From Podarcis liolepis (Eukaryota), in assembly GCA_965112155.1 (NCBI GenBank), contig OZ218107.1: 64,000 nucleotides of DNA; one strand, given 5' to 3'. Below, in pieces: positions 1-64,000 of this stretch. Both the position numbers and the translations under genes were made by a program. Each line of letters begins with the position of its first letter. Position 1 is the stretch's first letter. The notes under the pieces were generated by a model. That model was not told where the DNA came from and made no database searches. It saw only the letters and a list, made by a program, of their open reading frames with translations.

Positions 1-1116
1 GGTGGCTTACTTTTAATGTTAAGGTAGCCAAAGTGTGTTTTAAACAAAAGAAAAGAAAAAGAAAAAGGTGGCAAGCTTTGCCATTTTTTCATATGGCAGT
101 TTGACTACTCATTGGCCCATCAGCATTCCCTCCAAAAGTTTGGTCAGAAATCCCCATGGGAATGATTCTGTGTCATGATGTGGTTTCATTTCCATACAAC
201 ATTTGCCCCCAAATTTCAAAGGTAAGCTGAAAGACTATAGAGGGGGCAGCCAAGCCTCTGCTTGAATCAGTAGTTTCATTGTTTAGAAAGGGGAGAGGAA
301 CTTTGACTGCCCTCACCCAAATGCTCTTCAACTTCTCTGCACCTGGATATTGATCCAATAACCCCCAAATACCGTAAATCTTTGAACCAAATGTGTCAGG
401 CCAGCAGCAGCACTAGTCCTTTGAAATCGGTAAACGTGATTTTGATAAAGCTACATACACCTGTCTGCACAGTAGTGCAGTAGCCAACTAGATGAATAAG
501 GCTGTATCCACATGGCAGTTTATTCATTTATTCTTACATTTACCCATTTACTTCCGCGTTATATTTGGGCTTTCACATGATGTAGAAGCTACTTCTGGAA
601 ATCTAGTGGCTTCCTGCAGCCAATCAGAAGACGTGCTTTGGTTTTCAAACATTTTGGAAGTTGAACGGACTTCCCGAACGGATTCCGTTCGACTTCCGAG
701 ATACAACTGTAGTCCTTAGCTTATATCCCTTATTTGTTCCTTAGCTTATGCTGAATAACACTCCTATTAAGTTTTGATTTTCTCATACTATTCTCTTTTC
801 CCTATCTTTTTATGCTTTTATTATTAGAATGTAAGCCTGTGGGCAGAGCCTTGTTAATTTTATCCTTCTTTCAGTGTCATTTTCAGCACTTTGTGGACAG
901 ATCTGCTGTTCTTTTTCTCATCCTGTGTACCCAGTCAAGCATTAGTATACCCAGTGCTGTGGTAGAGGAACAGCTGGGATGCTCATGAGCTAACCTTGGT
1001 ATCCAACTCCAGTTTAGCTCCTAGTGTGGGTACAATTGTTTTCGGTATCTTCCTGTGAAATATTTAAAATGTGGGAGATGGTAGGCAGCCAGTTCTGGGT
1101 GGGGTTGCCTTCCTTT

Positions 1117-1348
1117 TGAAGAAACCAGGCAAAGGGCCTTCTCGGTAGTGGCGCCTGCCCTGTGGAACCTCCTCCCATCAGATGACAAAGAAATAACTAT
1201 CTGATGTTTAGAAGACATCTGAAGGCAGCCCTGTTTAGGGAAGTTTTTAATGTTTGATGTTTTATTGTGTTTTTAATATTCTGTTAGGAGCCGCACAGAG
1301 TGGCTGGGGAAACCCAGCCAGATGGGCAGGGTATAAATAATAAATTAT
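1117..1348 (+). mobile_element. L2 LINE 3' end
   Basis: agggccttctcggtagtggcgcctgccctgtggaac (RAFSVVAPALWN, L2 ORF2 terminus), then a 3' UTR ending gggtataaataataaattatt. Confidence 0.8.
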
Positions 1349-3020
1349 TGTTGTTGTTGTTATTTATTTTATTATGCATACTTTGGGGGTTCTGCTGAAT
1401 CCAACTTCATCATTAGTAGGGGTGGACAGAATCTCAGTTTCTCTCAATTTCCCATTTTTCCAGTGTTAAGTTTGGTTTTCCACATTTCCACATCAATTTG
1501 CGATTTATTTATTTTTAAAGTTATCCTGAAAATTCATCAGCATTCCTTCTAGAAAGCATATCCTGCCTTTATTAAAACACATACCTTCCTTTATAATTTC
1601 TTGAGAAAGTGTAACTCTGTCCTGTTCAGCAAGGACAGGATCACCTTAGTGGAAGCGTGATTGGTGATTGGTTACAACACTTCTGTTTTATTGCCTCACC
1701 TTTATGGTGGGAAGCTTCAGTGAAGTGAATGACAACCCATTGTAACTCGCCATCTGTGCCTCAGTGAAATCCTCTTATATTCAAGCCAGGGTTTACTGAT
1801 AAGCCCAATCCTGTAACTAGGATGTCCCTTACTCTATAAGTTGTTCAGCTTTTCCTGAAGGCTGCTCCATACTGCCTCCTGTGTGATTCCTGTGGGGACC
1901 CAATTTCTTTTCCATTAGCTTTAGTTAGTGTCCCCTCCTTGCCTCTCATCCACTTTCCTTTCCTCTTCAACTTTCTTATTTTCAATGAGACACCTCTTAG
2001 GAAAGCACAAGCCACTGTCGTCCTGACAAGGGCGTTACTCTGCTTTTGCAACACGTTGGAGTAGGGTTGAGGTTGAAGGAACCCAGAGGAAAATATATAG
2101 GCTCTGAGTTCAAGGTCAGTTTGTCAACCACCACTTAGGGACCACTATATTGACAGACAGAAGGGTTGTATGAAACACTTAATCCGTGTCTGCTCTGTAG
2201 CCCAGCAGTAATAATGTGCTGACATGTTATAGGGGAAATCCAGCTTTTTGTTTCTCTTTGTTCATCCTATAACAGAGCAGGTAATTATTGCATTTCAACT
2301 TTCTCACTTCTCCCTGTTCCTCTTACTTCATGAATCTTGCTTTTTCCTAGCTCTCGCAAGAGCTGAATTCCAGCTATTTACATGTGAACATTTCCTCTTT
2401 CTGTTTCTCTCTCTCTTTTCATAGCTAAGCCAGGTCTTCAAGACTCTACCTCCAGCCTCTTCCCACTATCTTCACAGTAGTAACTATGGATATTCTCTAT
2501 GCAGTGTAGTAGGGTGGGTAGCCTGTGTAATGTGTAACTATTAATCATTTTATTCCCCTTGTATTTCTAAATCAGCACTGCAAGCTACAGTGTTTTTCTT
2601 TTACTCCTTAAGCCTTTTTTTGAACAAAAATTCTAATTATAACAACTGTGTGATTATTGCTAAATACCCCCAAATTAGTCAAGGTACCAGTGGTGTTTTA
2701 GAAAATGTTAATCCGGCCAACTGCAATAAGGCCTATAAGCAAACAACTGTCTTCAGTTAAGATCACAAGAGTAGTATTGTTAATTCCCCCAAATTATCAT
2801 TTCTCTGATTACGCATGTAAGGAAATCACGTGTGTACTGGTGCACAAGCAGATTTGGCAACACTAGGGGCTATTACCAGAGTGTAACTACAACCTCACTT
2901 CTAGATACATTCCATTAGATACTGGAGCTATTCCAGTCTGATTGCCAATTTAGTAGTTTGAGGACAGAACTGGCTTTGCTTGTCCTGACTCCTGGTGGAT
3001 CGTTTACAGTGGGAGAAGGG

Positions 3021-3045
3021 GTGTGTGTGTGTGTGTGCGCGCGCG

Positions 3046-3092
<47 letters not shown>
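3021..3092. repeat. Compound microsatellite (GT)n(GC)n(CT)n
   Basis: Directly visible. Confidence 0.98.
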
Positions 3093-3096
<4 letters not shown>

Positions 3097-4339
3097 ACTG
3101 TGTGTTTTCCACCCTCACAGAAAGGAAGTCATGGCCACTCCCCCTGTTCCATTTCCACTTTCCTCGTTTCTCTCTATTCTTCATCTGTTTCTCTCCATGC
3201 CCTGCTGACCTGGCAGCAGCTGTTCTCCAGTGCTTTGAAGCAGCCCAAGTTGTTGTGTCCCCTCCTTTCCAGTGTTTTCCTCCTGGTATCCCAACAGCCT
3301 TTGGGGTGGCTTGTGGCTTTCAAGCATCCAAAGATGACATCAGCAATGGGTGCTGAGAGCAACGGCAGCTCCATATCTGGTGGACGGGTCCACACAACCT
3401 CACAGGTCCACCACCAAAGGCAGGTATGGACTGGTCAGGGGTTGGCAGTGGGCTCTCCTGAGGACACAAGCCATTGGCTGTTGGTCCCATAGTTGACAGT
3501 GTTTCTGGTTGTTTCTGGAGGGCTGGTCTCAGAAAGTGGAGTTAGGCTACTGCTGCTTCATCCCTTGCCTTTTAATATATGTGAAGCTGCTAGAGTCTGT
3601 CGTCACCCATGCTGTGTAATATCTTTGTGATATTGTTGGTTGTGGATCTGCAAGCTGAACCATTACCTGGGCAAAATATATCTAGTCATAGTTTCTCATA
3701 CCCTAGGGCCATCCAGATTGGATTATCCCTTTATGTGAGGTGCTAGGAAACTGCCATGAGTACAGATTGCTGTTGTCCGCTTACAGGACTAGATTCTCAG
3801 AGCATATACCAGCATATATCAGCTGCTATCTAGTTTCCAGGACCAATTCAAAATGCCATTTCTGTTAGTTAAACCTTGAAGGGTCTGCAACCAGGGTATC
3901 TTAGGGCCCAGCTTTCTCCTTTATGAGTCTGTTGGTAATCTGTTGGTAAGTTCAGGTCACCTTCAGAGGCTGAGCTTTGTGTTCCCCATTCCTATCCTAA
4001 GGCGTAGTAAAGACCTTCTTTGTATTGGACTGAGATTATGCTACTTTCCTCCCTATGATTAGGCTCATCTTGCTAATTTTCAGGCAGCTACTTAATATAC
4101 TTGAGGCCTAGAAAATCTTTAAATTGTATGATTCTTTCTGCCCCCCCCCCGCCATTCCCTACTACTGATTTTACTGACTAATTTTAAAATCTGAAATAGT
4201 TTGCACATGTCAGGTGGTTCTTGGGGTTTTTTTTTTACTGCAATTTTAATGTTTGTTGTATCCACCTTGTTTTATTTTGTTTTGTACAGATTGTTTGTTT
4301 TGACACTAAGGTGACTGTGTATCTACAATCAGCACTGGC

Positions 4340-4402
4340 AATTTAATTTAATTTAATTTAATTTAATTTAATTTAATTTAATTTAATTTAATTTAATTTA
4401 AT
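4340..4402. repeat. (AATTT)n microsatellite
   Basis: About 12 perfect units. Confidence 0.98.
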
Positions 4403-4997
4403 GTATTGCCTGTATAGTCCACCTTTTTCTCCAAGAATCTCAATGTGGTGGTCAAAATAAATGTCAACTCTGTGGCTTGGTCTTAAGTTAAGTGTTTAGA
4501 AATCACAAAGTTGTGAAACGCCCCTTTCCTGCTCTCCCCCCCCCAACCCCTGTGCTTGCCCAGAGATTATGATGGGACATGAAAACGCATGCACATTATG
4601 AACAAGATTTTCTTCTTATACTACTTTGAGGGGGTGGGGAAACAGTCTCATCTGTCTCCAGTTTGGTGTGTATCTGGGAAAAATATATATGGATATTATG
4701 TTCAAATGTGGTATGGGACGAGAAACCACAGTCAAATTCAGACACTTCTAATTTTCTTTAACACTTTTAAGAGATGTTTGTTGTTATTAAATTCTTGGTT
4801 TGTCTTGTCAATTTGGTTGCTTACTTTTCCATCCATCCCCCTCCTATAGAATCACTGAAGTCCAGCCTCAAACCTCATCATAGGAGGCACAAGAGAGTGT
4901 TTTGGGAGGTGTTTCTATAAGGTTATATCTCCTTCACAGTTTCATAGATGCTATTGGGTAATTTTTTTCTTTCTGAAATGTAAAAGTCCCTCTAGAG

Positions 4998-5132
4998 CAG
5001 GTGTGGGGAATCTGTCTTTCCAGTTAGTGCTGAACTACAACTCCCATCATCCCTGACAATTGACCATTCTTGCCGTGGCTGATGGGAGTTGTACTCAGAA
5101 ACATCTAGAGGACCATAGATTCCCCACACCTG
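4998..5132. mobile_element. hAT (Charlie-like) MITE
   Basis: TIR caggtgtggggaatct/agattccccacacctg. 8-bp TSD ctctagag/ttctagag. Confidence 0.9.
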
Positions 5133-8100
5133 TTCTAGAGAATAAGATCAATCCTCAAGCCACATTGTAGCATAGTCAACCATGTATCCATGATGAATAC
5201 TCCTTATGACCAGATTGTTAAACTTCTGTGCAAAACATATGGATACCAGCAATACTGCTGTGATAGCTAAGAACTCCATTCCGTGTCCATTTATATTGTA
5301 ATTGAGGATGCATTTGTCTTGAATGCAAGTGTGTGCAACGGTGCAATTTCTGTGTCTTCAAAGAAAGTGTTTTAGAGTATTGAAGGTCATTGAGTTACTA
5401 GAGTTACTTGTACACTGTAACAGTATAGTTACAGCGTGCTATACTGAAAACTTGCTTTATTTCAGTAGATAACGCTGAGAATCACATCTCTGATTTTGGG
5501 AAGATGCACTTCCAGCACTCTTACCACCACAATATCACAGCCTGATTGCAGTTTTCCATAATGATGTTGCAAACATGCACCTCAACACAAACATTTAGGG
5601 ATTCCAGCACACCCATGAAATGCGATGGTAGGATTATTTTTGTGTGTAAATTGTATATAGTGTATACTTTAGTCATAACTCTCAATATGGAGCAAGTAGT
5701 TATGTTCTCACATAGCTATGTTCTCTCATAGCATTGGTTTATTGATGTAGTGATTACTGCATTATTGTTAGTCTGTGAAAACTGTTCCAAAAGAGCATTT
5801 ATTAAATATTCAGTAGTTGCTAAATAAAAGCACATGCTTAGGCTGTACTAATTGCTTGCCACATTCTATTAGAGCACTTCAAAATGTATCTTGATGTATC
5901 TTGATACAAAAGTGGCTGCATCCAGCACAGCTTGCCAATTAAGAGTATAAGAAAAAAGGGTGAAAGTAACAGGGACAAAATGTTTAAAAGAGGATAACGC
6001 AACCAGTATGGGTAAATTGCAGTAGTTTAGTCGCTTAAAAAGAGAGGAGGGGAAAGAGTATTTGGAATGCATGTCTGTTACATGCCGGACAAGACTTTGC
6101 AGACCAGACAGTCCTGAAATTATCTACATTGGCAATGTTACAGGAGTCCTATTTGTAATGTACTCCATTATGTTACAGTATATTTTTGGTGTGCGAGAGC
6201 CATATTTTTCCATGTAAAGGAAGATATAATCAAATTATGGGTAAACTTAACCTTCTGCATAGCTGGATTCAGCTGATTATTTCATCAAATTATTGATCCA
6301 CTACTACCTGTAAGGTCTGAGGCAACTTGGGCTCAACTATGTAACTATATAAGCATCAGTTACAAATATATAAAGAAAACAAGTCTGGGGTGAGTACTTT
6401 CAATAGCCAGATCTTTTATATATTCCGAATGTAACAAGAATGTCTTTTTTAAAATAAAAAAATGGTGATTGTAGGGTACGGTATATGTTCCTATAGGGTA
6501 GGAAATACAGACAGGGAAATAATGTTTGTTTGGCTTTTTCTGTAAATTAGCTGCTACATGTCAGAAACCTTCAATGGGTTGGGGATGCAAACAGAGGACC
6601 TTGGAATAAATTGTACGTGTGTCAGTGTGTTGCCCAAAGCATGTATGTTTACAGTTCTGGAATGCAGTATTGATCAGGTACCTGTTTGATCAGAATTGAA
6701 GCAAAATGGATAACACCAGCTTGAAGACAATGCTTTTAAAAATCGCACTGAATACATGAGGAAAATTCAACAACCAGAAACACTAGGTTCTTGGACTAGT
6801 TCCTTGATCCCTCTTACTAGCCCAATGGAATTTCAGCAGTAAAGCTTTTTAATTATTGTTCTGACATTGCATGTTTAACTCTAATCAAACAGTAAACCAA
6901 TTGACCATAATATCCTGGTTTTATAGACTGTGGTTTGAATAGCTAGCCAAAGATAACCTCCACTGTTCTTGATAGATATTTAAAGCAATTACCCAGTGAT
7001 AGAGTAGCACTCATTCAAAAGGGAAGAGGATTTTAAAACGTTTCCTTTAGATCCATAACAATAAAACATTGTTCTACTCGTACTTGCAGAAATAAAAATG
7101 TGATTTAATGTGAAAATGGCTTACAGAGTCTTTATCTTTAGATATTATTTTTGCTTAAGAAATCATGTTGCAAATTGCACTTGGTAAAGCAATAGAACTG
7201 TTGCTATTAACCTGCACCCATCCATAGATAGTACTCTTGTGTGCATTCCGGAAACATGTATTGGATAACAGAAAGTGCCATTAATAAGGTTTGAGGGGAG
7301 GGAATAATGAAAGCCATTGTTCATTGTGAAGCCAAAATATGTGAGTTGTTCAGAATGCATTTGGGGTTATTGTTAAAATTATAAAGAATTTTTCATTAGC
7401 ATTATAATGGGTATCTGTGGAAACATTACAGAAGTAAAGGTACTAAGCACTCTGATTTTAAATAACTACCACTTTTTTATGAAGAGCAATGGGTGAATTA
7501 TCTTTGGTGTTTTAAGGAAGACCTACTTAAAATATAAAAAACCAAGTGCAATGGGGGAGCAAAGTCTTGTCAATTAGTTGCTGGACATTACAAAGGAATG
7601 AAACATTCATTAGAGGAGGATACTTACAACTATATGGTATTTCAGCACCCGGCAGTAGTTCTTTACTTCAGTGATTTAATCAGTCATGTAAGAAAACTTG
7701 ACTTCATTCTTTATAGCGATTATTCATTTGCTCTTTAATCTGAAGTAGATTTTATATGTATTCTAGCAACCTCTGTCCTTAGCAAAGCTAAACACTGATA
7801 TCGAGAACTAATACTGGAACTGATCTGTGATACATATTTTTTTATCATGTGAATAAGCACTGCATGACAAAGTCCATTTTAAATTTGTAAATAATTTCAA
7901 ATGTACACCATCAAAACTATGCTAAAGAACAGGTACACTGCACAGCAACCATAAGCATATTGCTCATTTAGGAACATGGCAAGGTGGGAATTGAAATAAT
8001 TTTAAGGATGTGATCCCAGGATTTACTTTGGCCACACCCAGGCTATGTGTGTAATCAGTGTGTTGCCTGACTACTTTTTTGAGCACCTGATTCCAAATGC

Positions 8101-8467
8101 CGTCTCGCAAACCATTGTTAAAAGTTCCTTAGATTGCACTGGTGCATTGCGAGGAGACTTTTTGTCAAGTTCCAAAGGTTTCCTGTTTCACACAGAACTG
8201 GCTGCATGGCCTTGACTCTTTTTTCCCCTTTCAGATTTTCACCAATAGAATTATTGGAGTCAAAACCACCATTGCCATTTTAAGTCTTTCTTTTAACATA
8301 ATTTTAAAAATTATTTATTCGTTTATTTTAAATGATCTCAGTTTGCTGTCATTTTCATGGTATGTGTACAGCCACACTTTGCATGATATCTGAACCTAAT
8401 GCTGTAACTCACATCTGTAGAAATTATTATTTTATTTATCATTACTTTTATACATGATTCTCCTCCT

Positions 8468-8620
8468 GATTTTATCCTCATAACAACCCTATGAGGTAGG
8501 TTAGGCTAAGTAAGAGATAGCAACTGGCACAAGATCACCCAGGGAACTTCATGGCTGAGTGGGAATTGGTACGCAGGACTCGGAGGTCCATTACTCTAAA
8601 TACTACACTACACTGACTCT
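8468..8620 (-). mobile_element. MIR/CORE-type SINE
   Basis: ttatcctcataacaaccctatgaggtaggttaggct...caagatcacccagggaacttcatggctgagtgggaatt is the reversed CORE-SINE pattern. Confidence 0.7.
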
Positions 8621-10399
8621 TTGTCTATTCCTGCAGTTGGCTAAGCCCAAGCATGCAGTTTTCACAAACCACGAAGGCCACACAGAGTATGTTAAAAGCT
8701 GAATACATTAGAAACTGAAGCAGGTCTCCAGATGAACATCTTAAGCTCTTTAATTGCTGGACTACTGCCAATGCAATTAGACAGTTCAGGTTTAAGCCAA
8801 TTTTCCGTAAGTTAAACAAATGTGCTGGGTCACACATGCTTTTCTATCCAATCTCCTTGCCTGTTGTTAACTAGAAATTATCAGCAAAATCTAAAATAGT
8901 GCATAGTTCTCCCAAGTTTACTCTTATTTGCTTTACAACTCAGGTAAAAGTTTTTTTCCTAATAAAAACATTTATGCTTCTTTTTATAGAGAACTGCTTT
9001 AATTGGGTTGTTTTCTATTAAATGCTTTCCGTCAAGGGCCCCACTTGTGACTCACCAGTTGCAGCTTTTCAGCTAGGCAGTTTCCATATTACACTGCTTT
9101 CTTATTTCCTGTTTTTTGCCTGTCCCCTTCCATGAAAGTCAGTTCTTCAAGGCTGACTCCAGTAAGCCATTGGTGTATAGATATATGAAGCTGGCCTCCT
9201 GGTGACAGCAGCAATAGATAAATTAATTATAGCAGTGAGGGCAACTTCATCAACCTTGGATTGGGGCTGCTACTGGTCAAGTAGTATTGTTGGGAACATC
9301 CTAGATGGGCAGACCAATCCTACCTTGCTGCTGTTGCTACTGGGCTCTGCAGAGCAGCAGAGCTGTAGCCTGGCTACTTATGGTGATGATGGCATAAAAC
9401 ATGGGTTGTGACCAATCCCTGTGCCACCTCCAAGCTGGTGCCACAATCAAGTCTGTATTGGGCCCAATGCCAGCTGGCACCAGCTGTGAAAGCAGCTCAA
9501 GATCTAGCGGATCCTAGATCAGCTCAGTTATTTCAGGGTTTTCTGTCAGTGGAGATAACAGGAAGACACAGCCTGCCCTCACATTCATCATGTGGAAGAC
9601 AGACTTCTACACTGATGGAGTGACACTTATGTCCATCAGGTGGCGGTCAGATGCCTCCACTTGTTCCAAGTTCCCCACAGCTTGGCATTAGAGGGGATTC
9701 CGATTGCAGCCTTAGTCAGTGAGCAGTTGCTTAGATTTGTGAATTTCATGGTAAATTTGAAGCACAATGTTTGTGCATGGTTTTTCATGAAGGTGTTCAC
9801 TTCCCCTGGTTCAGAACCCACACATTGTCATACCCATAAATGCTGCAGTGAGGCCAGAAGGGGGCATTTGATATGGCCACAACTTTGTGCAGAAAAGTGG
9901 AAACATCTTTTTCATGACTCAACTGTTCAAGACCCATAAATTAATCCCAAATTTGCACTCGGGATGGGGAACCTTTTTGGGGTACCCCTTGATGGTTGGT
10001 TGAGATAACGCACCTGTCATTCACATGGTGTCAGATGGTTGACAGGTGGGTTGTCCTACCCTACTGTCAAAATCCCTTGCCCAGGGATCCCAAGTGTAAG
10101 GGACTTTCTTAGGCTTATGCTTGGTAGGAGGTTTTGTAGCTAGGAAGAACTGTTTGGACCCTAGGAAAGATGAAGAAGCCTTCCCAATCTAAAAAGGTCT
10201 TCAACATGGGATCAAGCATTCCCTGTGAGCCTCACAGAGCACAGCCACGCATATCAGCAGAGCGATTGTGTCAGTCATGGCCCTAGAAACCACAGCCTGC
10301 CATACATGGGTTTGTTCAGCAGTTTGATAGGGCTCCTGTTGGAAGACTCATATGAACTCTCCCTTGTCATCCAGATAACTGAAAAAGGATGACACTATC

Positions 10400-11030
10400 T
10401 TAAGAACATAAGAGCCTGCTGAAACAAACTAATGGCCCATTAGGTCCATCATCCTGTTCTCATAGTGGCCAGCCAGACATCTGTGTGATGCGCTCAAGAG
10501 GACCTGATTGCGGCACACTCAGCTCACCTGCAGTTCCCAACAACTGGTGTTCAGAGGTATACTGCCTCTGACAGAGTAGGTGGAACTTAGCCATCATGGT
10601 TAATAGCTGTTTATAGCCTTATTTTCAATCAGTTTGTCTGCATCTTCATTTATAGATAGCCAAATTGGTGACCATGAATGCCTCCTTTGGGAGTACTTCC
10701 TTTTGTCTGTTGTGAATATTGCAACATGCAGCTTCATTGGATGTCCACTAGTTCTGGCGTTATGAGAGAGGGAGAAAAACTTAATCCACCCACTTTCTCT
10801 ATGCCATGCATAATTTTATAAACTTCTGTTTGCCATTTATCTAAACTAAAAAGTCCCAAATGATGCAACCTTTCCTCATAGGGGAGTCACTCTAACCTAA
10901 CCCCTTGATCATTTTGGTTGCTTTCCCCCCTGAAACTTCTCCAATGCTATAATATCCTTTTTGAGGTGAGGCAGCCAAAACTGTACGTAATATTCCAAAT
11001 GCGGGCACCCCATATATTTGTATAATGGCA
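10400..11030 (-). mobile_element. CR1 LINE 3' fragment
   Basis: Reverse-complemented CR1 tail (aagaacataagagcctgctg...catcctgttctcatagtggccagccag) followed by decayed ORF2-type sequence (...ttttgaggtgaggcagccaaaactgtacgtaatattccaaatgc). Confidence 0.8.
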
Positions 11031-11907
11031 CCACTGAAAAGCCAACGAAGAAGGTATGTGTCTAACAAGAAATGGGAGGGAGTTCCAAAGGGTAGTTGCT
11101 GCTACAATAAATGTTATCCAGAAATAACTTAGAAGGACAACTTAGAAGGACTTTCATAATTTTTTTAAAAGGCATTCTTTTTGAAAATAGGTCAGAAAAT
11201 GTGCTTTGGCCTTATTTTAGACTAAAAAAATAAATAAATCATTCAGTAATAGAATTTAAACAAATTATTTAAATATAAAAGCATACTTAAGAAACTGTGC
11301 TGTGCCTTCTAAAGACTGTACTTGACAGTTTCACCAGCCATTGAAATGTCTTGAGTTCCACTGCAAACTGAATTAAGCTTTGCGTTTAAAAAACAAAACT
11401 CTGTTTAGTTTGAGTCCAGATGATACTACAAGTTATATTGGCTGTGTATGACCATTATGCATTACTTTTTAAACTGTGATGACAAGCATGTTTGCAAAAA
11501 TCACTGACTTGAATGTTTTCTTCACAAATGCAAAATTGTGTGTTGTTAACAAACTAAAAAAGAGTTGTGCCACTTCTCAGTTTTCTTTCTGAAAACATGC
11601 TACACTGTTTTGAGGTTTGGTCTTTGAGGGTGAAGTGCCCTCAGGTTTGTTTGTGACTTCTCTGTTTTCTTGTATGGTCTGCTGCTGCTTCTGTGGTCAC
11701 AACTTCATATTGTTTAGCTCAAGAATTCTGCGGGGCACCTAATTGCCAGAACTATTGGCTGGAGAAATGGTTAGTTAGTTTAATAATTTGTTTGTGCTAA
11801 TGTTTATAAGTGGGGGAATCCTTATTGCTAAGGTAATTTGGCCCAATCTAGCCATTGAGTGCCTGACCTGAAAAATTTCATATACAGTATGCAGAATCCT
11901 TTAACTA

Positions 11908-12069
11908 CCATATTTTTCCATCTATAAGACGCCCCCATGTATAAGACGCCCACTATTTTGGGGGACTCAGATTTTAGAAAATGGGGGGAGATGTATCTGT
12001 ATAAGACGCCCCCTAATTTTTGACTATTGTTTAGGGGAAAAACATCGTCTTATACATGGAAAAATATGG
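11908..12069. mobile_element. pogo/Tc2-like MITE
   Basis: TA|ccatatttttccatctataagacg ... cgtcttatacatggaaaaatatgg|TA. Internal repeats of tataagacgccc. Confidence 0.9.
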
Positions 12070-14031
12070 TAATTCCTGATGGTAGGTTGTGTTACATTCT
12101 GAGTGTGGAAGACAGGCTTTGTATTGGTTTTGCCATGCAATGAAGCCAGGTGATTTGTTTATTATTCTTGTGAGCGGTTTTGAACATCATTTGGAAATCC
12201 AGCATATAAATAAACATGATGAGGTGAAATTCAGAATTGTAGGTGTTCTCTCAAAATTTCACATTGCTTTTAAAGGCGTTAAGGCTGTTGGTTCTTGCCC
12301 CTTATGCCAAGATATTCTGGATTATGCAAAACATATACATAGCATATTTCTGAATAGCCATTGGTGTTATTGTCAGAGCCCAAGCCTATTGAATTATAAG
12401 CAACATCATGCCTTTCTAAAGAACTGGCCATAGCTTTGAATAAGATTTTATTAGATAATAATGCCATACATGTAAATATAGCAGCTTTATAATTCTGATA
12501 AGCTTAATAGTTTGTTGCAGCATAAGCAGACCCGAAGTGATTCCTTTGTAGATCAAGAGTTGTGCAAACATACAAAAAAAAAAATAAAAATGAAAAACCC
12601 TTGCATATACTTTCTCAGTGAGTGTATTGTTACATTTTTCTCCCACTAGTTTAAGCAAAGACAGTATTTTATATCACACTGTAATACATTTGCCATCAGG
12701 ATTACATATTAAACTTTTATTATTATTCATAATAGTATTGTCTGATATTTGATCTTGCATTTGCCTAGGTTTTCTTTTTTTCTCTTTGCCTTATTTTTTA
12801 GAGGAAAATGAATTATTTTAAGAAATAGGTGGCCTGCCTACTTCTACCTTGTCAGGAGTGCTCCAAACTCAAGGCCTAAATGTTAAGTTAAAAATCCCAG
12901 ATTGCTGAACCCAGCAGGCTTTGCCTCACATTGCTGAAGAAATTGAGGAGGGGTGGACACATTTATAGTGAGTTGGAAGTATGAGACCAAGTACATATGG
13001 AGGGCCAAACCTTAGCTTAGTGCCTGAGGCTTGCATGTACCCATACTTCTTTCCAGCTCTGCCATGAGCAAAAGGTGAGCTTGGAAGCTTTTGCTTCCAC
13101 ATTTATTTAACCACAGCTTGTTGTGCCTAAACCTACAAACTGTGATTAAGGTTCACAGTGGTTTGCTTCTAACAAAGCATTGTTAACTTTAACTACAGTT
13201 TGTCACTTTGAACAAAATGGCAAGCTCCAATTAAGCAAAACAGAAGCAATTCCCCCTCCTGCTAAACTCCTTGCAGTTGTGCTGGTGGAGAATAGTGTTG
13301 TCCAAATACGGTCAATATCTCAAAATAGAGTGATCAGATAGAAAGGAAGGCAGGGCTTCTGTATCTTGAACTGCGGACGAAGGCATTTTGGTTGGACTGA
13401 GAGATACAGTCTGCATATAATAAGAAGTATGAAAGTTTGGTGCATTGGGTTTTGTTTGGTTTTTGCTATAGCTACGCTGATTTTTTCATCCGATATGAGA
13501 AGCAGTATGTTATTTTTCCTACACAGAGATTTATCTCCATGTTTATCATAAAGTTTGAAGCAGCCCCCATTGGAAGGAATACAGCAAAAGGTTGTTTCTA
13601 ATGGAAGCTTGGGAGTGTCTGGTACCAATTATTTTACAGTTCTTTTCATTAATTGCCTTCATTATATATCATTAAGATTTAAGGTCTCCCCCCTGGCCTA
13701 CTTCTTTTCATTATGCTTTTCTAGTCCATCTATTTCTCCCTTATTTTCATGGATTCTCATGGCATGATTCCCATAGCCCATCTGTTAACTATGTCCTTTC
13801 TGGTTCAGTGAAAACATAAAGTTTAAATTCAGTTTTTAGGGATCATACGTCATCCATGCTCTTTTTGTGCTTTAGTCATCCCTTCATGCACACAAATACC
13901 CCATTCCTCTCTGCCCTGGTTTTTTGGCACTAGATCTTAGAAATTACTGCTTTATTCCAAGTGATGCCATGGGTCTATTTAGCTCAGCATTGCCTCTACC
14001 AGGGTTTCCCAAACTTGGGTTTCTGGCTGAC

Positions 14032-14168
14032 CAGTGATAGTGTTCTAGAAAAAGAGGTGCAGGATCTCACCATGAACACCTCCCTTGTTCTCTTATAATG
14101 GCAATGGCATCTACCTGAGAGTTGCCGGAACTGAGTTCCAGTGAGTTCTGGTTGAAAAAAAAGCCCTG
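14032..14168. mobile_element. Short non-autonomous DNA transposon (hAT-like)
   Basis: cagtgatagtgttctagaaaaagaggtgc ... gaaaaaaaagccctg. A related left end cagtgctttttttcctaggaaaaaaagtgtcagtactcacc occurs at about 24867. Confidence 0.55.
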
Positions 14169-14471
14169 CTGCTGAAATATTATGTGAAATTACCTACATG
14201 TTGGCTGTGATGGGTCAGTCTTGTTGGCAGACAGGCAGTTTCTAGGCTTCAGCTGACCTGCAGGCACCACTATATTGCCTACATAATGTGGAGCAGCTAA
14301 AACCCAAAGGGATCTGTTTCATGACTCTTTAGGAAGACTGTGCTGTTAACATGCCACCACCAGCAATCAGGTCATGTTGTGACAAATGTTGGTTGAACCC
14401 AGGGCACAGAGCTTCCACTGATATTTAAATATTGGATAAAGTCAGGAAGAAAAACAACAGAATTTGAAAGG

Positions 14472-14473
<2 letters not shown>

Positions 14474-14515
<42 letters not shown>
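14474..14515. repeat. (GT)n microsatellite
   Basis: Directly visible. Confidence 0.98.
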
Positions 14516-14518
<3 letters not shown>

Positions 14519-26869: not shown

Positions 26870-27090
26870 TATCCGCCAATCACCCATTCCCACCACCCTT
26901 CTGAGTAATACCCCTCCCCACCTTCTCACTATATAGAAGGATCTGGCAACTTCTGTTTCAGTGTATCTGAAGAAGTGTGCATGCACACGAAAGCTCATAC
27001 CAAGAACTAACTTAGTTGGTCTTTAAGGTGCTACTGGAAGGAATTTTTTTATTTTGACTATGGCAGACCAACACGGCTACCTATCTGTAA
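26870..27090 (+). mobile_element. Penelope-like element terminal repeat fragment
   Basis: Recognisable string tctgaagaagtgtgcatgcacacgaaagctcatacc...gtctttaaggtgctactgga...gaccaacacggctac. CCAAT (26876) and TATATA (26930) lie upstream of a hammerhead core. Confidence 0.8.
26963..27000 (+). ncRNA. Minimal type I hammerhead ribozyme motif (Penelope type)
   Basis: GUAU-CUGAAGA-A-GUGUGC-AU-GCACAC-GAAA-GC-UC-AUAC. Stem I GUAU/AUAC, core CUGANGA, 6-bp stem II, GAAA, palindromic AGCU in place of stem III, UH site. Confidence 0.75.
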
Positions 27091-27292
27091 TTAGAATTTA
27101 CTGAATTTCGAATTATTACCAATAACACCTTGTTTTGACTAGACCACTTTGGGGGTGATATAATGTTCTTGCTCACGTACAGAGTCTTCCTGTTAACTGG
27201 AAGTTCAATAGCCTTAGGTCTCTTTATCATGAAATGATTTAGCCCACATATTGTATTTGAAGGCAAAGTAATAGATTAAACAGGTAATAGAA

Positions 27293-27417
27293 CAGGGGTG
27301 GGGAACCTGTTTGCCCATCAGATGATGATGCACTACAGCTTCCATCCTCTCCAAGCAGCATGTCACTCATCTGTGAGTCCCAACAGCATCTGAAGGGCCA
27401 CAAGTTTCCCATCCCTG
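27293..27417. mobile_element. Decayed hAT MITE
   Basis: caggggtggggaacct ... agtttcccatccctg. No clear TSD. Confidence 0.7.
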
Positions 27418-27726
27418 GCGCAAAATAAGACATTAAATTGGGCATTTTGGTTGAAAAAAACCCTAAAAAGATGAGGGAACTTGCTTTAATGCTTACAGAT
27501 GCTCTTAAAAGAATGAAGCAACTCTATTCACAACAATAGAAAAATATCAAGCAATAAGAATACAAAGCTATTAAACTGAATTAAATAAAAAACAACCATG
27601 CATACATAGTGCAAAACCAGCAACAACTGAAACAAAATTCAAAATAATTTTGACTCAAACATCTTCCCAGAGAGACAGGACTGAACCTGACATATAAATA
27701 TCCAAAGCATTGGATCCTGGATACTA

Positions 27727-27962
27727 CAGTGGTGCCTCGCAAGACGAAAAGAATTCGTTCCGCAAGTCTTTTCATCTTGCGAAGCACGGTCCGTCGCAAC
27801 TGCGCCTCTTCAAGCGGCTTTAAAAAAAAAGCGCAATACATTTTCGTCTTGCGAAGCAAGCCCATAGGGAAATTCGCCTAGCGAAGCAATGCAAAACCGA
27901 AAAACCCTTTCATCTAGCGAGTTTTTCGTCTTGCGAGGCATTCGTCTTGCGGGGCACCACTG
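27727..27962. mobile_element. Tigger-like MITE, family A (shorter variant)
   Basis: TA|cagtggtgcctcgcaagacgaa ... ttcgtcttgcggggcaccactg|TA. Shares both ends with 15410-15737. Confidence 0.92.
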
Positions 27963-30639
27963 TATAAGAAAGGCATTCCATAAAAGTATACTTTGTGTAG
28001 CAAAAATAATCAAACTAACATTAATAGTCCAGCTTTTGTTGTATTGCTGATATTAAAATATATAATGGGAGTATGTCAGAAATAAATTGAAACAATCAAG
28101 TTTAATCTTGGGATAGTATACTTTTGTAAAAATGGAAGGTCTAACAAGAATTATAGGCCATTTGAGAAAGAGTTTTCTAATGCTCTCAGCCATTATTTCA
28201 ATCTGTATATGTTGAATCAAATCTCTGCAATACTGCAATATTTTGTTTATTTAAAATAGTCATACTTTGTTTCTTAGCTATAGTTACTGAGGCAGTTCAC
28301 AGCATGAATTAAAATAATATCAACAGGAAAATGCAATGATCAAAAAACCTAAAAATCAACGTTAAAAAATATAATACAGCAGTTGAATCCAATTTAAAAC
28401 AGCCACAGATCAGAGAATTAAACCCCATCAAAAGCCTGAGACAATAGCAACATTAATATGCATGAAAGATGATATTTAAATACTTCAAGGGAATTTCATA
28501 GATGAGATGTTGCAAACGAGTAGTCCCTATCTCTGTATTGTTTGTTTGTTTGTTTGTTTAAAATATTTATATGCTGTCCACCTGCCAGACTTGCCCTGTG
28601 GCAGATGGAGAAGATAAGGATCTCACCCTGATCTGAAACATACCAGAGCAGTTCACAGTACACAGCACAATTCAAATTCATATATTAAAACCACAATAAA
28701 TTTCCAACAACTGAAGCCAAAATAATTCAACCTGAGCTGGGAATTAACAACCAACAAATACCTGGCTAAGCAACTGGACTTCTAAGCAGGTGCTGAAAAC
28801 TCAACAGAATTGGCACCTGCCTTATTTTAAGTTGTTGTTATTTAGTAACTATTATTATAGTTACTTTATCTTGCCCAGGGCAACAGAAAGCAACTTGCAA
28901 CAAACAGGTTGCCACCTGCCTCACTTTAGGAGATGGAGCACTCTGAGCAGGGCCTCTGATGATGCTCTTAATAGGCATGTTTGCGTGGGAGCAGGCAGAC
29001 TATCAAGTATCCCACCATTCTTAATCTGTTAATAGTAAACTCTAGGGACAAGAGCCTATGCCACACTAGCAGATATTGTAGAACTTTCCCTTACCATTTT
29101 TGCCTGAAGCACTGGCACTCCCAAATCTGCTCCAAAGGCCTCCCTATCCCTCTAGAACAAGTTTTGTGGGTGTGCTGGAGAGGGAGAGGAAATACCATTT
29201 GTACAAGTGGAAGCCCAACACACAAGCAGGTTAGCACACTAGATGTTACCATAGGAGTCCTAAAACATTCAGCAATTTTCTCATTATAAACAGGGCCTCC
29301 CCCAAATTTTAGTGAAAACAAATTAAAAATTGTCTTTTTCTCCCCACTCCTCCTCTCCCTAAAATTGCTTTTGCCTCATTGGGAAAACCCACATCATACT
29401 CAGTACAGCACAGTAGTAGACCCTTAGTCAAAAGCTTCACCATAAGAATTCCCAAAGTAGAAGCAACCTACAGTTTTCAGTGTGCTAAACTTCTTACAAA
29501 ATGCAAATCTGTGTAGTTTACTGGACCCAGGAGCATGTTTCTGTAGTTCAAGTAGTGATGATAGCCTTGAGTATATTTTAATACAGTTCTTTGAGCATGC
29601 AATTCTTTTGATGACTAGCACAGTCAACAAGCAGGGGCTAGAGGAAGTACATTCTCTGGTTACCAAACAGTTGTGCTAAATAGTGGGATTGTGATAAACA
29701 GCTTCTGTTCTTTAATTGATGGCTGCTTGTTTGAAACCTGCTCTGCTCTGTTGCTATTTGTGGGTTGCATGTAAGTGTCAGTGGTGTCCCTCTTCTGGAA
29801 GGCTCTGCTGTGTGCCTCAGGCCATATCTCTTCCATTCCTGAAAGTTTTCAATTTTAAGTGGCCCATTGCTTGTTAACTTTAAATTACCGTTGCTTAAAT
29901 TGGAAGGATTGGAGATCCTAAATCTTGACTCTCATGACAAAAACAAAACCATGACAACTGCTCCCTTTGCAGCCAGGAAGGCTGCTCTCATACTCAGAGC
30001 TAAAAAAATTATTATGCTAAATAAGATGCAAAATAATGTGGCACTACACTCTTTAGCCAGATTGATAAGTGATGTGCAGGAATATGATGGATGAACAAGT
30101 AAACAAGTCTGAATTCCACTAAATTCAGTTTTGGATAACCTAATATATGCTTCAAGTACAGAGCATACACTAAAGCCAAGGTCTGAGGTGGCCAGCCATC
30201 AGCCAATTTTTGCACTTTCAAATATAAGCATTATATTCAATTAAAATGTTGCCTGCCTCTTCAGCAGCATGTTTTGCATTCTGTCACAATGCTGTTATGA
30301 CACTATAGACATTTAGGATCTTCTTATTATAGCTATTTTAGTTCCTGCTAAGTTTTTTCTGGACTTCTCCCAAGTTTCAACTCTTCACTCTAAGCTTGCC
30401 TTTGTAAATTGATGTCATTGTGAGGTGCCTCAAAATATTCGACATGCTTGTGCTCTATTCACATTCTCCTGGGAGTATTCAAGGGAACTGATGAAGTAGC
30501 CTATAAAAGCTAAACTTTCCGTTTATTCATTTTCACAAGACTCTTACCATTTCCCTTTCAAAACTAAGTGAATATGGGCAGAATTTGCCATTCCCAATCC
30601 ATAATGCTTTAATAATAAGAAACAAACAAATAAGTATAA

Positions 30640-31310
30640 ATTTGTAATTTATTGGGACACCTTTCTGGGGCCTCAAGTTATTACAAACAAGCCATGTTTA
30701 GTAACTGTTGTCTGCTCAGTGAAACTTAAAGGATTACTGTGGCCGGAATGGAGGGGATTGGGGTCTACTACTGTTGGACTTGATTGACTGATGTTTGGTT
30801 TTAAAAAAATATTTAAAGACAGCAGCTCCTCATGCAAAATCCCAGATATACAAAACATTTAAAATACAATTTAAAACCATACAGAATGGTTATAAAAATA
30901 ATCCACTCATCTTAAAAGCTTAAACCACTGACTAGGCCTGTTGACACAATAAAAGTCTTCAATACTTTTTCTTTAGGTTAGAAGTGAGGATGCCTACCAA
31001 ATCCCTGCTGGAATACCTGATTTCTAGTCAAAGCCAGTTTGTTGTCCCACATGGTCCAGAAGCTTAACAGCACTCCATGACTTCAGTGATGGAGCTGTGA
31101 TATAAGCGTTCAGGTTATCCTTAAAGGTATCCTAATTGTTTAGGGCTTTGTATGTAAATACAAGACCCTTGAACCTGGCTCAGTGGTATATAGGCAGCCA
31201 GCGCAGATGTTTTAACAATAGTGTTGCATGCTGTTGGCTGCCTGACCCCATCAGCAGTCTAGCCAATACATTCTGCACTACCTTCAGCTTCTCAATCAGG
31301 CCGCAAAGCA
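30640..31310 (-). mobile_element. Decayed L2 LINE fragment
   Basis: ORF 31180..31518 includes KLKVVQNVLARLLMG...LLKHLRWLPI, a typical L2 ORF2 motif. Tail-like sequence near 30640. Confidence 0.7.
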
Positions 31311-31589
31311 GCCAAACATAGAGCACATTGACAGATGGATGAAGCCTGCTTGAAGCTGAGTTGCTACCACAGTCTGAAGGCCCTTTTGTGCCATGCCTAA
31401 AGGACCCAGCCGCCGCCCCCCCAAGTCCAGACTCGGCCTGGTTCAGTGTTGGGTTGAGCAAAGAGTGATAACCATAGCCTGTTATCCTTTTTGTCAATAA
31501 GGAGTAAAAATATTTCAACTTTCGCAGTCAAAATCTCGGTAATCCTAAAATTTGGCAGCATGACTAGCAACACGCATATTCAGAGGCTG

Positions 31590-31737
31590 TAGGAACATAA
31601 GAAACTGACCCAAACTGAGTCAAACCATTGGTTCATCCCACCCAGTGCTTTCCACATTAGCTGATAGTGATCCTCCGGGGATCTACTTGAGCATGGTGGA
31701 ACCCCTTCATAAAAAGCATGCACTCTCCCACTGAACA
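31590..31737 (-). mobile_element. tRNA-derived SINE with CR1-like tail (Squam3-like), decayed
   Basis: aggaacataagaaactgacccaaactgagtcaaaccattggttcatc...aagcatgcactctcccactga. Related tails on + at about 41945-42000 and 44436-44485. Confidence 0.55.
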
Positions 31738-31749
31738 AGTAATTTGTAC

Positions 31750-31835
31750 AAAGCATAGAAGCATAGTATTTTAGAAGGGACCAAAAGGATCTTTCTAGTC
31801 CAACCCCCTGCAATGCAGGAATCTTTTGCCCAATG
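31750..31835 (-). mobile_element. CR1 3' tail fragment (second family)
   Basis: catagaagcatagtattttagaagggaccaaaaggatctttctagtccaaccccctgcaatgcaggaatc is a typical reversed CR1 end. Confidence 0.6.
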
Positions 31836-33290
31836 TTTGAAGCATTTGTCAACATATCCATTCTCAGTGTGACTGTAATTTCCATTGTCGTTGCTGCCAC
31901 ATTATAGATCTGTTTATATGAAATTTGCACAGCCAGTGAGCATTGTCAGTGGAATGCAAGATAGTAGTACCCTTGTTACAGCAGGGAGGAGCGAATTAGA
32001 AAACACATAATTGTGACTGAGCCAGGGAGGTTAGGAATTCAGAATGCTGTCCATCCAACATTCACCTGATAGTTTTGGCATGCCCTTAGTGGTTACTCAT
32101 CATCATCTGTAAAAGCTGTTGTATAAAATAATAATGAAGTAATAATGGCTTTCAGGGTTGCTTGGTGGATAAATGAAGTAAGGTTTGAAAGTACATTGCA
32201 TATTAAAAGCCTTAAAATTACCAATAGACATGCTTTTCTGTACGGAAGGGTACAATACTCCATGAAGTTTAACTGTCCTTGCTTTAAAAAATAGCATTTA
32301 TTTCAGGAGGATACAAAAGAACAAATACAATATATTATATTATGTGCTTTGATAGAATTTCTTTTTCTTCTTTTTAATTTTAATTTCATGGTAAATGAGT
32401 ATCTTTAATGAAACAGTATCCTAATTAATTAATATTGATATGCTAGTATTTGTATATTCCTCCAAGGGATATGCAATTATTACCAGTCTTTCCACCAAAC
32501 ATACTGAAGCTTTGTTTCCTACTCTTGTCTTAATTCTGACATGGCAGCAAAGAACAACATACAGGCACAAACCTACAGCCTTCAGAATTGAATGACAGCA
32601 GCCTGCCCTTTCAGCTTCGGCTCAGGGGGAGGGGCAAATTGTAAGGAGGCCCCTTTCCTCTGAGTCCTTGATCTGAGAGGAAGAATACCCCATTGCACAG
32701 TAAGGGAAAGAACTGGCCTTGGAGAATGTGTGACTCAGGTGTTCATTCTCTGTGCCTAATTTGTCTCTTCCATTGGGTCCTTAAAACTGTGAGGGGAAAT
32801 ATCCTCTTGCAATTTAAAGAGTGATGATGAATTGGAAGAATGGTCCTTGAAGGCATTATCTAAGCCAGTTCCCTCCTCTCAGCCTCAAAGATGGACTTTT
32901 TCAGAGGCCAAAGCTAGAAGAAAATAACCCTCCCCACCTTGTCCAGCCAACACAGTTTTGTGCCTTTAGTGTTGCAGTTCCAGGGAGGAAGGTTGCTTGT
33001 TTTATTTATGCATTGAGCCCATCAACCTCCCACAATGGCTTCATGCATGAAGAAAATAAGAGCAAGCTCACACAGCTCAAGGGTGGCCAGGTATCAGGTG
33101 TCCTGCTTAATACTGGATGGTTTGGTTTTTCTAGAGCTTTCTGGACCCGTGTCCTCTTTTCCTAGATGTCTGTTAAAACTCCAGTAAACCATGTGCAAGG
33201 AAGGGGGTTCCAAAGTAGTCAGTTGTCAGTGGCTTTTTCTTTTTTGATGTAATAAATCAGAAACCTGGCAGCCCTGCTGCTACTGCTTCC

Positions 33291-33333
<43 letters not shown>
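33291..33333. repeat. (AAT)n microsatellite
   Basis: Directly visible. Confidence 0.97.
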
Positions 33334-33334
<1 letters not shown>

Positions 33335-33798
33335 GATTTTAATTCTCCTGGGAATGCCAGTACACAATGACATACTGTTGTTTCCCTTTCCTGGGACATT
33401 GTATGGAAAAGCAAATGGCTGACATTTGTCATTGGAATTTGAAAGGACGGTACATCATCATGTACACTTCCTTCCCAATAGCATTTGTGTGTGTACCAAC
33501 TCTCCACCATCCAGTCCCAGGGTGGGTAATGTACAGCTCCATATAACAAGTAAAACCAAGTACTATGTAAACATTGCTAAATCATAAATTAAATTGAATC
33601 AACAGCATTCAGAAAGAGTGACAGCATAACAATTTGTGCAGTGTGGCAGCAGAACTATGCAATTTCACCTGTTTTCCCCTACCCCCTTTGTTATTGATGA
33701 CGTCTTTCCATAAGTCTCTCTGCAGGACATTGGCAAGTGGCTGGAACAACTCATTTGGCCTCCACCCCAAATGTCACATCATGTGAGCACATTCAGGA

Positions 33799-33969
33799 CA
33801 GTGGTTCCCAGCTGGTGGTCCATGGACCCCAGGGGGTCTGCGCAACCCACCCAGGGGGTCAGCGGCCCCATTCACATAACAAAAACTACCATAGAGATAC
33901 TAAAGTTTTCAAAAGTAGGGAGTGCATGGCTTGGTTTTTGAAAAATGGGTTCTGCATTGGGAACCACTG
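33799..33969. mobile_element. hAT MITE
   Basis: TIR cagtggttccca/tgggaaccactg. Imperfect 8-bp TSD attcagga/atttaaga. Confidence 0.8.
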
Positions 33970-36329
33970 ATTTAAGAGATAAATTGCAGTGTGTATAAGC
34001 ATTAGTCTTGGACCTGCAGAACTTGAGCTTGGATAAGTGCAGCCTCCCTTCCTGCTTAGCCAACACAAGGAGCCCTTGATTGGGATAACTATGAGTACCC
34101 CTTCCTATCATTTCTCTGCAAAAGATCATTTTGGCAGTAGAGAAAGGCTGATTTTTCATTACTGGAAAGATAGTGAGTAGACGAGGATTTGGACTCTGAA
34201 AACGCATCTACTGCTAGCCCAGTTTCACTAGCACACCCTCATCAAACAGATCCCTTTGATGGAAAGGATGGGTCTTCTGTTTCACCATCCTAATTCCAGG
34301 ATGGAAAAGGAGTCACTCATAGCAAGATAATAAATTGCCGCAAAAAAGTTGAGGTGTTGTACAGACACTCTGTAAAAAAACACACCACAAACCTGTTTTC
34401 AAAGTTCTTTTTATCACAGATTGGCGCAGAGAAAATAGAAAGTGTATTTCATTTTAAACATAAAAGCTTTTTCTGCAAAATACATTGCTATTGTATTGTG
34501 TATACATTAGCATCTTACATACAGAGAAAAATATATTAAGCTGCAAATAATAATAATATCCCCAAACAATTAAAGTAAAAAATGTTCTGGTAATTAACTA
34601 TTATTTTTCACAAAACTAGTCTAATTATGTATCAGTCATGCTGAAATGAAAGGTCAATAACTACAGATGCATAATTTCCTTTTGATAGATTGCTGTTTGA
34701 AAATAGGTTTATGACAATTATGTGATTAATTTCCTTTTATTAAATAGCATTATGAAACTTCATGATGCATTCATCTGTTTATTACTGTTTCTTTTTCTGT
34801 TTAGTTAGAATTTAATGGTGGATGCAATCTAACCTCAGTAGAAAATCTAGATAGCTAGACATTGCCTTTTAAAATAGTCTCCGATGGCATGTTAATTTTG
34901 TAGTGTCTGTGAATTCTGGGTGGTGAATAATCACACACACATTCCTTTTCAGTCAACAAAACCTCATCTGTATCAGAGCAAATCGGCAATTCATGTTCCT
35001 TGCTGAATAAGTAATAGTATTGTGCATTGTTCCTGAGAGGTGCATATTATTATTTCTCAATATTAGCTCCCAGCCTTAGTTTGGAGTTTATACAACCAAG
35101 AAGAATACAAAAAAGCTAAAGATTATGAAACACTTTACACAATAAAAGTGGTGTATAAAGTGGTGTTTGAACTGATCGTATTTGCCTCCTTCACAAGCCT
35201 TGAATCTTTCTGTTACATATCAGCCATCTAACCATAAGATGCTCTTTAACATGGTAAGTGCTCCTAGGTCTGAGCATGGAAAATGAATTTGCAGTCAAAA
35301 GAACTTACAAAAATATACATTTTGATTGCAGAATGACAGATATGTTTTCTGTTGCAATCATTCATCACTGTATTTGTGAACTTCCCCTAATATTTCAATT
35401 GACTAATTCACAAAGGCAACAAGAAAGATTTTAGCTGATAAATTAGACGGGGGAGAGATGTCCTACGTCTTCTTGAACCTATACTTTTGTTACATTGTCA
35501 CCTTTTAAAGGAAACATATAGCTTCCATAAGTGACTAGGGTTTTTTCCTCTTTAGAGAGCATTTAATGATGAGTGCAATCTAACCTCAGTAGAAAATCCA
35601 GGTAGCTGTGTTTGGGTTTATTAAATTTGTGTATCTCTTGCCACTAAAATGTGCCAAAGTGACTTACAAGCAACTAAAATATGTATAGTAACTGATTACC
35701 TAGCTAGATCATTTTCTTTTAAAATGGTCCCTGATATTAATTGTATGGTACCAGTGGTGCTTAGGAAAGTTTGCTTATTTTATAATAAACATTATTGAAC
35801 AGTGAGTTACAGAGGCCGATTCAGGATACTGTCTATTTATGTAGTTCCATTGATGTCTGTATCCTTTGAAGACTACAGTCAGAAAAGCTACAGACTTGAA
35901 TTGGCTTTGATTTGCAGTACATTTGCCAGCATTTCCAATTGTTCTGCAGAAGAAAGTTGAGAGCAAGGTGGTTTGAGGACTTGGACTCATTGGGAAAAAA
36001 AGAGGGTGCCCTACGCCTTTTCCAGGTTGGCTACAGTATTTCACAACAGAAAAATAAAAACACAGTACACATGCCACCAAATAAAATGAATTTGAATTAA
36101 AACCACCGCAGAAGACTGGCCCAGGTTAGCCAGATATTTATCAGAAGGAGAAAACGGTATACTGTAAGCCTTCTGAAAACATTTCAAATATAGTTGTAGG
36201 TGGCCTATGTGAGATAGATGTATGACTTTTTTGCTAGCTCCACCAGTGTAGTTCCTAAGTTACATTTTCAACTTCACACTTTCCATTGTGTCTCCTAAAT
36301 TGTCTCAGTTGTAATTGGTTTTGTAAACT

Positions 36330-37515
36330 TTCCTACAATCATGCAGGGGTCAATCCAGACCTGCCAAAGAATTTAGATTTTTACAATGTTCTTTTAGGTA
36401 TACTCTGTAAGTATCCCATTTTCTATTAAATGTTTGTTCTGTAACATCTCTAAGTCTTCCTGTCATTCTTGCTAACTGTGTATTCTAGCATTTTTGTCTG
36501 CCAGTCCAACTTAGTAGGAATAGATTCTCCTTTCCATTCTTTTGCTATTAAGATTCTTGCTGCAGCTATTGCATACATAAAAATTCTCCTTAGACTTTTT
36601 GGAATATCGTTACTCATTATTCCCAGCAGAAAGGCTTCAGGCTTTTTTTGGAAAGAAAATTTAAACATTTTCTGAAGCTCATTATATATTATATCCCAAA
36701 ATTCTCTCTTCTTTTTACAATTCCACCACATATGGATTATCGTGTCTTCTGCCTTTCTGCATCTCCAGCAAATGCTTGACCTGGTTTTATACATTTTAGC
36801 CAGTTTTGAAGGTGTTAGGTACCAACGGTAAAGCATTTCGATAAAATTCTCTTTCAAATTATAGCACACGGTGAATTTCAAGTCATAATCTTTCCCATGC
36901 TTCCATTTGAATGTTGTAGCCAAAATCTTTGGCTCATTGGACCATTACCGATTTTACTTCTTCCTCCTTGACTTCCCACTCTAGAAGGAGTCGGAGTCTG
37001 TACATTTTAGAGAGTGGTTTTTCTTTAATTTCAATTAATTATTTCTCGAATCTTGATAGTTCTGTGGAAAAGCCCTTCTGTTTGTCTTTTTTGAATGTCC
37101 CATTTAGCTGGAAATATTGTAGCCAGTCTGTTAAGTGGGTTCCAATTTCCTCATTATTATTTTTTTAGCTTCAGCCTATTTTTTAGCTTCTTCCAATAAA
37201 ACTTTGCAAGTTGCCCAATTTCCTCTCATGTTTTTTTTTCTTGACTGAGAATGCTTCTATCAGGGATAGCTGCCATGGTGTTTTAGGTTCTAACACGCCC
37301 TTATATTTAGCCCACACCATGTATAGCAATTTTCTTACCACATGGTTCAAAAAACCTTTGTGGACTTTAACATTTTCATAGCCTAGATAAGCATGCCGTC
37401 TGTACCGATTATCAAATCCTTCCACATCTAGAAAACCAGTGTTTTTTAACATCAACCATTCCCGGATCCAGGAGAGACGAGCCACCTCATGGTATCATTT
37501 CAAATCCGGCAGTGT
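36330..37515 (-). mobile_element. Degenerate L1-clade LINE, 3' part of ORF2
   Basis: ORF 36450..36923 has LYRWYLTPSKLAKMY...CWRCRKAEDTIIHMWWNC (CCHC zinc knuckle typical of the L1/Tx1 ORF2 C-terminus). ORF 37183..37485 (ARLSWIREW) continues it across frameshifts. Boundaries approximate. Confidence 0.85.
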
Positions 37516-39318
37516 GCCTTTCTGGTCCTCAGAGGCACACTCCCATTTTAAAGCCATCTAAACTACTGGGACATATCACATTTTGAAGCAGTGAATTATG
37601 CAACAAGTTAAAGCTGCATTATGTGAACATGCTTTTGCTAAGTCTGTCCTGACCCTACTGTCAGTCAGCTTCATTAGATAACCCAAAGATCTCAAATTGG
37701 GGGTTGGTGGGGAGGATTGTCTTCATTTTCTCATTGTTGCTTACAATTGCTCATTATTTGTCCACTTACATTTGCTTTTAAGCACTATTATCTCTTTCAT
37801 GCTATCAAATAGATTCTACAGACTCTTAATTACAGTTGATATCTTTACGACTAAACAACAACATCTTTCTATTCTATCCTCAGTATTCTGTCACGATACC
37901 CCTATCCAAGCATCCTACCACTCCTCACACATGTGATTCCCATTGTGCAAAAGGAGGCTTGGGTGCACACTTCCTGATCACCTTCCCTTCTTCCCTCCCA
38001 TTGCTGCCACCATTCCCACATCCCTTCACAGTGGTGTTGCACCAGAGGGAGTGGCAAGACATTTGAAACACTTTAGTTTTCTTCTCCATCGCAGACTGGG
38101 AGGTGCTCCTCCTATCCTGGCACTGTGATGAATAGCAAAAACAAAGCTTTCCTCCTCCCTTATTACAGTACTAGAGTCCAGGGGGACCTCATACCTTAGT
38201 ACTTTGTTAGGAAGAAACCCTCCCTCCTAGGCTGAGTGAATGGATTAAGTGTGCCTGCCCTCTGGAAAGTGAGAGTGTATTTGCTTGTCTGCCCCCAACT
38301 TCATTTGGTTGATTGCTTGTCTTCCTGTTTGCCTGTATGTGTGGGTGTATATTCTATCTGTATGTGTGGGTGTGTCTGCATCAGTCGTGTGACTTTTGGC
38401 CACACCTACTGCTGGCATGTGGCCCTTGCAAGGTTGATTGAACCACACACAAATTTCACTTGTCATCTGACTGTCCAATGCTTTGGGAATTCCTTGAAAC
38501 CTACCTGTAATTTACCATTCTGACTATTTAGGAACACACTAGACTTTACGTTAAAAGCATTTTTTAACTAACATGCTTAAAACGGGCCATGCTTTTGAAA
38601 GAAAGGAAACAAGTAGTTTCAAGCGTTCTTGATTCTTAAGCAGGATGGCAGATAGGGAGAGGAGCAAGTCTTTCCTCCCATGCACTTTTCTCCTGAAAAC
38701 CCCCCTCTGCTGCCAAGCCTGCTGTTTGACACCAGAGAGTCTGGTTGCTGAAAACACTGGCTTGAGGGGTTAATATTCAGTGGAAATATGGCGTAGGAGC
38801 AAAAGGATTTATTTTCTTTTAAAAACACACACACCCTGGACAGTGGCTGCTATCTAAAGAAAGAGAGATGACTAGTTCAAAGCATTCTATTTTGAATAAG
38901 CTTTTAATCCAGCAAGAAGTTATGCCCTCACTGTCACCTGCAACTTTCCTTTCTCACTTTTCTACCTCACATTGGAGCATTAATACCACAAGTTCCACCA
39001 GAGACCCTTGGGGACCCTTCCATTTATTTCCCTCTATTGTGATGTTGTTCATTTATTTTTTTGTAGTGCTTTCTGTTTTTGAGTAGCTATTGATCATTAA
39101 GGAGACCTATCCTCTGATCCCATGAGTTTGATGTTGTTGTTTCCTTTCCCCATGAGCTGCTGTTCTCGAACTTTGTTTAAAAGCTTTCTGAGTCCCAATA
39201 ACATACTGCACACCAGTTCAACAGATCTGTTGCTGAAACCTGTCATCTGTCTATTCTAAGACCTCTCCTTTACAGACACCATATTGATTCTAGTATGGCA
39301 TCTGTTTTCCCTCTGTCA

Positions 39319-39623
39319 GGCTGCATTTACACAGCAGATTATTCAGTTTTCCTGACATTTCCCTAACTGCTAATTTCCACATTATATTTTAGCTTTCACA
39401 CGACATAAAAACCACTTCCAGAAATATAGTGGAATATAGTTGAAGGTTAGCACTCATCTCCATGTTATTTGCAGACATTTTCCTCTCTAGAAGCCTGTTA
39501 CATGGAAATGAGCAGTAAACTTGCACTGTATCCACTATATTTCTGGAAGTGGCTTTTACATTATGTGAAAACTAAAATATAATGCAGAAATTAACAGTTA
39601 GAAAAATGTCAGAAAAACTAAAT
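39319..39623. repeat. Long imperfect inverted repeat (PIF/Harbinger-like MITE remnant)
   Basis: 39340-39440 aligns to the reverse complement of about 39524-39623. Starts ggctgcatttacac. A related single arm lies at about 500-610. Confidence 0.8.
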
Positions 39624-39722
39624 GGGCCTTTGACCTGATCCAGCAGGGCTCTGCTTATGATAAATCGCAATTTTTGTGGGCTATTGTACATGTTTTAACT
39701 GCACTACTTTTCATAGTATTTA

Positions 39723-39943
39723 CAGTTGTATCTCGGGTCAAGAACTTAATTTGTTCCAGAGGTTTGTTCTTAACTTGAAACGGTTCTTAACCTGAGGTGC
39801 GCTTTCACTAATGGGGCCTCCTGTTGCCACTACACCACTGGCATTTCTGTTCTTATCCTGGGGCAAAGTTCTTAACCTGGAGCAACCACTTACTGGTTAG
39901 CGGAGTTTGTAACCTCAAGAGTCTGTAACCCGAGGTACCACTG
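39723..39943. mobile_element. Tigger-like MITE, family B (opposite orientation, more diverged)
   Basis: TA|cagttgtatctcgggtcaagaacttaat ... gtaacccgaggtaccactg|TA. Aligns to the reverse complement of 53312-53537. Confidence 0.88.
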
Positions 39944-39964
39944 TACTAGGGATAGCGATTGCTC

Positions 39965-40099
39965 CAGGTTTCCCAAATCTGGTATACTTAAAATGTTTTA
40001 GACTACAACTTCCCATCATCTTTGACCATTGGTCATGCTGGCTGGGTTTAATGGAAATTGTAGTTCAGATATCTAGAGGGTACCAGATTGAGGAACACT
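39965..40099. mobile_element. Decayed hAT-type palindromic MITE
   Basis: Same gactacaacttcccatcatc...gaaattgtagttc core as the 4998, 56408 and 58708 copies. Confidence 0.7.
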
Positions 40100-40527
40100 G
40101 GGTTAGGCCAACAGACCCCCAAATTTTCTAGATCCTTTGAAGAAGATAGTTGACCTTCTAATGTTATGGAGTGTATGTGTGTGTTGTTTATCTTTTGATA
40201 GACAATTTCATGTTTGAATTCTTGAAGAACCCACGGGGAATGGCATCAACTCAGTGTAGTGTTGGTTTTTTAGTTTGTCTAACCATTCTAAAACATTATC
40301 CCTTTTTGTCCTCTATACTGCAATTACTAAGTTGTAGTGGGTGAAATTAATTGTTTGAGTGTGAGTAACTTTCCAACATCTTGTATTATTAAGACTGATG
40401 TATATAATTCATTTATATCCCAGTAGGTCCCCTGTTTCACTGGTTTGTTGTCCTGCAACACATTGGCTGGTTGTTTGATTTTTTGTATTTGATTTAAATA
40501 AATGTTTACCATGAGTGTTTGTATCTC

Positions 40528-40745
40528 TGAACATAAGAACTGTATTGGATCAGGCCAACATTCCCATGCAGTTCAACACCCTGTTTCCGATACTGGCCAG
40601 ACAGGCAACATTGGTCAACTGGGAAGCCCACAACCAGGGTCTGAAGACAAACATTCTCCATTTGTTTGCCCTTGAGCAATTGTAGTTCAGAGATACTTTG
40701 CCTCTGAACTTGGAGGCAACATTTACCGGTCTCAGCTAATAGATG
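40528..40745 (-). mobile_element. CR1 3' tail fragment
   Basis: gaacataagaactgtattggatcaggccaacattcccatgcagttcaacaccctgtttcc parallels the start of the 10400 copy. Confidence 0.6.
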
Positions 40746-42421
40746 TGATGGCCACTGGAAGAGTGTTTTTTGTAGTACAGTATATATTGAATACTGCAGA
40801 TTATGCTCAAAGAGGTTTACAATAACCTTGCTGTCCAGTATTGGACCCTTATTTCATGCTTGGACTTGGGCTGGAGTTGAGAGAGTACAACAACCCACAG
40901 TGCTATTTTTTTGCTTTTATCCCTCAATAGCAGGTTGGGCTGAGGCGGCAGTGTAGTTCACTGTTATACTCCTTTGCAGGTTGGAGGGTAGCTTGCAGCA
41001 GCTGTGCACTATAGTTTATTGTTAATACTGCAGGCCATAGGTGAAACTGAGGCTGCTTTGGACTCCTAGTAAAACAAACAAACAAAAAAACCTGAATCTC
41101 TCAAGTTGCAGCAAAGGTCAATTTACTTAAATTGGTTCCACAACAGACCTCCTCTTCATAGGCCAAATCAGGCATTCAGAAGCCTCATGCTCCATTGACT
41201 TTTATGCAGACTGGTTGCACTTTAGAATGCTCGGAACATAAGGAGCATGTTTGTACTTGAAGTGGAACCCAAGTTAGAGTACTAACCTCTGGTTTTGTCT
41301 TTTTTGCTTCTTCAGTCATAAGCTCAGGTAACACACACAGGAATACACCGCATTATTTTCTTGTGGGGGTCTCACTTGTATTTTACCTAACATTCTTTGA
41401 TCATTTTGTAGAATCTCTTGAACCATTCTGGATGCTTTACCTTTTCCCCTTATTGCTTTGTCACTCAGGCTGTGATGCTTTGTTGCCGGGCTTCCCACTT
41501 GCTCACAGTCATTGCTCTTTAAAGTCATTCTTGTATTTGGAGCTGTGCAGGTACACACTGCAAAGTAACAACCAGGACTTTCTTCTCTGTATGACCGTCA
41601 TTAACATGACTCTGTGGTCAGTGGGAATGAAATGGGAGATCACACTTCCTCCACACAGATCCCCTGTAAGGTCAAACATGAGGGTGGGGCAAAGGCTGCT
41701 GAATCAGTTCTGCAGGAAAGAAGCCACTCCCACTGATGCCAGTAGTAGCTGGTGTGCATGTGCAGTAATGTGAAAACTCAAAAAAGTCAGCATAAAACTA
41801 GTCTCAGAAATCCCAGAGCAAAGGCTTAGAAGTAGTGGTATCAATATAAGCGTGCATGATAGAGAGAGAGAGCGAGAGAGCGCATCACCAAGCAGGCAAG
41901 AAGCAAAAATACTGGTTTAAAAACCCACCTTAATGCAGATCAGCCTTGAGTTAGATGGACCCATGATCTGACTCGGTATAAGGCAGTTGTATGAGTTCAT
42001 ATAACTAATCTTCTTTCCCTTTTTAAATTAAATTTGACTGGTATTCAACTTTCTGGGCAATTATTCACTCACATAGATGCTGAATTTGATAGTGTTCTGG
42101 TCACTGTTTCCAAGTGGTTTGAGACATCTTGCGCCATTCTTGCTTAAAAGAGCCTATTTTTACATTATATAGTAAAAGTTAAAATATTCCGTAACAAAAT
42201 GGAGAATAAAAATAATCTCTTATGACAAGTCTTCCTCCCCCCCTCTTCCTTCTGGTTATCTGTAAAGTATACGCCCATTGTCAGTTTAACAGGGTAGTGC
42301 TTGTATAAACATTCTTGTTTCGCCTGTTCCATGTAATAGTTTCTTGTATCGTATTTCTTCTGACCCCGCTATCTGAAACCAATTATAGGAGATCCATTTG
42401 GGCTGCATCTATTTTCATAAG

Positions 42422-42569
42422 NNNNNNNNNNNNNNNNNNNNNNNNNNNNNNNNNNNNNNNNNNNNNNNNNNNNNNNNNNNNNNNNNNNNNNNNNNNNNNN
42501 NNNNNNNNNNNNNNNNNNNNNNNNNNNNNNNNNNNNNNNNNNNNNNNNNNNNNNNNNNNNNNNNNNNNN
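42422..42569. other. N-run (148 nt)
   Basis: Undetermined or masked bases. Confidence 1.
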
Positions 42570-44311
42570 GTCATTTTTCATTTTAACATCTCAAATGCAA
42601 CAGGCTGATAGGTTAAACATTCCTGTTTTTAACGAAACAATATGAATGACATCTGTTTTCTTTTAGGAAAAAAATTCGAAAAGGAGGAAAACAACATATT
42701 TATAAAATAATTCAGTAATATATTAAGCAATTTCATTCCTGCTTAACACCAAAAAAGAGGTGTAATTAAAACATGTAAAAATGTAGCTCCTGAATATGCA
42801 CGTAACAGGAACTTGTATGTATACACAGAATCTCAGTAACACTTAGCTGTAAAATCCAGAGAATCACACTGGCTCCTAAGATTTACAAACCTGGTTAAAT
42901 ATATTATTATTATCTGTTTAAGGTTTTACAATTATCAAGAGTATATCAGTTTATTTGTATGTTGCTTACAAGTTTAGGAGTCACAGCAATATTTACCCAT
43001 AAATAGTGTGTAGTAATGTGTTCCGAAAGCCACATGATCAATATTTTGTGTAATATTGCCTGTTCTGGACACCTGTTGTCCAGAATGGTATTATTACTTT
43101 AATCCACATCCTCAGTGGCTTTATTGTTTTAAGCTGTGACATGTGCCATACTTTTACTGAATTAGATTACTTTGTTAAGTAAAAATGCTACTTAATTCCA
43201 CACAGATGTTTTTGGAATTTGGACATGACCACCTCACAAACCTCTAAACTGCTACTCATTTCTAAACTGCTCGTTTTCAGTGAAAAGTTGCAATTTGTTT
43301 CATCAACCCATTTTGCAAGTTTTTGCTAATTGTGTTAAAGGGCAGACAGATCTTCATATAAGTTTACAGAATGGGAGACTGGACCTTCTCAGTAATAGTG
43401 CAACCCTGGACTTTGGAGCGCTTTCCCCAGGAAGGAATGTCTGGTGCCAAGTTAACTATAATTTTTGCACCAGGAAAATCATTTTTATTCTTCCAGGCTT
43501 CTGGGCAGCTTTAATGATAGCTACTCAATCCAGGCTTTAGTGTGTGTTTACTGATATTATATACAGTTTAATGCTTTTCTCATGTTTTCTTACATTAGAG
43601 ATACTGTAAATTGTGTTGAGCCCCCCCCCCCGTAAGTCTATGATACTTAAATGATACACATGTCTTACTAAATCAAATTATCCTCAGTTTTGAAAGATGC
43701 ACTAATTCCATCATATGCTAAGCAGTGACAAATTCCATACATCATTCATAACTCACTCATTTATCATGGATTTAACATGAGTAAGTGAATTGACAAAAGG
43801 AGAATTTAAGGTACTCGTCTCTATTTGTTTACCATACATACTTGCATAATTTTATTTGTATGTCTCCTTTCCATAGTTCAAACTATGCTCAAAGTGGCTT
43901 ACACCATGAAAAAATACATTACAACATAACAAAAGCAGCCATAAACAATAAATAAAACATCAGCAAAAACACAACCAAATTGGAACAGATCCCAGATAAA
44001 TCATAAGATTCAAAATAAAGATACAAAAAAATCAATAATAGCAACAACCCCCACAACAAAAACACTTAAAGCCCAGCCCAAGAGTCTACAACCACAATCT
44101 GTACTTCTCACAGTGTTTCAGTTGTCAGCATTTCTAAGATACCCTTTCATACAAATTTAACATTTTAATTCGCATTTAGCAATTGAACACACAAGTTTAA
44201 GACAGGAGAAGGGTGCTCCTTTTACATATAAAATATCCTAGCTTCAGTCCTTGGGGTTCCAGGTAGGAAACCCCTCAGATAACTTGGAGATCCACTTCCT
44301 GTCAGTGGTAG

Positions 44312-44437
44312 AGCATCTTTCCACACCCTGGTGTCCCCCAAATGTTCTGAACTATCAGCCACAACCAGCATGACCAGTGGTCAGGAATGATAAGAGTTGT
44401 AGCCCAGAACACCTGGAGGGCACCAGATGAGAGAAGT
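44312..44437. mobile_element. Decayed hAT-type MITE nested in a SINE
   Basis: ctggtgtcccccaaatgttctgaacta...tagcccagaacacctggagggcaccag inverted arms. Confidence 0.6.
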
Positions 44438-45540
44438 TCTGAGCCAGATGGACCAATGATCTTTTTCAGTATAAGGCAGCTTCCTGATAGGGGCTTGTGC
44501 CATTGTTCTACTTTAATTTCTTACGTGCACATTGCTGAGACTGGCTCCTTGTTTTGCAAACCAGGGATTGCTGTAAACCATTGTACCAGATCAAAGGGAT
44601 GGAATGAGAAGCTGTCAGAGGTTGTGTGCACATTACAGTTTACTCTGCATCAAGTGTGCTCCATTGCTAGGTTTGGAAGCCACATACACACAATATTAGC
44701 CACATCCACATCAATGCTGTAGCTTCTTGAGAAATGCTGCTGTTTGGTGCATTTCCCCCTTCCATCCAGTTAGAAGACGTAAGCCATATTCACTTTACAG
44801 TTAAGCCAAGGGGTGTACATTAGAGACACCAGCAGATAGGTGCACATGCACAGATGACAGCTTCATGAATAGGTATTATGGGGGAGCTTTCCACGGGTGG
44901 GGAAAGCAAACAGGTAATGTGCATCAGGTATAGACACCTCTTCCTCCTCTGTGCTTTGCACGATGCAAATGTGACTTGAAACAGGGGAAACAGCCTCATG
45001 GTGTTTTAAGCTGCCAATGTGTACAGAGCCTGGGAGACAACCTTGGCCATATTCTTCTCCTAAAAGCCCACTGTCCCATCCCTTGATGGTGCTTCCAAGC
45101 CTCCACGGTGCTACTGTAAACCTATAGCTACCGCTCTGCAATCTAAAATATTTTTTGGCTTAATAAAGGCAGACATCTTTTTAGGCTCAGGAATAAATGA
45201 GAGGCCTGCCGTTCCTCGGCAAGCTTTGTGATCCTCTTTTAAAATCTGTTGCACTTGAATTTAAAGCAAGCTAGGGTGGTTTCGTAGGGCTCTTGCTGGT
45301 CTGCAACTACTTGAAAAACCCAAGAAAACAGCAAGAGGATTGTTGTGGGTGTGCTTCAGCCACGTACTGGTGCCTTTTACAGGCGGACAAATCTGTGTTC
45401 TTAGGAGCTGGCGATAGTGCGTGCAGTTTGTTTACTTTGGTTTGCTGTGTCTGCGTGCTTTCTCAGAAAACTTGTATGGAGCCAGACTGTAGCAGCCCTC
45501 TCTCTGTCTTTTCATAATTGATCAGGGGATGACTGCTTTC

Positions 45541-45680
45541 NNNNNNNNNNNNNNNNNNNNNNNNNNNNNNNNNNNNNNNNNNNNNNNNNNNNNNNNNNNN
45601 NNNNNNNNNNNNNNNNNNNNNNNNNNNNNNNNNNNNNNNNNNNNNNNNNNNNNNNNNNNNNNNNNNNNNNNNNNNNNNNN
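45541..45680. other. N-run (140 nt)
   Basis: Undetermined or masked bases. Confidence 1.
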
Positions 45681-46282
45681 TATCTTTAAAAAAGCAGCTC
45701 ATTTGAGTCTAATCAAAACTATACCTTTCTTTACCAGTTTGGCAATTTTAGGGTGCATACTGTTCAGGTAATCATTGCTCTGTATTTGCAAATAGTTTTC
45801 TGTGCCAGTTCTACAGAAAATAAAATAAAACGTAGTTTTAATATTTTCAGATCACAAAGTAGCAACTCACTGGATTTGTTATAGGATAGAAAAGTGAATG
45901 AAGGCATCTTAGTAGTTTCTTATAGTTGGTTTTGAAGGGTTCCTTAAAAAAAAAAGAGACTACTATCCACATTAGTTTTTTCACTTGTGTAGACCACATT
46001 TTAAAGTTAGATATTTTCCTGGTAATTGGCATCTTTCTCTTGTGCTCAGTTTTGTTTTACTTAATTCAAATGAGAAGATTTTTTTAATGCTATATTTTGA
46101 TTGCAGTTCTATCACCCACAGAAGCTAATCTGATTGGCTAGGTAGTGATTTCTTTGTTCTCAGAGTTTACGAAGAATGCAAATGAAAGCCTCTTAATTTT
46201 ATTTGGCATTAAAACTCCACTTTATTTTGTCAAACGAGAGGTTTCCCCTTGAATTGTAAGTACAAAAAAGTGTTTTTAATCT

Positions 46283-46430
46283 NNNNNNNNNNNNNNNNNN
46301 NNNNNNNNNNNNNNNNNNNNNNNNNNNNNNNNNNNNNNNNNNNNNNNNNNNNNNNNNNNNNNNNNNNNNNNNNNNNNNNNNNNNNNNNNNNNNNNNNNNN
46401 NNNNNNNNNNNNNNNNNNNNNNNNNNNNNN
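46283..46430. other. N-run (148 nt)
   Basis: Undetermined or masked bases. Confidence 1.
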
Positions 46431-46766
46431 TGTGAGCATTTTAGCTGAACACTTAAAGACAAGTTCCTTGTGGAGATGAGGCTATTGATGCGGTTTATGA
46501 TTTTTCCTCTTCAAGCACTTTATACAAATTAATGCTATTTCCTTGAGGATTTGTTGCACATATATACTTTTTCACAATATCTTGCATAAGTACTTTCTGT
46601 GGAATTTTCTTGGTGTGTTTAAAGAAAATGGGAAGTCTTCTGTTTTCAGATTGTATAAGGGAAGATCAAATTATGCTTGAAAGTTAACATTGGGTAAGTT
46701 ACAAGCAATAACATTTTCAATTAAATGTTCAAAAATTATTTACCTTGATATTGTATTTACTTGCAG

Positions 46767-46856
46767 GCTTTGCAGGCAGCCAGACAGCTGCTTTTACAGC
46801 AACAGACAACTGGGCTGAAATCTCCCAAGAGCAGTGATAAACAGAGACCATTGCAG
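46767..46856 (+). CDS. FOXP2: FOXP2 internal coding exon (orthologue of human exon 3, about residues 57-86), phase 0/0
   Basis: Acceptor ...tatttacttgcag| and donor |gttagt bound exactly 90 nt. Translation [30 protein letters not shown] matches the recalled human FOXP2 segment at 29/30 residues and differs from the equivalent FOXP1/FOXP4 segments. Confidence 0.97.
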
Positions 46857-48310
46857 GTTAGTAAATCATCTTTACATCTGAGACCTAATCGCTGTAGCAC
46901 TCAAGCACACCTAAATATAGATATACAACTGTACCTTGTTGCATTCTTGCATATTTACATTTTTTGCAAATGGCTTTAGCTTTACTATTAGAACTGTAAT
47001 TTATTAAGAAACGTTACTACGCAAAAAGAACCCCTTTTATAGAAGCTTGTAGTGGCTTAAAAGGTCACAGAGAGTGAAGCAGAACAATCTCGGGTCCAAT
47101 AGGCGCTATACAAATAATCTTCCTACAGATAGCTGGGGAATTTTGTGCACATTCTTCACTCTGAACACTTGGTTGTAAAGTGGCAATTTTTCAGGAATGG
47201 AAAGCTTTCAGAACAATTATCTGAATATGCAAAGAGCAACCCCTCCTGCTATTAGAACGATGTATTTTATCGAACTGGTTGTGTGTTAAGGGCTCCCCCC
47301 GCCCTCTCTTCATATTGTGTAAGGATCCAAAAAGAATGTTTTTATCATGTGCTTCAGCTATTGTTCATAATATTTAATAGAAAAATACGCACAGATTATA
47401 AATATAAATCTTGTTAATCCGATGAGGATAGTGGTGGTTTTTTGTTTTGCTTTTATGGTTGTTTATAAATGACTTAGCAAAAGGAGTGGAACCAGGCCCT
47501 GCTGTCAAAAGCTAGTTCTGACTTGTTTTATGTGAACCAAATATTTGTTATTTCACTGCTGAAAAATGGAAGGTTCTTAGTGTGTGCATATATTCCTAGG
47601 AGTAGTAATAATGTTGTTCTTCCTCTCACAATACAACCCATGCTTTTCTTTACTTCCCTCATAAGTACAGAGAAAGTTTTCAAGCTGATGCCATTGTATC
47701 TAAACAGGCATTTGAGTGAATTCAGTGTTTCACTTTCTTTTAAACCAAAGGCTGATTGAAATGTTACAGGCACTGCATGCAGGCTGCCAAAAATGACTTC
47801 TAGGTGACCGTGCTTCATGTGATATTTGAAATGTTTGAAAGCCACTAACCATGTGGTTAGCCGTAATCACAGGGAGTCTCTTTATGCTGGTGCCATGCAG
47901 TTCATGCGGCTGGTGGTAGTGGGGTGGGGAGCCTGCGCTGCCAGCGGAATCGTTTTGAGATGCTTAAAGTTGCCACATGGAACGCTGCTGTGCGGAGGTG
48001 ATTTTTGACAACTTCCATGTGGGACCAAAATGAGAAGTAGAAAATAGGATATTTACTAGGGATGGCAAATATTTTCTGTGGAAACTAGTAATTGGTGATG
48101 GATTTGAACCCTATCCAAAAGAAAAAAAGCTTTTAGAGTTGTACAAATACTGACTTTCCCAACCCTGAGAACATTATTTTCCTTTGGTTCCGTGCCATTT
48201 AACCCCTAGGTTGCTGCATTTGTCTCCTTGCTGGCTAGTCACGTATATGATCCCACCCAATAATGTAGTGAATGGGGATTGTGTCAAAATGTTGCATAGC
48301 TACATTTGGT

Positions 48311-48337
48311 GTAGTAGTAGTAGTAGTAGTAGTAGTA

Positions 48338-48372
<35 letters not shown>

Positions 48373-48427
48373 TTATTACTTGTACCCTGCCCAACTGACT
48401 GGGTTGCCCCAGTCACACTGGGCAGTT
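48311..48427. repeat. (AGT)n(AAT)n microsatellite forming the tail of a short minus-strand L2 end
   Basis: Repeat 48311-48371, then atttattacttgtaccctgcccaactgactgggttgccccagtcacactgggcag, which is the reverse complement of the 1290-1340 type L2 tail. Confidence 0.85.
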
Positions 48428-51352
48428 GATGGTGCCACTGACGGCAAGTGAAGACAACATAAATAAATAAGTGGACATTTCCCCAGGGGGTGCTGAAATT
48501 TTGCTTGGAAAGAGGAGACATATTTGTTACTGTTTGAAACTGTGAGTACTTTTCTCTCAGGGCTGCTGTAATACAGCTCTGTGCTAGACATGCATGGGGA
48601 CAGGGATTCAGGGCCCTGGATTAGGGCATCCTGTTTGTGCTACATGAAGTAACAGCTTACTCCAGTGGATCCATACACATATGGAAGATCCATTGCTGAT
48701 TATCTTGGGTCATTCACAGATCACTGTGTTGCTCTATGGACCTCTGAACTCTATCTGCCGAAGATGATAGCGTTGCTGTTGTTTCAGGATGAAAGATGTG
48801 AGTAAAGAGCCTCTGATTTTCCCAGTGTTGCCTCTGCAATACTACGTAAAATGTAGCATCCAAAGTAGCCCTTACTTCAGCCTTTCAAATATTACTCCTT
48901 GAACAAATAGAATGTTAAAATGAATTCAGAAGTTGTTATCCAAGGATAACAGATGATGTAAAAAGAGAACACAAAGTCTTCATTCAAACTTCATGATAAA
49001 CCATGGTTTATTTGAGTGGAAATGAGCCACAGTGAGCCTTGGTGTTGTCTGCTTCCCTGCCTTCCTTCTCTGGCGCAGCAGCAAGGAGGGATTTGAAAAA
49101 TTTTCTTCCATTTTTGATTAATCACAGCTTGTAGATGCATTCAGGCCTCACAGACGGTCATTGCTGGATGGGTTTGTTTGAAAGAAGCCAACTTCAGATT
49201 TTTTTCTGCAAACCGTAGTTAAGGTTTGCTATAGTTTAGGATCCAAATGTAACACTAAACTGCAGTTAATCAAAATTAGACATAAAAGCTTGCTTTCTCC
49301 TTACAGCTACTCCAGAGGAGAGGGGAGGTAGACCTTGTCCCTATCATGAGGAATAAAGGAGAGTGTTTACTGACTTCTGATTCTGAGTAAATGCAGTTAT
49401 ACTTTAAAGCTCTGATTTGTCTCTTAAGCTTGGTCTTCTAGTTAAGTAAGTTAAGAAATTAACTTAACATATTTATATGCATCTAACATAATTTGAATTT
49501 GACACACATGGGGGGGGGGTAGAGAATTTTATAACGAAACCTTGAAATTTATATCAAGGATTGGTGCTGAATATAGCCCACTGAGTCTGTCTCTAGACAA
49601 TACCACTCTACCATAGCCACAGCCCTCACCAGTCCTGCTCATTGCTATTCTTGAATATGTTTGCGTGGCTGGAAAGAACTTGTGAACTGTGATAATGCCT
49701 CTTGCTTACCTTCATGGAGTTTGGAGAGATGTATGGGTGTGACCATGTAGAATCTTCTGACTTTTGTGTGGCTAGAATGCTGTACAAAGGTAGGAGTCAC
49801 CTCTATTGTTCCCCGCCTCACTATTCTTTATAGTCCCATCCACATTTACCTCTGACCCTGCCCACGCCCAGCATATGGTTCCCAGATGTTTTCTCATGAG
49901 AGTACATGGCCCTCAGGCTAAAAAACGGTTTGCCTCTCCTGGTTTATATATTTCTGATATTAACTGCCAATACAAAGCTCTGTGTTGTTCATTGGGTAGT
50001 GGAAATTTATATTGAATTTGTGACCCCATGGGTCACAAATAGTGACACTTCCTTTATTTTTGTTAAGCCATATTTAGTGTTGACTTGTTCCAGTATTTCA
50101 CTGATGCAATTGTATTTAAAAAAGAACATTTAAAAGCCTGGTGTGCTAGGATTGGTGCAGTCTTAAGCTGCGGTCCTATACTCACTTATTAAACTGTAAA
50201 TGTCATTGAACACAGTAGCTGCATTTGCACAATCAAATCCAGACTACTCAGCCCCTTTGCTCTGGCTTTGCCAGAAGCTGTTAACCATGATAGAGCCTGC
50301 TGGGGAGGGTTCCTGACTGTATTGATATTCCTGGTTCACATGTAACAAGAAACTGTGGTTTGCTGTGGCTTCCTTGTTTGTTCCCTGCTCACACATGAAT
50401 GAAGTAGGAGTGAAGGGGATGTGTGCAAACACACTAAACTTGTGAATAATTTGGCTCATTAAGCGAGGATTTAATAGTGCAAACTGGGTTTGTGGGACTT
50501 AGGGTTACCAAAAGACAGGTACAGAAGGTACTGATCTACCGGACCCATAGCTTGCAAGGCCCCCAAGACTGATCTTTCATTTAAAAAAATTCAATTCTCT
50601 AGCCCTTCTAAAAAGTTATGAAGCAAAATGTGCAGATACCTTTCTGATTTCTGTGTGATGACCAAGCCTGTGTCTTGTCACCATTCAGTGTTTTTAGCCA
50701 ATGAGTGAAATCAGAGTTGTTTTTTGGGGAAACCAGGCAATAGGAATCCCTGTTTTTCCTATAAACCAGGATGCCTCATTCCTGTGGGGCTTTCATCTGA
50801 GATCAGGTACTCCCTATAAATTATTTTTTGCTCATTCTACTACATGCAAGTGGATGTTAAAGAATCCCCCACTCTGCTCCCCATTGACAAATGCAAAACT
50901 CACTCCTAGGTCAGTGGGTACAGAAGTGCAGCCTTGGTTTTGGTTTAGGGTTGGCATTGAGGGAAGCAGGATTCTTGTGCTTTTAAGAAGTGTGTGACGG
51001 GCAGAAATCCAACAGGTAAAGGTTTTTCTCCTATGGAAATACAATTATAGGAAAAGCTTTACCCATTCACATTCTGTTACACATTTTATGATGCTTACAA
51101 CCACTGATTTATTTTGAGGGCCTCAACTCCACCTGCAAAAAACATTTACCTACAACACAAATCATATGCACATTTTATATAAATCAATGTCCTCTTCTAC
51201 AGCCAGACTGGAAAGCCCAATTCACATACAGAGTGAATTGAGCCCAGAAAATCCTGTAAGCACCCCTTCTTACAATCTTAATTTTTTACCAGGGTGTAAT
51301 CCCCATTGATTAATTGATTGATTGATTGATTGATTGATTAGTGTAATCCCCA

Positions 51353-51478
51353 TAGTCATGCTGGCCACATGACATGGAAGCTGTACACCGGCTCCCTCGG
51401 CCAATAAAGCGAGATGAGCACCGCAACCCCAGAGTCGGCCACGACTGGACCTAATGGTCAGGGGTTCCTTTACCTTTT
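51353..51478 (-). mobile_element. Sauria SINE 5' portion
   Basis: Reverse complement reads aaaggtaaaggaacccctgaccattaggtccagtcgtggccgactctggggttgcggtgctcatctcgc...catgtggccagcatgacta. Confidence 0.88.
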
Positions 51479-51944
51479 TAATCCCCATTGAACACAGTGG
51501 AACTTACTTCTGAGTAAATATGCATATAGATTCCAATGATAAGAGATTTAATCCAGAAGTGATCCTCAAAGAACTCAGCAGAAGATTCTCAGAAGTAAGC
51601 GGGTTTAGGATCAGATTGAAGTAAATGAAGAGGTCCAGCATAGCCCATCAGCATCTTAAAGGGTTTCATATTAATGTGTTTCTAATTTCCTCTGTTTTGG
51701 CACAACTGACTGATCTGGCAAATGGAGACAGGTTGGAACTGCATTATAAGTCTCATAAAAAAACCTAATAAAACTTTATACCTGGCTCACACATCAGCAA
51801 GCAAATGGGGAGCATTAGGTAATGTTTGCCATCACATCTCCTGTGTATACCATGTTTTTATTTAAAGGCAAAGCTGATTTATATAATGTGGTATTTATTT
51901 AAATGAAAGTTCTATACAATGCATGTCTTTTTATTATTTTCTAG

Positions 51945-52002
51945 CAGATAATGGGCTTGGTTATGTTGGCAAATCCGTCAGTTGAAAATTACTGCAAACA
52001 AC
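51945..52002 (+). other. FOXP2: Candidate 58-nt alternative cassette exon (possible FOXP2 exon 3a orthologue)
   Basis: U-rich tract tcttttttattattttctag|cag (NAGNAG) and donor aac|gtaaat. 58 nt long, about 5 kb after exon 3, in non-repetitive sequence. Confidence 0.55.
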
Positions 52003-52869
52003 GTAAATTTACACAATAGCAGTTGTAGAAGGGCCCTTTTCCTGTGTTTTTTGTGGGGGGTGGGGGTTAAATCATGTGCATCAAACAACTCTATCAAATA
52101 TTTCTAGAAAAGTGCAGACTTCCTTCCAAAGCAGTATGTTGGTACTTCTCTTGAAAATACATTTCACTGTGGTCACTTGTACTGCACGTTCATTAAAAGT
52201 GGTTAAACTATTGAGCCTTTAATTTTAAAAAATCATCTTTTACTGGACCACAGATAAATGCTTTGGAAGAATGAATCATAGTTCCCATTAGGACATTGCT
52301 ATGTTGATAGCAAACTAACAGTGATAGATGGACTGGCTGCTGAGTGTTAAGGCTTTATTGAATAAAAATGTGTTAGCTAAAGCAGGGCTTGTGCCTTGAA
52401 CACCCTGAATTTGACCATGAACTTAAGTTCTATATGTGTACCAACCATAGATTCACTGTCGCCAAAGGTTTATCTCTCAGCCTCTTCTCCCATGAAACGG
52501 AAAAAGAGCATTTTAAACTCTCCTGAATTTTGGTGCCGTAACCTCAAAAGGAAACTCAAGGTAAAAACCACATGCACAGTGGAAATAGTTTTCCTTAAGC
52601 ATCTTTGATACCAAAGCTACCAAAAAGGAAAAATACATGTAATATACAATATAAAGTATATAACTCTCTGAGTTTTTAAGGAGCTTAATGCACATTACCT
52701 CAGTAATCCTAATAACTCTTTTTAATGTAGGTCAGTATTATTTAAATTTGGCAGACTTAGAAACACAACTTCAGCTGACCTTTGGGATAGCTATGAAAAG
52801 GGGAAAATCTAATAATAATAAGTGAATGTTCATATGGCACGTTCACACAATAGAGAGCTGAATTTCTGC

Positions 52870-53930
52870 TCACGTGCTTTTGGTTCTAGACTTTGAGATG
52901 TGTTTATGGAGCTTGCCCTCAAAATCTGGCTGTTGGGCTAAGGTAGCTTCTCTTAGACAATGAGAGAAAGGACCATGGTTCAGTGACACATCACATGCCA
53001 TGCAGCATGCCCCAGGTGCAGTCCTGGGCATCTCCACGGGTGTGCGCAAAAGACTGCCTGACACTCGGAAGCATCACTGCCAGACTGTTTAGCCAGCAGT
53101 GGGAAATCTCCAGCCTAATTAGATCTGCCAAACTTCCCCATTTGCCCTTTGAAGCCATTTCAAGCAAACCATGCCCACCTGTCCAACATTTGCCAAAATA
53201 TGTATCATCAGATGTAGAGCAGATGGTGTATTTCTTTTTTATTACTATTTTTTTGTTGGCACATTTTGTTATTTGATGATAACTTTTTGTGAGGCAGTGG
53301 CTAGAACTGTACAGTGATACCTCGGGTTACATACGCTTCAGGTTACAGACTCCGCTAACCCAGAAATAGTGCTTCAGGTTAAGAACTTTGCTTCAGGATA
53401 AGAACAGAAATCGTGCTCCTGCGGCGTGGCGGCAGCAGGAGGCCCCATTAGCTAAAGTGGTGCTTCAGGCTAAGAACAGTTTCAGGTCAAGAACGGACCT
53501 CCAGAACGAATTAAGTTCGTAAACCGAGGTACCACTGTATGCAATATTCCACATGTGACCACACCATAGATTTATATAACATAATGTCAGTTTTGGCTGT
53601 TTTAATTTCAACAACTGCCCTCATTCAGCATGCCTTTTACACCCCTGCTGCTCACTGAGTTTAGGATTTTGTTGAACCCCAAGACTTCTTTCTAGGTTAG
53701 TACATCCAGTTTATATACTTGCCCATGTATTTGTATACTCGGGACTTTTGCCCCAAAGTGTATCCCTTTCTCTTTACTTACATTGAACCCAATTGGCCAT
53801 TTCGTTACCTACTTACTCTGAGGAAATCATATTTGGAGCTTTTTGCAGTCCACTTTGGGTTTTTTCTATTTCAAATGATTTGGTGTGTCATCCACCACAA
53901 ACTTGCCACCTCATTAATCACCCAAGACTC
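52870..53930 (-). mobile_element. Old CR1 fragment interrupted by a MITE
   Basis: gaggcagtggctagaactgta[MITE]tgcaatattccacatgtgaccacaccatagatttatataac resembles the CR1 segment at 10960-11030. Outer boundaries uncertain. Confidence 0.6.
53312..53537. mobile_element. Tigger-like MITE, family B
   Basis: TA|cagtgatacctcgggttac ... gtaaaccgaggtaccactg|TA. Confidence 0.92.
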
Positions 53931-54039
53931 CAGTATGCTCACCACTTAACAATTTCCAGATCCAACCAAATTCCCGTTGCCATACTTTATGACAACTAGT
54001 GAGTTACAGAAATATTCCTTTATTATTTGATTGTTTAGT

Positions 54040-55250
54040 TAATTGATTGGTAACGTATGGGGTTCTGTGAGGTTCCATTTTGTCCCCACACTGTTTAATA
54101 AATACATGAAACTGCTGGGTGAACTCACCCAGAGAGTTGGAGTTCAGAGCCATCACTGTGCTAATGACACCAAACTCTGTTTTGAATTGTCCTCTTATCT
54201 TAGGGAAGCAGTAGAAAGGCTGAACTGCTATTTGGTGGCTATGAAGGACCGGTTGGGCAGGGCAAGCTAAAATTTAATCCAGACAACTCTGAAGTAATGT
54301 TGATGGGTAGAGACTGTGTGACTCAGGTTTGGGTTTACAACCTGTTCTGGATGGGATTGAAAAGATCAGGTTTGTAGCTTGGCTTTACTCTTTGAGTCCG
54401 TTTAACTGTAGGTGCTGGAGAGGCCATACAAACATTTCTAGTGAGGGAATTCAGGGAAATCTGAATTCTAAATCTCACGGAAAGCCCACAAAAAATAATA
54501 ATCAGAAAACAGGCCCCACTGTTGTTATCTCCCCCCATCCACCCCAAAACTTACGGAGGCAATGGGAATGGTGAGCTGACCTGGTGCACTTATCTCTGAT
54601 AATATCCCTCATCATGTGAGGAATGTAACACATAAGAATAAGACTATTGTGGCAGAGGACTATGTAAGACTGCCCTATAAGTAAATTTAGAAAATTGTAA
54701 CTAGTGCGAAAAGTTTCAGTTGGGATGCTGACTTGTGTTAGCCGCTTCAAATTTTATCACACCAGTGTGTGATCGGCAATGGCTGCCAGTTTGCTTCCGA
54801 GCTCAATTGAAGATATTGATTGGTGTTGACCTTTAAAGACCTTAACAGCTTGGGACCTGTGACCATCAACTTCCATATGAGCCTCCCTGCACACTGATAT
54901 TCCTGCTCTAGGTCTCTTGACACTGTGAAGCGGAGAATAAACTAGGGCCTTTTCTGCAGTGGCACCCACACTGTGGAATGTCTTTTCAAGCAAGCTGCAT
55001 CAGACTCTCACTACATTATTTTAAATGGCTGGTGGTGACATGCATCTTTTAAAAGGCCTTCTTTCTGGTACAGTATTTTGTTTAATTCTGATGGCTTTTT
55101 TGTAATGTTTACTGTGGCCTTGTTTATCAAGCTATGGTTTTGATGTATGATTTGGTTGAATTGTTTCCATGACTTCTTGTTGTTGTTGTTACCACTTTGG
55201 CTTTTCATTAAAAAAACAGGCAAGATATAAGTTTGTAAAATAAATATTAG
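54040..55250 (+). mobile_element. Decayed L2 LINE fragments
   Basis: PTLFNKYMKLLGEL...HHCANDTKL (decayed RT YADD region) at about 54085-54180. agggccttttctgcagtggcacccacactgtggaat at about 54943. May be several pieces. Confidence 0.7.
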
Positions 55251-56407
55251 GACCCGCATATTCCCCCCCCTCTACTGTTGGTACTTAAACATTCTGTATT
55301 AGAAGTCATGTGTCAGGAAATCATGACTCCTGAAAGCAAAGGGTTAAGCTCTGTGTGTACCAAGCGTGTTGTATAAATATCAAGCGGAATGGAATAGCGG
55401 GTGGCTAAGGTAAGCTTTGTTTGTTTAGCATGAACACTTAATTGAAGTAATCATTTTATATAAGTTGGTGTGAGGAAAGTTAAATGTACCTATAGGTTTA
55501 ATTACTTGGTGTTTATTTTATTAGCCTGTAGGGACAAGAAAATAAGTGGAATATATATATATTCATACCCATTCTCTTGCAAAGATTCACAGCTGAGTTA
55601 GTAAATAAAATTTAAGGACAAAAAGAGATTACAATCCCAGTTCTTGATTCTTTATTTTACTCCAAAACTTTAGAAAGACAAATCCACCAAATAAATATAA
55701 TCTAAGGAAAAAATGTTTGTTATTTTGAGGAGCATTTAAGCAAGCGGTCTGTGTTGGCAGCTAAATTTATGAAAAGTTTACCATAGCACACGCTGGCCTC
55801 ATTTCGGCGTAACACTGAACCATGGAGTAGCAGTATGGCACAAGGCTGGCTGGCTTTAGGGATCATTTGCTCCCTGTTTTAAACCAACTGAGGGCTTTTG
55901 TTATGTCACTGAACTGCAACAGACAGTGATTAGTTTTTAGACGTGGCTTGTCTGAAGGAGATGGCTTCAAACGGCAGTTCACAATCCTGGCTTGTTCAGA
56001 TAAACCATAGCGAAAAATAAGTGTGATTAGTTGAAAATGGAAGCAAATCCTTCCATTCTCTTCCTTGTAGCCACACCTAGACGAAGAGATGGGAGGGCAA
56101 ATGCTAGAGCCCATGGCTCACTTAGGCTAGTTTCCATAGTGCTAAACTTTCATGCACACACAGACCTAGCAATTAGGCTCATTACCTAAACCAAAACACC
56201 ACAGGGGGGGGTTAGTGGGGAAAGTAGAAGGAAAGGAAAAAGGTGGGAGAGAAAGAGTGTGGCAAAAATGAGTGGCCCACCTCTATCTCCGACCCCAGCG
56301 GCTTTTGGCTTACTGGTGTTGTAGACACAACCAGCTGCAATTTCCATAGTGGCTGCAGCACACTGTGGAACAGCTGCACTGTGGAGGTGGTGTCTGTTCA
56401 TGTAAAC

Positions 56408-56543
56408 CAGGCCTAGGCAAACTCGGCCCTCCAGGTGTTTTTGGGACTACAATTCCCATCATCTCTGACCACTGGTCCTGTTAACTAGGGATGATGGGAG
56501 TTGTAGTCCCAAAACATCTGGAGGCCGAGTTTGCCTTGGCCTG
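56408..56543. mobile_element. hAT MITE
   Basis: TIR caggcctaggcaaactcggcc/ggccgagtttgccttggcctg. Perfect 8-bp TSD atgtaaac. Confidence 0.93.
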
Positions 56544-56877
56544 ATGTAAACAAGGCCTTTATACAAGAGCTCAGCCATGTGTGCTGGAGCAGCCCAATAT
56601 ATTTCCTTGGTCATTGTAGACAAGCTACCATGACCCCTGAACAGACCCATGGTTTGCTTAAACTAAATATGGAATGATTTTTTCCCCATGGCAAGGTGTT
56701 ATATTTTTGAAGGGTAAGTCTATTTGGACAGGTTCAATTGTCTGTGTTCTAGTAACTTCTAGGTTAGTTTACTGCAATGTGCTGTAGTAACGGCTGACCA
56801 TTTGGAAACTACAGCTAGTGCAGAATTCTGAAGCCATATTACTGAGATCAAAAGGTCTGAACATACTGCAATAAATT

Positions 56878-57400
56878 TGGCCTGACTGCACCGGCTACCA
56901 AAAAGTTTCCAGGCTCAATTCAGAGGGCCGGTTTTGGCCTATAAGGCCTTATGCCTCTCAAGACCCCAAACATCAAGGATCACCTATTCTCACTTGAATC
57001 AGCTTGGACCCTGCAGTCTTAACTTTCTTCATGCACCTCATCCAAAGGAAGTACAGAGGGTGGCTGTTTAACTGGAGGCTCTTTGTCTGTTCTGTGCTTT
57101 CTGCAGGTAAACACAGGTGGTTCCATCGTTGTCAAATTTTAGGCATTAAGCTAAAAGATTTTTATTTACGTAGGCTTTTGGTGATTCTGGGAGCCCCTAC
57201 TGTAGTACTAGTCTTTTAATGGGGTGGGGTAGGACTTCTACTTATTGTGTGGCCTGATAAGCATTTTTAGGAATTTTGTACGTCATTTTAAATTTGACTT
57301 TAAATTGTTTTTATATGTTGGCATTTTTGTTGTTGTTGGGTCACGTTGAGACTATTTTTTTGTAATGGCAGCTAACAAGTCAAGTAATAATAAATAATGC
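56878..57400 (+). mobile_element. Decayed L2 3' fragment
   Basis: ctgcaccggctacca...caattcagagggccggttttggcctataaggcctta (LHWLP...FKVLVL-like), ending in an aataataaataat tail. Confidence 0.55.
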
Positions 57401-58707
57401 CATCCAAATTAGCAGCCACTCTTATGCTACTCTTTAGGTAGCAAATTCTATAATTTTGTTTTGTGTGAAGTGGTTTCTTTGTCTTTCGTTCTTTCTGCAT
57501 AGTTTCAATGGAAATCTATACTGAATTATAGTTCTGCTCAAACCTTTCAATTGGTATAATATTGTTCTTAATGCTCTGCAAATTTGTAGTGCAGACTGCC
57601 TTGGTTCTCTTATACTTGTATTGCCTCTACTTATACAATATTTCCAAAGGACTATTTTAGAATTGCAATATATTTTTTCACCTTTGAGACTGCTTTGTTG
57701 CAATTTCTAAATAAGAGAATTAAAATGTTAAGAACCAACTTTTTGGACATTTATCAGTATTATAGGAGGTCTTTTCTGCAAGTTAGAATTGAAGGAATAG
57801 AGGTTGAAAATTGGTTAAGCTGATGATGTAGAAATATTACTAGGTAACTCTTCAAAGAACTTTAAGCACACACTAAAGTGGAATGAGATATAATACAAGG
57901 TGGAAATGCAACTTAACACTCTCTCAAAACGCTGACACTTCTGATAGTGGCACATTGTCTTAAAGTTGCAATCTTGACATCTCCCTGACACTGGTGTTAC
58001 TGCACATTCTCAGGTGAAAGCCGAGGGGCACATTTGAGTTGATACAATGAGGAAGCCTCGTTCCTTTATATAAAATAATAGTACAATGCAGAACTAAGAA
58101 TTGAAAGTCACTATGTAGGGTTTATATATTTAATTTGTATCTGAAGAATAAAATTTCCTTTTAAAAATATATATTTTAACATTTTCTCTCATGGAAACCT
58201 TATAAACCAATTGCCACGAGATGTGGTGCTTACTTTAAAAAATGGTTAGATAGATAAAATCATAGCTCACACGGAAGGGAAGCAGAGTACAAAGGAATTG
58301 TGAGGATGCTCTCTTTGGCTTCCATCCCTGTTGCCATGCAGCTTATTCCCGCTTCCTGTGTGTTCAGGGCAAATATGTACAGAGGGGTTCCTGCTATACT
58401 CACCCAGGGCTCTAGATTGCAGAGGGAGCCTACACAAGTGCACCCTCAAAATGGCGATCTCCGGGGAAGGGTTCCCTCGATTTGATGTATGTCATAGGGC
58501 AATCCCTTAACCTTTGTTAACCCTGCTGAATAGTCAATAAGCAGTAGGTTGGTTGATTCAGGATATACAATCAATGGCCGCTAAAAACCTGCTGGCGCCT
58601 GTAATAATAAAACTGTGGCCTGTTCAAATCCCAAGTGGCTATCCTGTGTTGTTGCAACTTCGCCATGCCTTGGCCTGATGATGATTAATGAAACAGAAGG
58701 GATAGAT

Positions 58708-58843
58708 CAGGCTTCCTCAACCTCGGCCCTCCAGATGTTTTGAGACTACCATTCCCAGCATCCCTGACCACTGGTCCCGCTAGCTAAGGATCATGGGAGT
58801 TGTAGGCCAAAAACATCTGGAGGGCCAAGATTGAGAAAGCCTG
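58708..58843. mobile_element. hAT MITE
   Basis: TIR caggcttcctcaacct/agattgagaaagcctg. Perfect 8-bp TSD ggatagat. Confidence 0.93.
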
Positions 58844-61800
58844 GGATAGATACTCAGTGCTGAAGGCAACGGTTCAGTCCCTGTTTCAGAATTGCTTCAG
58901 TTTCCAACCTAATTTTCAAAATCTGCAAATGTTAAACTGGACAAAGTGGTCTTGGCACAACTGATTTTTTCAGGTCACACCACAGAAGTGTGTAATGTAC
59001 TTAAAACAGTGGTTTTGGAGAAAGTCACCTTGCACTTAATTGGTTCTAGAAGTGCAATAATAAAGCATTGTTTGGGAAACATTTACCAAGATTCCTGACG
59101 ATACCTTTTTAGATTTAGATGAATTACTTTTAAAACAACCTCTTGCTCATAGTTAAGGAGACTAACAATCTTATTGGAAATGGTAGTTTGCTTCACACAA
59201 ACTAAAAGCCCTCTTGGCAGTAGAAACACTAGCAATCATCTTCTTGCCTTGTAATTGGTTGCTAAATTTTTCGCCAAACATTTTAGAGTTAACACGGCAT
59301 TGTTAATCTTATGCAATTTTCACAGTTTCTTGCATAGTACTCTTTACACTAGTTTTTTAAAACAAATTATTGTGACTTTATATCCTTTTAAAGAACATTT
59401 ATAGATCATTAACATAACTGCTATTAAATCACACTTAATCTCCTTAGCTAATGATATTCTAGAGCATACTCTGAGAAAAGAAATGTTCACTGTCAAGGCT
59501 GCTTCTATCATAACAGCATACAGGAACACTCCAGAAAGTAAATTATTTTAAAACATCTGTGTCTTTAAAAAGCCAGTGGTTCTGTGAAGATTTGGACTAC
59601 AGTTACCTCTGATCATTATAAGTTTGTTTCCATTGTCGTGCTACATGTTATATTGTGCAACTTTACAATTAAAGCACAACCTTCATTCCTAAACAAATTT
59701 CAGTAATTCCAATTGATTTCAGGGATGCGACGGCATAGTTGCTAAATTGGACAGCTATCTGGTTGTGGTTCCTATGTTCAAAGTTATTAAAGACCTTTAA
59801 GAGGAATTTCACTGCAGCAATACAGCCTATTTATTTAATTGAACAGGCTCACAAAGATATAAATCTTCTTTACGAGGACTGCTTTTCTCCAATGAGCTGA
59901 AAGGTCATTGTTTAGTGGATTTTAAAATCTATTGAAGTTATATGGCAGACAACTTTTTAGTTGCCTACTGTGATTTGTTGATATTTGCATTTGGTTATGC
60001 TTTTCTAAAAACATGTTAATTGGATATGTTTTATCTATAGAAAAAAGATACGTCTGTGTTTGTGTATCATCTAAGTATCTACACAAATTGCTAGTAAACA
60101 AAGCCTGCGTCCTGAAAATATGTATGTTCCATGTAGTAGAGTGCTGGTTGTACTTGTGAAGTCTTTCCCAATTGTCAGATCCGTCTCTATATCCATCTCT
60201 GGGTGAGGCAGCCACCCAGTGGAAGACTCCACAGAGATGTAAACAAGTTGCTTCCATCTTTAAGAGTTTGTCGTGTACTGCCTCAACTTACTTTTCCCTG
60301 CTGGAGTGAGTTTAAACTCACTGGCGTGAGGATATTCTCTGTGTTCTCTAGCATTTTGGCTAGGGCACATCTGTGTGTGTTTCTTGCTGTAAGAATGTCA
60401 AAACTTGCAAAGAAGGTGTTCAGAAAAGAGCCAGAAACACTTGACGAATTCGATCTTTGCAAATTCCTATGTGAATTGACCTCACCTCTCTGTCTAATGT
60501 ATGGATCAGATTATTTCTGTCCATTGAATTTGGCTCTTCTCAGAATGTTGTGTCATATTCACTATCAATGAATGTTGTGTCTTATTCAATCAAAATGCAA
60601 AATATGTTCAAAACACATGAACCATAAACAGGTTTGCCAGACCCTCAGAAGAACTGCTAAAGGCTGGCAATCTCTGTTCTTGTTCCCTTCTTCAGAGGAG
60701 CATTTTGATGTTCTGTGCCCCACATGACTTCTTATTAAGATACTTAGCTGTGCCCACTTGGTTTTCTGCTTGCATTGCTACATACACAATTGTGTTTGAA
60801 ATCACTTAGTTGATGAGATAGCCTATTACTTATTTTGGAGGGAGGTGGCCTACTAGTCAGCTAGATGCTCCCTAGATCTTTTGTGCTAAATATAAGTAAG
60901 CATATACTATTATTTTTAAGATATATGAACTTAAATACTTAAAAAATATATATTTGCCACTATCTGTTGCTGCAGAGGGAGAAGATGACAAACCGTGACT
61001 GTAAAGAGAGCACAGCTTGAAAGAAGTGATCTTTTATCCGATTCATTTTTCTGTGTGTAAATAGCATGTGAATATTACTCAAGCTACTGCTTTATATAGG
61101 CCAGCTTTCCATCACCTTAATGCACTTTGTAGGAGGTGCATTTGTCTAATAACCTGTAATAGTGCTGGGTTTAATGTTTCTCAAGCCAACAACATGACCA
61201 CTGTCAGAGGAAACTGAGCAAAACAAAAAAGTCTCTTCTTAAATGTGCATTACCATCTTAGCTATCAATGCTAAATCTAAATGATACTAACAACTACAAC
61301 AACAAAAAACCAGAAACCCACAAAACCACCATGACTTCCTATGCTGTTTTTTTTTTAATAACCCTCAGGGAAAATGCTAGAGTGCATAAATTATGGGATG
61401 GCACAACCAGCTACCCATTCAGATTATTGTGATGTGATTTGTCCTGCAGCTGCTTCAAATTAAGAACAGGTGTAGAAGGCAGATTATGCAAATACCTATA
61501 TTAATGTAATTGTCAAATTGGTGTGTTTATCACTGTGCTTTTAAAGAGTAGACCATACTCTTATTTTAAATGTAAATTAGTTTTATTCTTGAGAGCCACT
61601 ATTGGATAATGAGCTTATAAATGGGAGGGGGTGTCTTTAAACATCATGAAACTCTTCTGATTTTGACATTGACTTTTCTAGTGATTTGTTTCATAAATGC
61701 TGTATAAAAATATTATTTTGTCCCCTCTTGACATTTGATAAGCCTAGCTATGGAGTGTTTGTAAAATTTAGCTTATCGGATCCACTTTTTCTTTGTTTTC

Positions 61801-64000
61801 CACTTGAGCTTGATTTTCTCTCAAGACTGAAGTTATTGTGGCAAAAATCCTGAAAGGAAACTTTTTATTTTGTTGATTAATGTGACATTTTCAGAACACA
61901 CTGTACATGCCATTAAATGTGTTTTCCTCCCACAACTCTTATTTCTGAGTAGATTTAAACATTTGTAGAAGTGTATCATTGACAGATACATGTATTACAT
62001 CCTAAGAAGATTTGGCGTATCAAAAAAATGATAGTTTAGGTTTGCTTCCATTTTTTGACATCTCTTCATTAAAGGTATAAATATAGTGTAGTGAAACCCT
62101 TATATGTGAGTAAAGTTAATCTACAAAATCTTTGCCCTCCAGCAATCAGAACTTAGTGCAAACACTTCAAACAGTTCTTCATAGAACAAACATCCAAACA
62201 ATTTATTTTGAAATGCGTCATAAAACTGTAGCAGAAATTCTGTGTTGCTCAATACTGACTCAGTCACTTTCACTTAGTTCATGATCCTAAACTCAGCTGT
62301 TCATGAACATAGGCAGTGTCATCTGAATTGCTGGCAAAATGCCACAGCTTGTGCTATTACAGTGCATGAACTTGAACCACCATGAGTGTTTACTTGCTTA
62401 CTGTAAGTCCAGTGTGAGGATACTTGCATCATGCTGCCACATGTAGAGAAGAGTTAAATTATATTGCTTAGTGTTTTCTTTTAGTTCTCACAACAGGAAG
62501 GGACAGACAAATTAATACAGCCAAACCAAAAGTAGTAAAGTTTACAAATTGCCTTTTCTAGCGATTTTAGTAAAGTGTCTGACGTTATTGCTAGAGTTTT
62601 CACTTCCATCATATTATCCCCAAATTACAGGCAGATCTGTGGAAAGCCTTCTTGCTTCGATGGAATCTGATAAGCATTCGACTAGGAACTCTAGCATATT
62701 CACTAGTGTTCATTGCTGGCTGTGAAAATGTTTAATTCTTGCAATATTTTTGGCACCAAATCAATTTATGTGATCCTGTAGAAACCCACAATAATATACT
62801 GTATAACTTATTGATACATTGCAACCATGAATGGAAACATAGCCACAAAAGATGCTGGATGCCTTGACTTAAAGAACAATTAGCAGTTGGGTGGGGGGCA
62901 GTGAAGAATTAACCTTCATAGGGAGCTAGCTGAACTTCAATTTAAGTAATTGAATTTCTGCAGAAATCTATTTCAGGGGGTGAGAATTATCCGCTGGATT
63001 CTTCCAGTGCACTTCACAAATTCCTATGCCATGAAAGAAGTGGTTATGAAAGCATCCCAGACGCAGGAAGTTGTATTGCTGTAAAAAGTTTGATACCTAG
63101 GACAAAACAATGATCAATCAAATTTATTCTCTTAAGAATAAATAGCATCCTCTGTAATTTTGAAATACCTTCTACATAAGTAAGTAGACTATCATTTTAC
63201 CACAATTAGTCAGTCAACATCTATAGTATACTGTACAAACATTCATCAGGTAAATGATTTGTATATTCATTCTTTGCAAAGATAGAGATTATTCCAACAG
63301 TAGCATTCCCCCACAATGAGTTGCCTTTCAATTCAATAATAATAAAAAAGGTTTCATCTTAGTGTTTATCCGCCAGCTCCTTCTGTCAGTAAAATATACT
63401 AGGTGTGGTTTGGCTGTCAGGATATAAATTTGCATGTAGCGGCAGTCAGCTTGCACAGCCATTCAATATGGATACATGCCAAGTTCAGTCAAGGTCTGTG
63501 GGTGAACTCATTGTTCCACTGAGATCAGTGGTAAAGTGTCTATTGACTTCAGTGCACTCAGGTTTTCTGTCTGCAATTATTCTTTCTCTGCAACCCATCC
63601 TGTTGATGGCTCTGATAACTTTGCATTTTGTCTTTTGTCACTTGTGACATTTGCTGGGTTGACATTCAAGGAACGTTGAAGAGCCATTCCTGCAGCAGTG
63701 TGTGAGGGAAAGCACAGTGGCAGTGGCACCCTCCTGAGCAGAGGAGGTGCTGCACTTCCCAGGATGGGACAAGTCCACCTCTGCCGCCAACCCAGAGCTC
63801 CCCCAATGTCATGGTCGCCTTGCCCCATCCTGGTAAATGCAGTTGTGCCATGAGGGTGCTATTGCCACCCTACCCCACACCCCACCTATCACTGCTGCTG
63901 AGCCATTCTGTTCTTGAAAATTTTCTGGAAATCTATCGCGTTTAAACATATTTGTAACCTTTCATTAGAGTTGCCACCAAAATTTTGTCAAATCATAACT

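Follow-up and report, generated by a model that had tools for sequence, protein, structure and literature searches.

A minimal hammerhead motif in a FOXP2 intron of Podarcis liolepis is a lone, probably silent stub of a young Penelope-like element

Background

Does a hammerhead ribozyme motif that lies in sense within a FOXP2 intron cut the pre-mRNA that carries it, or did it arrive there as part of a mobile element and fall silent? The initial annotation of the window (the whole stretch of 64,000 nucleotides analysed here) had described at 26963-27000 an intact minimal hammerhead core of the kind carried by Penelope-like elements (PLEs), and had proposed that it could cut the FOXP2 intron by pairing with a second copy in trans, while allowing for the inactivity of a copy on its own. 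Our literature search found no paper by title on a FOXP2 intronic ribozyme or on this FOXP2 copy. In this work we examine the motif itself, the repeat family to which it belongs, its insertion in the host gene and the predicted folding of the RNAs that would contain it. The results make it highly probable that the hammerhead belongs to a young PLE of high copy number, likely of the Neptune clade, and that what is left of it in the FOXP2 intron is a solitary stub of 226 bases, likely without catalytic activity there.

Results

A genuine minimal type I hammerhead

The window letters at 26963-27000, read directly on the + strand as GUAU CUGAAGA A GUGUGC AU GCACAC GAAA GC UC AUAC, agree with the motif and core as first described and constitute a genuine minimal type I hammerhead (Table 1). 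They hold the core of PLE minimal hammerheads (min-HHR), CUGANGA ... GAAA-N2-UH closed by stems I and II, together with the extra base between positions 9 and 10.1 (A26974), the G10.1-C11.1 pair (G26975-C26988) and a palindromic remnant of stem III (AGCU). A structure descriptor matched once in the window and on average 0.005 times in 200 dinucleotide shuffles, one of which had a match; a looser, stem-free pattern was less telling, with one match in the window, 0.09 expected and matches in 9 of 100 shuffles. The perfect pairing originally reported for stem II stands, the segment at 26975-26988 being a perfect 14-nt palindrome common to the PLE family present here, but its size has to be revised, since it folds into 5 bp and a 4-nt CAUG loop and not into 6 bp and a 2-nt loop. 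The Rfam search suggested as a check returned no hammerhead at gathering score across the 64 kb, and its six matches at E <= 10 in 25000-29000 included no hammerhead and none overlapping the motif. The folding energy of the 38-mer is unremarkable against its own shuffles (z -0.44, with 61 of 200 equally good).

Judged by its sequence, the motif shows every testable feature of PLE min-HHRs. According to the available text of Cervera and de la Pena 2014 (PMC4209133), it shares with the min-HHRs of metazoan PLEs a 4-bp stem I, the unpaired base between 9 and 10.1, the G10.1-C11.1 pair, a palindromic 15.2-16.2, location in a pseudo-LTR (pLTR) and dispersal as thousands of single copies (Xenopus tropicalis has about 9,000, and turtle and snakes are represented too), whereas stem II, with 5 bp and a 14-nt palindrome here, has 7-8 bp in the metazoan set.

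Table 1. Coordinates in the window of the hammerhead, the element stub that contains it and the neighbouring host exon
Feature	Position	Strand	Basis or remark
5'-truncated, tailed PLE stub (partial pseudo-LTR + tail), ~226 bases	26865..27090	+	copy identity; empty-site joint 26864->27091
TATA-like box of pLTR (inferred promoter)	26930..26935	+	30-31 nt before pile-up of copy 5' ends
Inr-like site, inferred element transcription start ~26960-61	26957..26963	+	34/91 copies begin 26955-26966
Predicted hairpin masking CUGAA of core in read-through RNA	26957..26971	+	folding
Minimal type I hammerhead, AGCU palindrome replacing stem III	26963..27000	+	letters, fold, descriptor
Stem I, 4 bp	26963-66 / 26997-27000	+	
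CUGAAGA core	26967-73	+	
Extra A	26974	+	
Stem II	26975-88	+	5 bp + CAUG loop
GAAA	26989-92	+	
AGCU palindrome (stem III remnant)	26992-95	+	
Predicted cut	26996/26997, after C26996	+	
Optional PLE 'tail', first codons of element ORF (ATG at 27060)	27056..27090	+	bimodal 3' ends; full-length ORFs share ATG
FOXP2 coding exon 3' of stub-bearing intron	46767..46856	+	translation

A uniform, high-copy repeat family

The 1.57-Gb genome holds 9,879 exact copies of the 38-mer (4,999 forward and 4,880 reverse; control 0), so the motif is not specific to FOXP2, and the 28-mer just 3' of it occurs 18,411 times. Such uniformity is matched only by D. virilis in the available text of PMC4209133. By chance, about 0.2 sense copies are expected per 64 kb intron. 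Among the best 40 of 502 candidates are the window's own copy and others that match it at 97-100% identity over ~225 nt, with homology starting at 26867; the copy alignment took in 12 rows, and the window copy is 100% identical to one of the repeat copies (L010) over 224 nt. All eight related runs examined carry the family at high depth.

A pattern excluding the main stem II gave 119 genomic matches, and among the 100 listed most were point variants of the window's family. Nineteen hand-picked divergent motifs were mostly decayed, with a stem I of at least 4 bp in five, a stem II of at least 4 bp in four and both in one; two of them (L236, L237) show a two-sided change in stem I. Being decayed copies, they lend weak support to conservation of the structure. 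Loci L226-L244 represent older, decayed, low-copy hammerhead families that differ in their stems and have U at core position 7.

Identity as a Penelope-like element

Sister copies of the stub run upstream into a GIY-YIG domain (PF01541, E 1.4e-5), and in one locus (L111) RVT_1 (E 2.9e-12) and GIY-YIG (E 3e-5) sit together in a single open frame of 748 codons, which is the layout of EN+ PLEs, with reverse transcriptase (RT) and, at the C terminus, a GIY-YIG endonuclease (EN) in one ORF. Other EN+ PLE traits are present as well, namely partial tandems forming pLTRs, inverted 5'-truncated partners and an optional 30-40 bp tail. Two direct pLTRs were found in all six long loci, which had been chosen from 30 for having an upstream pLTR; they lie ~3.0 kb apart in five and ~4.0 kb apart in one, and three of the six carry open frames of 921-926 codons running on from the equivalent of the ATG at 27060. 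Many copies have an inverted 5' partner. The 3' ends are bimodal, with 27 of 62 alignments (one locus counted twice) ending at 27050-62, 30 at 27088-101 and five elsewhere, in agreement with the optional tail that the available text of PMC11167929 ties to two RT start sites. The window stub corresponds to the element's 3' pseudo-LTR end; longer copies of this element encode RT and the GIY-YIG endonuclease and occur as tandems. The stub holds the first ORF codons without the ORF body, and the six-frame ORFs listed include no element ORF near the motif. The original view of a Penelope-type minimal hammerhead that would need a dimer is borne out.

A C-x4-CxxC linker precedes the endonuclease in the translated copy, and the Neptune features, a CX2-5CxxC zinc-finger linker between RT and EN and a CCHH motif in EN, are present when read by eye. 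As given in the available text of PMC8557442, this linker marks Neptune and Nematis, is reduced in Nematis and is absent from Penelope and Poseidon. On these motifs, rather than on a tree, the element would likely belong to the Neptune clade. It resembles PAc, a Poseidon element of Anolis carolinensis (Frangieh et al. 2024, PMC11167929), in that both are lizard PLEs with a pLTR hammerhead and tandem layout, and PAc as described in the available text also has the optional tail of 30-40 bp, two RT start sites, AT-rich targets and a mainly uncut RNA template. PAc, like other Penelope and Poseidon elements, lacks the CX2-5CxxC linker, however, and its ORF starts at stem II, whereas that of the window's family starts ~63 nt past the cut site. 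Animal non-LTR retrozymes likewise have a type I hammerhead related to PLE pLTRs, but in the available text of bioRxiv 10.64898/2026.07.22.740005 they are tandem non-coding units, whereas the window has a single stub and other copies are contiguous with an autonomous PLE ORF. A non-LTR retrozyme, with its tandem hammerhead units, does not fit the single copy found in 264 kb (the window plus 100 kb on either side).

Two unusual arrangements were observed among the copies. At L113:181-2448 (G000:C9:3250972-3253239; also L118) a 5'-truncated PLE is in frame with a LINE-like ORF2 APE domain, giving a fusion frame of 756 codons with APE, partial RT and GIY-YIG; seen once, it is probably a chance in-frame insertion or a template switch. 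Two loci on C20 (G000:C20:29197311-29200868 and C20:27914142-27917699; L139-L142) are 100% identical over 3.2 kb and both hold an inverted pair of PLE bodies; we read them as either a recently duplicated segment or a duplicate in the assembly.

A recent insertion in the FOXP2 intron

FOXP coiled-coil matches lie 46-63 kb beyond the window end on the + strand of C11, at one of three such loci, which from its protein motifs we take to be FOXP2 rather than FOXP1/4. The first FOXP2 coding exon is ~17.3 kb 5' of the window (about G000:C11:53178709, +), and later exons, including the forkhead motif, follow downstream, all on +. Because the exons on either side are all on +, the motif is in sense within the intron after the first coding FOXP2 exon, as the initial annotation had placed it; this intron measures ~64 kb, with ~44 kb between the upstream exon and the motif and ~20 kb between the motif and the downstream exon. 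The FOXP2 polyglutamine exon is a run of ~40 Q (G000:C11, about 53295560-53295780; L080).

Presence of the insertion was compared in eight of the 21 related runs listed, all of them assembled contigs; X1, X8, X10, X11, X12, X14, X21 and six guessed-RNA rows with small shares were left out. The listing named no RNA run as a holder of the sequence, which carries no information about expression. Single contigs bridge the empty site in six of the eight, X2 and X3 (organism A), X5 (C), X6 (D), X9 (F) and X13 (G), joining 26864 to 27091 with 123-128 other letters between. The contigs of X7 (E) depart from the window at both junctions, which fits an empty site, without a bridging contig. X4 (B) reads 32 letters beyond 26864 into the element and has no empty joint, so that it likely carries the insertion; its contigs do not span the 3' junction. 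With empty sites in most runs, the insertion is lineage-restricted or polymorphic and took host DNA away, and the presence/absence comparison originally called for shows it to be missing from most related animals sampled. The insertion is recent and the element family young.

To produce such a stub, the element endonuclease would have nicked AT-rich intron DNA, reverse transcription would have begun at the more distal of its two internal start sites, hence the tail, and would have stopped ~225 nt further on, and repair of the 5' junction, next to a short stretch (CAGCTAT) in which host and element are similar, would have cost 123-128 host bases. No target-site duplication was found by eye at the stub junctions.

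Several features of the flanks were recorded. At 26850-26873, about seven letters of host flank resemble the element 5' end and X4 carries a further 10-letter duplication, likely a microhomology or slippage scar of the 5' junction. X4 agrees with the window at flank positions 26779, 26782 and 27172, where the majority of the other runs do not, and the haplotype that carries the insertion thus seems to be shared with organism B. A short element with inverted ends (27723-27963) adjoins the stub, and a high-depth repeat piece lies beside it near 27380-27417, within about 27290-27420.

Copy 5' ends point to a probably uncut template

The 5' ends were mapped, with an accuracy of a few bases, for 91 copies, the first C1 places listed for the 28-mer, among which inverted partners are not independent. 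They fall upstream of 26940 in 28 copies, at 26940-54 in four, at 26955-66 in 34, at 26967-92 in 19, at 26993-27000 in three and beyond in three, with none at the cut-site position 26997. The pile-up at 26955-66 is strong (34 of the 63 in range, p 5e-11), whereas evidence for a deficit at the cut site is weak (p 0.056). Between the TATATA at 26930 and the peak, which falls on the Inr-like site, there are 30-31 nt, and a TATA box with Inr is described for pLTRs in the available text of PMC3846280. Since 5' ends pile up after the TATA and none falls at 26997, uncut transcripts from the pLTR promoter are likely the usual template; stalling of RT at the ribozyme stem is an alternative source of the pile-up.

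A core predicted to be masked, and no partner within 264 kb

With only 2 nt between A15.1 and U16.1, stem III requires pairing of AGCU with a second copy, and neither BLAST nor the descriptor found one in cis in the 264 kb. A single Schistosoma mansoni min-HHR is described as giving no cleavage, and dimers as cleaving at a low level, in the available text of PMC4209133. That of PMC11167929 describes the anole PLE hammerhead as cleaved only with the element protein, cleavage as unneeded for insertion and RNA-seq ends at the hammerhead site as not seen.

Nearest-neighbour folding, whose values leave out core tertiary energy, kinetics and proteins, predicts a stem I probability of at most 0.06 in every folded context with upstream bases. 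In such contexts the first five core bases have a predicted unpaired probability of at most 0.13, mostly through a hairpin between 26957-61 and 26967-71; four of its five pairs reach a probability of ~0.95 in four of five upstream contexts, and in the fifth context the core pairs elsewhere. When the RNA begins at 26960, folding leaves the core mostly free, and stem I has a probability of 0.86, 0.17, 0.66 or 0.04 depending on the 3' end chosen. With no partner nearby and the core predicted to be masked in the pre-mRNA, transcription and splicing of the intron likely proceed without a cut. Cleavage of FOXP2 pre-mRNA by the stub therefore appears unlikely on these predictions, and the original reservation about the activity of a lone copy is upheld.

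Discussion

The motif is real, belongs to a known kind, reached its location by chance and is likely silent there. The proposal that it plausibly cuts the FOXP2 intron is not supported: the motif is one of 9,879 exact copies, with ~0.2 expected by chance in such an intron, it is missing from most related runs and has no partner in 264 kb, and in the folding predictions its core is masked and a dimer in trans is unfavourable. A rival form of the proposal is that element transcripts from the pLTR promoter cut FOXP2 pre-mRNA in trans at AGCUC/AUAC, perhaps aided by protein, and so slightly reduce FOXP2 output. The core is predicted to be mostly unpaired in RNA starting at 26960, thousands of loci could supply a partner, and the anole element cleaves with protein help (PMC11167929, available text); with the core bases intact and the family apparently active until recently, element protein and transcripts could be there to aid cleavage. 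Yet a one-core dimer is predicted at -13.0 kcal/mol and the active two-core dimer at -11.1, against -14.6 for two monomers, and stem II, being a palindrome, can pair with that of another copy into a 14-bp intermolecular duplex of -28.0 kcal/mol that is predicted to be favoured over the active dimer and is probably inactive. Copy 5' ends are absent from 26997 and rare around it (3 of 91), and activity is low even for dimers in the available text of PMC4209133, so that we consider such cutting very improbable. Slightly less probable again is a general version in which the pLTR acts as a switch, the core being free in promoter-born RNA and masked in read-through RNA, so that element transcripts would cut, in trans, the sense copies of thousands of host introns, FOXP2 included. 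A conserved masking-hairpin switch was rejected for want of consistent support in the 19 divergent motifs (mean core unpaired probability 0.12-0.71).

Between these two in likelihood, and also very improbable, is an effect on FOXP2 by another route, through the 123-128 intron bases lost or through a cryptic sense promoter with TATA and Inr: host bases were indeed replaced and the stub keeps both the TATA box and the inferred start site, but only ~95 nt of stub precede that start. Domestication as an intronic ribozyme akin to the RECK or C10orf118 hammerheads is hardly credible. Those ultraconserved amniote hammerheads (RECK/HH9, C10orf118/HH10) are also type I, intronic and in sense, and the core is intact here; they are, however, conserved, single-copy and active as monomers, whereas the window motif lacks stem III and belongs to a recently inserted copy of a repeat. 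The RECK hammerhead is active in cells according to the available text of PMC10761166. The orthologous site is empty in six of eight runs, which largely refutes domestication and by which a conserved HH9/HH10 hammerhead was rejected, and the stub is identical to L010 over 224 nt and has no Rfam HH9/HH10 match.

For FOXP2, a silent PLE stub has small meaning, a chance copy being present in about one of five introns of this size, and the presence/absence site is usable as a population marker. Should the switch prove true, the FOXP2 presence/absence allele would be a natural test of knock-down by a retroelement ribozyme. As a young and uniform PLE of Neptune type, the family is modestly useful to specialists, and the suggestion from its copy ends, that uncut RNA begun at the pLTR promoter serves as template, fits what was found in vitro for the anole element and bears on the question of what PLE hammerheads do.
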